Source of the DNA: a virus
DNA length: 64,000 nt
Virus record (IMG/VR): IMGVR_UViG_3300037041_002705
Coordinates: 69,674-133,673 of that record
Reading direction: 5' to 3' (one strand)
Both the position numbers and the translations under genes were made by a program. How positions within the stretch are numbered: the first letter of the stretch is position 1; the number at the start of each line of letters is the position of its first letter. The notes under the pieces are model-generated. The model worked only from the letters and a program-made list of their open reading frames with translations, was not told the origin of the DNA and did not search any database. Shown piece by piece: positions 1 through 64,000 of this stretch.

Positions 1-954
1 TGCTCAACCACAGAAACCTATGCAAACGCAGACAATAGTATAGTCGTACAAGTCACCATGAAGGAATACTCTCTTAAGACAGATGATGGCCACAAGCTCA
101 TCGTTGAAGTCGACAACACAGAGGTTGCATTCTTGGAAAAAGACAGAGAGTTCTGTGAAGGCCTATCAAACAGAATAATTCAGACGTGCTACCAAAGGGC
201 AAGCCAGTTCATCGATGAGGATTCTCCGATCATTGGAATAATAGGATCAACGCCGGAAGGAATGTACGTCAAGGAGTATAATCTTGGAAAGGGCGCAAAG
301 AACCTTTCTGACAAAGAGCTAGACATCCACTATGGAGACGGTTTCTCTGACTTCCACACAAAGCTGACGTCTCTTCTAAAGTCAGACAGCAAAGGCCTGA
401 TAATATTCCACGGACAGCCTGGAACTGGAAAGACGTACTACATAAGGATGCTTCTTAAGGACCTTGTAAAGAGTAAAAAGAATGTCCTCTATGTGCCATC
501 AAACTTCATTGATTCATTCCTTGATCCAAGCTTCATAACATTCCTGTCTGATTGGATCCTTGAACAGAACAACCCAACAATAATTCTCCTTGAGGATGCT
601 GAGTGTCTCGTTGAGAGCCGTGATTCTGGCGTCAGAAGCCTTGGCATATCAAACCTTCTGAACATAACAGATGGTATTCTCAATGACATATTGGGCACAC
701 AGATAATACTGACATTCAACACAAACCTTGACTACATAGACTCTGCTCTTCTTAGGCCTGAGAGGCTTCTTGCAAGAAAAGAGTTTACAAACCTAAGTAA
801 GGAAGAGTCATCAAGGCTGATTGAACACTTGGGAATAGACCACGATGCTGGCAATGACATGTCTCTTGCTGACATCTATTCACTAAAGAACAACAGGACT
901 GTTCTGTATCACAACATAAAGGAAAAGAAGTCTAAGGTGGGGTTTGTCATATGA
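1..954 (+). CDS. AAA+ ATPase (probably 5'-truncated by the window edge)
   Basis: Walker A GQPGTGKT, Walker B ILLEDAE, second region of homology TFN...IDSALLRPERL; the frame is open from base 1 to the ATG at 58, so the true start may lie upstream of the window. Confidence 0.85.
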   Translation, partial: CSTTETYANADNSIVVQVTMKEYSLKTDDGHKLIVEVDNTEVAFLEKDREFCEGLSNRIIQTCYQRASQFIDEDSPIIGIIGSTPEGMYVKEYNLGKGAKNLSDKELDIHYGDGFSDFHTKLTSLLKSDSKGLIIFHGQPGTGKTYYIRMLLKDLVKSKKNVLYVPSNFIDSFLDPSFITFLSDWILEQNNPTIILLEDAECLVESRDSGVRSLGISNLLNITDGILNDILGTQIILTFNTNLDYIDSALLRPERLLARKEFTNLSKEESSRLIEHLGIDHDAGNDMSLADIYSLKNNRTVLYHNIKEKKSKVGFVI

Positions 955-1463
955 GAAAAATAGTGCTGTGCGGGGCTTCATGTTCAGGAAAAACCACAAT
1001 AAAACAGAACCTTGTTGATAAAGGTTTTAAGCCTGGTATTTCTTACACAACCCGTGAAATAAGAGAGGGTGAAATAGATGGGGTTGATTATAGATTTGTA
1101 TCAAAGGAAACGTTTTCTGACCTCATAAGTAAAGGTGCATTCTTTGAATACGATGATACATTCGATGATTACTACGGAACCTCAAATGATGATTTTGAGA
1201 ACTGTGATGTTTTCATACTAACGCCAAAGGCCATAGAAAAATTGAAGACAACAGGGCTCATATCAAAATGCGTAATCGTTTATCTTATGGCACCGATACA
1301 TGTAAGAATAAAAAGGGCGACAGAGCGCGGTGATTCCATTGGAAAGATGCTACATAGGATATCAAATGATTCTGCTGCATTTGCTGGGTTCACAGATTAT
1401 GACCTTGCGATTGAGACAAAAGAAGGAAACATGGAAGAAGTCATAAACATAATACATCAATAA
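951..1463 (+). CDS. gmk: Guanylate kinase-like nucleoside monophosphate kinase
   Basis: P-loop GASCSGKTT, signature SYTTREIREGEIDGVDYRFVS, YYGT motif. Confidence 0.9.
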   Translation: MRKIVLCGASCSGKTTIKQNLVDKGFKPGISYTTREIREGEIDGVDYRFVSKETFSDLISKGAFFEYDDTFDDYYGTSNDDFENCDVFILTPKAIEKLKTTGLISKCVIVYLMAPIHVRIKRATERGDSIGKMLHRISNDSAAFAGFTDYDLAIETKEGNMEEVINIIHQ

Positions 1464-2110
1464 TGAAAAACCCACAGCTTCCAACAGTTGCAGTAATAAC
1501 TCCAACATACAAGAGGGCAACGAAGATAATTGATAGGTGTGTTAGGTCCGTTCAGGGACAGACATACAATGGTCCTGTTATGCACATAATATGTTCTGAT
1601 GGCCCAGAAGAGGAACATGTAAGAGAGTACGTTGATTCATTGAATGACCCAGGAGTAATTTATGTGTCAACCGGTGAAAACACGAACTCCTATGGAGGAG
1701 GCGTTAGGGAGTATGTTCTTACAAATTATATAGAGCCCTTTGAGTATTCCAACATAGAGTACCTTGTTCACATGGATGATGACAACGTCCTTTTTCCACA
1801 CTTCATAGAAGATAATGTGAATGCCCTTGAGGCAAACCCGGACAAGGCATTCTCGATATGTAAGATACTCCATCTGGGACCTCTTCCGCAACACCTTGGC
1901 CCTGCACCACAAGTCATAAATGGTGTGCCACCAGTGTTCCAGAACATAGATACACTCCAAGTTGTGGTTCGACGTGAAGCAATGCTACAATGCAGATGGA
2001 ACACATTCTCTGGCGAACAGGGGTACTATAACGATGGATACACATATGATCGTTTGGGAAAGATGTTTGAATGGGTTGAAATACCAGAGCTTTTAGCAGT
2101 TCACATCTAG
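1463..2110 (+). CDS. Glycosyltransferase family 2 (GT-A fold)
   Basis: N-terminal VAVITPTYKR, SVQGQTY, IICSDG, DxD motif HMDDDN. Confidence 0.85.
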   Translation: MKNPQLPTVAVITPTYKRATKIIDRCVRSVQGQTYNGPVMHIICSDGPEEEHVREYVDSLNDPGVIYVSTGENTNSYGGGVREYVLTNYIEPFEYSNIEYLVHMDDDNVLFPHFIEDNVNALEANPDKAFSICKILHLGPLPQHLGPAPQVINGVPPVFQNIDTLQVVVRREAMLQCRWNTFSGEQGYYNDGYTYDRLGKMFEWVEIPELLAVHI

Positions 2111-2115
2111 GCAGT

Positions 2116-2124
2116 GATATATAG
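2116..2124 (+). promoter_or_regulatory. Putative late promoter GATATATAG
   Basis: RATATATA motif 4 nt before ATG 2129; the same motif precedes seven other transcription units. Confidence 0.65.
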
Positions 2125-2128
2125 GTTC

Positions 2129-2956
2129 ATGAGGACCTTAATCCTGGAAAAAGCAACAGAGATAACGTACTACGTTCCATTTTCACGTTCATTCAATGTG
2201 TTGATGGATGGCTTTTCCACAAGAGAAATAGATGACATAAGAGCCCTTCTTTCTGGATCACAACCAAAGAATTCAGACCTCTATTCAACACAGATAACAT
2301 TTGATAGAGATGCCTTAGTCTCCATGCTTAGCACGGGAAAAAAGGATCTTGGATCTGCAGTAGATTCAATTGAGATAAGAACAAACATTGATACTGATCC
2401 AGTAACGGATGATGTTGCAGAAATAATCTCATCAAAGATAAACAACCAAATATCCCTGAGAAAAAAGGCACAGTCGACAGCTGCTCAAGATAACAACCCA
2501 GTTCTTTCTGAGCCATCAGATGCAGCAAAGCTTTCCGTTTCACAGAGGCTCGTTGACATGATAAAGGGATTTGAAGGGTTTAGACAATATCCTTACACAT
2601 GTCCTGGAGGAGCGTTGACCATAGGATATGGAACAACAATGAAGCCTGGCCAGTACACATCAATGACAAAGGAACAAGCAGAGGCTCTACTAAGAAGATC
2701 CATATCTGGGTTTGAGAAATCTGTAAAGAGTTTGGTCAAGGTTCCATTAAGCCAAAACCAATATGAGGCCCTTGTTTCGTTCACATATAATGTCGGCGCT
2801 GGTGCATTAAAGAGAAGCACACTACTCAGTAAGCTAAATGCTGGAGACTACCAAGGCGCAGCCGATGAACTACTAAGATTTACAAAATCAAAAGGAAAGG
2901 TTCTTCAGGGGCTTGTCAAAAGAAGAGAAAAAGAGCGCGCGCTCTTTCTAGCATAA
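2129..2956 (+). CDS. GH24 (T4-lysozyme-like) muramidase with an N-terminal extension of about 130 aa
   Basis: IKGFEGFRQYPYTCPGGALTIGYG (E-x8-C-x5-T triad), QNQYEALVSFTYNVG, GLVKRREKERALF; start moved from GTG 2114 to ATG 2129 because the promoter motif overlaps the longer start. Confidence 0.9.
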   Translation: MRTLILEKATEITYYVPFSRSFNVLMDGFSTREIDDIRALLSGSQPKNSDLYSTQITFDRDALVSMLSTGKKDLGSAVDSIEIRTNIDTDPVTDDVAEIISSKINNQISLRKKAQSTAAQDNNPVLSEPSDAAKLSVSQRLVDMIKGFEGFRQYPYTCPGGALTIGYGTTMKPGQYTSMTKEQAEALLRRSISGFEKSVKSLVKVPLSQNQYEALVSFTYNVGAGALKRSTLLSKLNAGDYQGAADELLRFTKSKGKVLQGLVKRREKERALFLA

Positions 2957-2972
2957 TTTTTCTAAAACAACT

Positions 2973-2981
2973 GATATATAG
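2973..2981 (+). promoter_or_regulatory. Putative late promoter GATATATAG for the protease-capsid operon
   Basis: Intergenic RATATATA motif 35 nt upstream of the prohead protease ATG. Confidence 0.7.
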
Positions 2982-3016
2982 CAAAGGGTTAGAATCCCTA
3001 ACATAAAATAAAAATC

Positions 3017-4888
3017 ATGGATCAACAAGTTCTTCTAATACTTGAGAATTCTACTTCCATTCTTGAATCAAAGAGTGAAGGAAACGGAGATGTTGTTCTC
3101 GAGGGAATATTTGCCCAGTTCGGTGTTGTTAACAACAACGACAGGATCTATGAAGAGAATGAGTACCTTCCACATCTTGACTACTTGAATGATAAGATAA
3201 AGTCAAAGAGACTGATGGGAGAGCTCGACCACCCAGATAAGTTTGATGTGTCTCTTCAGAAGGTTTCGCACATAATCGAAAATCTCGAATACGATAAGTC
3301 ATCTAGGTGCCTCAAGGGAAAGGTAAGACTGCTGAACACAGATGCTGGAATAACAGCAAGAAGGCTTGTTGAAGCCGGTGTTCCTCTCTCAATTTCTTCT
3401 AGGGCTGCAGGCGTTGTTGGTCCAGACAAGAAGGTAAAGCTCAAGAAGATATTTACATATGACCTTGTTGCTGATCCTGGCTTTGAGAATGCACAACTCT
3501 CACTGGTGAATGAATCATTTGGATTCTCAGCCAAGTCAAACCTTCACATCTATGATGTTTCAGAGATGTATGATCCAAACTCGCTATTCCAAGACATTGA
3601 AAACAGAAAAGAACAAAAAAATAACATGAATATGGGCTCACATCTAAAAGATGAAACGGTAAAGGTCTCTGAGCTCAACGAGTACTCAAAGCTTGTTAAG
3701 AATGAGATCGAACTGCTTGAGAAGAAGCTCTCTGGACTTATCAAAAAGGTCAATAAGCTTTCTTCAAATGAGGACACAGTTGCAAAGGTTATTGAATACA
3801 CAAACTATGTAGCTGAAAAGCTCAATGGCACAATAAACTACTGCAACTATCTTTCAGAGAATGTTGACACAAACATCACAGCTGTCAACAAGCTGAAGAG
3901 CAAGGTTTCTGATACGATAGATTATTCAAACTACATTGCAGAAAGGCTCAACCTTTCTGATAGCTATCAGAACTATCTTGCAGAGAACCTGGACAAGAAC
4001 ATATCATTCTCAAACTATATTTCTGAGAAGCTCAATGAGAACATCAACTACAGCAACTACCTTGCAGAGAATCTGAACAGGGCAATTGAATTTGGTGATT
4101 ACCTTGCAGAGAACCTGAATGACTCAATCGGTTACTCAGAGTATCTTGGAGAGAACCTTGATCTTTCGATCAAGCACAATGATTACCTTGCAGAAGCAGT
4201 CAACAAGACTATCGGTTACACCGAGTATGTTGCAGAGCAGACTGACAAGGCGATTCAGTATTCAGACTATGTGGTTGAATCAATCAACGAAAAGGAAAAA
4301 GTAATGAAGACAAAGAGGAAAGAAAAGAAGGCAGCAATGGTTGCTGGTGAAAATCTTTCCGAGAAGGTGAATCATTTGATATCAGAAGCCAAAAAAGAAA
4401 AGGTACAGGTATTGAATGAGTCTGCAAAGTTCCCATTCCTACGTCATCTTTCTCCAGAAAAGAGGAAGCAATTCATCGAACTGCCGGTGACTGAAAAAGA
4501 GATAGTCAACGAAGCCATGAGCAAGTCGATATTCTTCACAGAGAAGGACGTTGTAAACATTTGGGAATCCGCTCTCGCAGCCGCAACGGAGAGGAAGAAT
4601 CTTCCAAAGTGGATCACAGAGATGCCAACGGAGTACGCTCCTGTTTGGGAATCACTGTCACAGGAGAGCCGTCAACGTATAGCGTCTCAGGCCCAATACA
4701 TAAAGCTTGATACGCCTTATCAGATCAGGAACTTCTGGGCCACAAGGCCAGATGTAGTCAACTTCAACGGCAACGTCACAGAGACGCTCAATGAGTCGGT
4801 CAATCCGTACACAACGATCGAAACTGTGAAGAACAGCAATTCCTCATACATCGAAAGTGTAAGGAAGAGCTTGATTGGTAAATTGTAA
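3017..4888 (+). CDS. gp21: Prohead protease (T4 gp21-like) fused to a scaffold/core-like coiled-coil repeat region
   Basis: LEGIF, NNNDRIY, GELDHP, VSH, ISSRAAG, TYDLVADPGF match T4 gp21-type motifs; followed by 14-aa NYLAENL repeats; directly upstream of the major capsid gene. Confidence 0.9.
   Translation: MDQQVLLILENSTSILESKSEGNGDVVLEGIFAQFGVVNNNDRIYEENEYLPHLDYLNDKIKSKRLMGELDHPDKFDVSLQKVSHIIENLEYDKSSRCLKGKVRLLNTDAGITARRLVEAGVPLSISSRAAGVVGPDKKVKLKKIFTYDLVADPGFENAQLSLVNESFGFSAKSNLHIYDVSEMYDPNSLFQDIENRKEQKNNMNMGSHLKDETVKVSELNEYSKLVKNEIELLEKKLSGLIKKVNKLSSNEDTVAKVIEYTNYVAEKLNGTINYCNYLSENVDTNITAVNKLKSKVSDTIDYSNYIAERLNLSDSYQNYLAENLDKNISFSNYISEKLNENINYSNYLAENLNRAIEFGDYLAENLNDSIGYSEYLGENLDLSIKHNDYLAEAVNKTIGYTEYVAEQTDKAIQYSDYVVESINEKEKVMKTKRKEKKAAMVAGENLSEKVNHLISEAKKEKVQVLNESAKFPFLRHLSPEKRKQFIELPVTEKEIVNEAMSKSIFFTEKDVVNIWESALAAATERKNLPKWITEMPTEYAPVWESLSQESRQRIASQAQYIKLDTPYQIRNFWATRPDVVNFNGNVTETLNESVNPYTTIETVKNSNSSYIESVRKSLIGKL
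3797..4300 (+). repeat. About 12 tandem 42-bp (14-aa) imperfect coding repeats, consensus YSNYLAENLNxxIx
   Basis: YTNYVAEKLNGTIN / YCNYLSENVDTNIT / YSNYIAERLNLSDS / YQNYLAENLDKNIS / YSNYLAENLNRAIE / FGDYLAENLNDSIG etc. Confidence 0.85.
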
Positions 4889-4914
4889 AACAAAATTTCA
4901 AAAAAACACAAAAA

Positions 4915-6735
4915 ATGAATCTACAGCTTTTGAATGAAGCACAGATCATCAATGAGTGGACACCAATGCTCGAGTCAGTAGGCGTCAAGGACGGCTACAA
5001 GAAGAACTGGATGTCAAAGTACTGCCACTATCATCAGATGAACGAAAGCTTCGTAAACGAATCTTTCCAAGGCACAGGCCTTGCACAGCTTATCAATGTT
5101 CCTGGTCAAGGACCAGTAAACATGGGTACAGCAATGACGACACCTGCAAACTTCTACAACACATCGTACCAAGGATCAGGTGATAAGTTCCCATCGCTTC
5201 TTCCGCTTGCAATCCAGGTTGCAGCAAAGACGGTTGGTTTTGACATCGTTTCTGTTATCCCGATGCCAGGTCCAACAGGCATCCTTCCTTACCTTGACTA
5301 CATCTATGCAGGCGGTAAGGTTGATCTTGATGGCACAACAAACTCAAATGCTACACAGCCTTTGATGATCAGCATTGCAGCTACATCGGTCTACGATGAT
5401 CCAACAGTTGGTGACACATACTATGCTGCACCTCTTCAGGCTGCTGCAGACACATCAAGCGCAACAGGTTACTCTGTAACTCTTGCTGCTGACGTTGCTG
5501 CAAAGCTTATCTATGTTGGTAAGTCATTTGTAACAGGTGATCTTATCTTCCGTGTTACATCAACAGGCAACGTTTCTTCAGCTGGTGCTTACACAGCAGG
5601 TGCAGACACGAACACAGTAACGATTGCTCAAGTTTTTGATGTAGGCTCAGGCAACACATTCTCATCTATCCTTGGTGAAGCTAGCACAAACACTGCAAGC
5701 GATGAAGCATATGCTTCAGCAAACGGTACAACGGCTAGCCCATTCCGCCCAGGTTATGTGAGCGCCCTTGAGAACCACATCTATGGCTTCTCAGGTGCAG
5801 GTGCAAATGACACAAACACTTGGAACGGTCCATTCACAGATGGTACAAAGGCATACGATCCAATGAGCAGGGGCACAGGTGAAGAAACCTACCCACGCGC
5901 AATGGGCATCCAGACGTTCACAAAGAACGTACAAGCTGGTACATTCCAGGTAACGATCAGCGTAACAACTGAGCAGATCCAGGACATGAACCGCCAGTTC
6001 GGTATCGATATCCTTGCGATGGCAGAAGGCGTACTTGTTAATGAGGTATCTCAGTCAATCAACAAGCACATCCTTTCACGCGCATTCGCTCTTGGATGGC
6101 AGAATAACTATGATGTTTATCAGACACAAGGCTTCACACTGAACCTTTCGCTTGATCCAACACAGACAGCTTCTGCAACATCGTCATCGTACATCGGCAA
6201 GACAAACGGAGCTCTTACATGGAATAACAACATTCCAGCGTATGCAGATTACGGAAACTTCGAGAACCTCTCGACAGCACAACAGCGCATCGTCAGCAAG
6301 ATCCACGCTGCTTCAAACCTCGTCCACACACGTGGTCGTCGTGGCCCAGCGAACTTTGTTGTAACGAACGCTCAAGTTCTGTCAGCTCTTAACATCGTTA
6401 AGGGATTCTCGCTTGCTCCATTCGATAACACGCTCAACCAGTCAAGCGGTCAGCTGTACCCAGCAGGCACGCTGTTTGGAATGACAGTATATGTTGATCC
6501 AAACATGACATGGAATGACACACGCGTTCTCGTTGGCCGTAAGGGTGCTGACATCGAGCCAGGCATCAAGTTCATGCCTTACCTCATGGCAGAGTCTATC
6601 AGCACAATCGCTGAAGGCACAATGTCACCTAAGATTGCTGTCAAGAGCCGTTACGCTCTTGTTGAGGCTGGCTTCTATCCAGAAGCTCAGTACTATGCAT
6701 TCTGGGTTGAAACACCTGCTGCAGGTATCGTCTAA
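4915..6735 (+). CDS. gp23: Major capsid protein (T4 gp23-like) with Ala/Thr-rich insertion
   Basis: DIVSVIPMPGPTG, TTEQIQDM, NEVSQSINK, RGRRGPANFVV, GIKFMPY, TMSPKIAVKSRYAL are gp23-family motifs; strongly biased codon usage; followed by a terminator. Confidence 0.95.
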   Translation: MNLQLLNEAQIINEWTPMLESVGVKDGYKKNWMSKYCHYHQMNESFVNESFQGTGLAQLINVPGQGPVNMGTAMTTPANFYNTSYQGSGDKFPSLLPLAIQVAAKTVGFDIVSVIPMPGPTGILPYLDYIYAGGKVDLDGTTNSNATQPLMISIAATSVYDDPTVGDTYYAAPLQAAADTSSATGYSVTLAADVAAKLIYVGKSFVTGDLIFRVTSTGNVSSAGAYTAGADTNTVTIAQVFDVGSGNTFSSILGEASTNTASDEAYASANGTTASPFRPGYVSALENHIYGFSGAGANDTNTWNGPFTDGTKAYDPMSRGTGEETYPRAMGIQTFTKNVQAGTFQVTISVTTEQIQDMNRQFGIDILAMAEGVLVNEVSQSINKHILSRAFALGWQNNYDVYQTQGFTLNLSLDPTQTASATSSSYIGKTNGALTWNNNIPAYADYGNFENLSTAQQRIVSKIHAASNLVHTRGRRGPANFVVTNAQVLSALNIVKGFSLAPFDNTLNQSSGQLYPAGTLFGMTVYVDPNMTWNDTRVLVGRKGADIEPGIKFMPYLMAESISTIAEGTMSPKIAVKSRYALVEAGFYPEAQYYAFWVETPAAGIV

Positions 6736-6760
6736 TCTAGAACAAAATCTAGGTAGTAAT

Positions 6761-6791
6761 AACCCCTCTGGTTCTCCAGAGGGGTTTTTTT
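6761..6791 (+). terminator. Rho-independent terminator after the major capsid gene
   Basis: Stem AACCCCTCTGG-ttct-CCAGAGGGGTT followed by a T run. Confidence 0.9.
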
Positions 6792-6827
6792 ATTATGGGG
6801 GGATTGTGGATGACAACAACACAAAAT

Positions 6828-6853
6828 AAAAAAGGGAACCAAATGGCTCCCTT
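6828..6853 (-). terminator. Rho-independent terminator for the two minus-strand genes
   Basis: On the minus strand GGGAGCC-attt-GGTTCCC-TTTTTT. Confidence 0.75.
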
Positions 6854-6877
6854 CTTGATTACTTATTGATGGTTCTT

Positions 6878-7396
6878 TTATGCCCTGTGCTTCATGTAGT
6901 CCCTGAGGGTTGAAAGGTAATCATCTGCAAGTGTCACCTTGCTCTGAATCCAATCTTCTATGGAATCAAGGCCTTCGACCATCTGTATGAGTTCTTCTGC
7001 ATTCTCAATGATGTTCTTCAGTTGGTACTGGATCATCTTTGATTCTGGCTCATGCGCTTCTGGTGCATCCGATCCTGTTGACCTCATAGGAGAGTGTGAA
7101 GTGACATGAACGATCTCTTCTTCTCCTTCTTCTGGGCCAAACTCCATCTCATCTTCTATTTCAAGCTCATCATCCTTTTCACTTAGGAATTGTTCAAATG
7201 TAGCAAGGTTTGACTCCTTGACCTTTGTTGGAAGGCCCTTGTGCTTTGTTGAAGCATACTTTTCTAGCTCCTTTTCAGACATGGACTTTGCAAGGTCCTT
7301 CACCTTTTGGCTGACCTTTGATGCAGGAACTTCACCCCTCTTGAAAGCAAGCGCTAGTCCCATTATCTTTTGTTGTTGTTGTGATCTTGCTGGCAT
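6878..7396 (-). CDS. DUF3008-like domain fused to an acidic linker and a helical domain; probable head-associated protein
   Basis: MPARSQQQQKIMGLALAFKRGE...MSEKELEKYASTKHKGLP is the DUF3008 pattern; C-terminal EDWIQSKVTLADDYL; start placed at MPARS (7396). Confidence 0.75.
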   Translation of the reverse strand: MPARSQQQQKIMGLALAFKRGEVPASKVSQKVKDLAKSMSEKELEKYASTKHKGLPTKVKESNLATFEQFLSEKDDELEIEDEMEFGPEEGEEEIVHVTSHSPMRSTGSDAPEAHEPESKMIQYQLKNIIENAEELIQMVEGLDSIEDWIQSKVTLADDYLSTLRDYMKHRA

Positions 7397-7409
7397 ATGA
7401 AATGTTTTT

Positions 7410-7721
7410 TTATTCAAAAAATCTATCTAGGTCACCTTCGGTGTCAATAGAATTGAGTGATCTTCTCAGATTCCTCTTCTCGTAGTCCATCTCCTTTAGG
7501 ATTTCGTCTCTTTCCTTTAGGAACCTTTCTACCTTCTGTTCTATCTGCTTCCTCTCCTTGCTTTCGATCTCGTGTTTACCGGCCTTATCAAAGAGTTCAA
7601 TCACACTTCTCTGGATCTCCTGAAGCTCAAGCTCAAGCTTATGGACCTTGTTAAGCTCCTTAAGTGCCTTGTACCCCTCATTTGATTCATTTATGCTCTT
7701 GATCTCTAAAAAGGTTTTCAC
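7410..7721 (-). CDS. Hypothetical coiled-coil protein with capsid-targeting-like N-terminus
   Basis: 103-aa ORF starting MKTFLEIKSINES, fills the gap, preceded by the promoter motif on the same strand. Confidence 0.7.
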   Translation of the reverse strand: MKTFLEIKSINESNEGYKALKELNKVHKLELELQEIQRSVIELFDKAGKHEIESKERKQIEQKVERFLKERDEILKEMDYEKRNLRRSLNSIDTEGDLDRFFE

Positions 7722-7735
7722 AAAATAGAGTTTTT

Positions 7736-7744
7736 CTATATATT
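7736..7744 (-). promoter_or_regulatory. Putative late promoter AATATATAG (minus strand)
   Basis: ctatatatt on the + strand is AATATATAG on the minus strand, 14 nt upstream of the GTG at 7721. Confidence 0.6.
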
Positions 7745-7750
7745 AGGCAT

Positions 7751-8182
7751 ATGAAAAAAACCTTTCGAGCCCCGGCAAGCCCATTCATGTACCGCCAGGA
7801 GGTCTACCAGGATGATCCCTGGAAGATGCTATTGATATGCATGATGCTCAACCAGACCTGCTACAAACAGGTTGATAAGGTAAGGGATGCATTCTTTGAT
7901 AGGTTTCCTACGCCGGAGGACCTGCTCGCTGCAACCGATGATGAGATCATACAAATAATACGCCCTCTTGGGTTCTACAACAGAAGAGCCAAACAATGGA
8001 AGAAGTTTTCAAAGGAGTGGCTGTCTTGGGATGGGTCCAATGTCACAGATCTTTCTGGCGTTGGAAAGTATGCGTCAGACTCCTGGAAGATATTTCAAGA
8101 AGGGGTGTACTCCATAACTGTTGAGGATAAGGAGCTGAAGAAATACCTTCAGTGGATAAATGAAAGTGGATACAACAAATAA
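7751..8182 (+). CDS. MBD4-like HhH-GPD DNA glycosylase (stand-alone catalytic domain)
   Basis: SPFMYRQE...DPWKMLLICMMLNQT...PLGFYNRRAK...LSGVGKYASDSWKIF...VEDKELKKYLQW aligns by eye with the MBD4 glycosylase domain, including the catalytic Asp. Confidence 0.88.
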   Translation: MKKTFRAPASPFMYRQEVYQDDPWKMLLICMMLNQTCYKQVDKVRDAFFDRFPTPEDLLAATDDEIIQIIRPLGFYNRRAKQWKKFSKEWLSWDGSNVTDLSGVGKYASDSWKIFQEGVYSITVEDKELKKYLQWINESGYNK

Positions 8183-8212
8183 CAATGCTAAAACAATGGA
8201 GATAGAACAGGC

Positions 8213-8479
8213 ATGAGCATACTATCAGAAGCAGATGGAATAGTAAACAACAGGTCTGAAGAAGCAGATCGCCAGTACGGCCCATTCAGCGAAGGCATGG
8301 AAAGGGCTGCCATGATATTCAATGGAATGACTGGTCTTGATCTTGGAGCAGAACACATGTTCAAGGCACTTGTTGCCCTAAAGCTTTCAAGAGAAAGCTA
8401 CAGGCACAAGAGGGACAACCTTCTTGACGCTGTTGCATACATACAGGGCCTTGAGAACTACATAAATGAGAGGTCGTAA
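8213..8479 (+). CDS. DUF6378-like small all-alpha protein (possible dNTP pyrophosphohydrolase)
   Basis: SILSEADGIVN...RQYG...LVALKLSRE...KRDNLLDAVAY is the DUF6378 pattern as recalled. Confidence 0.7.
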   Translation: MSILSEADGIVNNRSEEADRQYGPFSEGMERAAMIFNGMTGLDLGAEHMFKALVALKLSRESYRHKRDNLLDAVAYIQGLENYINERS

Positions 8480-9558
8480 TGGCGTTGGCGATATATGACA
8501 TCCTAAGCAACCTACGAGGAAAAAGGATTGCAATTGATGATGTCGTAACAACATATAGCCCAAAGAAGGAATCTCATAAGTCTTCTTGGCCATATCTTCT
8601 CAGTTCACAACTAAGAAGCGTCGGACTGATGTCGGATGTTCTGGCAAAGAATGATGACATCAACAGGTATGATGTTTGGTTGATATCGCTTCCAATGGAG
8701 TTCCAAGGAACTTTCAACCTCTTTGGCGGCGCAAATGAAGAGACTGCTTTGAGGATAAAGAGGCTATCCCAGTTCAAGGGTCAGATCTACATACTCAATC
8801 AGGACATGCCAGACATCGGAGCCTTTGTAAATTCAAGGATGAATGCTGCATGCGATGAATGGAAGCAGCTCGATCCAAGCCTCTATACAGATATATCAAA
8901 CAGAATAGAGAGGGTCGATCTCACACTCGACAGCGATACATTCATATATGGCGACAGCCATTCTGTATCGGTCTATGAGCCAGGTGCAAACATAAGCAGG
9001 AACGACGGTCAGACGCTCCATGGATTCCTTAAGAAGAAGGATTCCTTTTTGTATCCTCCTGGAACAAAGAGGGTTGTTCTTTATATGGGAAACATTGATG
9101 TGCGGCACCATATCTTTCGTCAGGAAGATCCCATGGGCTCTCTTCGTGATCTTACAAAGAGGTATGTTGAGTTTGCAAAGGAGCTGAAGGATGTCCATGG
9201 CATGGAGTATGTTGGCCTCGTTGACCTGCTTCCTGTTGAGCACGAGGGAAGAAAGATACCAAAGACCGGTTGGTACAAGGGAACTCCATTCTTTGGAACA
9301 AGGCAACAGAGGGCAGATGCGGTCAAGGAATTCAATAAGCTCCTCAACGAGCTTTCTTATGACTATGACTACGATGTCATCTCTTGGCCAAAGGACTGGT
9401 ATGTATTGGACCCGGACAAGTATGCCGCACAATACATGGAAAGGCCAGGATCCGTTCATCTTTCAAGATCTGCATACCAGTATGACTTTGAGACCGGTAT
9501 AAAGAACAAAAAGATGAGGACATCCGTCCTATTTTTTGATATAACTGGGAGCGTTTAA
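8479..9558 (+). CDS. Fusion of a T4 beta-glucosyltransferase-like N-terminal domain and an SGNH-hydrolase-like domain
   Basis: N-terminal RIAI...YLL...GL.SDVL...DINRYD...FNLFGG...FKGQIYILNQD parallels T4 BGT residues 1-100; C-terminal GDSH, G, GNID and SVHLS resemble SGNH blocks I, II, III and V. Confidence 0.65.
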   Translation: MALAIYDILSNLRGKRIAIDDVVTTYSPKKESHKSSWPYLLSSQLRSVGLMSDVLAKNDDINRYDVWLISLPMEFQGTFNLFGGANEETALRIKRLSQFKGQIYILNQDMPDIGAFVNSRMNAACDEWKQLDPSLYTDISNRIERVDLTLDSDTFIYGDSHSVSVYEPGANISRNDGQTLHGFLKKKDSFLYPPGTKRVVLYMGNIDVRHHIFRQEDPMGSLRDLTKRYVEFAKELKDVHGMEYVGLVDLLPVEHEGRKIPKTGWYKGTPFFGTRQQRADAVKEFNKLLNELSYDYDYDVISWPKDWYVLDPDKYAAQYMERPGSVHLSRSAYQYDFETGIKNKKMRTSVLFFDITGSV

Positions 9559-9560
9559 CA

Positions 9561-10421
9561 GTGTATAAAGAATCTATGACGAAGACCATAAACAGTGAAG
9601 TCCTTTCCCTTCTATCAAAGATGGAAAGGGAAGATTCGCCAAGAGGGCTCAAGGTTGTTGAAGAATATCTGACGACCCTTGAGTTCAATCCTCTCTATCC
9701 AATGATGAACTTTGAAAACAAGGCATTCAATTGGAAGTACTTTGTAGGAGAGCTATGGTGGTACCTTACACAAGAGACCACGATTGACAAGATCAATAAC
9801 TTCTCTAGCTTCTGGAAGACCCTTACCGTTGATGAGAGGATCAACTCAAACTATGGGTATGTGATGTTGTCAAGGCAACACAATCAATTCAAGTGGGCGC
9901 TTGATGCCCTTGTAAGAGATAAGTCAACGAGACAGGCCATAATGGTGTTCAACACGCCGGCATACCAAAAGGAAGGTGTCAAGGACTTTGTATGTACAAT
10001 GTATGTCAATTTCTGGATAAGAGACAACAAGTTGAACATGAAGGTCCAGATGAGATCCAATGACATATTCTATGGCCTTCAGTACGATGCACCGTTCTTC
10101 TCGGTCGTGTATCAATCGATGTACCTTGAGCTGATCAAGAAGTATGAGGATCTAGAGATAGGAACCTATTACCACTGCTCAGATAACTCACACTACTACG
10201 AAAGACACTTTCCTCTTGTTGAGAAGCTTAAGCAAGAACAGCCAAACCCAGAAAGAGAGATTGAAATGAGGATCACACGACCTGTGTTTGATTCCTCTGA
10301 ATCAGGAATTAGTAAGAATGCCATGGAGTTTGTTGATTACATGGAACAGATCCATGACTTCTCGATCTTTAACACATATGATTACATAGAAATATTTCAC
10401 AAATTTTTTGTAGAGGAATAA
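9561..10421 (+). CDS. gp42: Thymidylate-synthase-family dCMP-modifying enzyme (T4 gp42-like dCMP hydroxymethylase)
   Basis: ELWWYL, INSNYG, DKSTRQA, DFVCT (catalytic Cys), MRSNDIFYGLQYD with Asp at the dCMP/dUMP specificity position, SHYYERHF; alternative ATG start at 9576. Confidence 0.85.
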   Translation: MYKESMTKTINSEVLSLLSKMEREDSPRGLKVVEEYLTTLEFNPLYPMMNFENKAFNWKYFVGELWWYLTQETTIDKINNFSSFWKTLTVDERINSNYGYVMLSRQHNQFKWALDALVRDKSTRQAIMVFNTPAYQKEGVKDFVCTMYVNFWIRDNKLNMKVQMRSNDIFYGLQYDAPFFSVVYQSMYLELIKKYEDLEIGTYYHCSDNSHYYERHFPLVEKLKQEQPNPEREIEMRITRPVFDSSESGISKNAMEFVDYMEQIHDFSIFNTYDYIEIFHKFFVEE

Positions 10422-10669
10422 TGGAAGCGACAGAACAAACAACAGAAACTGCGCAGGAGCGCCAACAAACGCCTGCTTATGTCATCGATGATCCAGCAAA
10501 GGCGATCAATGTTCTTGTGAATGCAGCAGAACATGCACAGCGTCTTGGTGCTTACAGCATGCAAGAAGCAAAGATCATCTATGATGCAATTGTATTCTTC
10601 AGGCCTGATAGGTCAGTTGAAGCAGTAAATGCTGCAGCGGCCCAAGAGGAGCAGCAACAGCAGGCTTAA
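10421..10669 (+). CDS. Small hypothetical protein
   Basis: 82-aa ORF whose start overlaps the previous stop (TAATG). Confidence 0.75.
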   Translation: MEATEQTTETAQERQQTPAYVIDDPAKAINVLVNAAEHAQRLGAYSMQEAKIIYDAIVFFRPDRSVEAVNAAAAQEEQQQQA

Positions 10670-10671
10670 CA

Positions 10672-11391
10672 ATGAAAAGGTGCCTTGTCATAGCGACCGT
10701 TGCTGAGGGCGGATTCTACAACGATCTTCCTTTGGGGTCGGATGCTGAGGCATCACGCACTTTTGATCTCATAAAGATAAACTTCAATCCTGTTGGGTTT
10801 TCTAGGGAATCCATAAACCATAGCCATCAACCATGGTACCAAGAAGATGTAGGATTCAAACACCACATCTACAAGAGGCTGATAGAAAAACTGAATCTTC
10901 TTGATAGATATGACTGGATCTGGATGCCTGACTACGATGTCCATCTTGAACAGTCAGAGATTGAGAGGATGTTTAAGATCGCACAGGAATACAACCTGAA
11001 CATCTGTCAGCCTTCTCTTACGCATGATAGCTACCATAGCTTTCCTTTTGTACTGAACGATCCAACAAAGTTCATGAGGTACACAAACTACGTTGAGATC
11101 ATGTGCCCGCTGTTCAAGACAGAAGCGCTGAAGAAGGTCCTTTGGACATTTACCATCACACACTCTGGTTGGGCACAGGATTTTCTTTGGGCAAGGGATC
11201 TCAACTATGAAAGGCTTGCAATCATTGATGATGTACAGGCAAAACATGTCAAACCAGTTGAGAGCCAATATTGGCAGCTTCCAAATGGATTAAATGCTGA
11301 TCAGGAGCTTGACATGGCAATAAAATTGTTTGGTCTTCAAAAGGAAATGTTCTGGCCTAAAGCAATAGGAGGAATAGATCGATGGACATAA
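10672..11391 (+). CDS. DUF707-like putative glycosyltransferase
   Basis: YDWIWMPDYD, ICQPSL, TNYVEIMCPLF, SGWAQD, AIIDDVQAKH follow the DUF707 (GT-A-like) pattern. Confidence 0.75.
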   Translation: MKRCLVIATVAEGGFYNDLPLGSDAEASRTFDLIKINFNPVGFSRESINHSHQPWYQEDVGFKHHIYKRLIEKLNLLDRYDWIWMPDYDVHLEQSEIERMFKIAQEYNLNICQPSLTHDSYHSFPFVLNDPTKFMRYTNYVEIMCPLFKTEALKKVLWTFTITHSGWAQDFLWARDLNYERLAIIDDVQAKHVKPVESQYWQLPNGLNADQELDMAIKLFGLQKEMFWPKAIGGIDRWT

Positions 11392-11693
11392 ACTACAACA
11401 TGGAGGATGACCTTGATTGGACGAATGCAGAGGTCATAGAACTGCACCCAAAGGGATGGAAGCCGGTGAGTGTCAGTTTCATAGATTCATACCCCTTTGT
11501 TTTTTGGAGGCTGAACAACATCCAAAAGAACTTTAGATCAAACTCAGATCTTGTTTCAAGGAAAGGCGTCAATGAATTCTTTTCTGATAGTCTTGCTTCC
11601 ATGAAGCTTCTTGTTATGCATTCATTGGATGGTATGCCAGAAGAAAGAAAGAAATTTTACAAAGAAAATATATTGGAGCTCTTTGATGAATAA
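11382..11693 (+). CDS. Hypothetical protein
   Basis: 103-aa ORF with short overlaps to both neighbours. Confidence 0.65.
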   Translation: MDINYNMEDDLDWTNAEVIELHPKGWKPVSVSFIDSYPFVFWRLNNIQKNFRSNSDLVSRKGVNEFFSDSLASMKLLVMHSLDGMPEERKKFYKENILELFDE

Positions 11694-12285
11694 TCAATAC
11701 CTACAATGGCTCTCAGGTCCAAAAAGGGGAGAAGTAGAGACTGCTGAGATGATGCAGGATGGACAGACGTTTGAGGACGTTGTCATCGTTTCAGGCGGAG
11801 GAAAAATCCCAATGTCAAAGATAGGAAAGGACTTCATAATACTTCCAGCTGCAAATGCAGCATTGAGTCAGATAGACCTCGATGTGATGTATCCGAAGCC
11901 AAACCCAAAGCAGAACAGAAGGGCTGACCAAAAGCAAAGACGGCAGGAGGCGCCTGCTGTGCAGACTGACCATGTAAGCATACTTGGGTTTGATCCTTCC
12001 AACGATTCCCCTTCTGAGCCTCGCGTCCAGGAGAGACAAAGACCTAAGAAGCATTCTAGCTTTGCCACAGACCTTTTAACACGGGCAAAAAAGAATGATA
12101 CAAAGATAACACTCGAACTACAGGTAGAAATGCCATCATCAGCATTCTTCTCGATGATGAATGAGACTTTTGAGGAATCAACGGTAAATGAAGTGATAGA
12201 TATAATCATTGACTCAATTGACCAGGAAGCACTAAGAAATTCAATGAAGCAAAGCATAATCAAATTTTATGGAGGACAGAAGTGA
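11686..12285 (+). CDS. Hypothetical protein
   Basis: ORF-track 11611 start trimmed to ATG 11686 (MNNQYLQW) to avoid a long overlap. Confidence 0.7.
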   Translation: MNNQYLQWLSGPKRGEVETAEMMQDGQTFEDVVIVSGGGKIPMSKIGKDFIILPAANAALSQIDLDVMYPKPNPKQNRRADQKQRRQEAPAVQTDHVSILGFDPSNDSPSEPRVQERQRPKKHSSFATDLLTRAKKNDTKITLELQVEMPSSAFFSMMNETFEESTVNEVIDIIIDSIDQEALRNSMKQSIIKFYGGQK

Positions 12286-12683
12286 CAGAAGACAACCAGC
12301 AAAATGAACAGCAATCAGAAGAAGTAAACACACAGGATGCCCCTGAGCTTAATGATGGATTCGGTGCAATACCAAACATTACGTTCAACAGGAAGTTCAG
12401 ACGTGCAATGCTCAAGCAGAGCGGATACGTTAAGCTGAAGAACAAGCTTGGATACAAGGACTGGTTTGAGAATGTGAAGAACAATATCCAAAACGGAAAG
12501 CAACTTCATGCGACAAACACCGAAGATTTCATACGTCGTGCAAAAGAGCGAATGGAGAAATCAAACGAATCTCTCGCTGGGTTCCTTCTTGAAAAGGGAT
12601 ATACAGAAGAACAGGCAGGAGAAGTTATAGAGAGGAACATGGAGATCCATGAAAGGATTTCTATGAAAAAGATAAAGCCATGA
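12282..12683 (+). CDS. Hypothetical protein
   Basis: 133-aa ORF coupled by GTGA and ATGA overlaps. Confidence 0.7.
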   Translation: MTEDNQQNEQQSEEVNTQDAPELNDGFGAIPNITFNRKFRRAMLKQSGYVKLKNKLGYKDWFENVKNNIQNGKQLHATNTEDFIRRAKERMEKSNESLAGFLLEKGYTEEQAGEVIERNMEIHERISMKKIKP

Positions 12684-13039
12684 ATTTTGTCTTTTCAAGA
12701 GAGAAGGTAAACCTTCCAAAGTATGCATCCGGTTCGAAGCCATATGTCATTGATGTCAATAAGCTTCTTCTCAGGATAAAGAACAGAGATACCGATGGGA
12801 TGGTCAATACATCAATATACCTGATGAACCTTGTTCTTCAGGAAGAGTTTGAGTTTGCCATAAAGAAGAGGAAGACCTGCATATACTACATAAACCCTTC
12901 CATTTCCCTGGATACGATAAAGAACATAAAGAAGGCTCTGCCTTCCATGGATATAACCATAAAGAAGTACTTCTTGGTCGATGACGACTCTCTAAAAAAG
13001 CTACACAAACACGTTGATCAAGTGATCAAACCAAGATAA
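12680..13039 (+). CDS. Hypothetical protein
   Basis: 119-aa ORF with ATGA overlap, ends at a terminator. Confidence 0.7.
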   Translation: MNFVFSREKVNLPKYASGSKPYVIDVNKLLLRIKNRDTDGMVNTSIYLMNLVLQEEFEFAIKKRKTCIYYINPSISLDTIKNIKKALPSMDITIKKYFLVDDDSLKKLHKHVDQVIKPR

Positions 13040-13065
13040 AGGCGCATATGCGCCTTTTCTTTTTT
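13038..13065 (+). terminator. Rho-independent terminator closing the DNA-modification/hypothetical operon
   Basis: Palindrome AAAGGCGCATATGCGCCTTT followed by TCTTTTTT. Confidence 0.8.
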
Positions 13066-13074
13066 GATATATAC
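13066..13074 (+). promoter_or_regulatory. Putative late promoter GATATATAC for the neck/baseplate operon
   Basis: RATATATA motif immediately after the terminator and 3 nt before ATG 13078. Confidence 0.7.
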
Positions 13075-13077
13075 GGC

Positions 13078-13809
13078 ATGGTAAAAGATCAACTCATAGA
13101 GCTTGTGCAGGATGAAATAACAGCTTCCGGTGCAATTTCAACATCAATTGGCATAAAGGAGATTGACAGGATCATAAACGATGCAGCAAGGTGGTTCTTC
13201 CAGAACTACCAGTATGCAGTCGAGACCGTCTACTACATCCTTCCTAGGTCAACGTTTGATTCCGTTTGGAAGTCAAACAGAAGGCAGATCGTCCTTCCTG
13301 ACTGCGTTGTGAGCGTCCTTGATGTCAAGGAGATGAAGTCTGCAAACTTCTTTGGTATGGTCGACCAGGACATAACAGAGAACCGCCTGATTGCGGCAGA
13401 GCTTTACCTAGCCCCGTTTGGTAGCGATGATCTCGTGTACAGAACGGCCCAGTATGCATACTATGACCTTACACGTGCATACTTCCTAGAACGAATACAA
13501 TACGAATACAACCAGAACACACACCACCTAACGCTGCTTGGACGAAATCCAAAGTATGATGTTTCCTGTAGGGTCATGACAAAGATACCAGAGCAGAGCC
13601 TGTATGACGATCCCCTCTTCATTGATTATGTAAAGGGAAAGGCGCTTGTATCGATGGCACGCGTGTACTCTTTCATAAACTTCAACCTTCCAGGAGGGGC
13701 ACAGATAAACGCATCTATATTTGAGAGCCAAGGCCAGGCAATGGTGGACAAGGTTCTAGAGAAGATAGACTCTGATAACGTACCAGACTACTTCGTACAG
13801 ATACACTAA
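13078..13809 (+). CDS. gp13: Neck/head-completion protein (T4 gp13-like)
   Basis: EIDRIINDAARWF, IVLPDCVVSV, FIDYVKGKA, FNLPGGAQIN resemble gp13-family neck proteins; start moved to 13078 since 13048 lies within the terminator. Confidence 0.7.
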   Translation: MVKDQLIELVQDEITASGAISTSIGIKEIDRIINDAARWFFQNYQYAVETVYYILPRSTFDSVWKSNRRQIVLPDCVVSVLDVKEMKSANFFGMVDQDITENRLIAAELYLAPFGSDDLVYRTAQYAYYDLTRAYFLERIQYEYNQNTHHLTLLGRNPKYDVSCRVMTKIPEQSLYDDPLFIDYVKGKALVSMARVYSFINFNLPGGAQINASIFESQGQAMVDKVLEKIDSDNVPDYFVQIH

Positions 13810-13815
13810 TAACAT

Positions 13816-14178
13816 ATGCTTAGGGACATCTATCTCAGAAATGAAGACGATCCAAAGTATGTGGCAAACAAGATGGAGGAGAATGATAACATCCAAGATC
13901 TTGTTGAGCAGCTAAAGATGCTCTTTGCCACATCACCAGGTGAAGTCATCGCTTATCCATACTACGGTCTGAACCTCGAGGACATGCTGTTTGAGTTTGA
14001 TTTTGATCAGGACCAAATACGTCAAGAGATAGACCGCCAGTACTTTGAGTACATAAAGCCATACTTCCCAGGAATAAACGTTGAAATTGATGTTTATGTT
14101 TCTGAGGGCGAGGTATCAAGGACAATGATCATTGATGTGTACATCAATCAAATTCTAAACTTTCAGGTGATAACATGA
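13816..14178 (+). CDS. gp25: Baseplate wedge/sheath initiator (gp25-like)
   Basis: LKMLFATSPGEVIAYPYYGLNLEDMLFE matches the gp25/GPW T-x-x-GE-x-x-x-x-P-x-x-G motif. Confidence 0.8.
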   Translation: MLRDIYLRNEDDPKYVANKMEENDNIQDLVEQLKMLFATSPGEVIAYPYYGLNLEDMLFEFDFDQDQIRQEIDRQYFEYIKPYFPGINVEIDVYVSEGEVSRTMIIDVYINQILNFQVIT

Positions 14179-16784
14179 GCATATTTGCAGATGCATTAAA
14201 ATTGTCCCTTCCACCTAACCCTACCAGTATGATAGAGGGACAAGTTACCTCTACCATCACATCAGGAATTGTGTTTGGGTCCGATCCTGCACTCACGCTC
14301 AAGACGACTGTCAACAATGTTCTTGGAGTAGATCCAACTACAGCAAACACATTAGGTCCAAACTTTGATAGGTTTTCTGTTCTTGAGTTCCCTCAGCCAT
14401 TTGGAGTTGTTGGAAACCTCTTTCAATCTGGACAGGATCTGGTTCCAATTGCAAGAATATCATCAAACTTTGGTGGCACCTTCATAGGTGATGAGCTAAC
14501 ACAGATAAATGTTGCAAACTTGTTGGAGAATCCAGGAGCAGAGCTTTCAACATTTGCAAACAACCTCTCACGAGGTCTTGCAAACCAAGCAAGGCAGCAG
14601 GGAAACTCCATAGCAAGAAGCGTTGTCCAAGATATAAAGGATGTTTTTAGAGGCGCTGTAAATTCTCTATTGGATCCAGCGGCAGCAAAAACAACAAACC
14701 TTGGCGTTGTTGATTCTCGTCTGACGTATGCATTCTATGGGCCGCTTGATGCAAACAAGAAGTATTCCAAGGGGCAGCCAAGCCCCCAGGTAGGACTTGC
14801 TGCAACTGGCGTTGTATCGGTTCCAACAATCACCCCTTCTCAACCGGTGGGATTTCAGGGCGTTGAGCCTATAACAAACCCGCATTACGTCTTCAGGCTA
14901 AACACAGTTGCAAACGGAATGTCGTCTGGCGATGATGGCGCAGCACAGTCAAGGCTTCTTCTTGATAAAGAAGCAAGAATGGGTCTATCGACCGTTGGAA
15001 AGAAGGAGGTCACGCTTTCGGCAATTCTTGGAAGGTTTGGTGGGTTCTCCCAATCAAACCCAACTCCATACAGAGCGGCAGATTTTCTGTGGCTAAAATA
15101 CTACAACAGGATACCGCTGACAAGGATGATAACGCTCAGGCGTTACATGTTTCCAATACAGGACAACCTGACAAGGAGCCCGTACTTTGGAGGAGGAACA
15201 GGAAAGCGTGGATCGTGGAGGGTAAAGGGCTGGGCAAACAACCCAATATCACAGATGGTCACGTATTTTGGCGGAGAAACCGGAAACGACCTCAGTACAA
15301 TACTAAAGATATCAGTTGCATCAAAGTGGGAAGATACCACGGGTTCGAAGGTCAACGACATTCAGCTCTTCTCTGGTCAGCCGGTTGATGCAATAAGCAT
15401 GTTTGATTCAAGCCGTGTTGCAAAACTGACTGCTGGCATAGCAAACCTCGGGCTTTCCATCCCTGGAAACGCCGTTACTTCAGCACTTGGAGGAGCTGGA
15501 AACTTGGGAGGTAGATTCTTTGAAAACATCAAGTCCGTTGCACAAAAAAATAACATCGATGCATCTACCCTTGCAGCAGGTGTTTTGGCATATGTTGGCG
15601 TCATAGACAAAAGCAGGTTTTCTGGGATACAGAGCTACCTAGATCTGTTCAATCCATACGCGCAGGGTGGCTACCTGTCGGATCTTTACAGAGAGCCCTA
15701 CAACAGAATCCTATCAACACAGAAAAGGGTTCCTGGTTTGACTGGGGGCGTCATGGGAGACGGCCTGGTTAACATTAAGTTTGAATACTCTCTAAAGGCA
15801 ATAGGCCACATAAATGCCAAGGCTGCAATGCTTGACATAATGGCAAACATCCTTGCAACCACCCACTACAGAGGAAACTTCTGGGGAGGAGAGGCAAGGT
15901 TCTACCTCAACAAAGGAATATTCCCTCTATTGGATGAAAGGCAGACGATTGAATTTGTTAAGATGATATGGTCAGGAAACTTTGATGGCGCCACGCAGAC
16001 TTTTGAGACAATCATAAAGGAGGCATTTGGAAACCAGCTTCCAACGGTTGATGCCATAAAGGGCCTTCTTGCCATACGCGACTCAAACGTACAAACACCA
16101 AAGAATGCGGGTGATGTCCAAAACAACAGGGTTGCTGGAGGGGGCGGTACAGGAGTCACCGCAGCCGAAGCAGCTGCAGCCGCATCCGCAGGAATTCCTG
16201 ACAAGCTGAAGGACATAGCAGCCATAGACCTTCTTTCGGGCTTGTTTGGCCTGACTGATGGAGGAGGAAATGCATCAATACCTTCATTCCAGGCATTGAG
16301 GACAGGGGCGCCCGTAGGGGAGTGGCATCTGACTGTAGGAAATCCGTTTAAGCCAATTGCTGTGATAGGAAACCTCATATGTGAGGGCGTTGACATAGCT
16401 TTCAACAATGAACTTGGCCCTGATGACTTCCCAACAGAGATGACTGCTACCGTCAAGCTTAAGCCAGGAATGTCCAGGGCAAACCAGGACGTTGAGTCCG
16501 TCTTTAATGATGGATTTGGCCCTCTCTACATACCTAAGCCTGACCTGTTTGAAGGAGGCAAGGGGCTTGATCAGGTGCAAGAGGAGATATCAAAGCAGGT
16601 TGCAAGAGGCGGAATATTTGATTTCATGGGCCTTGTTCCAGAATCTACGGTTGAGTCACTATCAAACTTCTTTAAGGTGGCATCAAACACTGATACCGAT
16701 CTTCCTTCTCCACACATAGCAAGGCCCGATCAAGTCAGAACTGATGATCCCAAAGCAAATGTAAACAATGTGGGCTCTAGATGA
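14175..16784 (+). CDS. Large baseplate/tail-tube-initiator-like structural protein
   Basis: 869-aa Gly-rich ORF among baseplate genes; C-terminal WHLTVGNPFKPIAVIGNLIC...DDFPTEMTATVKLKP resembles tube-initiator (gp48/gp54-type) C-termini. Confidence 0.55.
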   Translation: MSIFADALKLSLPPNPTSMIEGQVTSTITSGIVFGSDPALTLKTTVNNVLGVDPTTANTLGPNFDRFSVLEFPQPFGVVGNLFQSGQDLVPIARISSNFGGTFIGDELTQINVANLLENPGAELSTFANNLSRGLANQARQQGNSIARSVVQDIKDVFRGAVNSLLDPAAAKTTNLGVVDSRLTYAFYGPLDANKKYSKGQPSPQVGLAATGVVSVPTITPSQPVGFQGVEPITNPHYVFRLNTVANGMSSGDDGAAQSRLLLDKEARMGLSTVGKKEVTLSAILGRFGGFSQSNPTPYRAADFLWLKYYNRIPLTRMITLRRYMFPIQDNLTRSPYFGGGTGKRGSWRVKGWANNPISQMVTYFGGETGNDLSTILKISVASKWEDTTGSKVNDIQLFSGQPVDAISMFDSSRVAKLTAGIANLGLSIPGNAVTSALGGAGNLGGRFFENIKSVAQKNNIDASTLAAGVLAYVGVIDKSRFSGIQSYLDLFNPYAQGGYLSDLYREPYNRILSTQKRVPGLTGGVMGDGLVNIKFEYSLKAIGHINAKAAMLDIMANILATTHYRGNFWGGEARFYLNKGIFPLLDERQTIEFVKMIWSGNFDGATQTFETIIKEAFGNQLPTVDAIKGLLAIRDSNVQTPKNAGDVQNNRVAGGGGTGVTAAEAAAAASAGIPDKLKDIAAIDLLSGLFGLTDGGGNASIPSFQALRTGAPVGEWHLTVGNPFKPIAVIGNLICEGVDIAFNNELGPDDFPTEMTATVKLKPGMSRANQDVESVFNDGFGPLYIPKPDLFEGGKGLDQVQEEISKQVARGGIFDFMGLVPESTVESLSNFFKVASNTDTDLPSPHIARPDQVRTDDPKANVNNVGSR

Positions 16785-17398
16785 TGAAACCGATCGCATC
16801 CATAGACTTCAGCATAAATTCAACATGCATCACAGTGCTGTCTGAAGATGGATACCATTGGCATCACTTTGGGCGTGAAAAGACTTCATACTTCGATCTT
16901 GGAAGCGATGGATTCACAAGGCATCTTTTTCCAAAGAGGGTCAAAGGAGAGGACTACTGTTCAACAGAACGTGCAAAGCTCATCGATGCTGAGGTGTTTT
17001 GTTCAGCAATAGTTGATGTTCTTAAGGACAACGGCATCTCTTCAGTTGCGTTTGAGGGCCATTCGTTCAACAGCAAAGGAAACAGCCTTCTTGAGCTTGT
17101 GTCATACCAATTCCTTCTAAGGAATATGTTGAAGGCAGGTCTTTCTATACCACCTGAAAGCATGTTCTTCTATCCTCCAATAACAGTTAAGGCTTTTGCC
17201 GGAGGAGCAAAGTTCAAAAAGAAGGACATGTTGGAAAGGTTCATTGAGGTCCAAGATCCAATGCTCCATAAGAATCCGGTGTTCATCAGGATAAAGGATT
17301 CAATGGATAAGGTTCTAAAGGGCGAAGACGTCGTAAAGCCAGTAGATGACCTTGTGGATTCCTATTGGATAGTCAAAAAATTGCAGCAAGATGTTTGA
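16781..17398 (+). CDS. RuvC-like Holliday junction resolvase
   Basis: ASIDFS (catalytic D), VAFEGHSF (E), PITVKAFAGG, KKKDM, DDLVDSYWI. Confidence 0.8.
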   Translation: MMKPIASIDFSINSTCITVLSEDGYHWHHFGREKTSYFDLGSDGFTRHLFPKRVKGEDYCSTERAKLIDAEVFCSAIVDVLKDNGISSVAFEGHSFNSKGNSLLELVSYQFLLRNMLKAGLSIPPESMFFYPPITVKAFAGGAKFKKKDMLERFIEVQDPMLHKNPVFIRIKDSMDKVLKGEDVVKPVDDLVDSYWIVKKLQQDV

Positions 17399-17999
17399 TT
17401 CGTTTATTCTTTCCAGAAAGCCTGAAAAGACAGAACAGGGGACGATGCAGAGGGTTGTTGACATAGCTGCAAGAACCCTAAAGTCCATAAATGCAAGGAT
17501 GCAAACGATCGCAAAGGTCGTTGATGGGGAACAGGCAAGGCCTGATCTTGTGTCACTTCGCGTGTATGGCGAGGACACATACCAGGACCAGATATGCAAG
17601 ATGAATGGCATATCCAACCCATACTCCCTAAACATCGATGATGTCCTCGTGATACCAAACACTGTGTCGTTTTCCAGAGAGGTACAAGTAGAGAGCGAGC
17701 CCGTTCCAAGTGAGGTTCCCATTGACTTTAGGATAAACTTCAAGGACATAAACAAGAACCCAAACCAAGAAACAGCGATACAAAAGTTCAACCAGTCCTT
17801 TGAGAAGGGTGTCGATCAGCTGAAAGAGGACGGAAGCGGGCTTCCTCCTAGCGTTGCAGATTTTGGCGACAAGCAGTTTCTGATAAGAGGCGGCGAAGTG
17901 ATATTTGCACCAAACATAGGAAAGTGCATAACCAATGAGAGCAACCCAATAAGCAAGGGAGAACTCCTTGCCAGGCTGATCAAAAATCGAATAGTTTAA
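17391..17999 (+). CDS. gp53: Baseplate wedge protein with LysM-like domain (T4 gp53-like)
   Basis: RPDLVSLRVYG...ICKMNGISNPYSLNIDDVLVIP. Confidence 0.8.
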   Translation: MFDSFILSRKPEKTEQGTMQRVVDIAARTLKSINARMQTIAKVVDGEQARPDLVSLRVYGEDTYQDQICKMNGISNPYSLNIDDVLVIPNTVSFSREVQVESEPVPSEVPIDFRINFKDINKNPNQETAIQKFNQSFEKGVDQLKEDGSGLPPSVADFGDKQFLIRGGEVIFAPNIGKCITNESNPISKGELLARLIKNRIV

Positions 18000-19415
18000 T
18001 TGTTAGACCAGGTAAACATAAAAGAGAAGGTAAAGGCAAAGCTTAACCTTGTTACGCTTTCAGCTCCATCCGAAAGATTAGGAACAGGTGGTCCGCAGGG
18101 CTATACGACTGCGCTCGTTGGCCAAGCATACCCATATGTTGTCATAAACGGAAAGGAGATACCTCCTACGCTTCTTGGAAGGCTTGAGATAGATTGCATG
18201 GGATTCATGCCGAAGCTCTTCATGACGATGAGCCTCATGGGTGGAAAGGTCGATTTCTTCAAGAGGATATTTCCAAGGGCAGGAGACATTGTATCGATAT
18301 TTCTAAGGTCTCCAAACGATAACATCAAGCCGATAAGAAATGACTATCAGATAGTCACCGTTGACTACCTTGGAAGCCAATACCAGGGTGACGTTGGCGA
18401 GTCCTTCATAAGGATAACAGCAAGGTTGTATGTGCCAAACTTCTATTCACAGAAGACGTTCTCTCTAGAGGGAACAGGCTATGAGGTTCTAAAGAAGATC
18501 TGCGAAGAGCTAGAGATAGGATTTGCATCAAACGTTGATGGCACCGATGATGCAATGAAATGGATGACCGTTGGAAACTATGAGAGCTTCATCAATAATG
18601 TCACAAGACACATGTGGCAGGATGAAAACAGCTTCTTCACAACGTTCATAGACTTTTACTACAACCTGAATGTTGTGAATGTCAACAGGCAGTTTACATA
18701 TGCACCTGATGGACAGCCAGGGGTGATAAGTGACATAAACATACGAGTCCCAAGCAAGAATACAACATTCGAGAAGGAGCTTGATGTTTTTGCACTCACG
18801 AACGACCTCAGAACGATGTCGTTCAACAACTACATCTCAAGGTTTAACGTCATAAACAATGCGTCTCTCATAACATACAAGGAAGGCGTATCAAAGGACT
18901 ATTCGCTGTATGACTTTTCATCAAAGACCGTCGTCTTCGATAGGGTTACGCCACTATCAACGGCGGATGCCCCTCAGGATGTTACGCCTGTCCACCTCAA
19001 TCTCTCGACTGGCCTTCAACCTTCAAGGACCTGGCTTGGGCTGCAATACTCATCTCCGATAGGCAACGTTCACAAGAACTACAACTTTGCTGAAATGTTA
19101 AACACATTCAATCTCATGGAGATAGAAAAGATGATGTTGGAAGCAAGCCTCATGAATCCAAACCTCTTCATTCACCGTGGGCAAAGGGTTCCAGTTCTCC
19201 TGTTCAACTACGGAGATAACATCGATTCGATATCAACAACAGATCCTAAGTATGACATGACGGACAGGACTCATTCTGTCCTTAATTCATTCCTTAGCGA
19301 TTTTTATTATGTAAAGGGTCATAAGATAGTTTATGATCCTGGACAACAGATAGGATTTTCACAGGTGATATACCTCTCAAAGAGGGAGTGGGTATCATCA
19401 CCAGCAAGACAGTAA
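18000..19415 (+). CDS. Baseplate hub-like protein (gp27/GpD-like)
   Basis: 471-aa ORF between gp53-like and gp5-like genes; EVLKKICEELEIG, RGQRVPV, FYYVKGHKIVY, VIYLSKREW fit hub proteins. Confidence 0.6.
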   Translation: MLDQVNIKEKVKAKLNLVTLSAPSERLGTGGPQGYTTALVGQAYPYVVINGKEIPPTLLGRLEIDCMGFMPKLFMTMSLMGGKVDFFKRIFPRAGDIVSIFLRSPNDNIKPIRNDYQIVTVDYLGSQYQGDVGESFIRITARLYVPNFYSQKTFSLEGTGYEVLKKICEELEIGFASNVDGTDDAMKWMTVGNYESFINNVTRHMWQDENSFFTTFIDFYYNLNVVNVNRQFTYAPDGQPGVISDINIRVPSKNTTFEKELDVFALTNDLRTMSFNNYISRFNVINNASLITYKEGVSKDYSLYDFSSKTVVFDRVTPLSTADAPQDVTPVHLNLSTGLQPSRTWLGLQYSSPIGNVHKNYNFAEMLNTFNLMEIEKMMLEASLMNPNLFIHRGQRVPVLLFNYGDNIDSISTTDPKYDMTDRTHSVLNSFLSDFYYVKGHKIVYDPGQQIGFSQVIYLSKREWVSSPARQ

Positions 19416-19435
19416 ACTAATAAAGGAACAGAAAA

Positions 19436-20671
19436 GTGCCAATCACACCAGTCGTTGCAATATTTTCAAAGGACCCTTCAAAGATTCAAGACATAAAGCT
19501 CAAGTCTAGCAGTTACATAGATTGGGAGTCACATGATTTTGAGTGTCACTTCTTTTCAGACACAGATGATCTGAACAGTGTGATAACCAAGTTGAACCCT
19601 GCCGTTTTCATAACAACAGGAAACAGTTCAGACTATGGTCAATTGTTCAATGCACCATACAGCGTCAGAAGAAAATGGATACATGTCGATGAATACGATG
19701 CAAATCCTGTAATAGGCGACAATGCATACACGTGCTTCATAGACTCATCATTGAATGTCGAAAAGAACCTTGCAGATCCTCTTGTTAGCTGCTTCACGCC
19801 AACATACAGGACTGGAAACAGGATATATCGCGTCTTTGCATCACTTCAGGCACAGAGGCATAAGAACTGGGAATGGGTGATGTATGATGATTCAAACGAT
19901 GGAGGAAAAACGTATGACATGCTTCTTGAGCTTGCCCAGCAGGATCACAGGATAAAGGTATTCAGAGGCCCAAAGCCTAGCGGCATGATTGGTGAGGTAA
20001 AGAGGTATGCAGCAGGACTCTGCACAGGAAAGTATCTTGTTGAGCTTGATCATGATGACGTCCTCACATATTGGGCACTTGACCACGTGGTCTCTGGTTT
20101 CAATGAGTATCCAGAAGGAAAGTTTCTGTACACAGATGCATCAGAGGTCTTTGAGACCGGTGGATGCGTGAACTACGGATCGTTCTGGGGCTTTGGATAT
20201 GGAAGGCATTATGAAGCACACTACAATGGTGCAGTATACACGTGTGAAACTGCTCCTATAAACCCAAAGACTATCAGGCACATAGTTGCCGCTCCTAACC
20301 ACATCAGGGCATGGGAGTCTGATTTCTACTTCAGCATAGGCGGACACAACCCACGTCTCCACATAGCTGATGACTACGAACTCGTCGTCCGGAGCTTCCT
20401 GAAGACCAGGTTCATACACGTCCCAAGGCTCTGCTACCTGCAGTACATGAACAGCGGTGGTAACAACACACAGGAGCCAAGGCGCCCTGAGATACAACGT
20501 GCAGTAAGATACATATCATCATACTACGACAAGATGATACACGACAGGTTCGTCGAGCTTGGGTTCGATGACTTTGTCTGGGATGAAGAGCAACAGAGGT
20601 CAAACATGGCAATTCCAAACCCAGAGGAGACCCCAGATGCTGCGCTTATCACAAAATTTCAGGATCAATGA
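19436..20671 (+). CDS. Glycosyltransferase family 2 with N-terminal extension
   Basis: LVSCFTPTYR, SLQAQRHKNWEWVMYDDS, YLVELDHDD (DxD), ADDYEL. Confidence 0.88.
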   Translation: MPITPVVAIFSKDPSKIQDIKLKSSSYIDWESHDFECHFFSDTDDLNSVITKLNPAVFITTGNSSDYGQLFNAPYSVRRKWIHVDEYDANPVIGDNAYTCFIDSSLNVEKNLADPLVSCFTPTYRTGNRIYRVFASLQAQRHKNWEWVMYDDSNDGGKTYDMLLELAQQDHRIKVFRGPKPSGMIGEVKRYAAGLCTGKYLVELDHDDVLTYWALDHVVSGFNEYPEGKFLYTDASEVFETGGCVNYGSFWGFGYGRHYEAHYNGAVYTCETAPINPKTIRHIVAAPNHIRAWESDFYFSIGGHNPRLHIADDYELVVRSFLKTRFIHVPRLCYLQYMNSGGNNTQEPRRPEIQRAVRYISSYYDKMIHDRFVELGFDDFVWDEEQQRSNMAIPNPEETPDAALITKFQDQ

Positions 20672-22332
20672 GCAGTGGCCTTTTCAGTGTAGGACGTTTG
20701 GACAGGAAGTTCATCTATGAATCTTCCGGAAATCCCAATGAAAGGAAACTAAAGTACAACGATCCATCGTTTGTGACCTTTAGGATACTCTTTGACTTTG
20801 ATCCCATAGTATCAAATGATGAGGTCATGCAAGGCCTTCTCCTTAATGAATCCAGGGATGAAAGCGCTGTTAGCTATCTCAGAAGGATGGGAGAACAGGA
20901 AAGAGCCCAGGCATTGAAGGAGTTTACATGGCTCCTTGAAAGAATAACAAATGACTTCCCTTGGTTCTTCAAAACCATATCAGGTATTGATGGCCTCTGG
21001 AAATGGGGGTTCATGAATGCTGATGGAACTTCCACACAATCAGCACCGGTTGATCTAAGTGTCAGTTGTTACGAGACCGTTGATCTTAGGATGACTGCAC
21101 TTGCTGACCTTTACAGAAAGGCAACAAGGGATAGAAGGTACTTCAGAGACCTTTTGACTCTTGATAAGAAGAGGTTCAACATGACGGTTCTTGTCGGAGA
21201 GGCAAGAAACCTGAGGACCTTTGTTGAATCAAACACAACAGAATGGCTGAACCACGTTTCAACTGTTGCATTTAGGTGCCTTGATTGTGAGTTTGATTTC
21301 TCTGGAATTGCTCCTGCCTCATTGGACGCATCTGAAGCACCGTCTCAGCTTACACCATCGTTTGGCATAAAGGTCCATAGGGTCCAGGAAACAAATTCAT
21401 ACCTTCTCTTGGATTACATGTTAGGTGAGATAAAGAGAGACCTCGTCATAAAGCAGGGAGGAAGTGGAGCTGAAGTAAACCAGGACACTGACATAACGAA
21501 CTACAGGTCTCTGCTTGCACCTTTTGTGAGGTCGTATGAAGGAAACTACAACCAGGTCCTGTTGGACTTAGGAAGGAATGTATCGCAGAACTTCCTAAAC
21601 CAGCTTACATTCACAACAGGAGACAGGCGTTCGTCTCTTACATACCCAGACCTTGATAGGCTAAATAAGCAACAGTTGGATGGCATAACAAAGGAGGCAG
21701 AGCTTTCTGCTCTTGCATCATCACTTTTAAGAACATCCATACAGACAGCAAACATCACAGAAAATATATCGCTCATAGATTTTGGTCGTCCGACTGTTAA
21801 CACAGACATACCAGAATCGGTAGATCTTTCTCCACCAAATGTGGCAGAGGATGGAACAAAAATAGGAGATGAAGTGGCAAACCAAATAGATTTTAGAAGA
21901 CCAAAGGTAGAGACAGAACTATCAGATTTCTCACTGACAAAACCAGGTGTCGCAACAGAATTGGATCAAAATGTTGGACTTGTAAAACCTACTGTTCAGA
22001 AAGAACTATCTGATGCAGTGAATCTTACAAGCCCTACAGTAAACACCGATCAGGGAAGTGGAATAGATCTTAGGGCGCCAGTGGTTCAAAGCGATCTGGA
22101 CAACAATGTTGGATTCATACAACCTACCGTTACAACTTCATTGGACCAAAATGTCCAGTTTGAAAGGCCTACTGTTGAAACCACGATAGATCAAACCCTT
22201 TCGTTTGGAAGGCCGACTGTTGCAACAAGCGTTGACAACAACATAGCATTTGTAAAACCGACAGTGCTTGGCGACATGCCAGACAGCATAGCATTTGAAA
22301 AACCAAAGGTAGAAGATGACTTTGGATCTTAA
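20668..22332 (+). CDS. Tail/baseplate structural protein with C-terminal 15-aa repeats
   Basis: N-terminal tube-like motifs (PWFFKTISGID, CYETVDLRM); C-terminal repeats; directly upstream of the gp5-like spike. Confidence 0.55.
   Translation: MSSGLFSVGRLDRKFIYESSGNPNERKLKYNDPSFVTFRILFDFDPIVSNDEVMQGLLLNESRDESAVSYLRRMGEQERAQALKEFTWLLERITNDFPWFFKTISGIDGLWKWGFMNADGTSTQSAPVDLSVSCYETVDLRMTALADLYRKATRDRRYFRDLLTLDKKRFNMTVLVGEARNLRTFVESNTTEWLNHVSTVAFRCLDCEFDFSGIAPASLDASEAPSQLTPSFGIKVHRVQETNSYLLLDYMLGEIKRDLVIKQGGSGAEVNQDTDITNYRSLLAPFVRSYEGNYNQVLLDLGRNVSQNFLNQLTFTTGDRRSSLTYPDLDRLNKQQLDGITKEAELSALASSLLRTSIQTANITENISLIDFGRPTVNTDIPESVDLSPPNVAEDGTKIGDEVANQIDFRRPKVETELSDFSLTKPGVATELDQNVGLVKPTVQKELSDAVNLTSPTVNTDQGSGIDLRAPVVQSDLDNNVGFIQPTVTTSLDQNVQFERPTVETTIDQTLSFGRPTVATSVDNNIAFVKPTVLGDMPDSIAFEKPKVEDDFGS
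21775..22329 (+). repeat. About 12 imperfect 15-aa coding repeats, consensus hxFxRPTVxTxLDQN
   Basis: IDFGRPTVNTDIPES / VGLVKPTVQKELSDA / VGFIQPTVTTSLDQN / VQFERPTVETTIDQT / LSFGRPTVATSVDNN / IAFVKPTVLGDMPDS. Confidence 0.85.
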
Positions 22333-23044
22333 GAAGGACTACATTGGGTTTGTCGTGGACTCAAATGATCCTGAGCGCCTTGGCAGGTGTAAAATCAGGG
22401 TCCTTGGAGTGTATGATAACATAACCGATGCAGATCTTCCATGGGCGTTCTACCAGGGAAGCAATGTCTTTGCTGGAGGTGAGAGCCTAGGAGGGGGAAA
22501 CATATCAATCCCGAAGCTTGGTACTGCAGTAAAGGTTGTCTTCATGAACGAAGACATACACAACCCGATATGGTGTTCAATCGTGCACCTCAATGACAAA
22601 CTCAGAAGAGAGTTGGCAGAGAGCTATGCAGATTCACACGTCATAGTATACGATGAGGACCAAGACCTTAAGGTGTGGTTCACACCATCGAATGGCATGC
22701 AGGTCTACTACAAGGACAGCAGCATATCAATAAATCCTGATCAGTCAATCCTCATAGACCATAAGGAGAGCCAATCAAACATTGAATTGAAGGCAGGTCA
22801 GATAACGGTGAACGCAAGGAGCAAGGTTGAAGTCAACTCTCCAAACGTCCATGTCAACGGTGGCCTTACCGAGCTAGGCACATCTCCACAGTTCTCTGTT
22901 CTGTTAGGCGAGGTCCTTCTGGCTGCATTGGACACGCTTGCAGCAACAGTGGATCTAAAATGGCCACCATCTCCTGGCGTTGCAACCGCAACCATGCAAC
23001 AGGCAAGATCTGCTCTTTCAAAGACAGTCAAAACAACTGCATGA
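22316..23044 (+). CDS. gp5: Baseplate central spike, gp5/VgrG-type OB-fold, without a lysozyme domain
   Basis: YIGFVVDSNDPERLGRCKIRVLG, LPWA, IPKLGTAVKVVF followed by beta-strand repeats. Confidence 0.85.
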   Translation: MTLDLKKDYIGFVVDSNDPERLGRCKIRVLGVYDNITDADLPWAFYQGSNVFAGGESLGGGNISIPKLGTAVKVVFMNEDIHNPIWCSIVHLNDKLRRELAESYADSHVIVYDEDQDLKVWFTPSNGMQVYYKDSSISINPDQSILIDHKESQSNIELKAGQITVNARSKVEVNSPNVHVNGGLTELGTSPQFSVLLGEVLLAALDTLAATVDLKWPPSPGVATATMQQARSALSKTVKTTA

Positions 23045-23055
23045 GGTGAACACCT

Positions 23056-25758
23056 GTGATAAACTTTAACCAAATAACACAATGGTTCAATTCCATATTC
23101 AGGCTTACAGGTCAAGTTCAACCCATCATCGACCAGATTAAAAAGGGAACGAAGACAAAGACCCTTGATGGCATTCAATTCATAGATTTTGAAGAGCCTT
23201 CTCTATCAAACATACAACAGCTTAACAAAATACTCAGAGACAACGGTCTTGAAGAGATAGATGAAGAACTGCTAACGCCATCGCTTCTCAACATAGAAGA
23301 GGTCCTACAGAGGATGCAAAAGGAGTTCACAGAAGAGGAACTTGCAAAGGCAGTAGAAGAACCAATAATCATTGAACAGACTCCTGATTTTAGGCCAATA
23401 GAGATAGACCTTGCAGATGTTTGTGCGCCTTCACAGACAGAGGAGACACCAGAATTCAGTGAAAAGGAACTATTGGATGCAGCGTGCGAAGTCCTGCCTC
23501 CTGTTCCTGATGCAGTAACCGAAATCAAACAGGTCCCAACCAACCAGCCAAAAGAAAATCTACAGCTTGACGATGCTAAGCTTCCAACGCCATCAGATGA
23601 TCTATTTGATCAGCTTGTGCAGGAGGCAAGGAACACAACAGAGTCAGACATATTCCCAAAGAATGGGCCAGACTGCATAAAAAAGATGCAGGAGGTTGCA
23701 AAGAGCGTCCAGGAGAAGGTCAACAGGTATGCGGATGTAAAGAACAAGATACAGGAGATACAGCTTGACTATTACTACGAGAGCATAGCAAATTCATACT
23801 ACCAATCATTCCTTGATGGATACGGAGAGGTTAATAGGCTTAAAGAGGAGCTGGGCAACATTTCTGGTTTAACGGATGAGAAATCCAGAGCCAGGGCAAA
23901 TGAAATACAGAAGAAGCTTCTTTCAGTATCAAAGGACTATGATTTTGCATCAGATAAATCTGATGTTCAAAAGAAGATGGAAGAGATCATTTGGTCCTTT
24001 AGCAACCAGTTTGACATAGAGATAGATAGCGGGTTTCTTGGGCTCTTTGAGTCATCGCCTTTGGTAAAGATAAACAAGGACAAAACGCCCCTGTCTGGAA
24101 AGATAAAGGACATACCAGATGAGCTCATACGATACCTTGACTCCGTACAGAAAGAGAACTCTGATTCTGCAGAGAAGATAACAACACAGGCAAAGAAGAC
24201 AGAAAAGGACCTCGATGAAGCGTTTCTTAACACTGTTGCATCTGTGAAGTACTACTCATTTGCTTTTGGCCTCAATCAGTTCATCGAGAACGAATCGATA
24301 GAACAAGACTTCAAGGATGAAGCAGAGGTGCACAAGAAGGCAGAGGAGGAACTTTCAAAGAAGTATCTTGATCTAAAGGAACAGGAGAGAAAGACACAGG
24401 AAGAAATAGACAACATAAACAAGCAGGTCTCATCTGATCTTGCAAACATGAACTGTAAGTCCAAGGAGGTTCCAGCAAAGGTCGAGGCAGGCAAGGACCT
24501 AAACTTCAAGAATGTCAGCAAGAACCCAACCATATTCGATTATGCATGGTGGCTGAAGTTTTCAGGCCTTGCGACCCTTGTTAACCTGGTTCCTGTGCAC
24601 TGGCCGGTCGGTCTGCTTATACCAACTCCTACTGGACTAATAAAGATCCCATTTCCTATAATATGGTTTCCGATATTTGTTGCACCAACAGACAAATTGA
24701 TAGCTGTCCTGTTCATAGGACAGTGCGGCGTTCTTCCATGCCCATACCTCTTCTTACAACACTTTCTTCCTATTCCAATAGGACCTTTTCAGTCCAACAA
24801 TCCATACTTTGCAGCAGCAATAGGAGGCCCTGTAAACATCAGCAACCATGAACCTCTTCCACCAAACTCTCTTCCAAAGTTTGATCTGGTGTTTGCCGCA
24901 CTGAATTCCATACTTGATGGCTTTAGAAACGGTGTTACTGTTGACTTTAACGCCCTTGTCACAGAGGTACAGAACCAGCTTGAAGATGTACAAAATTCTG
25001 CACAGCGGTATCTAGCACTTTCACAGAAAGACATAAACTCAATAATACAGAATGCAAAGAACCAGGCAACGCAGGCAGTAACATCTGCAAAACAGACAGC
25101 TGAGGCTGCAATAAAGCAGGCACAGGAAGAAGGCCAACGCATGATAGAGGCAGCAAAACAGAGGTACCAAGACGCAAATGCACTTGCCGAAGCAACACTA
25201 ACAATAACGAGGGGCGTGCAAGAGAATATAAATGCCGCAGCCAAAATGATAGAGGACGCAAGAAGGCTTGCGGCAGATATAACATTCAACGCAGATGCAC
25301 AAGCAGAAGCACTGAGGAGGGCCGCAGAAGATACTGTAAAGGGGATAATACAGAATGGAAAACAGCTGTATGAACAGAAGCTTCAAGAGATAGAACAGTT
25401 AGAGCAACAATACGATGAAACAGTAAAAACTCTGAGAGAATTGATTGATAAAATAAGTGTCCCAACAATAGACCTTGGAGCGATAAACCTATCGGTTCTT
25501 TTATCCTCGTACACTCTTGCTTTGGGATCTTTGAAAGCATTGGCAGCAGACCTTTCTCCAAAGGCAATCCAATTTGGATTTCCAACGGAGATAAGTCCGC
25601 AGTTTGCTGCTTCTCTTCCGATATTTCAGGATGAACTTCCTCCATGGGAGAGACTTTCACTCCTGAACATACCCCTTCTCTTCTTCCTTTGGAAGTGGTG
25701 TAAGTCTGGAAAGTTTGTAGGTGGGTTTCTTCCTGAGAGCATATTTGGTCCTATTTAA
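23056..25758 (+). CDS. Large coiled-coil protein with Pro-rich hydrophobic segments (probably virion-associated)
   Basis: 900-aa ORF following gp5; long helical stretches and WPVGLLIPTPTGLIKIPFPIIWFPIFV. Confidence 0.6.
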   Translation: MINFNQITQWFNSIFRLTGQVQPIIDQIKKGTKTKTLDGIQFIDFEEPSLSNIQQLNKILRDNGLEEIDEELLTPSLLNIEEVLQRMQKEFTEEELAKAVEEPIIIEQTPDFRPIEIDLADVCAPSQTEETPEFSEKELLDAACEVLPPVPDAVTEIKQVPTNQPKENLQLDDAKLPTPSDDLFDQLVQEARNTTESDIFPKNGPDCIKKMQEVAKSVQEKVNRYADVKNKIQEIQLDYYYESIANSYYQSFLDGYGEVNRLKEELGNISGLTDEKSRARANEIQKKLLSVSKDYDFASDKSDVQKKMEEIIWSFSNQFDIEIDSGFLGLFESSPLVKINKDKTPLSGKIKDIPDELIRYLDSVQKENSDSAEKITTQAKKTEKDLDEAFLNTVASVKYYSFAFGLNQFIENESIEQDFKDEAEVHKKAEEELSKKYLDLKEQERKTQEEIDNINKQVSSDLANMNCKSKEVPAKVEAGKDLNFKNVSKNPTIFDYAWWLKFSGLATLVNLVPVHWPVGLLIPTPTGLIKIPFPIIWFPIFVAPTDKLIAVLFIGQCGVLPCPYLFLQHFLPIPIGPFQSNNPYFAAAIGGPVNISNHEPLPPNSLPKFDLVFAALNSILDGFRNGVTVDFNALVTEVQNQLEDVQNSAQRYLALSQKDINSIIQNAKNQATQAVTSAKQTAEAAIKQAQEEGQRMIEAAKQRYQDANALAEATLTITRGVQENINAAAKMIEDARRLAADITFNADAQAEALRRAAEDTVKGIIQNGKQLYEQKLQEIEQLEQQYDETVKTLRELIDKISVPTIDLGAINLSVLLSSYTLALGSLKALAADLSPKAIQFGFPTEISPQFAASLPIFQDELPPWERLSLLNIPLLFFLWKWCKSGKFVGGFLPESIFGPI

Positions 25759-25778
25759 CAGATGGCAATAAAAACGAC

Positions 25779-25787
25779 GATATATAG
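25779..25787 (+). promoter_or_regulatory. Putative late promoter GATATATAG
   Basis: Intergenic RATATATA motif 34 nt upstream of the S1-like gene. Confidence 0.65.
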
Positions 25788-25821
25788 CAATATTTGATCA
25801 ACCTTTAATTATGAGGATTTC

Positions 25822-26958
25822 ATGATTTTTAATTCAAGAGTCTTTTCGATCTACGAGAATTTTCAACATCCTGTCGATGATGCGACATATTTTGACATGG
25901 TGTCAAAAAATTCTAGCGAAGATGTACATAAGACCGTTTCTGCGGGCCAAGTTTTCCAAGTAAACACCGCAACGCTTCTTTCTGATAACATGCTCATCGT
26001 CTCTGGGCCTTTCTCTCCTTCGATAATGGTGAAGATGAGCAAGGAAAAGGATTTTCTAAAGAGCGTTTCAATGACCGCAGAGGAGCTTATAGGGTCAATA
26101 TCGGAAAACAATTCATATCACGTCAAGATCGTATCAACAGAGTCTGGTCTTAGAGGAAGCTTCTATGAGGCACAGAAGGACGTCCTTCGTAAGGAGTTCT
26201 TTGAACAGCTGAGAAATCCTTCAAAGGTCTATGATGCAAAGATCATGGAGAAGAACAGAGGTGGATACTTTGTCAACGTCTATGGCGTCGATGCATTCCT
26301 ACCTGGATCGCTTGCAAGTGCAAACAAGATCATAAACTTTGAGGCTTTCCTAGGAAAGACTGTAAAGGTTATGTTGGATTCATACGTAAACGAAAGCGAT
26401 ACGTTCATAGTATCAAACAAGCGATACATTGAGCACATCATGCCAACGTTGATTGACAACTTTGATATGTCGGTTATGTATGAGGGAACTGTCACAGGTA
26501 CAATACAGTCTGGAATATTCATTGAGTTCAATGAGATAATGACAGGCCTTCTTTCGCAGAATGACATGGATCAACAGACACTGAATCTCTTTAAGACCGG
26601 TCAGGTTCGACCAGGCGACAAGATCAACATATGGGTCCGTGACATAATCCCGCCAAAGAACTTCATCCTTACACAGAACTCAACAGAGACGATGATATCA
26701 AGGCTTGCTGATCTTGCAAACATCATTGAGTCTGAAAACAGTGATGTTGCAATGAATGCTAAGGTTCTTTCGATAAAGGGATCTTATGTTACCCTTGAGT
26801 TCAATGGGGTCATGACAACGATATCAATGAAGGGACAGTTTGGACAGAACAACAGGCTTAAGATCGGTGGAATGATAAAGATAAGGATAAGCTCTGTTGA
26901 GCCAAAGCGAAACAGGGTTTTGGCAACCATAATAAACGAAAATGAACCAGAGAACTAA
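25822..26958 (+). CDS. Ribosomal protein S1-like multi-S1-domain RNA-binding protein
   Basis: AKIMEKNRGGYFVNVYGVDAFLPGS...LGKTVKV...FIVS and YEGTVTGTIQSGIFIEF...TGLL...RPGDKINI are S1 repeats; degenerate S1-like segments at both ends. Confidence 0.8.
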   Translation: MIFNSRVFSIYENFQHPVDDATYFDMVSKNSSEDVHKTVSAGQVFQVNTATLLSDNMLIVSGPFSPSIMVKMSKEKDFLKSVSMTAEELIGSISENNSYHVKIVSTESGLRGSFYEAQKDVLRKEFFEQLRNPSKVYDAKIMEKNRGGYFVNVYGVDAFLPGSLASANKIINFEAFLGKTVKVMLDSYVNESDTFIVSNKRYIEHIMPTLIDNFDMSVMYEGTVTGTIQSGIFIEFNEIMTGLLSQNDMDQQTLNLFKTGQVRPGDKINIWVRDIIPPKNFILTQNSTETMISRLADLANIIESENSDVAMNAKVLSIKGSYVTLEFNGVMTTISMKGQFGQNNRLKIGGMIKIRISSVEPKRNRVLATIINENEPEN

Positions 26959-28285
26959 AGAATTTCTGAACAAGAATGAGATCTTGAACTCGGCCCTCAT
27001 AGGGTTCGAGTTCGAGTTCTTTTCTAATAAGAAGTTCCCAACAGTGGCGGCAGAAATGTCTAGCCTTCTTGGAAAGAAGGTTGTGCCAGCATACAAGATG
27101 AATGCAAAGGGAGAAAAGATCCCTGGTGCCCACACTGATGTTCAAGTAGACTACAACAACTACAAACTGGAGCATGATTTTTCTGGAGGAAGGGCCATGA
27201 TGGAACTCGTCACTGGCCCTACTCCTTTTTTTGAAGCGAAGATAATACTTGCAAAGGTCCTTAATTGGATAAAGCAAAACGGCAAAACCAATGATCGTTC
27301 CGGCATACACATAAACATAAGCTTCAACAGGTTTACCACACCAAACAACAACATTGATATATCAGCGTTGGATGTTCTTAAGCTTGTCCTGACGTTTGAC
27401 GAAGACTACATCTATGAGAGGTTTCCTGACAGAAGGAACAATGTTTTTGCGCGATCGGTAGACTATGTGCTCCCAAACAATCTGTTTAGCTTCAATGACA
27501 ACATCAAGAACATAAACAGATCAAGCTTTACAGTACCACATGAAAAGTACTTTGGTTTCAACTTTTCAAAGCTTGCAAACGGCTACCTTGAGATGAGGTA
27601 TCTTGGAGGTAAGGACTATGAGGACAAGATAGTTGAGATACTTGAGTGTATGGACTATGCAACCCTCACAATCTATGACTGTCTTGCAAATGGAAACTAT
27701 ACCGAAGAAAACCTTTCAAGGCTCAGAAACAGGCTAGCAGAGCACAAGAAGTTCATAAATGGGATGGTGAACCACAAGGTCTTCTCCGTTTTTTACAAGG
27801 ACATTGAGGTATATGTTGACCTAAAGAACACAGATCAGCTCCTGTCAACATACTGGGAAGAGTACAGAAACGTGCTTTTTGATCTGATATATAGGAATGG
27901 GTTGAAGTCTGGGCATATCAACTTGGACATAGATCTGCATAGGTATCAGGTAAAGGATGGAGTTTTCAAGAAGCCATGGGGGCTTGCATTCTATGATCTG
28001 GTGGACTGTAAGCTAAAGAATTCAATAGTTGATCAATGCACCCTCATAGGATGCAAGATCTCGTCTTCTCAGCTATACTTCTGTGAGATCATTCTTGATA
28101 ATACTATCAATGATTCCAAGATAAAATCCAGCTACATAAAGACCCTTGACAATAGATTCTCAAACTGCTACATAGACAATCTTCCCCATAATGTAAAGGG
28201 TGATATTGTGAATTGCATAATAAGGAGCGGTGGGATATCTGATTTGACTACAATTGATGATAAGACGACTGTTGTTGGTGTGTAA
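26942..28285 (+). CDS. Putative amidoligase (COOH-NH2 ligase type 2) with C-terminal beta-helix-like repeats
   Basis: IGFEFEF, MELVT, SGIHINIS, KYFGFN, YLEMR. Confidence 0.75.
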   Translation: MNQRTKEFLNKNEILNSALIGFEFEFFSNKKFPTVAAEMSSLLGKKVVPAYKMNAKGEKIPGAHTDVQVDYNNYKLEHDFSGGRAMMELVTGPTPFFEAKIILAKVLNWIKQNGKTNDRSGIHINISFNRFTTPNNNIDISALDVLKLVLTFDEDYIYERFPDRRNNVFARSVDYVLPNNLFSFNDNIKNINRSSFTVPHEKYFGFNFSKLANGYLEMRYLGGKDYEDKIVEILECMDYATLTIYDCLANGNYTEENLSRLRNRLAEHKKFINGMVNHKVFSVFYKDIEVYVDLKNTDQLLSTYWEEYRNVLFDLIYRNGLKSGHINLDIDLHRYQVKDGVFKKPWGLAFYDLVDCKLKNSIVDQCTLIGCKISSSQLYFCEIILDNTINDSKIKSSYIKTLDNRFSNCYIDNLPHNVKGDIVNCIIRSGGISDLTTIDDKTTVVGV

Positions 28286-28298
28286 AAATTAAAGAAGA

Positions 28299-30020
28299 TT
28301 GAACGAACTCCTAAATAAGATAAGCGTACTGTTCTCTCAGATATACAGTGACGCCAGAACGTACTTCTCAAACGCATACTCGCAATCAGGGTCTGTGTTT
28401 GGTCCTTCTTCTGCGTATGGACAGCTTCTAACAGCAATATCTGCATTCACACAAAGGGTCTTCTTTTACATCGAAGACAGCATAACAGAGCTTAACATAT
28501 ACACAGCAACAAGGAGAAGCTCGGTCTATGGCCTTGCACGTCTTGCTGGCCACAATCCAACAAGGGCAATTGGTGCAACCGGCGACATAAACCTGACGTT
28601 TACAGGCGAAACAATACAGGCAGCAAACAATCAGGTCGTCATACCAAACTTTACAACGATACAGTGCATAAACAATGGTCTGTATTACACCATACTTGCC
28701 CCAAGAGAAGAGATAAGGATGAACATAGGACAGAGGAATTCTGTTAAGGTGAAGATGGTTCAAGGAAAGATTGAGTCCCAGACGTTTACAGGAACAGGAG
28801 AGTCTCTTCAGACGTTCAATGCATTTGTCAAGAACAACAATAACATAGACAACTTTTATGTGAATGTCTACGTCAATGGAGAAGAATACACAATATATGA
28901 TAGCTTCTATGACATGCCACTCGGTGCATCAGGATGCCTCGTAAGGACCTCTCTGAACAACGGAATAGATGTCATATTTGGAAACACACAGTATGGAAAG
29001 ATCCCAGACTCTGGTGCAACAATTGTGGTTCAGTATCTTGTGACAGATGGAGCATATGGAAACATCATAGATTTCACAGAAAAGGCACAGTTCAAGTTTG
29101 TTGATCAGGTCTTTGATGCAGTTGGAAACACAATCGATGTCAACAATGGGATAAACATATCCCTTGCTTCAAGGGTCATCCTTGGGTCCTTTCCTGAGCC
29201 AATTGAACTGACGAAGATAATAGCACCAAAGGTCTCCAGATCTCTCGTTCTTGCTAGACCTGAGAATTACGTATATTTTCTACAAAGGCTTAACTACTTC
29301 TCGATAGTTGACGCTTTTGATACGTTTGGAGATGATTATCTTGAAGATGATAATGTCGTATACGTCTATCTGGTTCCAGAGATACAGAAGAGGCTGAAGA
29401 CAAATGAGAACTACTTCACGGTCAATGTAGAGAAGTTTACACTTTTTGATGATGAGGTGAAGAAGATCAGGGATTACGTTCAAGAATCCGGGTCAATGCT
29501 TGTGACGTCTGAGATGCGTATACTTCGCCCAGTCATAAAGAGGTATGTCCTCAACATAAGCCTGGTGGTGTTTGACAATGTTTCCATTGACCTTCTAAAG
29601 TCAGAGGTTGTGGCAAAGTTGAATGAATACCTGCTGTCATTCGTCAGAAGGGATAGGATCCCACAGAGTGATATTGTTGCAATACTTGAGGGCATCAATG
29701 GAATTGATTCTGTGAACGTCAGATTCATGTGTGAAGAAAACGAAAAGATAAAGAGCGAGTGGCTTCAAAAGCTCACAACTGCTCCAAACACTCCTGAGCC
29801 TGCTGATGTCGGCCTTGATAGCCAAGGAGACATAATAATAGGAAAGGGAGAGCTTCCTCTTGTCAGGGGAGGATGGTATGACCGGTATGGAAACTACTTC
29901 AACGATACAGTTGACTTTGCAGTTCCATGCTCTGTGAACATCGAGATAAAGGAAGTACTAACGCAGTCAATCTATAACAAGCTTGCGATAGACAAGATAA
30001 AGAAATTAAAATCCAGTTAA
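28299..30020 (+). CDS. gp6: Baseplate wedge subunit (T4 gp6/baseplate J-like)
   Basis: IYTATRRSSVYGLARLAGHNP, VIFGNTQYGKIP, VQYLVTDGAYGN, EPIELTK...AP, ARPENY. Confidence 0.88.
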   Translation: MNELLNKISVLFSQIYSDARTYFSNAYSQSGSVFGPSSAYGQLLTAISAFTQRVFFYIEDSITELNIYTATRRSSVYGLARLAGHNPTRAIGATGDINLTFTGETIQAANNQVVIPNFTTIQCINNGLYYTILAPREEIRMNIGQRNSVKVKMVQGKIESQTFTGTGESLQTFNAFVKNNNNIDNFYVNVYVNGEEYTIYDSFYDMPLGASGCLVRTSLNNGIDVIFGNTQYGKIPDSGATIVVQYLVTDGAYGNIIDFTEKAQFKFVDQVFDAVGNTIDVNNGINISLASRVILGSFPEPIELTKIIAPKVSRSLVLARPENYVYFLQRLNYFSIVDAFDTFGDDYLEDDNVVYVYLVPEIQKRLKTNENYFTVNVEKFTLFDDEVKKIRDYVQESGSMLVTSEMRILRPVIKRYVLNISLVVFDNVSIDLLKSEVVAKLNEYLLSFVRRDRIPQSDIVAILEGINGIDSVNVRFMCEENEKIKSEWLQKLTTAPNTPEPADVGLDSQGDIIIGKGELPLVRGGWYDRYGNYFNDTVDFAVPCSVNIEIKEVLTQSIYNKLAIDKIKKLKSS

Positions 30021-30024
30021 GGCA

Positions 30025-30033
30025 AATATATAC
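30025..30033 (+). promoter_or_regulatory. Putative late promoter AATATATAC
   Basis: Intergenic RATATATA motif 16 nt before ATG 30050. Confidence 0.65.
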
Positions 30034-30049
30034 AAAAATTGAGGTAAAA

Positions 30050-30871
30050 ATGGCAGTAACCATAACAGAAATACTCGAAACGGATGAGATTGCAGCATCC
30101 AGAGTCACGTTAAACAATAACTTCTCAGCCCTAAAATCTGCGGTTGATACTATAACAGACACATACCTAGATACAGCAACTGGGGATCTTACTGTCAATT
30201 CTGCAACAATACAGAAGCTATCAACCGATCCTATAACAACGATAGGTCTTCAGGTTGAAAACTCAGCAGATGTAGATGGTAACATGGGAGTTGGCCAGAC
30301 GCTTACAACAAATGCACTTGTTGTTACGAATGGAATCACAGTATCTGGCGGAAACATAAGCCTGACTAACTCAGCAAACAAGATATCATCTACTGGTGGT
30401 CTTTCTGTTGCTGGTTCGGTTGTTCAGACTGGTTTCTCAAGTGCATTCACGCCTGCATACGATGAGGCATCTTATGCGACTGTGTCAGGAACAACTGGAA
30501 ATCTTGTGACTGCGGGTTCTAGCGTGTTCCTTCTTCAATGGACGAGCGCATATGATCCTGCAAACACGGCCGATGGATACATCATCAAGGATGTTAGGCT
30601 TCCAAACACAGGAGACATTGGTCAGAGGATCACAATAGTTACAACATTGGATTCTGATGTGACAAACACAGATGGCCACTATCTAATGGCTCCAGTAGGT
30701 GGAACGATCCTTGGCGTTGATAGCTCGACTGTTGGAAATCAAGGAATTCTCATATGCAACAATGACTCATCTATCGGTTCAAACCTCTTAAACACTTGCG
30801 TTGAACTTGCATGGACAGGGTCACAGTGGCTAATACTCAACCTCTACGGTGCAACAATAGAAACAATGTAA
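30050..30871 (+). CDS. Short tail-fibre/baseplate-like structural protein
   Basis: N-terminal TEILETDEIAASRVTLNNNFSAL typical of fibre attachment domains; Thr/Gly/Ser-rich; C-terminal VELAWTGSQWLI. Confidence 0.7.
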   Translation: MAVTITEILETDEIAASRVTLNNNFSALKSAVDTITDTYLDTATGDLTVNSATIQKLSTDPITTIGLQVENSADVDGNMGVGQTLTTNALVVTNGITVSGGNISLTNSANKISSTGGLSVAGSVVQTGFSSAFTPAYDEASYATVSGTTGNLVTAGSSVFLLQWTSAYDPANTADGYIIKDVRLPNTGDIGQRITIVTTLDSDVTNTDGHYLMAPVGGTILGVDSSTVGNQGILICNNDSSIGSNLLNTCVELAWTGSQWLILNLYGATIETM

Positions 30872-31248
30872 TGAAGAACCTCCTCAGGTACAGAGAGATG
30901 CTAAGTGAATCATACGATGCAGCTCGAATCTTTTTTGTGGACACTGGAAAGATACCAGGGGATGTCTTCAACACAATTGCATATGTTGATCCAACCGTTG
31001 AAAAGATCTATCTACATGCTATGTGCACCTGGTACATTGAGAACCAGGCTGAAATAGAGGTATTGAAAGACTTCTTCAGAAGGTTCAATCTACTCGTAAA
31101 GAGCGGAGACATAAAGGATCCAGACATATCAAGATTTTCAAACTTTGCTGAGTTTCAAGACGAAGTTAAGCAAGCGGAACTGACTGGGCTACAGAGCAAA
31201 AAGATCTACGAGTTTCCAGGAAAATTCCCTAATGACTACAACCGTTAA
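30871..31248 (+). CDS. Hypothetical protein with capsid-targeting-like N-terminus
   Basis: Start MKNLLRYREMLSES at 30871 (TAATG coupling) rather than 30811. Confidence 0.7.
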   Translation: MKNLLRYREMLSESYDAARIFFVDTGKIPGDVFNTIAYVDPTVEKIYLHAMCTWYIENQAEIEVLKDFFRRFNLLVKSGDIKDPDISRFSNFAEFQDEVKQAELTGLQSKKIYEFPGKFPNDYNR

Positions 31249-31259
31249 ATCAAACTAAT

Positions 31260-34200
31260 ATGCTTATAGAGGTAGGTCGCCACCTTAAGTTTTTTGATAA
31301 AGAAGGTAACGAACTTAATCTCACTCGTGCGTACGGTGTGTGGTACGGGATGCTCTACTTCCCTAGAGTTTCCACTTCATTATATGAAGTACAACACATC
31401 TTCATTGCCGAGCAGGTTAAGTACGAGTACAGCTTCACCCAATCAATAAACATCAACACTCTCCCGGTTGGGCTGAGTGGCCTCGTTACGCTTGATGTAA
31501 ATGCAGATCCAAGCGATGTTGAGCTTCTTGACAGGATATACTATCCTGGCCAACAGGTCACTGTTGTTGACACGTCAAATTCAGAAAACTACTTCATAGG
31601 ATCTGTACAGGGATACAATCCGGTAGATGGATCTTTGAACCTTAGGGTGACATCAAAGTTTGGCACAGGTACCGTTAGCACATGGAAGATAGAAGCATAC
31701 GTCTATACATTCCCTAGAGGAGCAGACAACTCCTACTTCACAGTAAAATGGAGAGAGGACGTTGCATCTGACAATGTGTTCCTTTTCAATGCAGACACAG
31801 GAGGCGACTATCCTGTCATAAAGAAGATGGAATATCTTGAGGAGCTGTTGGACAATGGATCCTCGGATGAAATAGAAGGGGTCACATTCTCTGGAGGAGA
31901 ACCAGTAGCCGTCGATCCGGATGCAACAATGTACCGGATAATAGAAGATGGAACTGACATAGACTCAAAGGTCATGCAGCTGAATCTTGCGCTCTTCTCT
32001 GAAGAGGAGTCAAGGTATGCAAGAACGCTTGAGGTATACTACACAAACCTCAGCCCAATAGCAGATACATTCAGGGACACCTTTGTTGGAACTGGGTTAA
32101 ACAATCAAAACTACATCATTGATGTTGATGATTCATTCAACCTCAACAACTACTACTTCAATGTTTATGTGGCACAGCCACAGTCAGGGTTCCAGATAGA
32201 ATCAACATCGGTCGTCACTCCTGGATCAATGACGATAGACTTTTCATCAAAGAGAAGCTTTGAAAACGAAAAGCGCCTTCAGACTGGCGGAACAATAGCA
32301 ATAATAAGGAACAACGATCCATCATCAACGTTCTTCTGTACGGTGGTTAGCAGCAACTACAACCCATCGACTGATACGATGACGATAGACATAGAGGATA
32401 ACACACTCTTCGGATCCATTGCAGACTTCTCCACGTATAAAGTTCTGATCAATGATCAGCAGCTTGCACCGATGGAGGTTGTTGATAACATAACAGACTA
32501 CAACCCTGGAGAGATGGTTGTAAATCTAAAGAAGACAGTATCTTCTGAGTTCAATGCACTCTTTGGTAACAGCAAGAATGGATATGTTCCTCCTGCTGCA
32601 TCATGCATTGTTGTTGAATGGAATCTCATAGAAGATCTTCAGAAGGTTGCTGAGATTGCAGTCTACGGAGAGGTTGAAGGAGAGGATGAACGGTTCAAGC
32701 TCATCCTTGACAACTTTGGCCGTGACATAGTATCTGAGGTCGGTCCTGTGTTTAGAAACGCAGACGTCAATGAGGGCCTTCCTGACTACCAGCTTGTGAA
32801 CGAAAAGAGAAAAGAACTTCTTGCAGCAGGCGATGAGATATTCCCATACACCGGTTCATACCGAGGGTTCATAAATGCAATCAAGTTCTTTGGCTATGGC
32901 GATCTTCGACTAAAGGAATACTGGAAGAACGTAGACATCACGTCTCCTCTGTATGGAAAGTACAATCAGATAGAGGTACCACTAAATCTCAAAGACATAA
33001 ACAGCGACGGACTTGTCCCAAGCCAGGTTTGGAAGAAGACAAGCAAGTTCAGCCTTGTTTACGATATAAATGAACTGACAGGAACATACGATGAGTATGG
33101 CGAGCCTATAACCCAGGACTCCTTCCAGTTCACAAACGAAGAGGTTCTCATAAAGCTCTTCTCGTTAAAGAACGTCCTCAAGAAGTACTTCCTTCCACTG
33201 AATGCAAGGATCGTGGACATAACAGGAGAGGGCATATACTTTGACACATATGCAACAGAGTCTTGGCTAACCCAGAACCACTACATAGTGTCATCTCCTG
33301 ATTACCTTGACATAAAGTTCACTGTAGAGCCAAAGATAGCATACATAGACGATCAGGACACGCCATACAAGAAGGTCAATCCTGTTGGTGAAGGCCTCTC
33401 AATACAGGAGCTTTCGGCATACAGCATATCTGATCTTGGAAACTATGAGCTATCAAGCTTTTATGTGAACAAGAATGCACCGACGTTCCTCGAGAGCGGC
33501 GTACAGAAGATAGGAGCAAAGGTCACATGCACAGCAGATACATTCAAGCTGTACTGGAAGGACATGACAATGTCGTGGAACAAGCTCCAAGAATCTGAGA
33601 GTGCCATCGCAGGAAGCCAATTCACATGGGCTGGAGTTGCAGATGGTGATGCATATGAAATGGAATGGAGGGTAAATTCAACTGGAGGAGCAAGGCCTTT
33701 CAACTATGCAAAGAGGGGCAAAGTTTCAGATCTGACAACGCATGACGTCATAGTCCCATATGAAGGCACATACGATGTTGAGCTTGCATACTATCTAACA
33801 AGCAGCGGTGTTCAATCAAAGCTCATGAGGAGCGCATTCGTTGCAAGCATGAAGTCGTCCAACCTCGTTGGTTTCTACAGGGCATCAAACACGGTTGATA
33901 CATGGAACCAGATATATGGAACATGGGAAGAAGGAAGCTGGTCTTGGGCAACAAGAAACCAAGGCGTTCTTAGGCCTACTGTAAAGAGGCGTCTTGCATC
34001 AAGGGCATTCCCTCAAAGATTCAAGAACACAACATGGCAGCAATCAGTCATAAGATGGGCAGACATAAGCTCAACTAGATATTTCGACCAAGATTTTCTT
34101 GATGAAGTAGAGAATGCTCAGATAGCAGACATAGACTATGATCTAAAAACGGTTTATCTGTTTGGGAACTACTACAAACCAGATACAAGCGCAAGGACTG

Positions 34201-36299
34201 CATTGACAAAGGGGCAACTTGTTGTCTTCAAAGGCCCAGAATCAAGAACATCCACAAACGTCCTTAGCTACAATTCAGCAACAAAGACGCTTGTTGTAGA
34301 GGGAGAATACCAGCCTTCTACAATAAATGGAAAGCTCATATCGATAATATCAAGGGTTCTGTTGGACTCACTCACGTTCAATGCAATAAGCCCAGAGATA
34401 AGTGAGGCTGGATACTATCCAAAGTATCGTGTTGAGCTCGATGGAGACCTTACTGCATGGATACGAACCGGTCTCAGTGTTGAGGTTTTGTTGAACGGCG
34501 ATGCAGAGTTTTCTGATGCAATAGTTACGAAGAGCTCATACGACATAACAACAAACAAGACGACTATTGAGTTTAAGACAACGGACAGAAGGTACTCAAA
34601 CTTCAACATAGCAACATCCCAGACAGGAGGAGAAATAATATCAACAGAGACCGGATGCTCTTTGAGGTACTTCAACTTCTCATCAAGGCTAACGCCAGGT
34701 TCAACTATTGCATACAATGGAAGAACATCAATATTCTTCAATGATCTTGATAAGACGCTGTCAAAGCTTCCAGATCCTTCAACAAATGATGTCCTTGCAT
34801 ACTGGGGCAACGTCAGCGCAGACGTGTCCTTCTATGTGTCAGATGTATACTTTGATGGATCATACACAAATGTCGTTCTTGAGGATCCAAAGGCCCTCCT
34901 TCCAAAGATAGACACAAGCTATTCGATAGACTTCTCAGAGTTCGATGTTGACTATGCTGGAAAATGGGCTGGAATACTTCCGGTAAACAAGTGGTCGTCG
35001 TTGACTGGCCAGTGGAAGGATGTGTTCTCAAGGACATGGGGGTCTTTTGATTACCATCCAAGCTACACATGTGGTTTCATAATAAACACTGTTGCTCCTG
35101 GTGGTTCAATAAGAATAAATGATGGAGAGCTCTTTGAGTTTCCTAACGACACGTACATGACAATGGGTGATGCTCTTGAGGCATTAAAGACATCCCAGAT
35201 TGAAGAGATCTCAAGGTTCAACTATACGATTGCCATCTACAACGAAACGATGGGCATACTCAGGGTCCTTCCTGATCCAGTATCAAGCGACTGGCCATAC
35301 TACACATCGATAAGCTATGAAGTGAACGATGGCTACTTCTTAAATAGTGATTCTACTGGATCGTCGGTCGGTGCAACGGTCAACTTTGATTTTGATAAAG
35401 ACATATCAAGCCTTCCTTACTTTGAGCCAGGTAACACAATAAAGATAGTAAAGAAGGACAATAGTGAGACTATAGAAGTTGTCATATCTTCTCTCGGCGC
35501 AGAGTTTAATTCAGTCGGAGAGATAGTCATAAACATAGAGGACAGCATAGAGTACTCAGCGATAGCAGACTACACAGACTACAGGGTGTTCTTTACTCCT
35601 TGGGGCCAAATACCTGAAACACTTGTGTATGACTCAACTGCAACTCCTCCTAGAGAGGTCTATGTTCCTCCTACATACATCATACTTGCAACGGCAAAGG
35701 TGCCAGGTGTAAGCGCCCTTGGCTACATAGAGTTTGATGGAGGGGTCACAGGAATATACAGAGACTTCCCTACAAGGTCACACACATACCCAGTATATGA
35801 CTTCAGGAAGTACAGGGACACTGATAACATCGGCGACTACGACCCAAGAGAGGAATCAAACTACCGAGGATGGGAAGAAGGTGGCTCAACGTTCCCTCCT
35901 GTGAAGTACTTTGATACATGCAACGGAAACCTCCCTGCTCTCATGAGGTCGCAGTACGGACCATATTTGAATGGAAGCTTTGGTTGGAATGAGACATACA
36001 TAGGATATGATCATGTTGACGCACTTACATTCTCAACAGTGTTCTTTAATCTTGCAAACTGTAAGATATCAGGCGTTGTTGATGTCATATGGAAGCTCAT
36101 TGATTCAGAGTCTGGCGTCTTGTTGTTAAAGACAAAGAACCCATACTTTGTATGGACGTTCAATTCAACAGGAAACTTTGATGTTGAGGCAGAGGTGATA
36201 GACCTAAATGGAAACACAAAGACGGTAAGAAAGAAGGGATTCGTCAGGGTGTTTGATTCTTTTGAAACATTACAATTTGAAGGATGTCCAGTCAACTAA
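31260..36299 (+). CDS. Large baseplate wedge protein (gp7-like core) with inserted beta modules and C-terminal PKD-like domain
   Basis: IFPYTGSYRGFINAIKFFGY...LKEYW, KYFLPLNARIVDI; C-terminal NPYFVWTFNSTGNFDVEAEVIDLNGN. Confidence 0.65.
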   Translation: MLIEVGRHLKFFDKEGNELNLTRAYGVWYGMLYFPRVSTSLYEVQHIFIAEQVKYEYSFTQSININTLPVGLSGLVTLDVNADPSDVELLDRIYYPGQQVTVVDTSNSENYFIGSVQGYNPVDGSLNLRVTSKFGTGTVSTWKIEAYVYTFPRGADNSYFTVKWREDVASDNVFLFNADTGGDYPVIKKMEYLEELLDNGSSDEIEGVTFSGGEPVAVDPDATMYRIIEDGTDIDSKVMQLNLALFSEEESRYARTLEVYYTNLSPIADTFRDTFVGTGLNNQNYIIDVDDSFNLNNYYFNVYVAQPQSGFQIESTSVVTPGSMTIDFSSKRSFENEKRLQTGGTIAIIRNNDPSSTFFCTVVSSNYNPSTDTMTIDIEDNTLFGSIADFSTYKVLINDQQLAPMEVVDNITDYNPGEMVVNLKKTVSSEFNALFGNSKNGYVPPAASCIVVEWNLIEDLQKVAEIAVYGEVEGEDERFKLILDNFGRDIVSEVGPVFRNADVNEGLPDYQLVNEKRKELLAAGDEIFPYTGSYRGFINAIKFFGYGDLRLKEYWKNVDITSPLYGKYNQIEVPLNLKDINSDGLVPSQVWKKTSKFSLVYDINELTGTYDEYGEPITQDSFQFTNEEVLIKLFSLKNVLKKYFLPLNARIVDITGEGIYFDTYATESWLTQNHYIVSSPDYLDIKFTVEPKIAYIDDQDTPYKKVNPVGEGLSIQELSAYSISDLGNYELSSFYVNKNAPTFLESGVQKIGAKVTCTADTFKLYWKDMTMSWNKLQESESAIAGSQFTWAGVADGDAYEMEWRVNSTGGARPFNYAKRGKVSDLTTHDVIVPYEGTYDVELAYYLTSSGVQSKLMRSAFVASMKSSNLVGFYRASNTVDTWNQIYGTWEEGSWSWATRNQGVLRPTVKRRLASRAFPQRFKNTTWQQSVIRWADISSTRYFDQDFLDEVENAQIADIDYDLKTVYLFGNYYKPDTSARTALTKGQLVVFKGPESRTSTNVLSYNSATKTLVVEGEYQPSTINGKLISIISRVLLDSLTFNAISPEISEAGYYPKYRVELDGDLTAWIRTGLSVEVLLNGDAEFSDAIVTKSSYDITTNKTTIEFKTTDRRYSNFNIATSQTGGEIISTETGCSLRYFNFSSRLTPGSTIAYNGRTSIFFNDLDKTLSKLPDPSTNDVLAYWGNVSADVSFYVSDVYFDGSYTNVVLEDPKALLPKIDTSYSIDFSEFDVDYAGKWAGILPVNKWSSLTGQWKDVFSRTWGSFDYHPSYTCGFIINTVAPGGSIRINDGELFEFPNDTYMTMGDALEALKTSQIEEISRFNYTIAIYNETMGILRVLPDPVSSDWPYYTSISYEVNDGYFLNSDSTGSSVGATVNFDFDKDISSLPYFEPGNTIKIVKKDNSETIEVVISSLGAEFNSVGEIVINIEDSIEYSAIADYTDYRVFFTPWGQIPETLVYDSTATPPREVYVPPTYIILATAKVPGVSALGYIEFDGGVTGIYRDFPTRSHTYPVYDFRKYRDTDNIGDYDPREESNYRGWEEGGSTFPPVKYFDTCNGNLPALMRSQYGPYLNGSFGWNETYIGYDHVDALTFSTVFFNLANCKISGVVDVIWKLIDSESGVLLLKTKNPYFVWTFNSTGNFDVEAEVIDLNGNTKTVRKKGFVRVFDSFETLQFEGCPVN

Positions 36300-38530
36300 C
36301 ATGCAAGGATCCGTTTGGGTACAACCCAGGCCTTGAGGATGGAAATGCCTCTGGGCCTTCTCCTGTTTCAAACTCAAATGCAACAATTTGGTATTCAAAC
36401 CTTGGCGATATAGTAAGCATATCAAAGACGATAACAATAGATTCAGTCTTTGCATCATTTACATTGAACCAACAGGGTGGAAACTATTCCGTCAGTGGAT
36501 ACCTTTATGAGATATGGCTAGATGGGTTTGTTAACAATGGAGGAGATGGAAACATTCTAAATGGCAGCCATTGGCTGTTCCTTGTTAACAGTCTGACCCT
36601 TGACTGCTATGATCTTGTGGTTGTTGACACCCAAGACGTTGATGATCCAACAGAAGGAAACATCACAAAGGTGCTTGTTGCTGACCCAACATACTCAGAG
36701 GTTCTTTCAAAGTATGTTGATGCAATACAGCAGGGATATCAGGTATACACAATATCAACAACTCCTTTGACAGAGTATGCAAATAGAGGAGTTTTCAGGC
36801 TTGACAATGACATAAGCAGGAAGGTAAACTTCAATGCAAAGGATCTTTCTCTCATAATAGATGAACCACTTTTGTCATACACAAGCGCTGGAAGCCTCTG
36901 GATAGATTCTCCAGAGAGCGTGTTGTCGTATCCTCAACTCACGCAAGGAAACAGCCTTAGGCTGCAGAAAAGGGACAACAGGGATTCAGGTTTTGAGGTC
37001 GTGATAAATGGCACGCCAACATACAGAGGACAAATAAACGATGTCACGCCAGGGGATCTGTTCTACTCAATATTCTTTGTCAGCTCATCCGTTGGGTTTA
37101 CCGTCGGATCAGACAATGAGGGATCTCCTGTCATACTAAAAACTTCAGATTCAGGCACCACATGGGACATCGTGACGCCTGATGAAATGAACACAACTCC
37201 AAGGGCAGTTGCATTCATAACGACGCCAAACTCACAATCCATGTACACAGGGTTTACTGTCGGAAACTCTGGTGCCATATTCAAGACCGTAGACACAGGA
37301 GACACATGGGAAGAAGTGACATCAAATTCTACAGAGAACCTGTATGGCATATCAATCTACGATGAGGATAACATTTGGGTTGTTGGATCAAACGGTGAGG
37401 TTCTTTATGGCACATCAGAAGGTGATACGTGGGCTGTTCAGTCAAGCGGTATCTCAGAGAATCTAAACTCAGTGTCATTCATTGATGATAATACAGGATG
37501 GGCCGTTGGAAACTCAGGAACAGTGATTGAGACAGAAGACGGTGGAACAACATGGACGGATAAGACTTCAGTTTCAGGCACAACAGAGGATCTCTATGGC
37601 GTGTTCTTCACCAGTGCAACAAGAGGATATGCGTGCGGAAACGCAGGTACCATAATAAGGACAAACACGGATGGAGATTCTTGGACCACAAGAAACTCAG
37701 GAACCACAAACGCTTTGAGATCTGTCTATTTCATAGGAAGCACCGGAATATGCGTAGGCACAAATGGAACGCTAACAAAGACAACAGATGGTGGTATAAC
37801 ATGGAATGCATCTGGAATAAGTGGCTACGGAAGCCTATACTCTGTTCAGATGCTAAGCACAACAAACATTTGGTCGTCAGGAGATGATACCTACATAAAG
37901 AAGTCAACAAACGGCGGATCTTCATGGACATCATCTATACCACCAAATACCCCATTGAACCTAACAAAGGTCAAGGCAGGAAACAAGATAAGCATGAGCC
38001 TTGTTCCTCCTTATCAGTTCAGCTACAAGAAGGGTGATGTTGTGTACGTTTCAAAGCAACTGATAGATGTTAAGTCAGGAAGCTATGGGATTGAATATGT
38101 TAAGGCGATAGTTCTTTCATTTAGTAACGGCATTCTTGACCTGATGGTTTCGTTCAAACCAAACGGAGCATCAGCATCTGGGTCAAAATGGTACATTATT
38201 TCTGAGGTGGATCAAATAAATATACCGATATCTTCAAACTACTACTTCTCACTTTTGAGCCCTTCTGAGATCTTGGAATATAATCTCCTGAACTGCATAT
38301 TTTCTGTGCGTCTTCAGATAGTGGATAACAAGAGATTCAATAGGTACGTATTCAGATACAAGCCGGACAATTCTTCGGCTTGGAAGTATGTTGAAACGAC
38401 GGAAAGTAACACCATAATTGATAACGTACTTCCAAATACGATCTTCAGTGAGGAGATAATGGGGTTCAATGATTCTACAGGAGACTACTGTGGATTCTCT
38501 GAATCTGGCACTTTTAACACGTTTTTCTGA
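36284..38530 (+). CDS. Structural protein with YCF48/BNR-repeat beta-propeller
   Basis: About seven repeats of L.SV.F....GW.VG..G.I.KT.DGG.TW; C-terminal FN3-like segment. Confidence 0.8.
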   Translation: MSSQLTCKDPFGYNPGLEDGNASGPSPVSNSNATIWYSNLGDIVSISKTITIDSVFASFTLNQQGGNYSVSGYLYEIWLDGFVNNGGDGNILNGSHWLFLVNSLTLDCYDLVVVDTQDVDDPTEGNITKVLVADPTYSEVLSKYVDAIQQGYQVYTISTTPLTEYANRGVFRLDNDISRKVNFNAKDLSLIIDEPLLSYTSAGSLWIDSPESVLSYPQLTQGNSLRLQKRDNRDSGFEVVINGTPTYRGQINDVTPGDLFYSIFFVSSSVGFTVGSDNEGSPVILKTSDSGTTWDIVTPDEMNTTPRAVAFITTPNSQSMYTGFTVGNSGAIFKTVDTGDTWEEVTSNSTENLYGISIYDEDNIWVVGSNGEVLYGTSEGDTWAVQSSGISENLNSVSFIDDNTGWAVGNSGTVIETEDGGTTWTDKTSVSGTTEDLYGVFFTSATRGYACGNAGTIIRTNTDGDSWTTRNSGTTNALRSVYFIGSTGICVGTNGTLTKTTDGGITWNASGISGYGSLYSVQMLSTTNIWSSGDDTYIKKSTNGGSSWTSSIPPNTPLNLTKVKAGNKISMSLVPPYQFSYKKGDVVYVSKQLIDVKSGSYGIEYVKAIVLSFSNGILDLMVSFKPNGASASGSKWYIISEVDQINIPISSNYYFSLLSPSEILEYNLLNCIFSVRLQIVDNKRFNRYVFRYKPDNSSAWKYVETTESNTIIDNVLPNTIFSEEIMGFNDSTGDYCGFSESGTFNTFF

Positions 38531-38532
38531 CA

Positions 38533-38541
38533 AATATATAA
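38533..38541 (+). promoter_or_regulatory. Putative late promoter AATATATAA
   Basis: Intergenic RATATATA motif 9 nt before ATG 38551. Confidence 0.6.
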
Positions 38542-38550
38542 AACATAACC

Positions 38551-40692
38551 ATGGCAGTAGCACCATTCATACGACCGATAAGAGTACAGGGAGGAACGTT
38601 TTATACGTTCCCTTCTTGCGTTGAGGACCTGAGCTTTACGTTTACGAACCCAAGCTATAACATCTCGTTCTCAAAGTTTGCTCTTCTCAACATACCGGAC
38701 ATTGCCGTCCCGAACGACAATGAGAACTACATACAGCTTAGATCGGTTCCTGGTGCATTCTCAAAGGTTTATGACACATCAAACGATCCAAACATTGCAT
38801 TTGCTGAATCATTTCAGAATTATGCATTGAACCTGGAGACATTGATTGTCAGCGACCCAAACTACGATTCAACAAAGCTGCCAACGGTATCAGAGAGGGT
38901 CTTCTTCAAATGGTTGAAGGAGGTTGGGGCATTGAGGTTCAGAGAAGCAAACTCGACAGAGACTGCAACAAACAACACAAATGTAGGACAGAGGTTTGTT
39001 GAAGAGGATGAGACATCGATCTATTCAAGGGTGATAAAATATGTTGGCGACATTGACATAACAAACACGTCAAAGTTCCAAGGAAACACACAGGCAGAGA
39101 TCTACATCCACATACCAACAGAAACAGGAAGTTCTCCGTATGTTCTTCTCAAGAGCGAGACAAAGGACCTTAACTACGCTGCAAATGCAGTGTTTCAGTA
39201 CCAAGCAACGGATCCTGTAGATTCTGTCTACATATCTGGAAGAACATCAACCGACACACAGCCTGCAGGGTTGGACTTCAGAGCATACTATGATTCTGAA
39301 GGTGCGTATTCTGAGCCAACGTATCAGCTCGCAAAGATGGACTCTGGTGGCAACTACGTCAATGATGAATGGTGGTGGTCGTTCCCAAGCGACAACTCGT
39401 ACTTCCTTGAGCCAACAAGGCTCAATGATCCAAGGAATGATGATCTCAGGATAACAGGAATTGGTGCTGAAGCAGGAGAAGACATATACTTTAGAAGGAA
39501 CAGGCTGGATGGAATTGGAATCGATTTCTCCCTTCCTAGCTATCAACAGGCAGTTCAAGAGAATGCAATAAACGCATGGCAGCAGTTCAATGTGACAACA
39601 GGAAGCGTCACGTTTGATTTCAATGCTGTTCTCGTTTATTATGACATTGTCTCGCAATCAAACCCTGATGACAGGGCAACGAACCTGTATGGCGTTCTCT
39701 TCCTAGATGATGTGCAGCAGTCAACAGGCGGCGCATTCATTCCTAGGTACACAAAGTACAAGCCAAACAAGAACACCAACATCAATGGCAACTCTTATGG
39801 CTTCAGGATAAACCTAAGGCTCGATACGAACGTTGAGGACACATCCGTCCAGGCAAGCATCAATGACTACAACACGTTCTCGATGCAGCTGTTCAGTGAT
39901 GCACTCACAGAGCTAAGAAACGCAAGCGATCTTCTTCTCACACAGATAGCTGATATATCAAACCTACAGACCCAGATAGATGATCTACAGGATCTGATGC
40001 TAACACAGTCTTCTGTTGATACACTTGATGCAAGGGTCACTACGCTTGAGAATGAGTTCCTAACATCACAGGCATACTTTGCAAACTCAAAGTCTCTGGT
40101 TGAACTCATAAACAGGAACTACCAAGAGATACTCAACATATACAACAACAAGTCGAGTGTTGAGATCCAGTACAACACAGATGTTCTGAAAGCAGGACCT
40201 GGCATATCGATCCTCAAGCAGGGTGGAAACGTCTTCATAAACAACACAAGAGAAGGGTACAACTTCGATGCATCAAAGCCTTTCATAGACCTTGAGCAGT
40301 ACAGCCAGACGCCTACCTCTTACAACTATACAGCAAGTCTAACAACCGGAACAAACTATCTTCTGTTCAAGACCTTGAATGGCTCTGTGTTTGATCCAAA
40401 CCTCGATCTTGTGCTTCTCATAGATGATTCACAGAACGACTTTGAGACAGGCCAGGTCATAAAGGTCTGCTTCTCAACGCCTGTCAATCTTTTGAAGACA
40501 TCGACGTTGTTTGACAGGAAGTTCACTATACTTACCGATGCAGCAAACAGATCAGGCGCATCGTCTCCATACAGCGTTGTTGTTGGTTCATTCAATGCAA
40601 ACAGCTTTGCGCTTTCAGGAAACACGCCATACTTTGAGATAGTTTGTTTGGACAAGAACACATTCACTTTCAACACAGAAAAAATTAGATAA
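38551..40692 (+). CDS. Virion structural protein (baseplate/fibre-associated) with a coiled-coil segment
   Basis: 713-aa ORF in the structural module, preceded by the promoter motif; heptad region IADISNLQTQIDDLQ. Confidence 0.65.
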   Translation: MAVAPFIRPIRVQGGTFYTFPSCVEDLSFTFTNPSYNISFSKFALLNIPDIAVPNDNENYIQLRSVPGAFSKVYDTSNDPNIAFAESFQNYALNLETLIVSDPNYDSTKLPTVSERVFFKWLKEVGALRFREANSTETATNNTNVGQRFVEEDETSIYSRVIKYVGDIDITNTSKFQGNTQAEIYIHIPTETGSSPYVLLKSETKDLNYAANAVFQYQATDPVDSVYISGRTSTDTQPAGLDFRAYYDSEGAYSEPTYQLAKMDSGGNYVNDEWWWSFPSDNSYFLEPTRLNDPRNDDLRITGIGAEAGEDIYFRRNRLDGIGIDFSLPSYQQAVQENAINAWQQFNVTTGSVTFDFNAVLVYYDIVSQSNPDDRATNLYGVLFLDDVQQSTGGAFIPRYTKYKPNKNTNINGNSYGFRINLRLDTNVEDTSVQASINDYNTFSMQLFSDALTELRNASDLLLTQIADISNLQTQIDDLQDLMLTQSSVDTLDARVTTLENEFLTSQAYFANSKSLVELINRNYQEILNIYNNKSSVEIQYNTDVLKAGPGISILKQGGNVFINNTREGYNFDASKPFIDLEQYSQTPTSYNYTASLTTGTNYLLFKTLNGSVFDPNLDLVLLIDDSQNDFETGQVIKVCFSTPVNLLKTSTLFDRKFTILTDAANRSGASSPYSVVVGSFNANSFALSGNTPYFEIVCLDKNTFTFNTEKIR

Positions 40693-40693
40693 C

Positions 40694-43600
40694 ATGTCTG
40701 CAGTATTCAATAGTTCAAACAGTTTCATAGCAGAACTCACAAGGATCAACAAGAATGCAATAGAGATATTGAACACTCTTGCTCTTACTGCAAGCACGTC
40801 AAGCGAGTCTGTTGCGGTCCAGCTTACGCTGGAAAACAGCCAAGTCTCAACGCTGACGATTCCTTCTCTTGGCTACATAAACAATGAGCTCAAGAGGCTG
40901 AACAACAACATAAATCAGCTTGCAGGAATTGGACAAACAGATGTGTTGGTGCGACAGGAAGACGGCAGCTACCAGAAGGTCATAGCAGTGAACCTCAACC
41001 CTGCTCCAAGAAGGATAGATTCTCTGACTGTTCCTGTTGACTTTGTTCCAAAGGACAACTACTTCTTCAATAATCTTGTGTCTCCGCAGATGGTCGTCAG
41101 GTTTGATCTGACCGGAAAGATAGACACATCCGTCAAGAAGGTCGTTGTCAGGAGGCTCATTCTTGATATAGACTCAGTTGATAAGCAGACAATATTCAAT
41201 AACACATTCAAGAACAAGAGCAATCTTTCGTTTGATGATACGATCATCTTCCTGACAGACAGCATAATAAACTTCAACATCGATGATGAGACGATAGACC
41301 TTCCTCTTTCAACTCCTAGGTACTACGGAAACTTTACAGTAACGCAGATCCTTGAGCAAGTTGATGGACAGACTGGTGTTAGAAGGTATACATTTGCATC
41401 CCTCAGCTACACAGACAGCACGTCAAGGGTAAAGTCAAACCAGACACTAAAGCCAGGAGACGTGTTGGTTAAGGGTGCATCGACCTTTGCAGTACAGGAG
41501 ATCGACCAGACAACAAACACGGTCACGCTCAAGAGACTTCAGGGAGAGGATGTCATAGCAATAGGAGTCGATGAGCTTGCAATACAGAGTGAGCTTTACA
41601 GCCCACAGATTGCATCTGTTCCGGTGACGGTCGATGAGTATCAGATCATATTTGTAAAGCCTGTGTTTGACAACATATTATCTTCAGAATGGTCACCTGG
41701 CGTTGGCTTCTACAGCAGCGATCTTTTCTACCAGACTCCTGCAGGAAACGTTGGCATAACAGAGTTCTACAACACAAGGGTCGTTGACCTGAGTGAGGAT
41801 CTTCTTGCCCAGGCAAGAGAGAAGAGGATAAGCATACTCACAGGAACAAAGCCATCTCCGCCACAGATTCAGGTACAAAACTTTGTTGTGCAGAGGCTCA
41901 ATGATCAGCTTGAGGGAATAAAGTCTGAGCAGGAGATCAACCAGATCTACAACCAGATACAGATAAACGATCGTACCATATCAAGCCTTACAACAGAAAT
42001 AAACAAGATAAACTCAATACTGTCTTCCAATGCCAACCTATCCAATTCACAGGTGCAGTCATATGAGTCATCAAAGAAGAACCTACAGACGCAGGTTGAT
42101 TCTCTGAACGAACAGAACTCTGGTCTGTTGACAAAGGCGCAGAACTTCTTGAACCAGAATCCAAACCTTTCAACATCAAAGGCAAAGTATTCTGTGTTTG
42201 GCTTCTGGCAGATACCTGCTGCAGTGATATCTGCAAATGGCAAGAAGGAAGAGGTCGTTGCGTTCAGGGTGAGGTACCGCTACCTTCCAGTGAATGATTC
42301 GGTTGCATCAGCAAGAGAGATACCGTTCACAACAGACGGTGGAACAAGCACATCAGCATACTTCTCAAGGTATGAAGAGTTTGTAACAAAGCCAAGAACA
42401 AAGACTGTTCTTGCAGACGGAAATGTTGTTTGGACTCAGAGCGACATACAGAATCCAAACGAAGTAAACACACAGCAGCTAAACCTCTCAATAACGCAGG
42501 GCGAGAGGCTTGAGATACAGGTAGCAAGCATATCTGAGGCTGGATGGCCAGCAAATCCTCTTGAGAGCGATTTTTCATCAGGCATCATCGTTGACTTCCC
42601 AGATTCGTTGGTCAGCCCTGATCTGGAGAACCTTGTTAACTCAATACAGACGCGCCTTGCCCAACAGGGAATACAGGATACAATAACAAACATTGGAGTC
42701 ACACAGCACCTTCAACAGGTACAGCAGGTAGGAAGTTCATACCTTGCGCACTCTGGTGATTCGATCTACTACTCTCTTAGTGGATCGTCGCTTGTGACAA
42801 TAAACCAAAAGATCAAGGAGCTTGAGGATAAGATAACTGCACTTCAGACAAAGATCGAAAGCGCAAAGGGAACGCTGCGAGTTCGCATCAAGGATCCTTT
42901 TGGAAACATCACAAATGTATCAAACGGAAGCGTGATAAAGGTGAACTCTGGATTCTACACAGAGGACATAAAGGCGGTGCCATCATCAGAGAGGATAGGC
43001 GCAATAATAACAAAGAGGTACGATGTCATAATAGACAACACATCGGCAACGCCTCTGCAGCTCATATCACAGTTCCCAGGGCTTTTGACGGACCTTCTTC
43101 CTTCTGCTCCTGGAACAACATTCAAGGGAATACAAGTTCCTTCTGACTACGCACAGAAGCAGTACAACATAGTTCCAATAGGACTTGCAACTGCGCCTTC
43201 AAGAGGAAAGGCAAACTTCTATAGCACTGATAATATTGCAATGCAACCTGTTCCTTTCCAATCAAGGCAACAAGCAAGCCAGTTCCTGTATGTGCGAAAT
43301 GTTTCAATAAATGGATCCAACAGGTACTTCACAGAGGCAACAGCAAATCCATCTACTCCTGTGAATTCAGGAGCAGCAAATGCAAAGATATGGAACCAAA
43401 CATTTGACACGAAGAACACATCAACGATAAATGGAATCACATATCTCAAGCCATTAGGCGGTGGCGGCCTGAGCTCATTCTGTGTGAGCGTCGACCACCC
43501 AGCTGTAAAGTTTGTGAAGGTTGGAACTGCAGCAACCGAACCTAGTCTGACGAACCTTCCTACTCTGTCAAACTACTTCAATTCAAAGGACCTAAACAAT

Positions 43601-44134
43601 GCAAATGTGAGCAACCTTGCATCGAATGCACCTTTCAGATATCCGCAGTTCTACCACGCATCAACTGTATCAGGAGCACCATCAAAGGATGCACCTGCAC
43701 AACAGGCAAGGTACTTCCAGTTCTCAAACACTGGAGACTGGCCATACCCAATGAAGCAGGCGTTCTACCAGAACGATAGGTACCTCATAGGAACCGGAAC
43801 GGTTGGCTCTTATCTCTTCGTGGAATCTCCTAGCATGGAGACAATAAAGGTGAAGGGAACTGGACTTGACTCATTCTCTGAGCTTGATTTTGGTTCAGAG
43901 AACCAGATAATCGTCCCTGTGATATACCAATACAGGATGGTTGACTACATAGAAAACGTTGGCGGAGCACCAAACTCATTGATAACAAACATCACATACA
44001 CAAGAGGCCTTGGTCTTGACATATCGATAAAGGGCGAGCCTACGTTCTCTTTTGACTTCATTGCAACTGCATCGTACACCGCAGAGACGGTTACACAGTA
44101 TACAACAACAACCTTAACATCTTCATCTTCTTAA
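40694..44134 (+). CDS. Large virion structural protein with coiled coils and FN3-like region
   Basis: 1146-aa ORF; FRVRYRY...LEIQVASISEAGWP; co-transcribed with structural genes. Confidence 0.65.
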   Translation: MSAVFNSSNSFIAELTRINKNAIEILNTLALTASTSSESVAVQLTLENSQVSTLTIPSLGYINNELKRLNNNINQLAGIGQTDVLVRQEDGSYQKVIAVNLNPAPRRIDSLTVPVDFVPKDNYFFNNLVSPQMVVRFDLTGKIDTSVKKVVVRRLILDIDSVDKQTIFNNTFKNKSNLSFDDTIIFLTDSIINFNIDDETIDLPLSTPRYYGNFTVTQILEQVDGQTGVRRYTFASLSYTDSTSRVKSNQTLKPGDVLVKGASTFAVQEIDQTTNTVTLKRLQGEDVIAIGVDELAIQSELYSPQIASVPVTVDEYQIIFVKPVFDNILSSEWSPGVGFYSSDLFYQTPAGNVGITEFYNTRVVDLSEDLLAQAREKRISILTGTKPSPPQIQVQNFVVQRLNDQLEGIKSEQEINQIYNQIQINDRTISSLTTEINKINSILSSNANLSNSQVQSYESSKKNLQTQVDSLNEQNSGLLTKAQNFLNQNPNLSTSKAKYSVFGFWQIPAAVISANGKKEEVVAFRVRYRYLPVNDSVASAREIPFTTDGGTSTSAYFSRYEEFVTKPRTKTVLADGNVVWTQSDIQNPNEVNTQQLNLSITQGERLEIQVASISEAGWPANPLESDFSSGIIVDFPDSLVSPDLENLVNSIQTRLAQQGIQDTITNIGVTQHLQQVQQVGSSYLAHSGDSIYYSLSGSSLVTINQKIKELEDKITALQTKIESAKGTLRVRIKDPFGNITNVSNGSVIKVNSGFYTEDIKAVPSSERIGAIITKRYDVIIDNTSATPLQLISQFPGLLTDLLPSAPGTTFKGIQVPSDYAQKQYNIVPIGLATAPSRGKANFYSTDNIAMQPVPFQSRQQASQFLYVRNVSINGSNRYFTEATANPSTPVNSGAANAKIWNQTFDTKNTSTINGITYLKPLGGGGLSSFCVSVDHPAVKFVKVGTAATEPSLTNLPTLSNYFNSKDLNNANVSNLASNAPFRYPQFYHASTVSGAPSKDAPAQQARYFQFSNTGDWPYPMKQAFYQNDRYLIGTGTVGSYLFVESPSMETIKVKGTGLDSFSELDFGSENQIIVPVIYQYRMVDYIENVGGAPNSLITNITYTRGLGLDISIKGEPTFSFDFIATASYTAETVTQYTTTTLTSSSS

Positions 44135-44135
44135 A

Positions 44136-47100
44136 ATGAAAGTATACACCAACAAATTCAGTGACAGCTTCTATCTTCCGGTAACAAACAATTCATGCAG
44201 GGATGAGCTCGGATACCAGGCCACTGTCAATGACACATATGGCCTTTTGTCCATAGAGAATACTGTTGGTCCAGGTCCAAAGAGGGACGTATACATAACA
44301 GTCCCAAAAGTGCCAAGCAACTTAATTGCACAGGGCACGCTGTATGCAAAGAAGAGGGATTCAGGAGAGTACTATCTAGAGATAGAAGTACAGAATTCAA
44401 TATTCAAGGTGTATGAGAACGGCAAGAGGTTCTACCTGTTCTACAGCGACGGTTCATACTCAGAGATATATGTGGACTTTATAGGATACGATGGAGAGTT
44501 TCCTGACTTTTTGATAGATCAAAAATCACTAAAGAAGCTGCTAGGAAGTTCATCGCTTCCAACCACATCAACGCCCGTTCTCTTGAACAGCCCATACTCG
44601 ATATCAACCGAGTTTGAAACAAGGAACTTTCTTAAGATCAAAACCCTGACGACAGTTAAAGGTCAGCAGTCTGCATCTGTTACACTCAGAGGGCTACAGA
44701 CGAATGGCCAGGTATTTGTTTATGATTTCATCATAGACCCAGTTGATCCTCCTGTTCATGCAACAGATCAGCCACCACTTGGGATAAAGAGCACGGAAAC
44801 ATCACAGCTTGCAAGATCCTTCATACCTGTTTCATCTGTTGTGACGCTCCAGGTAAATTCGGCAGGTGAGCTTTACATGGACAAGCTCTATTCAGGAAGC
44901 ACAGCAGCTCAGGCTGGATACAGGAGAAGGTGCACAAACCTTGGGTTTGAGAAGGACCTTTCACGGTTCTGTTCATCGATCCCAAAGCCTTCTCTGTACT
45001 CATTCAATGAGGAGGATTTCAAAAGCTCAACACCTAACCTGTCTGACCAGTATTTCACAGATGTCAATGCAGGAGTATCCATAAACATTGAGACGGATGA
45101 GGGCTTCAGGTTCTTTGCTCCTCTATGGCTGAAGGATCGTGTTCCTTCATACTTTGCTATATTCCGAAGGAGCGCAACGAACAACAGCGAGGATCTTCTT
45201 GACGGTGCCAGCCTTGTAAAGCTAATTGATATACAGAAGACAGAGCTTGGACCTTATCTTAACAATCTCATGAAGAACGAAAACTTCATGAAGGCTCCGC
45301 TTGATGTTGCAATAGATCAGTCATATTCACTTAAGTGGAATGGCGTTTCTGTTGACAGTGGATACTGGATAACGCACACAGAATTCATAGGAATAGACAT
45401 ACAGGACGGTCTTTCTGATTTTGAGTTCAATGAGATACTCTCAGGCGGGTTCTCTAGAGGCTCTATAGTAAACCCGCAGTTTCTAAACATTGAGTTTCTC
45501 TTTGATGACAACGGGGCAAAGCTCTATGATGTCAATCAGTACTTTGGAATGTACTGTGATGATGTTGAGCTCAGCAGGTTCATACCAAACGTAGATTCAA
45601 CATCAACACTGTTCAGGCAGAATGAGACCAGGGTTTCATCAAACACAGATTTCAACTCCTCTGTCATAAGCAACACAGAAGGAGTAAAGCTTGTTGTTGA
45701 CCTGAATGCAACTCCAGATAGAAGCTTCAATGTTTCTGATCCATCAACGATGTTGGTGAATTCCATAAAGGTCTCATCCAGGTACAATGTATCAATCTCT
45801 GCAACAACACAATCTTCAAGGGCGCTAAGGATAACGTTCACGTCAGACTCTGACATAACGACAAAGTTTGTCCAGGGCAGCATCGTGAGGCTTGAGGATG
45901 AAAACAAAAACTTTGTTGCATATGTGACAGTTGACTCATCATCCTATTCTTCTTTGGAAAAGAAGATGACGGTCAATTTTGTGGAAAATGACACATACTC
46001 AAAACTGGGACTAAACTATTGGATAAACGTCTTTGACTTTTCTCCTGATCCATCGCCATCAATACATGGTAGAATGAGGTTTGACTGCCAGGACGTTTCG
46101 AAGTCCAGATGCATCATAATCTCAAATGAGGATCTTCTAGGAAATCCTATAGAACAGTGGATCAGCTCCGTTGTTGATGTTGAATCAAAGTTCAGGGATT
46201 CCCTGGTTCTGTTTGATAAGTCATCTTCAGCATATGCCATACTCTTGGCAAGCAGCATCTCGACCGAACAAGACTACATAAAGGTCTTCTTTGATGTGTT
46301 AGAGGCAAAGGATCCATTTGTTGAGGGCGACGATGTGTTCATCAACATATCTGAGTATGATATTGATGGTGCAATACCAGGGCCTGCTGTGATAAACTCA
46401 AGCACAAGAAAGTTCCTCCTAAAGACAAAGAGCGATGCATACTCTGTAAAGTCATTTGACTTCTCAAACTATAAGAACTCTGTCGTTGGCATAGTTTCAC
46501 TGGATTCAACGACGTTTAACCTTGGCTCAATAGTTGGAACAACATCATCGACCAACATACCGGTCGAAATTGTAGATGTTCCTTACACAGGAATAGGAAT
46601 AAAGTTTCCATCAACTATCTCTGAATCTGTTTCATATGGCGACAGGATAACTGTGGAACAGAAGATAGGCTCATCGAAGAGAAGATGGTCGGTCATACGG
46701 TCTTCTGCGGATGGACCTCAGGTATCAAAGATTCCTGGTGCAGTCACTGAGATTTCAATCGTCCAAGAAACGTTTGTTTCAAATGATTCATACACTGGCT
46801 TTGAGATAGAGCCAGGCACATATTTCCCAGTTAGGTTTGACTCCTTTGAACTGGTCAACAGCACATCTGGACAGTCAAACATCACATTGGAATTCGTGTC
46901 CGCAGAGGAACAGGACAATGGAAATTACCTGCTTACGTTTGCAAACAAGAACGTTGGAACAGACTATGAAGCGCTGAAGGTAACAATCCCTGACACGGAC
47001 TTCACATACTTTAACTACACTCCAACAGATTCTCTAGAAACAGTTGTTGCTGTTGCATTCCAAAGGTTCATTGATTGTCCATTCAGGTCTGCAACAGGAA

Positions 47101-50100
47101 ATGGAACGCTCTATCTGTACTCCCCTGTTTCACAGACAGATGTCTCAGTCGGCCTGTATTTTTCCTATGGAACGATAACACAGATGGAAATAAATGGGGC
47201 TTCATTGAAGCCTACATCCGTCACAAAGGATTCAACAACATTTTCTGCAGATTACTATGTGTATGACATAGAATCCCTGAAAGACAAGAGGCTTTACTCA
47301 ATAGAACGACAGTTCCTCTCAAGCCTTGAAAATGGAACAAAGATACTCTCAAAGAGCGGAACACCATCAACTGTCTCACTTTGGAACAACAGATCATATG
47401 GGATTCCAAACATCAAATCTATAGTTGAGGACGGTGAAGAAATGGTCCTCATAAAGTTTGATGGTGACAATGAGCCAAGCCTCTTGAACGGAAGGCTTCA
47501 ACTGGTAAACACAAACACAGTCTCACTGTCGCTTGTTTCATTCTATGATCTTATTGATCTTGACTTCTTTGAAGAGATACCGCTAAGGCTTGGATCTAAT
47601 ATTGATGGCTTCAACATGGCTTTCAGCTCCGACGCATCAATATTCTCACAAAAGCAAAAGACGATAAAGACCATAAACACCGCAACTGCATCAAGCAACC
47701 AAAAGACTTTGCTGCTGTCGGTTAACATTGCTGAGAACATATATTCAGACTGGAAGAACTGGGATCCATCAAACAACCCAGACTTCTTGGCATATGGAAC
47801 GCCAAGAGGAACAACTGTGCCATCTGACACATTTCCTATCTCATGGAACCCTTCATATGGTTTCAAGATGCAGTATCTTAATCCAGAAGGAAAATGGGTT
47901 GATTACCCACTAAGCTATCCAACGGTAAAGATGGAGACGCCTGTGGTCAAGATGTACAGCGTTGTTCCTAGCAAAGATCCAATGTGGGAGATAACTTTCT
48001 CTGATCCTGCGCTTAGCCCAGAGTTTGATTCTTCATTTGGCGATGTAAATGCAGTATTCAATGCCATGACATTGTACATGTATACCTCATCGTTTAGCGA
48101 GAGGCTCAGGGCATTCTCAGAGATAAAGAGGCTTGTTTCCTATTCTTTCAAGGAGCTGTCAAAGGAGAATGTAGAAGCATCCGATGATTCAGCGCTGTAT
48201 GTACATAGGATTGTTTTATCAATAGATGATGAGCACAGGGACTACAGATACATCGCAACATTTCCTGAAGGAACCTACACAGTAAAGGAAGAGGATGTTA
48301 TTAGCGTCGTTGGCGGAAAGCCTGAGCAGGACAAGAAGCTAACGGGCGTTCCAAAGGAAAATGTCACATCCAATTTTGCTGCATCCCTGACGTCTTCCCA
48401 GAACAAAACAAGGATGAGCGCAGGAAGATGGAAGAAGAGGAATGCAACAAACGTGGACTTCATGCCATATCTGATAAATGTTGATCCTCTCCTGCTTCCA
48501 TACGACATGTTTGTCAATGGAACTGAGACAGGTCTTTCAACAAGTGCTTTCTCTCTTGACTGGTACCTCATATCAGGATGGCCAAAGTTTGAGCCTCTCA
48601 CGAATGTTAAGAACAACTATCAGTACATTGGAAAGAGGGTCAACCTCGATGACCTTAAGTCTGTGGAGTATGACTACTTCACTGAATACCTGACAGTAGG
48701 CCACGGTGAAGAGACGTTCATAAATGGCTCTGAAAGGGAGAAGAAGTTTCTTTGGACTGCCATAGAGTCCGGGGCAAACGGGTACACAACGACATTTAAG
48801 GGAATTCCACTGCAGTTCACGTCTCCAAAGTTGAACATCAACGGAACCAGGTTTGCTGCAATACTCCAGATTGAAAACGATCTTGAAGTTCCAACAAAGA
48901 CCACGCTTGTGTACAACCAGCAGTGGAACTGCCTGACGCTCTTTGTTCAGATAAACATAGACTCATATTTCATAGATGGATCTATAGGACTTGAACAGCT
49001 GTATCAACTCAGAGTCAATCTGGCAAGGACCGATTCGTCTGCGCTTTATGGCCCAATGATTGTCTATGGCGCAGAGACGCTTTCTTTCAACAAGGTTGAT
49101 AGAGCATACAACGAACAGGAGATTGTTGTAACAAACCAGCCAGTTCCATCTGACGACTACTACGAATACAACCAATACCAATACGACAAGATCACAACCA
49201 TAAAGTACGATGAATCTGCAAAGGACATTGAACTGTTTGGGGTCAGATATTTCCCAAATGTTGATTATCTCATATCTGGAACAATATTCTTTGGCACAAA
49301 GGATGAGATGACGATAAATCTCGTTGTTCCAAAGTCTAGGATCAGAGGCGTATTTGATCCTTCAATAGGCCGAGAGAGGATGTTCATAGATGGACTGTAC
49401 GGCGATGATTTCTTTGCAGTTGTTGCAGACATAGATGGAGCGCCAATTGCAACCTATGCAAACTTTGTTTCCGCAAACACGATAACAATAGACGGCATCA
49501 GTTCAAACACAATGGTATACAATTCAAAGGTGTATGCAGTAGGCGACTGGCCAGTTTATAGAGAGCTTGTGAACGATGTGTCTGTTTCATCGATCATGTC
49601 AAGGATGGAATCATTTGATTTCGATGATGTGCTCGTCTCAACGGATTCTTCTCTATCAAAGACGAATATGACCATGTCATATTTTAAGCCTCCTGTCATA
49701 AGACCTTCAAAGACGAAGAACGCATCCGTTGACGAATTTGGCAATGTATCTGTGCAAGAGAAGGAGAACACAATAAACCTGTTCAGGCTTGATGGCGGCT
49801 TTGAGCCTTCATACAAGAACATTGTAGGTTTTGCTGCTTCAGAGGATCTGTCAATAACAAAGCAGCTACTAAATTCCTTTAAGGGCTACAACACCCAGGT
49901 CATAGGTGTTAACCTGACAAACATATGGTACAGGCGTGTTTCCGATCAGGGCGTTAACAGCGGAAACATCAACATCAACGGAAACATACTCAGGGTCCCA
50001 TATGCACTTGGAAGAAAGACGGCATCACCACTTCTGAACGTATGGGCAGAAGACTTCTATAGCAAGGCTGCTGATAACTTCATAGATGTTCCAATTGAGG

Positions 50101-50609
50101 GAATACAGGATCCTAAGGACTACAAGTTCTTCCTTTCATCAAAGGTCATGTCTGTTCCATCCTTCTTTAGGACGTCAAACTATTCATTATTGGATTCATC
50201 TGTGCCTTCCAACCATGCAGATGCGTCTGTTTCTTACATAGCAGGTCAGACGAGGCTCACCATCCAGGTTGACTTTGAGAAGGTCATATCAGACCAGCTC
50301 TTCAATGCAGGGGTGTTTGAATTCTTTTCTTCTATATGGGACAGTCTTGAGACAAGTTTGAGCCCTTATGATATTTCGAAGGAATATATAGAAAGAAATC
50401 TCTTGGGCAGGTATAGTGTTGAAAGCATAGATGTGTATCAAAGACCATCTGAAAGGACTGAAGTGGTGTCCACAATCGGAAGCCCTGAACTGGAAGGCTT
50501 TGTGTTTGACAACACCATAGGAATACAGACCAGCAGGTTCTTTGATTTCAGCATTCCAATAGATGGATCAAAACAAATAGTGCTTGCATTCAATATAAAA
50601 CGAAGATAA
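44136..50609 (+). CDS. Very large (2157 aa) putative virion/baseplate protein
   Basis: Uninterrupted 6.5-kb beta-rich ORF in the structural module. Confidence 0.65.
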   Translation: MKVYTNKFSDSFYLPVTNNSCRDELGYQATVNDTYGLLSIENTVGPGPKRDVYITVPKVPSNLIAQGTLYAKKRDSGEYYLEIEVQNSIFKVYENGKRFYLFYSDGSYSEIYVDFIGYDGEFPDFLIDQKSLKKLLGSSSLPTTSTPVLLNSPYSISTEFETRNFLKIKTLTTVKGQQSASVTLRGLQTNGQVFVYDFIIDPVDPPVHATDQPPLGIKSTETSQLARSFIPVSSVVTLQVNSAGELYMDKLYSGSTAAQAGYRRRCTNLGFEKDLSRFCSSIPKPSLYSFNEEDFKSSTPNLSDQYFTDVNAGVSINIETDEGFRFFAPLWLKDRVPSYFAIFRRSATNNSEDLLDGASLVKLIDIQKTELGPYLNNLMKNENFMKAPLDVAIDQSYSLKWNGVSVDSGYWITHTEFIGIDIQDGLSDFEFNEILSGGFSRGSIVNPQFLNIEFLFDDNGAKLYDVNQYFGMYCDDVELSRFIPNVDSTSTLFRQNETRVSSNTDFNSSVISNTEGVKLVVDLNATPDRSFNVSDPSTMLVNSIKVSSRYNVSISATTQSSRALRITFTSDSDITTKFVQGSIVRLEDENKNFVAYVTVDSSSYSSLEKKMTVNFVENDTYSKLGLNYWINVFDFSPDPSPSIHGRMRFDCQDVSKSRCIIISNEDLLGNPIEQWISSVVDVESKFRDSLVLFDKSSSAYAILLASSISTEQDYIKVFFDVLEAKDPFVEGDDVFINISEYDIDGAIPGPAVINSSTRKFLLKTKSDAYSVKSFDFSNYKNSVVGIVSLDSTTFNLGSIVGTTSSTNIPVEIVDVPYTGIGIKFPSTISESVSYGDRITVEQKIGSSKRRWSVIRSSADGPQVSKIPGAVTEISIVQETFVSNDSYTGFEIEPGTYFPVRFDSFELVNSTSGQSNITLEFVSAEEQDNGNYLLTFANKNVGTDYEALKVTIPDTDFTYFNYTPTDSLETVVAVAFQRFIDCPFRSATGNGTLYLYSPVSQTDVSVGLYFSYGTITQMEINGASLKPTSVTKDSTTFSADYYVYDIESLKDKRLYSIERQFLSSLENGTKILSKSGTPSTVSLWNNRSYGIPNIKSIVEDGEEMVLIKFDGDNEPSLLNGRLQLVNTNTVSLSLVSFYDLIDLDFFEEIPLRLGSNIDGFNMAFSSDASIFSQKQKTIKTINTATASSNQKTLLLSVNIAENIYSDWKNWDPSNNPDFLAYGTPRGTTVPSDTFPISWNPSYGFKMQYLNPEGKWVDYPLSYPTVKMETPVVKMYSVVPSKDPMWEITFSDPALSPEFDSSFGDVNAVFNAMTLYMYTSSFSERLRAFSEIKRLVSYSFKELSKENVEASDDSALYVHRIVLSIDDEHRDYRYIATFPEGTYTVKEEDVISVVGGKPEQDKKLTGVPKENVTSNFAASLTSSQNKTRMSAGRWKKRNATNVDFMPYLINVDPLLLPYDMFVNGTETGLSTSAFSLDWYLISGWPKFEPLTNVKNNYQYIGKRVNLDDLKSVEYDYFTEYLTVGHGEETFINGSEREKKFLWTAIESGANGYTTTFKGIPLQFTSPKLNINGTRFAAILQIENDLEVPTKTTLVYNQQWNCLTLFVQINIDSYFIDGSIGLEQLYQLRVNLARTDSSALYGPMIVYGAETLSFNKVDRAYNEQEIVVTNQPVPSDDYYEYNQYQYDKITTIKYDESAKDIELFGVRYFPNVDYLISGTIFFGTKDEMTINLVVPKSRIRGVFDPSIGRERMFIDGLYGDDFFAVVADIDGAPIATYANFVSANTITIDGISSNTMVYNSKVYAVGDWPVYRELVNDVSVSSIMSRMESFDFDDVLVSTDSSLSKTNMTMSYFKPPVIRPSKTKNASVDEFGNVSVQEKENTINLFRLDGGFEPSYKNIVGFAASEDLSITKQLLNSFKGYNTQVIGVNLTNIWYRRVSDQGVNSGNININGNILRVPYALGRKTASPLLNVWAEDFYSKAADNFIDVPIEGIQDPKDYKFFLSSKVMSVPSFFRTSNYSLLDSSVPSNHADASVSYIAGQTRLTIQVDFEKVISDQLFNAGVFEFFSSIWDSLETSLSPYDISKEYIERNLLGRYSVESIDVYQRPSERTEVVSTIGSPELEGFVFDNTIGIQTSRFFDFSIPIDGSKQIVLAFNIKRR

Positions 50610-50612
50610 GAT

Positions 50613-53243
50613 ATGTCAACAACCCCAATAAATCTTCTGTTAGTACAGTCATCAGACGGCTTGGCTCAAGCGTTTGATAAGATAAACTATAACTTCGAAC
50701 AGCTTGGCTTTGCTGGCGGCGGTCCTGCAGGAAAGAGGGGATTGACTGGCCTTCCTGGCATTTCAGGCCCTCCTGGACCTCCTGGACTTCCTGGTGCAAA
50801 GGGATCAAAGGGAGACAGAGGAAGCAGATGGTACACCGGCAGCGGTGCTCCTGCAAGCAACCTTACGCCAACTCCAATAAATTCAGACCTTTACATAGAT
50901 CTTGCAACATCTGATCTGTACCAGTATCTTGGAACAGCAGGCATATGGAGCAAGATAGGGACGCTATCAAGCAGCACAACAGGTGCCGGTGGAGGAAACA
51001 TCACATCTGATGGATTCTTCAAGAGATCAACGACCGGAAACACAGTCTTAAACGTAGTTGCATCAAACACACTTCTCCTGACAACAAACATCTCCGAAGC
51101 AGAGACGTCAGGAAACATAGGCGGCGCATACAAGCTTAAGGTGTTCAGCTCGGGAAACAACGCAAGGTTTGCTAACCAGTCGGCAAGGGAGACAAACACC
51201 GGATGGGATGCATATTCTGGCTACGTATTTAGTTCAAATTGGAACGTTGGAACCCCAACAGAGGAGACTCTCCTTCTGCAGGGACTCAGGAATGCAGACT
51301 ATGCAACGCATAAGCAGTACATAAACATCATATCAGACAGAACCATCATAAACAAGCCAGGAGACCAAGGCGCTGGATACAATGGGCCTTACTTCCTTCT
51401 TGCGGCAGGCGTTTCTGACATATCAACGGATACTCATACGTCTGGTCTCATCGGCGGCGTCGTTAGGTTCCTGTCTAACACAGATTCTAGTGGCACATTT
51501 ACAGATGGATCATTCAGATGGAATGGATCATCACAGAAGTTCCAGTATTTTGTCAGTGGCTCATGGGAGGACCTTTCACAGGATCCTATAACTCTTGATC
51601 CTACGCTCGGTGTGACCATAACTGCAGGTTCATCTGGCGTTGGTCAGGCTGTGGTAAACCTGACAAGCCCTAGCACATCGTTCTCTACGACATCTGTGAC
51701 AATCAAAGCAGGTGCAAACATAAGCATCGCAAACGTTGCCGGCGCGATATCCATATCGAGCACAGGAGGAACTGGCGGTCTTACTAACTCGTTTGCAAAT
51801 GTCGTGATAACACCAGAGGGGCAATCTCCTTCAACACTCAGAGCAAGCGGCGAAGACACACTTAACCTGAACCTCACTGACGATTTTACAGCAAGCATCG
51901 ATGGGGCAACTAAGACCCTAAACCTTGGGGTAAATCCAGCTGCATTTGCATCATACCCAACGCTGATGAACTTCTTGGGATCAAGGATATCATACTCATC
52001 AAACTGGCTGCATCCTTCAAACCAGCTGGCATTCCCAAACAAGCTCGGACCAAACGATCCGATGAAATGGGGCGCAGATTATCTGACAGTTGCACAGGAC
52101 GCAGGAAGGTATGAACAGTTTGCAAATGTTCTTGCTTCTGCATGGAGGCCAGACATAAATCCGGCAAAGGGAAGCAACCTTATAACATCTAGGATATCCG
52201 CATGGGGATGGCCACAGAGCCAGGCATCTGATGCGTTTAAGTATCAGAAAGAGGTCATGTATGTGCCCCTCAGACAAAACAAGATCGGTGAGGGCGCAGT
52301 TGTTCCTACACAAAAGGTGGAATATGACTTCACTGATTTTCAGTCTCCTGCTCCTGCTGTAAGCAACCTTACTGCAGGCGTTACAGTGTTGAATAGCTCT
52401 GCGGTTGCTGATACAGTAACAGGAAGGCCATATGCGCTTCCTATAATCCCAACTCGTTCTCCTGCGGTCCTGAATAAGATAAAGGCTGTCGCAAACAATG
52501 ACAGTAAGATATCATTCTATCGCGTCTCAGTTGTTGCATACGGATACGTGAACACTGTCCTTGGATCGAACACATTGCTTTCACAGGCTCAGCAGTCTTA
52601 CTTTACTGGAATAGGATCTCCTATTCCAATACACACTGCGGTTATGGTTTACGACTCTACAATACCTTGGAACCAGAGGCTTCCGTCTTCTGCTCCTGCA
52701 TACCCGTTCTATTCATCGTACTACAACAACACATCTGATGCAACATACTCATCTCCTGTTGTGTACTCATATCTTTCAACCCACACAAGGGAGTATGCGC
52801 CTGCGCAGTTCAATGAAGGGCTTCTTGGAAGCCAGGCCGTTGGCGCAGGACCAAATGCAATAAACCCTAACGCAGGAATAGACAATGACTACATCGCAAT
52901 AAATGCACAAGGAGACAGGATATTCACAAGCGGCGTGAACATAAACCAGGCCGCTGGCCAGTTTAATGGAGGAAACACAGTGTTCTGCAACCATATAATA
53001 AAGGTTGAGTCATCAGACATCATTCCACTTAGGTTCAATGAGGTTGCAGAGGTTGCCTTCATCATGGAGAAGCAGATAGATGTGACATCAAACACGTTTT
53101 TCTCAACAACACCGGATTCAACAGTCTATAATCCATTGAATGTTCCTGAAGGAAGCCCTCTTCTGAACCTAAAGGTTCTAAGGGCCGGAATAAACATGGT
53201 ATACGCACACGTTAACTTTGAACTTATAGGAGTAAAGGGATGA
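50613..53243 (+). CDS. Tail fibre protein with short collagen-like segment
   Basis: N-terminal DKINYNFEQL, then GPAGKRGLTGLPGISGPPGPPGLPGAKGSKGDRGSRWYTG; Gly/Thr/Ser-rich. Confidence 0.75.
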   Translation: MSTTPINLLLVQSSDGLAQAFDKINYNFEQLGFAGGGPAGKRGLTGLPGISGPPGPPGLPGAKGSKGDRGSRWYTGSGAPASNLTPTPINSDLYIDLATSDLYQYLGTAGIWSKIGTLSSSTTGAGGGNITSDGFFKRSTTGNTVLNVVASNTLLLTTNISEAETSGNIGGAYKLKVFSSGNNARFANQSARETNTGWDAYSGYVFSSNWNVGTPTEETLLLQGLRNADYATHKQYINIISDRTIINKPGDQGAGYNGPYFLLAAGVSDISTDTHTSGLIGGVVRFLSNTDSSGTFTDGSFRWNGSSQKFQYFVSGSWEDLSQDPITLDPTLGVTITAGSSGVGQAVVNLTSPSTSFSTTSVTIKAGANISIANVAGAISISSTGGTGGLTNSFANVVITPEGQSPSTLRASGEDTLNLNLTDDFTASIDGATKTLNLGVNPAAFASYPTLMNFLGSRISYSSNWLHPSNQLAFPNKLGPNDPMKWGADYLTVAQDAGRYEQFANVLASAWRPDINPAKGSNLITSRISAWGWPQSQASDAFKYQKEVMYVPLRQNKIGEGAVVPTQKVEYDFTDFQSPAPAVSNLTAGVTVLNSSAVADTVTGRPYALPIIPTRSPAVLNKIKAVANNDSKISFYRVSVVAYGYVNTVLGSNTLLSQAQQSYFTGIGSPIPIHTAVMVYDSTIPWNQRLPSSAPAYPFYSSYYNNTSDATYSSPVVYSYLSTHTREYAPAQFNEGLLGSQAVGAGPNAINPNAGIDNDYIAINAQGDRIFTSGVNINQAAGQFNGGNTVFCNHIIKVESSDIIPLRFNEVAEVAFIMEKQIDVTSNTFFSTTPDSTVYNPLNVPEGSPLLNLKVLRAGINMVYAHVNFELIGVKG

Positions 53244-53473
53244 CAAACGAAGAAACTCTAGAAGCAATGGATATAATAAGGGCTTATGAGTATCTGAACC
53301 AAGAACTACAGATGGCACTTGATTCGCTAACAGATCTACAAAAAAAGAAAGACAATCTCATAGAAAGGCTTGAAGGTCTCAAGATTCAAGAGTTGGATTT
53401 CATGTCGAGGTACAGAGAGAAGTATGGCGACAAGAACTTTTTGGAGGATCTAAATTTGGAGACACAACGATGA
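53240..53473 (+). CDS. Small coiled-coil hypothetical protein
   Basis: 77-aa ORF with ATGA overlaps on both sides. Confidence 0.7.
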   Translation: MTNEETLEAMDIIRAYEYLNQELQMALDSLTDLQKKKDNLIERLEGLKIQELDFMSRYREKYGDKNFLEDLNLETQR

Positions 53474-54210
53474 AGGAAAGACTCACGTACATAATCTCAA
53501 TAGCTGTGTTGCTGGTTGCCCTTGCTTTGATGGCAAAGGACTGCTCTTCAAAGAATGAACTTCTGAATATGGCAAACCAAAATGCAGAAGCATTGATGGA
53601 CTCAACGAGACTGACGAAAAACAAGCTCGACCAGGAGCAGTACGAGAAGAAGATATTCATGTCCGATGTCGAAACGCTAAAGAAACTGAATTCGGATCTA
53701 ATCAAAGAGGCGGATGCACAAAGAGGAAACACCCGTGTCATAACAAAGATAGTCACAAAGGTTGTCTTTGATACGATAAGGATGGACAACAAGGTAGACA
53801 GGCTTGATGATTCAACGTTTGTCATAGGCTTTTCATACAAGAAAGACTTTGATAGTGTCAATTCAATGGCCTTCAATGGAAATGTCCCAACAGTCGTTTC
53901 AATCGAAGAAGGAAAGGTTTCACTGAAATCGAATTCAACTACCATATCAGATATGTCAATGAGCATGAAGCTCTACACTGGTATCAAAGAAGAAGGAGGA
54001 ACGTATAGCATATTTGCAAGGACGGATTTTCCTGGTGTGAAGTTTGACCTGGATGGGGCTGTAATAGATCCGGAGAAGAGCTTCATCAACAAGAAGACGC
54101 CATTTTCTGTGATGCTCGGCGGCGGCATCGGCTACGGCCTAACATCAAATGGAACGGGCGTGTTTCCAAGCGTCGGCGTGTTTGTCGGCATAAACTTATT
54201 TCATTTCTAA
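53470..54210 (+). CDS. Membrane-anchored protein, candidate spanin
   Basis: N-terminal TM helix (YIISIAVLLVALALMA), coiled coil, C-terminal amphipathic beta-hairpin ending in Phe. Confidence 0.55.
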   Translation: MKERLTYIISIAVLLVALALMAKDCSSKNELLNMANQNAEALMDSTRLTKNKLDQEQYEKKIFMSDVETLKKLNSDLIKEADAQRGNTRVITKIVTKVVFDTIRMDNKVDRLDDSTFVIGFSYKKDFDSVNSMAFNGNVPTVVSIEEGKVSLKSNSTTISDMSMSMKLYTGIKEEGGTYSIFARTDFPGVKFDLDGAVIDPEKSFINKKTPFSVMLGGGIGYGLTSNGTGVFPSVGVFVGINLFHF

Positions 54211-57200
54211 TGCCTAAGTCAAGACTAGTAAAGCTAAACGATTATGCTCTTCTGGAGCTGACGTATGAAGAATCAACCATAAACACCGATTCATCGGGGT
54301 TTACGATCATAGACAACACGATCCAGGCGTACCTTCAGGTCCTGAATGACAACAATTCAAGCAAGGCAACCGGAAATGTCCTGGATAGATCTTCTGTCCA
54401 GATAGGAACAAATCAGTGGGTGCGAACCGAACAGGATGTTGCGATCCCGTATCTCAGCACTGATCAGAGGTTTGATGTCACAAGCTTGGCAACAGAGGCG
54501 CCATTGTTACAGTGGAACGTCACGTATGACAGGGTAAGGGTTCACATACTTTCTGGATACACGTTTACTGCATCGAGCGGTTTTGTTCTTGAGACTTCGT
54601 ATCCAGAGGCAAACGGAACGAAGAACACCAGGGTTTCTTTGGAGACGTATGTTAACGGAGACGATTACATAGTCTTCAACACGCGCCCTCTTGTCATGAA
54701 TGGTGCAAACTATGACAAGTACATAGAGTTCAAGATACCTTCGCTGTCTGACATGATAACGGAGTACAATGCAGCTGTCGACAAACAGGATGCAATTGCA
54801 TACTACCTCACATCTGATAACAGTGGATTTTTAACAGAAGGCCTGATTCGCTTTGACTTCTATGAGATAACAGAGGTCAACAACATCAATGGGTATGATT
54901 ACCTTACGACTGGCGTTCCAACGTACGTCTCAGTAGAGCCACAGGATCAGTTCTCAAACCTTGCAGCGGTCATAACCCAGCAGGGAGACTACTTTGAGTA
55001 CTACCCAACATGGGACGATGCCTTCATTGCAGATTACATAGCAATACTAAATGAGACAAAGGGCAGGTACGTTGTCATACATGAGCTGACAGTGTCTGAG
55101 CAGATAGGATTCTCACAGATATACAGCAGCAGCAACGTCATACTGCAGACAAGTGACTTTGATCAGCCATCACTTTTCAAGCCAATACTTAAGAATGCTG
55201 ACACTGCATTCTCGTTTTCGGTCGACTACACAATGAGGCTCACGAATGAGACTGATGGCAGCCAGATAATAAGGACTGCATCTGTCACATCGTTTGAGCC
55301 TAAGAGGTTTGGAAAGAACTCCCTGAAGCTAAACGTCAGAGAGGATGTCATTCCTTACAAGGTCTACAACAAGGTCACAAATGGGCCTGTGTTCAACCTT
55401 CCAGTTTCAAAGCAGGACATAAGGATCCAGAGGATAATAGCACCTTCGTTCTATGAGAACAACAATGTTTCTGTTTCAACAGGAAAGATGTTCATAGACA
55501 AGGCAGGCCAGTTCATACCAGAGGACCTGTTTGAATGGGACATCATATTTGGTCAGACAGAAGCAATAGTCCTTGTCAGTCCGTTTGACAACTACTTCAA
55601 GTTCAATGTGTTTAGGGTCACTCCCGATTCCATAGAATCATTGGATCTGTCAACTGCACAGGAGATAGACATCGTGTTTGAAACCACGTCTGGAAACAAA
55701 TACAGGTACTCTCTGTACCAACCGTTTCCTACTGACCAAACGACGGTGACCAACCAGATAAATGACACAAAGAGCGGCAAGCTGATATTCAGGGTCCCCG
55801 CAAACGATTCAGCCAGGATGATAGATGATCTTCCTGGAAAGTTCTACATCACTGTCAGAAACCAAAACATTGTAAAGGCCAGGGTTAGCCTTGACATTGC
55901 AAGCGATCTAAGAGGAAAAGAAGTAACAATTCCTTTCCCTGATTGGTCGCAGAAGTCAAAGGATGACCTCATAACAGTTTACAGCAACCTCAAGCCATAC
56001 ACGATAGAGAAGAGGTACCTAGAGGTCATAGAGGTTGTTCCAGACGGTCTTACCGGAGAAGAAACTGTTGTCTATAAGGGCAACGTTGATAAGATAGAGA
56101 ACTACCAGACTGTGCTAGATAAGGTAGATGAGCTAAGGAACAATTCTTTCCTTGCAAGGCTAAACTCTATAAAGGACAGAGAGGCTGTTCTAGATCAAAC
56201 AACAAAGAACCTAAATGTACGTGAGGCTCAGCTAAACTCAAAGGAGTCAACGCTAAAGGCGCTTGAGACTGCACTCCTTGGGCAGCAACAGACGCTCCAG
56301 GAGCAAACAGATGCCCTTGAAGATCAGCAGACAGAGCTCGACCGTAGAAATGCCTTGTTAAAGCAGAGGGAAGAGGAGCTAAGAAGGCTCATGGAAGAGG
56401 CAAAGAACGGTCAGTCTGATTCCGTAAAGGAACTTGCAGAAATAATCAAGTCGCTGAGAGAAGAGATAGAAAGGCTATCAAGATTGAATAGGGGTAATCA
56501 AGGAAATCAGGGAACGGGGAACCAGGGAACGGGGAACCAGGGGACCAACAACAAAAAGAACTTCTTAAACACCGACGTCCTGATAGATCAAGGAAACTTC
56601 TGGCAGGATCCGTTTGGCCCAGGTGGGTCTGCAAATCTTGGAGGACCACAAGGAGGAACAAACGCAAACACGACGACCAACGTCGTTTATGATGTCTACT
56701 ACGTCAACACAGATACGTTTGTTGGAAGGTATGAGATCCGTTCATTCTCTGCTTCTGGACTCACAGCTGAACAGAAGAAGCAGCTGTTTGACAAGGAGTT
56801 TGTAAACGATCCTAGAACAAACGGAGGGAAGTACACTGAACTCAAGAAGAAGCAGATAAGGACGTTCCAGGCAGGTGAAAAGTCATACAACTCAAAGTGG
56901 TTCGTAGAGAAGAGCAATACGTCAACAAATGATTCAAAGTCTGGAAGCACAACAGGGGCAAAGATCGCAGTGCTTGAGTTTCCAACCAGTGGATTTGTTT
57001 CTGTAGGAAACAATCCAAATGTCACAACTGTAATCTTTGATGATCAACCGGTCAATGCTTCATACACAAGAACAGTTGCATCACTTACAACGTTCAGGGT
57101 AGAGGTTGCATTGGATGATATGTACCAACAGGGCAAGAGTGATTTGGCAGCAGGAAAGAACACATTCCTTGCAGGTTACAGCAAGTACATAGATAGGCTC

Positions 57201-57947
57201 ACGAAGAGCACATACGAGAAGCAGATACCGTCTGTGACCAATACAAGCTCTACGCCAACAAGCTCAAAAACATACCTGTACAACCAAAAGACAAAGTACC
57301 TAAACACCCTTACCGGAGACCTATCAAACACAAACATACAGATAGGCTACAACCTCCAGTACATGATAGAGCAGAACCTGATAACTGTTAAGTTTGGAAG
57401 TCAAACTTACACAGGCTGGGATGCAGTGTTTGAGATACTTTCAAGAAACCAAGGAGCCGGAGACTTTAAGTATTCTGTGACCCCTACGGAACAGATAAAC
57501 GACTGGCAGATAACGCTTGCACAGTATTATGATCAACTTCTTATCTCGCTGTTTGACTCAAAGATAAACAACAACCAAATCAAGGATACTGCGGTCATAT
57601 CAAACCTTGTCATATTACAAGGGCAGCCTCCGGTTGAGAAGCCACAGAAGATAACGTACGTACGCGTCATAAGAAAGACCACGCCTTCAGGTGCAGCGTT
57701 TGAAGGCTCAGGTCAATTCACGCAGAAGTCTGCATACATGGTAAAACAAGTCGCTGCTGATTTCATTGATCTTGAACCTGCATTTACTGTTTTCCTTAAG
57801 GAGGAGTCCACAAAGGATCTTCCTTCTGTTCTGACTGCAACGATATCTGGTGTCAACTACACATACGACAAGAAGGATCCGTATCAGGTGTCCGATTGGT
57901 TGTCTGGCCTTCCAACAGGAACAATAAAATCCAGTTGGCTGCAATAA
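54210..57947 (+). CDS. Large structural protein with central coiled coil and Gly/Asn/Gln linker
   Basis: 1245-aa ORF; beta-rich N-terminus, long heptad region, NQGTG repeats. Confidence 0.65.
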   Translation: MPKSRLVKLNDYALLELTYEESTINTDSSGFTIIDNTIQAYLQVLNDNNSSKATGNVLDRSSVQIGTNQWVRTEQDVAIPYLSTDQRFDVTSLATEAPLLQWNVTYDRVRVHILSGYTFTASSGFVLETSYPEANGTKNTRVSLETYVNGDDYIVFNTRPLVMNGANYDKYIEFKIPSLSDMITEYNAAVDKQDAIAYYLTSDNSGFLTEGLIRFDFYEITEVNNINGYDYLTTGVPTYVSVEPQDQFSNLAAVITQQGDYFEYYPTWDDAFIADYIAILNETKGRYVVIHELTVSEQIGFSQIYSSSNVILQTSDFDQPSLFKPILKNADTAFSFSVDYTMRLTNETDGSQIIRTASVTSFEPKRFGKNSLKLNVREDVIPYKVYNKVTNGPVFNLPVSKQDIRIQRIIAPSFYENNNVSVSTGKMFIDKAGQFIPEDLFEWDIIFGQTEAIVLVSPFDNYFKFNVFRVTPDSIESLDLSTAQEIDIVFETTSGNKYRYSLYQPFPTDQTTVTNQINDTKSGKLIFRVPANDSARMIDDLPGKFYITVRNQNIVKARVSLDIASDLRGKEVTIPFPDWSQKSKDDLITVYSNLKPYTIEKRYLEVIEVVPDGLTGEETVVYKGNVDKIENYQTVLDKVDELRNNSFLARLNSIKDREAVLDQTTKNLNVREAQLNSKESTLKALETALLGQQQTLQEQTDALEDQQTELDRRNALLKQREEELRRLMEEAKNGQSDSVKELAEIIKSLREEIERLSRLNRGNQGNQGTGNQGTGNQGTNNKKNFLNTDVLIDQGNFWQDPFGPGGSANLGGPQGGTNANTTTNVVYDVYYVNTDTFVGRYEIRSFSASGLTAEQKKQLFDKEFVNDPRTNGGKYTELKKKQIRTFQAGEKSYNSKWFVEKSNTSTNDSKSGSTTGAKIAVLEFPTSGFVSVGNNPNVTTVIFDDQPVNASYTRTVASLTTFRVEVALDDMYQQGKSDLAAGKNTFLAGYSKYIDRLTKSTYEKQIPSVTNTSSTPTSSKTYLYNQKTKYLNTLTGDLSNTNIQIGYNLQYMIEQNLITVKFGSQTYTGWDAVFEILSRNQGAGDFKYSVTPTEQINDWQITLAQYYDQLLISLFDSKINNNQIKDTAVISNLVILQGQPPVEKPQKITYVRVIRKTTPSGAAFEGSGQFTQKSAYMVKQVAADFIDLEPAFTVFLKEESTKDLPSVLTATISGVNYTYDKKDPYQVSDWLSGLPTGTIKSSWLQ
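56493..56546 (+). repeat. Short tandem 15-bp repeat (AACCAGGGAACGGGG) encoding GNQGT
   Basis: ggtaatcaaggaaatcagggaacggggaaccagggaacggggaaccaggggacc. Confidence 0.8.
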
Positions 57948-57973
57948 TGGTGTAACATGCCAAAATTGCCGCT

Positions 57974-57982
57974 GATATATAC
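57974..57982 (+). promoter_or_regulatory. Putative late promoter GATATATAC upstream of the ssDNA-binding protein gene
   Basis: Intergenic RATATATA motif 61 nt upstream of ATG 58044. Confidence 0.65.
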
Positions 57983-58043
57983 AGAGTAACTAGTACTACT
58001 TACATTTCTAACATTTTCTAAAATTTCTCGAAAGGAACTTATT

Positions 58044-59015
58044 ATGTCTTTTGATTTTGATTCGCTACTAGATGGCGATAATGCACTGGATGCATTCAAC
58101 AAACCAGCACGTCAGGAAGACGTTGTATACAAGCCAAAGGCTCAGGACGGAAAGGATAACGTCTACAAGGCAGTTGTCAGGTTCATACCTTGGTACAAGA
58201 ACCCAAAGAAGTCCGTCATTGAAAAGTGGACAGGTTGGATGGAAGATCCAACAACAGGAAAGGGCAGATACGTTGATTGCCCTTCATCAGTAGGCCAAGA
58301 GAGCCCACTGTTCAGAATGTGGAAGAAGCTCAAGGATTCAGAGAATCCGTATGAGCGTGAGATGTCAAAGGTGTTTTCACGCCGTCTCAATTGCTACTGT
58401 CTGGTCCAGATCGTAAAGGACGCACAGAATCCAGACCTCGAAGGCAAGATCAAGGTCTTCAAGTTTGGAAAGAAGCTCAAGGACAAGATTGAGGCTGAGC
58501 TCAACCCAGAGATTGGAGAGCCACGTGATCCATTCAACCTCTTGAAGGGCCGTCGCTTTGTTCTTCACATCACAAAGCAGGGCGAGTGGGACAACTATGA
58601 CAACTCAAAGTTTGATGGTGAACCATACCCAATCCTTCACGCACCTGATGGAAACATCGATCTTCGTGAAGCCATCAATGATCCAGACGTAAAGAAGAAG
58701 GCAGCAGAATACCTTGAAAAGGGATCTCCTGACCTCGAAGAGTTTGGATTCAAGGAGTGGGATGAGACAACAACAAACCTTGTCAACTCAGTTATTCGTT
58801 CAGTCACAAATTCATCTGGTGCTGCAATCAGCTCAACAGATGACATCATGGCTGCTCCAAGGTCTTCAAAGAAGGCAGTGGCAGTGTCAAGCGTTGACGA
58901 CATCCTCGATGATGAGGTTGTCCCAGCAAAGAAGAAGCCTGCGGCACAGAAGCCAAAGTCTGTCGATGAGATAAACATCGATGACATCGATCTTGACATG
59001 TACGGTGACCTCTAA
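58044..59015 (+). CDS. gp32: Single-stranded DNA-binding protein (T4 gp32-like)
   Basis: YKAVVRFIP, VQIVKDAQNPDLEGKIKVFKFGKKLKDKI, DPFNLLKG, WDNYDNSKF, acidic C-terminal tail. Confidence 0.92.
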   Translation: MSFDFDSLLDGDNALDAFNKPARQEDVVYKPKAQDGKDNVYKAVVRFIPWYKNPKKSVIEKWTGWMEDPTTGKGRYVDCPSSVGQESPLFRMWKKLKDSENPYEREMSKVFSRRLNCYCLVQIVKDAQNPDLEGKIKVFKFGKKLKDKIEAELNPEIGEPRDPFNLLKGRRFVLHITKQGEWDNYDNSKFDGEPYPILHAPDGNIDLREAINDPDVKKKAAEYLEKGSPDLEEFGFKEWDETTTNLVNSVIRSVTNSSGAAISSTDDIMAAPRSSKKAVAVSSVDDILDDEVVPAKKKPAAQKPKSVDEINIDDIDLDMYGDL

Positions 59016-59026
59016 TAGAAACCAAT

Positions 59027-59057
59027 AAAAAGGGGCCGAAAGGCCCCTTCTATTTTT
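59027..59057 (+). terminator. Rho-independent terminator after gp32
   Basis: AAGGGGCC-gaaa-GGCCCCTT followed by CTATTTTT; upstream A run makes it potentially bidirectional. Confidence 0.8.
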
Positions 59058-59071
59058 AAGAGGATTGCACC

Positions 59072-60145
59072 ATGGAAAAAGTAGACATATCATCAGAAGA
59101 GAGGGTCGATCTCATACTGTCTCCGTTGAGAGATGTTCTAGTAGAGAGGTTTGGTTCCCAATCACAGAAGTCAAAGGTAAGAGTAGGCCGTGAAAGGCTT
59201 AACTTTGCCTGCCCCTACTGCGGAGACTCACACGCAGATGCACGCAAGAAAAGGGGAAACATATTCCTTAGCTCCCTGAGCTTCCACTGCTACAACTGTG
59301 GGACGCACAGGACGCTCAGTAGCTTTCTAAAAGACTTCAACAGGCTTGCAGAAGGTTGGACGAAGATAAACCAGCTTGCAATAGACTCTGTCACAAACTT
59401 CACATCACATCGGTCTGTGGACTCGGAGAGGGTCCTTGATGCTCTGTTTGACGTTGAGTTATCGAACCATCTGTTCGATCGTGATGAGATAAAGAAGAAG
59501 TTGAACCTGATAGAGGTTCAAGGAACAAAGATGCAGGTCTATCTTGAGAAGAGGCTGCAACGTGACTTCAACCGGTTCCTATGGGATCCAAAGTCCCACA
59601 AGCTGTTCATACTTAACCTAAAGGGGTCTGACAAGGTCATAGGATGGCAGGTCAGAAACTTTGGAAAGTATGCAGACAATGGATCAAAGTACCTTACCTA
59701 CAAATGGTCAAAGGCATGTGAGGTCCTTGGGATTGAATCATCTGTTCCTAGTGTTGACCTCTTGGATAAGCTCAGCTACACGTTCAACATATTCAACGTC
59801 GACTTCACCAGGCCTATAACTGTGTTTGAAGGGCCATTGGACAGCTTCCTTTTTCCAAACAGCATAGCCCTTGCATCGCTGCACACAAGGATACCCTTTG
59901 AGAGCGAATCATTCAGGTTCCTTCTTGACAACGATAAGCCCGGTCAGGATAAGACCCTGGAGTTTCTAAAGGATGGAAAGACTGTGTTTCTGTGGAAGAA
60001 CTTCCTCCGTGAAAATGATATAAAGATAAACAGGTCAAAGATAGACTGGACTGATGTCATGGTCTACTGCTACCTGAATGGAAAGAAGATAACAAACGTA
60101 TCAAAGTACTTCACAGACAACAAATATGACGTGGTTTACATATGA
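59072..60145 (+). CDS. gp61: DNA primase (T4 gp61-like)
   Basis: Zn ribbon NFACPYCGDS...FHCYNCG, TOPRIM VFEGPLDS and LLDND. Confidence 0.9.
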   Translation: MEKVDISSEERVDLILSPLRDVLVERFGSQSQKSKVRVGRERLNFACPYCGDSHADARKKRGNIFLSSLSFHCYNCGTHRTLSSFLKDFNRLAEGWTKINQLAIDSVTNFTSHRSVDSERVLDALFDVELSNHLFDRDEIKKKLNLIEVQGTKMQVYLEKRLQRDFNRFLWDPKSHKLFILNLKGSDKVIGWQVRNFGKYADNGSKYLTYKWSKACEVLGIESSVPSVDLLDKLSYTFNIFNVDFTRPITVFEGPLDSFLFPNSIALASLHTRIPFESESFRFLLDNDKPGQDKTLEFLKDGKTVFLWKNFLRENDIKINRSKIDWTDVMVYCYLNGKKITNVSKYFTDNKYDVVYI

Positions 60146-60341
60146 CGATCAGCACCGTGATTTTGAACATGATCCACAAGACCTTGAACAGAAGCTTAAG
60201 GGTCCTGTTTCGTTTTCACTGGATGTTGATGATCCTCCCAAAGTAGGTCTAGATGTTGAGATCAAGAAGAAGAAAAGCTTTGCTTACAAAATCAAAGAGA
60301 AGATAATAAATGTCAAAGGAAACACAAGAGAACTATTCTAA
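60126..60341 (+). CDS. Small hypothetical protein
   Basis: 71-aa ORF filling the gap between primase and UvsY-like genes. Confidence 0.55.
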   Translation: MTWFTYDDQHRDFEHDPQDLEQKLKGPVSFSLDVDDPPKVGLDVEIKKKKSFAYKIKEKIINVKGNTRELF

Positions 60342-60777
60342 GGATATGGACCAGGAGCTTGAGAGGATCAAGGAACGGTTCATTGAAGAGCGTGGCAAGT
60401 GGAAGGACAAAGTAGTCGACATGGCCAGGCGCATGAAGAGCATCTCAGATCTTGCAGAGCTGCAGGTCGATCTGTATACATACAGACAGGAGGCCATTGA
60501 GTACTACTACAACCTCAACCTTGCCGTGATAAAGCTTGAGAAGAAGTACTCAAAGCTCAAGAGAAGGCTTGTAGAAGAACTAAACGACAAGGACGTCAGG
60601 TACGGAAAGACCGATATGAACGTCATTGTTGATGGTGCATCTGCTGACCACAAGCACCACATAGAGATTGTGAAATCTCAGTCTAGCTACCTGTATGAGA
60701 CTGTAAAAACCATAGACAACATGATTTTTGGCATAAAGCACAGAATAGAGATAGAGAACTTCAGAACATCTGTATGA
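60310..60777 (+). CDS. uvsY: Recombination mediator UvsY-like protein
   Basis: Helical 155-aa protein directly upstream of UvsW; C-terminal YLYETVKTIDNMIFGIKHRIEIENF resembles UvsY; alternative start at 60346. Confidence 0.6.
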   Translation: MSKETQENYSKDMDQELERIKERFIEERGKWKDKVVDMARRMKSISDLAELQVDLYTYRQEAIEYYYNLNLAVIKLEKKYSKLKRRLVEELNDKDVRYGKTDMNVIVDGASADHKHHIEIVKSQSSYLYETVKTIDNMIFGIKHRIEIENFRTSV

Positions 60778-60781
60778 TCCA

Positions 60782-62299
60782 ATGAAGGCAAGAGTCACAT
60801 CAGATGGAAGCTGGATCCAGATCTACGACTACACACCCTCGGAGATGGAACAGATAAGGATATCACTCACGAAGAAGATACGTGGGTGGTACTTCAATCC
60901 ATTGGTGAAGAAGAAGCTCTGGGACGGAAACATCAAGTTCATCGATAAGTTCAACCGGGTTCCAATAGGCCTCATAGAGAAGATGCACTCAGTGTGCAGG
61001 AAGTACAACATACCTCTTGAGATAGAGAACCTTGATCAGATGTACTGGGACTTTAATGAGGATGACTTCGATCAGTGGGCTGCTGAGTTCTCTGAGAAGA
61101 TGGAGAAGAAGCCGAGGGACTACCAGATCGATGCAGCAAAGAGGATCATAAAGCACCAGAGGTCGATCAGTGAGATCGCAACTTCTGCAGGGAAGACAAT
61201 GATCATATTCCTCGTCTTCTCATACCTCAGGACACGCGGCCTTGTCGACAGGCTTCTCATAATTGTCCCAAACACAAACCTCATACTCCAGACAATAGAG
61301 GACTTTGAGGAGTATTCAAACGAGAAGAGCCTCATAAAGTTCAAGGCCCAGATGGTCTCTGGCGAGTCAAAGACCAAGAAGCAGCAGAATGCAGATCTGA
61401 TCGTTGGAACATTCCAGTCGCTCGTCAAGCTCGACGACGAGTGGTTTGAGAACGTCACAGGCATATGCGTTGATGAGGCGCACCACACAAATGCAAACTC
61501 CGTCAAGAAGGTCATAGGCAAGTGTGTCAATGCAAGGTTTAAGTTTGGCCTCTCTGGAACACTCATGCAGGATGACACCGCAGACGCTCTGACAATACAG
61601 GCGTTCATAGGCCCTCTTGTAAACACAATAAGCCCACAGGACCTGTTTGACAAGAAGGTTGCAACGCAGGTCAACATCAAGATCATAAGGTTGAAGCACT
61701 CAAGTGAGGAGCTGAAACAGAAGCTTCACTTCCTCAGACAGAGGAAGAACGAGGTCGAAGGGAGCAAGCAGCTTTCCCTTGAGCGAGACCTGATCATAAA
61801 GTCAAAGGAGCGATTCAAGTTCATATGTGACATGCTTGCAAAGACGACAAAGAACTCTCTTGTGCTCTTCCAGAACATCAAGGACAACTACGGAAAGAGG
61901 CTGTACGACCAGTTGAGAGAGACATGCGATGGCAAGGAGATCTACTATGTCGATGGATCGACCTCTGCAAACCTAAGGGAGGAGTACAAGAAGAACATGG
62001 AAGAGGGAGAGAACAGGATCCTCATCGCATCATTTGGCACATTCTCAACAGGAATCAGCATAAACAATCTGCATAACATCTTCTTCATAGAGAGCTACAA
62101 ATCTGAGAAGATCATAAAACAGTCTATAGGCCGTGGAATGAGGCTCCATGCACAGAAGGACAAAGTAACGATAATAGACATCGTCGACGACCTCTCATGG
62201 AAGGGAGACAAGAACTACCTCATGAAGCACGGAGATTCAAGGCTGGAGATATACGACCAGGAAGGGTTCCCATACAAGATATACAAAGTTGACATATGA
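60782..62299 (+). CDS. uvsW: SF2 DNA helicase (T4 UvsW-like)
   Basis: WDGNIK, PRDYQ, ATSAGKT, VDEAH, FGLSGT, FGTFSTGISI, KQSIGRGMR, NYLMKH. Confidence 0.95.
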   Translation: MKARVTSDGSWIQIYDYTPSEMEQIRISLTKKIRGWYFNPLVKKKLWDGNIKFIDKFNRVPIGLIEKMHSVCRKYNIPLEIENLDQMYWDFNEDDFDQWAAEFSEKMEKKPRDYQIDAAKRIIKHQRSISEIATSAGKTMIIFLVFSYLRTRGLVDRLLIIVPNTNLILQTIEDFEEYSNEKSLIKFKAQMVSGESKTKKQQNADLIVGTFQSLVKLDDEWFENVTGICVDEAHHTNANSVKKVIGKCVNARFKFGLSGTLMQDDTADALTIQAFIGPLVNTISPQDLFDKKVATQVNIKIIRLKHSSEELKQKLHFLRQRKNEVEGSKQLSLERDLIIKSKERFKFICDMLAKTTKNSLVLFQNIKDNYGKRLYDQLRETCDGKEIYYVDGSTSANLREEYKKNMEEGENRILIASFGTFSTGISINNLHNIFFIESYKSEKIIKQSIGRGMRLHAQKDKVTIIDIVDDLSWKGDKNYLMKHGDSRLEIYDQEGFPYKIYKVDI

Positions 62300-62910
62300 G
62301 TGAGAACAGACCAGACAACTCAACAGAGTTTTACATATACGGCATCATACCATACGATCGGGTAAATGGAAGCTACAGCCTCATACTCAAGGATAATGAG
62401 GACCTTGGAAAGATGGTGTCACTGATAATAGGAAGCGCAGAGGCGCAATCTATAGCAATATTCCTTGAAGGCGTTGAAATGGACCGACCTTTCACGCATG
62501 ATCTGTTCTGCAACATCCTCATGGATAGGGAAATAGACATTGAGTACGTTGTCATAGATGACAACCATGAACAGACGTTCTTTGCAACTATGGCATTTAA
62601 TGACGGGTCTGTTATAGATTGCAGGCCAAGCGATGGGATATGTATAGCAATAAGGCTAGGGTCTCCAATCTTCATCAACAACGATATAGTTGATGTGATG
62701 TCATTTGAGTATGGAAACGTCAAAGGAATGAAGTCCTCCAATACACAGGAAGAAACAAAAAAGCCAAAGGCCCAAAAGAAGAAGCAGAAGGATGAATCCC
62801 TTGCAGTTGATAAAAAAGAGCTTGAAAAGAGGCTTGAAGAGGCAATAGAAAAGGAAGACTATGAGCTTGCTGCAAAACTGAGGGATGAGATATCAGCGAT
62901 TAAGAAATAG
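62296..62910 (+). CDS. Bifunctional nuclease (DUF151/BFN) with C-terminal UVR domain
   Basis: IIGSAEAQSIA, RPFTHDL, IDCRPSDGICIAIR, UVR motif LEEAIEKEDYELAAKLRDEI. Confidence 0.92.
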   Translation: MSENRPDNSTEFYIYGIIPYDRVNGSYSLILKDNEDLGKMVSLIIGSAEAQSIAIFLEGVEMDRPFTHDLFCNILMDREIDIEYVVIDDNHEQTFFATMAFNDGSVIDCRPSDGICIAIRLGSPIFINNDIVDVMSFEYGNVKGMKSSNTQEETKKPKAQKKKQKDESLAVDKKELEKRLEEAIEKEDYELAAKLRDEISAIKK

Positions 62911-62913
62911 CCA

Positions 62914-64000
62914 TTACTTCACAAGGTATGTGAAATGGTATTTAACTAGGTAAGGAACTGCCTGCGGGAATGACATTTGGAATAGGCCATCATATGACGC
63001 CCCATTGTTGTATGATGTCACTATTCCTCCAATGTTTACTGTGTTCAATGATTGATTGTATGCGCCTGATGTTCCCGATATCTGACATGTACTTGAAGCA
63101 GAAGTTGCAATTGGAACAGGTATCTGAACCTGTCCAAGGCCTGCTCCTGCGGGCGTCACAGAAAATTCACCACTAACGGTAACGACATTTCCAACCCTTA
63201 GCCACTGTGCACAGCTTCCTGTGAGAGAGCTAGGAGCCCAACCTGCAACAGCAGCAACAGCAGGAGTGTATTCACCAGATGATATGTCTGCAGTTGATCC
63301 TGTGCTTGCATTTGTTGTTGGATTGTTGTGGATCCCCAACGTCTTTATCTGCTGGTTGCCCCATAGCTCCATTATTGTGTTTAGTGTAGAGCTTCCATTA
63401 TAGACGCCTGATAGCACCATCTTTGAATGGTAAGTAGCATGTGTTGCGCTTATCCATTCAGATGCCATCCTGTTTGAAGTTATGTCATCTGTTGTAGAGC
63501 TATCAAGAAGGAAGTTCATTCCAACGCTGAACCCTGCTGTTGGTGTTGAAGAGGTATTATGGTAAAGGGCGAGGGGTATTCTTATAGCACCGGTTGTTGC
63601 TGATGAAACCTTAAACAGGCCTGCTGGTGTTGATGCGGTTGCAACGACTGTGACAGACTTGTTTGTTGAATCAAATGTGAAGTTTGCATCAGTTGCCGGT
63701 GCATTGCTAGCAACATAAACCACCCTGGTGTCTGCGCCAGAGAAACTTAGTCCTGTTCCCTGCAGCCCTTGGAATCCTTGAACTCCTGATCCCTGAACAC
63801 CTTGAGTCCCCTGAGTTCCCTGAACTCCCTGGTTGCCTTGTGCCCCTTGGGTTCCCTGCGTGCCTTGTGCACCCTGAACTCCCTGGTTGCCCTGATTTCC
63901 TTGATTTCCCTGGTTGCCCTGTCTTCCTTGCAGTCCTTGCAGTCCCTGAAGACCTTGAGTTCCCTGAACTCCCTGGTTGCCCTGTGCACCTTGAGCTCCT
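62914..64000 (-). CDS. Collagen-like tail fibre protein (5' part beyond the window)
   Basis: The frame of ORF 62914..63723 stays open to the window end and encodes (G-X-Q)n repeats; C-terminal SGEYTP...[12 protein letters not shown] fibre-tip motif. Confidence 0.85.
63757..64000 (-). repeat. 9-bp collagen (Gly-X-Gln) coding repeats
   Basis: Minus strand reads [42 protein letters not shown]... Confidence 0.9.

Follow-up and report, generated by a model that had tools for sequence, protein, structure and literature searches.

We analyzed a 64,000-nucleotide stretch (the window) of the viral record IMGVR_UViG_3300037041_002705, which is estimated to be 42% complete and whose source is a T4-like freshwater phage. 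Between the capsid and baseplate genes, six genes follow one another on the plus strand: g1 (7751-8182; 143 aa), a stand-alone MBD4-type HhH-GPD DNA glycosylase domain; g2 (8213-8479; 88 aa), a DUF6378 protein and the upstream partner of g3; g3 (8479-9558; 359 aa), with a BGT-N-like N-domain and an SGNH-fold C-domain; g4 (9561-10421; 286 aa), a thymidylate synthase (TS) homologue bearing the signature of a 5-hydroxymethyl-dCMP synthase (T4 gp42); g5 (10421-10669; 82 aa), of no known family; and g6 (10672-11391; 239 aa), a DUF707-like protein resembling GT-A-fold glycosyltransferases. From g1 to g6, gaps of 30 nt (g1-g2), 2 nt (g3-g4), and 2 nt (g5-g6) alternate with 1-nt overlaps (g2-g3 and g4-g5). 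A co-oriented seventh ORF, g7 (11382-11693, plus strand; 103 aa), likewise without a known family, shares its first 10 nt with the end of g6. A preliminary description of this DNA had reported six tightly packed, co-oriented genes with gaps of 30 nt or less, in exact agreement with the ORF list. Its family calls mostly hold, with profile, solved-structure, and model matches for g1, g2, g3, g4, and g6: g1 as an MBD4-like glycosylase, g4 as a gp42-like enzyme yielding a C5-modified dCMP (on the basis of signature residues), g6 as a glycosyltransferase-like enzyme (supported by the GT-A fold and a DxD motif), and g3 as a BGT-N::SGNH fusion, in which the SGNH enzyme is borne out and the likeness to BGT-N is weak but specific.

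One contig from an independent lake-water run spans positions 7400-11800 with 18 substitutions and no indels; the stretch is therefore not an assembly artefact. Over three runs, 32 in-gene variants were found, 23 of them synonymous and 9 nonsynonymous. Directly 5' of g1, within a 29-nt divergent gap, lies a sigma-70-like promoter match on the plus strand (7717..7744; TTCACA, 16 nt, TATATT) that scores 10/12. Our scan covered the sigma-70 type alone, and since the region has 11 such matches where 10.6 are expected from shuffling, this promoter is only a weak lead. The scan gave no convincing plus-strand terminator after g6, leaving the end of an "operon" unmarked, and the co-directional block continues past the cluster into the baseplate genes.

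The product of g4 matched the Thymidylat_synt family (PF00303; E 6.9e-21), and its best solved relative was T4 dCMP hydroxymethylase (E 4.5e-19), which surpassed any TS by ten orders of magnitude. At the equivalents of ThyA L143, C146, D169, and N177, g4 carries D-C-D-D, the residues also found in the gp42 proteins of T4 and Aeromonas phage 31, and the surrounding motif is common to all three. The control residues were L-C-D-N in canonical TS, N-C-D-D in Xp12 gp59, and E-C-N-D in RB69 gp48, the last carrying the D169N change given as the diagnostic mark of 5-hydroxy-dCMP synthases in the accessible portion of PMC13326640. The signature of g4 thus predicts 5-hydroxymethyl-dCMP, and neither dTMP nor the 5-hydroxy-dCMP of the RB69 gp48 type; g4 is most likely the maker of hydroxymethylcytosine. 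Because Xp12 gp59 has Asn at L143, this position separates methyl from hydroxymethyl products uncleanly, and the residues alone are insufficient. Orthologues of g4 with the same signature (48-53% identity) occur elsewhere in three of five large records carrying g2-g3, and in one locus (L072) an orthologue lies within 7.5 kb of the pair. The two small companions of g4 and g6 are probably accessory proteins. For g5 there was no significant family match (the best was an NCBIfam row, E 0.075); it is kept at 47-91% identity in four loci (L003, L004, L042, and L099) and in relatives is invariably flanked by g4 and g6. Family searches with g7 gave no match; it follows g6 in all six loci with close g6 orthologues and accompanies g4-g6.

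The similarity of g6 to DUF707 was slight (26.4 bits, the cut-off being 24.1, with only 46 residues aligned). Its model (pLDDT 87.9) has a GT-A fold, and Foldseek matched it to TarP (6h1j; E 4.5e-6, TMq 0.51) and SpsA (1h7q; E 1.2e-5). Residues P86, D87, and D89, which include the DxD motif, are invariant across 25 sequences. Close orthologues of g6 lie two genes after g4 in all four loci with enough flank (L099, L100, L102, and L104). The wider family is not dedicated to DNA, since among 26 viral loci encoding DUF707-like transferases, 20 (30-43% identity) lack any TS homologue within 7 kb. By analogy with published enzymes, g6 is likely a DNA sugar-transferase. According to the accessible part of a preprint (bioRxiv 10.1101/2023.12.21.572611), metagenomic clusters of a TS homologue and a GT-A enzyme glycosylate 5hmC, and such GT-A enzymes are often TS-associated and carry an R...DDD...EDY/F motif set. 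The present locus resembles these clusters in pairing a TS homologue with a GT-A enzyme that has TarP as its best match among solved structures and, if our reading is right, in making 5hmC before replication and transferring sugar on DNA; it differs in that g6 is DUF707-like with a PDxD motif. SGNH, DUF6378, and MBD4 proteins are absent from the preprint's main text.

The pair g2-g3 has a wider distribution. The product of g2 matched DUF6378 (PF19905; E 2.3e-8), and a g2 relative is present in 74 of 80 viral g3 loci, upstream and co-oriented, mostly directly adjoining, starting a median of 274 nt before g3. Identity of g2 stays at 61-98% even in loci where that of g3 falls to 36-40%, and 44 columns are invariant in an alignment of 17 sequences. 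Fusion clusters of DUF4406 with DUF6378 are present in the Atlas. The g3 family matched phrog_13881 (E 3e-57), and the match of g3 to Lipase_GDSL was weak (E 9.3e-4, under the curated cut-off). The two domains of g3 form a fixed unit; in its model (pLDDT 89.8), an N-domain of about residues 1-150 precedes a C-domain of about residues 151-354. The modeled C-domain clearly adopts an SGNH fold, as judged from its match to GDSL esterases (VIA Z 13.2-13.4 for model residues 151-354; Foldseek E 1.1e-5). Ser160 (GDSH), Gly177, Asn205 (GNID), and His327 are invariant across 32 sequences, and block V is without the usual Asp three residues ahead of the His. The N-terminal half appears to resemble, weakly but specifically, the N-terminal domain of T4 beta-glucosyltransferase (hhalign probability 57-75%). 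When its profile was compared with 166 unrelated phage proteins, T4 BGT ranked top (score 39, probability 75%, E 2.5e-5) over a background of at most 24. A search of all PDB sequences with the g3 family profile (hmmsearch) gave zero matches, and the family search found no PF09198 match in g3.

Protein fusions link g3 to DNA hypermodification. ORF233c of Aeromonas phage 31 joins g3 to a part resembling the Pfam 5-HMUDK helical domain (HMUDK_hel), whose identity to the free-standing neighbour protein is 43% (E 2e-103); a second protein (P0181) combines an FkbM methyltransferase, HMUDK_hel, and g3; and a third (P0160) fuses g3 to its other usual neighbour. In other phages, g3 sits in replication or nucleotide modules beside RNR, DNA polymerase, and NTP pyrophosphohydrolase. 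The family co-occurs with 5hmC-type TS homologues (in the lineage of the window and in Aeromonas phages) and also with a 5hoC-type homologue in Tenacibaculum phage PTm1; among five further g3-bearing records, TS homologues were absent in four, all fragments (27-41% complete). The association with HMUDK_hel recalls the thymidine hypermodification by 5-hmdU DNA kinase described in the accessible part of PMC8989533, where a hydroxymethylpyrimidine in DNA is likewise processed after replication. Unlike that system, no Walker A motif or P-loop was found in any of 29 free HMUDK_hel-like proteins or 4 fusion proteins, and the TS homologues of g3 phages with HMUDK_hel are of the cytosine type. HMUDK_hel had no match in the window's own record. 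That 5hmC can bear an O-acyl-type group other than a sugar has a precedent in the 5hmC carbamoyltransferase found by MetaGPA, an enzyme encoded beside a TS homologue, which the accessible part of that report describes as TobZ-like and using ATP and carbamoyl phosphate (PMC8670742). Its enzyme family is unrelated to g3, for which we saw no indication of carbamoyl phosphate use.

The HhH-GPD match of g1 was clear (PF00730; E 2.3e-12), and its best solved relatives were MBD4 glycosylase domains (E 3.1e-23 over query residues 3-139). The catalytic Asp, which comes after the hairpin (G-x-G-K-Y-x-x-D-S), is conserved in g1 and throughout the nine true relatives aligned. Among cultured phages, the nearest homologues of g1 (35-38% identity, 83% coverage) are those of Xp12 and its relatives, where the tie to cytosine-modifying TS homologues recurs in an unrelated group. 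The Xp12 clusters comprise the glycosylase, a hydrolase, the cytosine-specific TS homologue, a dCMP deaminase, and a DHFR, with the g1 homologue two genes upstream of the TS homologue. Unlike the source of the window, these phages are Bradleyvirinae siphoviruses; their clusters have DHFR and dCMP deaminase adjacent and are without a transferase and without g2-g3, and their product is 5mC, which Xp12 DNA contains according to the accessible part of PMC7653180. We suggest that g1 may repair the modified base once it has been deaminated.

This account draws on the observed gene order, on the assignment of families and folds, on signature residues, and on which genes co-occur or are fused; these observations show two or three separable modules, with g2-g3 mostly independent of g1, g4, and g6. 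The preliminary description had seen a compact operon of six. In the 80 g3-bearing loci, some of which end at a contig edge, we detected g1 and g4 in 7 each (the g4 matches of L072 and L077 lying several kb from g3) and g5, g6, and g7 in 3, against 74 for the g2-g3 pair. Colinear relatives retain the whole cluster at 47% to 98% protein identity. Those with all six genes are colinear throughout the capsid-to-baseplate region, so their synteny reflects shared ancestry and is not independent evidence. Removal of dCTP, and with it a full pathway, had also been proposed. We found no dCTPase-like gene within the cluster, no match between g2 and T4 gp56, and no MazG match across the record; a dUTPase-family gene next to that for DNA polymerase, at a distance of about 60 kb, is the sole candidate. 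Without a dCTP-removing gene in the cluster, "full pathway" is overstated, and given a record only about 42% complete, full replacement of cytosine cannot be argued. The T4 5hmC pathway comprises the dCTPase gp56, the dCMP hydroxymethylase gp42, the kinase gp1, and alpha- and beta-glucosyltransferases. In both phages a transferase gene lies near the TS homologue (T4 b-gt adjoins gene 42), in addition to the gp42 signature of g4 and the faint BGT likeness of the g3 N-domain. Here, by contrast, a gp56-like gene is absent, g6 has a GT-A fold, whereas BGT and AGT are of the GT-B type (a comparison against AGT gave no match), an SGNH enzyme, a DUF6378 protein, and a glycosylase are added, and the cluster is placed among structural genes. 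To hold, as the preliminary description did, that gp42 is the one component shared with T4 is to overstate the novelty of the locus, since TS homologue and GT-A clusters acting on 5hmC are already published (bioRxiv 10.1101/2023.12.21.572611, accessible part).

We give a probability of roughly 60% that the locus, made of separable modules, serves a T4-like phage for the hypermodification of cytosine; for it we infer every substrate, every product, and any modification of virion DNA. In this model, g4 would convert dCMP to 5-hydroxymethyl-dCMP before replication, as its four signature residues suggest. After replication, g6 would transfer a sugar onto the 5-hydroxymethyl group in DNA, a step suggested by its fold, DxD motif, adjacency, and published analogues. 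The target of the g2-g3 module would be a C5 substituent that carries a hydroxyl, on cytosine within DNA: the g3 N-domain, which bears a distant resemblance to the acceptor half of T4 beta-glucosyltransferase, may present the base, and the SGNH domain, with its Ser-His and oxyanion Gly/Asn, may catalyze a step of the acyl-transfer or ester type, either on the hydroxyl or on the group attached to it. Most likely, g1 would excise what deamination of the modified cytosine leaves opposite G, either 5hmU or T, and base-excision repair would restore the pair.

It is also conceivable that g4 alone, perhaps with g6, modifies the DNA and that g2-g3 and g1 are unrelated conserved genes in the same block; g3 could then be, for example, an esterase whose substrate is a small-molecule ester or a glycan of the host envelope, and g1 a glycosylase used in general repair or against the host. 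Most g2-g3 loci indeed lack an adjacent g4 or g6, phage SGNH domains are common in tail-spike and lipase-type proteins, and the adjacency in the full-cluster relatives is inherited, as all are colinear. We nevertheless regard this as unlikely in view of the three g3 fusion architectures with HMUDK helical-domain proteins or usual cluster neighbours, the prominence of T4 BGT against the N-domain profile, the replication and nucleotide modules that house g3 elsewhere, and the g1-TS homologue link repeated in the Xp12 group. TarP is a prophage enzyme that glycosylates wall teichoic acid, and g6 might similarly act on a host surface polymer, in which case the DNA would end as plain or g3-modified 5hmC. 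That the top structural matches of g6 are teichoic-acid and polysaccharide transferases (TarP, RmlT, and SpsA) fits this idea, as do the 20 of 26 DUF707-like loci with no TS homologue within 7 kb and the roughly 65% of mined phage GT contigs not beside a base-modification enzyme in the accessible part of 10.1101/2023.12.21.572611. Set against the position of close g6 orthologues two genes after g4 in all testable loci, and against TarP being the top PDB homologue of proven 5hmC-glycosylating GT-A enzymes as well (same source), we judge it quite improbable.

A 5-methyl-dCMP product of g4, as in Xp12, or another C5 product, with g1 repairing the T:G mispair left by 5mC deamination, strikes us as very improbable. 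The Xp12 origin of the closest cultured g1 homologues speaks for it, as does the unclean L143 rule, Xp12 gp59 having Asn there and not a bulky hydrophobic residue. Nonetheless, g4 shares the Asp at L143 and its surrounding motif with the T4 and Aeromonas gp42 proteins, its best solved match is T4 dCMP hydroxymethylase by the wide margin given above, the neighbouring transferase requires a hydroxyl acceptor, and, unlike in Xp12, no DHFR gene was seen beside g4. Under the modular hypermodification reading that we favor, the g2-g3 pair is an unstudied two-gene module linked to DNA hypermodification and carried by hundreds of phages.

As the preliminary description had reported, six packed plus-strand open reading frames (ORFs) lie at window positions 7751-11391. 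They are g1 (7751-8182), g2 (8213-8479), g3 (8479-9558), g4 (9561-10421), g5 (10421-10669), and g6 (10672-11391); adjacent ones overlap by 1 nt at the closest and are 30 nt apart at the widest. A seventh ORF on this strand, g7 (11382-11693), starts shortly before g6 stops. The cluster starts at a 29-nt divergent gap, downstream of two minus-strand genes, one of which encodes a DUF3008 protein. A sigma-70-like match lies in this gap; the region has no more of these matches than shuffled sequences do. No convincing plus-strand terminator was found 3' of g6, and co-directional genes run on to a gp25-like baseplate wedge gene (13816-14178). As a gp23-type major capsid gene (4915-6735) lies upstream, the modification genes are placed inside a structural-gene region, unlike those of T4. 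Among the 80 IMG/VR loci carrying a g3 relative that we compared, 43 have a relative of the DUF3008 gene (6878-7417, minus strand; E = 4e-16) upstream of g2-g3, mostly on the strand of g3, in contrast to its opposite orientation in the window.

The window represents the 3'-terminal 64 kb of one virus record of 133,673 bases, with an estimated completeness of 42%. Ten studies contributed metagenome runs that carry the stretch at near identity, and one of them may be the source; in an independent lake-water run, a single contig covers positions 7400-11800 and differs by 18 substitutions, without indels. Most of the in-gene variants are synonymous (23/32). Six of the nine nonsynonymous between-sample differences fall in g3 (L191S, Y192C, T226A, E291K, and two at S358; window 9050-9154 and 9550-9552); they touch no invariant residue, and S358 is a variable C-terminal residue. 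Together, the near-identical copies, the independent contig, and the mostly synonymous variation indicate that the genes are real and under purifying selection. With blastn at distant settings, the whole cluster had no match among 50,697 phage records. A synteny search, as had been proposed, did recover relatives in which g1 to g7 are kept together, with identities falling to 38 to 62% for g1, g3, g4, g5, g6, and g7 and standing at 80% for g2. These relatives are colinear with the window from the capsid gene through the baseplate genes, which shows that their synteny reflects retention and not independent association.

To classify g4, a homologue of thymidylate synthase (TS), we aligned it with fetched control sequences and applied residue rules in Escherichia coli ThyA numbering. 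According to the main text of PMC13326640, C146 is the catalytic cysteine, N177D leads to cytosine specificity, L143D/E goes with a product other than methyl, and D169N is diagnostic for the recently discovered 5-hydroxy-dCMP synthases, RB69 gp48 among them. The g4 protein matches PF00303 (E = 6.9e-21; 75 bits versus a cut-off of 24.3), and among solved structures T4 dCMP hydroxymethylase is its closest relative (E = 4.5e-19), compared to E = 6e-10 for the best true TS. Its cysteine at the catalytic position, within D-F-V-C-T, aligns to T4 C148 (ThyA C146). An Asp aligns to T4 D179 (the ThyA N177 position), where the canonical TS control has Asn, and Asp also occupies both the L143 and D169 positions, where RB69 gp48 has Glu and Asn. 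Read at L143, C146, D169, and N177, the signature D-C-D-D is shared by g4, six metagenomic orthologues, T4 gp42, and Aeromonas phage 31 gp42. In the same alignment, E-C-N-D is found in RB69 gp48 and a divergent TS of Tenacibaculum phage PTm1, N-C-D-D in Xp12 gp59, and L-C-D-N in the canonical TS of a related phage. The controls follow the published rules except for Xp12 gp59, which has Asn and not a bulky hydrophobic residue at L143; because of this exception, the choice between methyl and hydroxymethyl for g4 leans also on its overall likeness to gp42. The g4 product is best read as a predicted 5-hydroxymethyl-dCMP synthase. It is the sole TS-family match in the 133-kb record, where no canonical TS was found.

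The model of g6 (pLDDT 87.9) has a GT-A fold, with TarP (E = 4.5e-6), SpsA (E = 1.2e-5), and then RmlT as the top Foldseek matches. Its family is small, with 39 relatives by word-indexed search; a P-D-x-D motif is invariant, and D87 and D89 are unchanged across 25 sequences. The match to DUF707 (26.4 bits versus a cut-off of 24.1) covers 46 residues only. Designed PPR repeat proteins were the only matches among sequences of solved structures, and we rejected them as a repeat artefact arising from many nonsignificant stretches. In the main text of a preprint (bioRxiv 10.1101/2023.12.21.572611), phage GT-A enzymes with TarP as their top PDB homologue glycosylate 5-hydroxymethylcytosine (5hmC), and metavirome GT-A enzymes are associated with TS homologues or 5mYOX dioxygenases. 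The pair of g4 and g6 resembles those clusters and would therefore be one more member of the known TS-associated 5hmC glycosylation clusters. Among 26 viral loci with DUF707-like genes, g4, g5, and g7 accompany g6 only in the six loci with close g6 orthologues, and no TS homologue lies within 7 kb of the 20 more distant genes. We infer that the acceptor of g6 is 5hmC in DNA solely from its adjacency to g4.

The first gene of the cluster, g1, matches solved MBD4 glycosylase domains over residues 3 to 139 (E = 3.1e-23). Full-length MBD4 has a methyl-CpG-binding domain N-terminal to the glycosylase; g1, with 143 aa, is the glycosylase domain alone. The Asp that follows the hairpin in HhH-GPD proteins, which we take to be the catalytic residue, is kept in g1 and nine relatives. 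MBD4 substrates include T, U, and 5hmU paired with G. The closest cultured relatives, at 35 to 38% identity, belong to Xp12, five related Xanthomonas phages, Stenotrophomonas phage AXL_1, and Janthinobacterium phage Donnerlittchen. In Xp12 and Donnerlittchen, the g1-like gene lies two genes upstream of a TS homologue, and dCMP deaminase and dihydrofolate reductase (DHFR) genes then follow; in cyanophage S-TIM54, no TS homologue was found near the g1 relative. Since the siphoviruses of the Xp12 group are unrelated to the T4-like phage of the window, the link between glycosylase and TS homologue has arisen or been kept twice. Xp12 DNA carries 5-methylcytosine (5mC), according to the abstract of PMC7653180. 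The recurrent link fits a putative role in repair of the deaminated modified cytosine, that is, of T:G arising from 5mC and of 5hmU:G arising from 5hmC. Among the literature matches listed, none described an MBD4-like enzyme encoded by a phage.

Between these genes lies g3, which belongs to a family of 677 proteins (E up to 0.001) in a set of 5.8 billion. Relatives were confirmed in at least 572 of 600 IMG/VR candidate stretches, and the family corresponds to phrog_13881 and phrog_17781, both annotated "unknown function." The model of g3 (pLDDT 89.8) has two alpha/beta domains. Residues 151 to 354 form an SGNH fold, with VIA Z scores of 13.2 against 2hsj (rmsd 4.2, 181 aligned) and 13.4 against 8ik1 (rmsd 3.5, 173 aligned) and a Foldseek E value of 1.1e-5. 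Ser160 (in GDSH), Gly177, Asn205 (in GNID), and His327 are invariant across 32 sequences; we assigned them to SGNH blocks I, II, III, and V from motifs and from where they lie in the model, without superposition. In these sequences, the position three before His327 varies among Gly, Lys, and Arg and the Asp of the DxxH motif is missing, so that g3 would have to work with a Ser-His dyad or a different acid. Matches of SGNH domains also dominated the whole-model structure searches (pdb, pdb_via_wide, pdb_via, and viral); a 351-residue viral BFVD entry appeared at rank 22 (E = 1.1e-3, rmsd 17.8), to which we attach no weight. Searches of PDB sequences with the single sequence and with the family profile gave pectate lyase and uS15 at E values of 0.31 to 0.78, which we discarded as noise.

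The N-terminal domain of g3 has its own invariant set (S32, H33, W37, M73, G77, N80, F82, G84, A85, and R120). It had been called the N-domain of T4 beta-glucosyltransferase (BGT). By hhalign, the family aligned to T4 BGT with a probability of 57% (E = 1e-4; residues 41 to 134 on BGT 26 to 123). When the N-domain profile was compared with 170 phage proteins, BGT scored 39 (probability 75%, E = 2.5e-5), compared to 25 for a true distant homologue, PTm1 gp050, and at most 24 for each of 166 unrelated proteins. Conversely, HMMER with the family profile found no significant match among PDB sequences, and PF09198, the family of BGT, did not match g3 at E values up to 1. The comparison with T4 alpha-glucosyltransferase gave nothing (probability 0.3%), and an Atlas search with residues 1 to 150 returned no usable match. 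From these profile comparisons, we regard the likeness to the BGT N-domain as real but unproven. The C-terminal halves differ: that of T4 BGT, a GT-B enzyme, is a UDP-glucose-binding Rossmann domain, and that of g3 is the SGNH fold. An exhaustive search with the N-domain profile gave 222 representatives at E values up to 0.001. An SGNH domain is also present in 125 of the 145 new proteins listed from this search and the other 20 are fragments of 76 to 208 aa, indicating that the two domains form a fixed unit. Longer forms of g3 numbered 13 in this search and one, the metagenomic protein P0160, in the word-indexed search.

The most constant companion of g3 is g2, a DUF6378 protein with 44 columns invariant in 17 sequences. 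A g2 relative is upstream of and co-oriented with g3 in 74 of the 80 loci, mostly directly before it, with a median of 274 nt (range, 214 to 1279 nt) from the start of the one to the start of the other. The identity of g2 is 61 to 98% even where that of g3 is down at 36 to 40%. Atlas clusters include fusions of DUF6378 with DUF4406, a domain that we take to be grouped with nucleoside 2-deoxyribosyltransferase-like proteins. The remaining genes were detected far less often, g4 at 7 of the 80 loci, g5, g6, and g7 at 3, and g1 at 7, a count that leaves out L049, L051, and L055, whose proteins (blastp cluster 22; 87 to 92 aa) are not glycosylase relatives.

We identified the neighbors of g3 by ORF clustering of the 80 loci and by family scans. 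An Inos-1-P_synth-like protein is encoded directly downstream of g3 in 41 of them, an NTP-pyrophosphohydrolase-like protein is a neighbor in 41, an FkbM methyltransferase in 33, and a 350-aa HMUDK_hel protein in 29; a family B DNA polymerase and the small subunit of ribonucleotide reductase are further usual neighbors. A second variant of the neighborhood has a 404-aa protein without a known family (29 loci) and a threonine-dehydratase-like PLP enzyme (20 loci). Neighbor clusters 9 and 10 and cluster 4, the Inos-1-P_synth-like one, were considered as mutual kin and proved unrelated by hhalign. Genes for the Inos-like, FkbM, and HMUDK_hel proteins were not found in the 133-kb record of the window itself. 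At L032:1772-2959, the Inos-like gene encodes a 395-aa protein with a myo-inositol-1-phosphate synthase domain (PF01658, E = 1.6e-22; phrog_33138), with counterparts at 40 other loci; a protein of this type is unexpected in a DNA-modification cluster.

Several of these neighbors are also found fused to g3. ORF233c of Aeromonas phage 31 (795 aa) joins g3 to an HMUDK_hel-like protein (43% identity, E = 2e-103), P0160 joins g3 to the 404-aa neighbor protein, and P0181 (981 aa, metagenomic) combines an FkbM methyltransferase, HMUDK_hel, and a complete g3 unit in one protein. In 5-hmdU DNA kinases, the kinase part is a P-loop domain, and the helical domain accompanies it. In the g3 lineages, by contrast, the same helical domain is joined to g3, and no Walker A motif was found in the fusion proteins or in 29 free HMUDK_hel-like proteins. 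Because this helical domain is fused to g3 in Aeromonas T4-like phages, g3 would, in the tentative reading given below, take the place that the P-loop kinase has in the 5-hmdU enzymes. Directly upstream of the phage 31 fusion, ORF234c (L090:4420-5943) encodes a 507-aa protein of the sodium:solute symporter family (PF00474, E = 7e-53), which in a lytic T4-like phage could import a modification precursor. Among the literature matches listed, those for DUF6378 were passing mentions in phage-genome papers, those via 5-HMUDK or 44RR included none on the g3 family, and those for SGNH with phage hypermodification included nothing relevant. The main texts of PMC13326640, PMC8989533, PMC8670742, and 10.1101/2023.12.21.572611 do not mention SGNH, GDSL, DUF707, or DUF6378; the supplementary tables, where co-occurring domains are given, may name them.

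We then considered which base the phages carrying g3 make. Three of five large g2-g3 records have a D-C-D-D orthologue of g4 elsewhere together with a canonical TS, one has a canonical TS only, and one has none; of five further g3-bearing records, the four fragments (27 to 41% complete) had no TS homologue, and the fifth is the PTm1 genome. Cultured carriers of g3 relatives comprise 38 Aeromonas phage, 2 Stenotrophomonas, and 3 Tenacibaculum records, and gene 42 is annotated in many of the Aeromonas ones. The complete genome of PTm1 has a canonical TS and the divergent E-C-N-D TS homologue (L128, record 123231-123866), and a distant g3 relative with 24% identity (L091:6977-7996) lies between its ribonucleotide reductase genes. 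On account of this TS and this relative, PTm1 may carry a modification based on 5-hydroxycytosine. As predicted from these gene contents, the common denominator of the g3 carriers is a cytosine with a hydroxyl-containing C5 group.

The preliminary description had read the cluster as a full pathway that removes dCTP, makes and decorates a modified cytosine, and repairs its deamination product. Its outline, cytosine modification plus decoration and, probably, repair, stands; the removal of dCTP and the completeness of the pathway do not. No dCTPase-like gene was found within the cluster and no MazG match in the 133-kb record, and g2 shows no likeness to T4 gp56 (E = 0.43). Outside the window, the same record has a dUTPase-family gene next to the family B DNA polymerase (G000:C1:17313-17660, minus strand) and a dCMP-deaminase-family gene (G000:C1:48550-48864, plus strand). 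Nor are the six genes a single unit unlike anything known, given how unevenly they recur beside g3 (g2-g3 in 74/80 loci versus 7/80 for g1 and g4 and 3/80 for g5 to g7) and that the g4 and g6 combination is of a published kind.

Two parts of the cluster stand out as the most interesting, the g2-g3 module and the glycosylase. We infer the substrates of all of the cluster enzymes. In our tentative reading, to which we give about three chances in ten, g2-g3 would represent a new class of DNA base-modifying enzyme, in which a glucosyltransferase-type domain presents the base and the SGNH domain O-acylates 5-hydroxymethylcytosine or 5-hydroxycytosine in DNA, and phages with C5-modified cytosine, in two unrelated lineages, would carry their own MBD4-type glycosylase for the deaminated base. 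Acylation would then complete the decoration or else install an activating leaving group.

Which restriction, CRISPR, and glycosylase defenses a phage escapes depends on its DNA hypermodifications, and these have supplied widely used enzymes, such as T4 BGT and 5hmC tools. The g2-g3 module is abundant, present in culturable Aeromonas T4-like phages, linked by fusion to hypermodification domains, and without a described function in the literature searched. If our reading is true, the action of an SGNH enzyme on a base in DNA would bring a new chemistry to DNA modification. The presence of an MBD4-type glycosylase beside a cytosine-modifying TS homologue, both here and in the Xp12 group, points to a dedicated repair cost of heavy cytosine modification.
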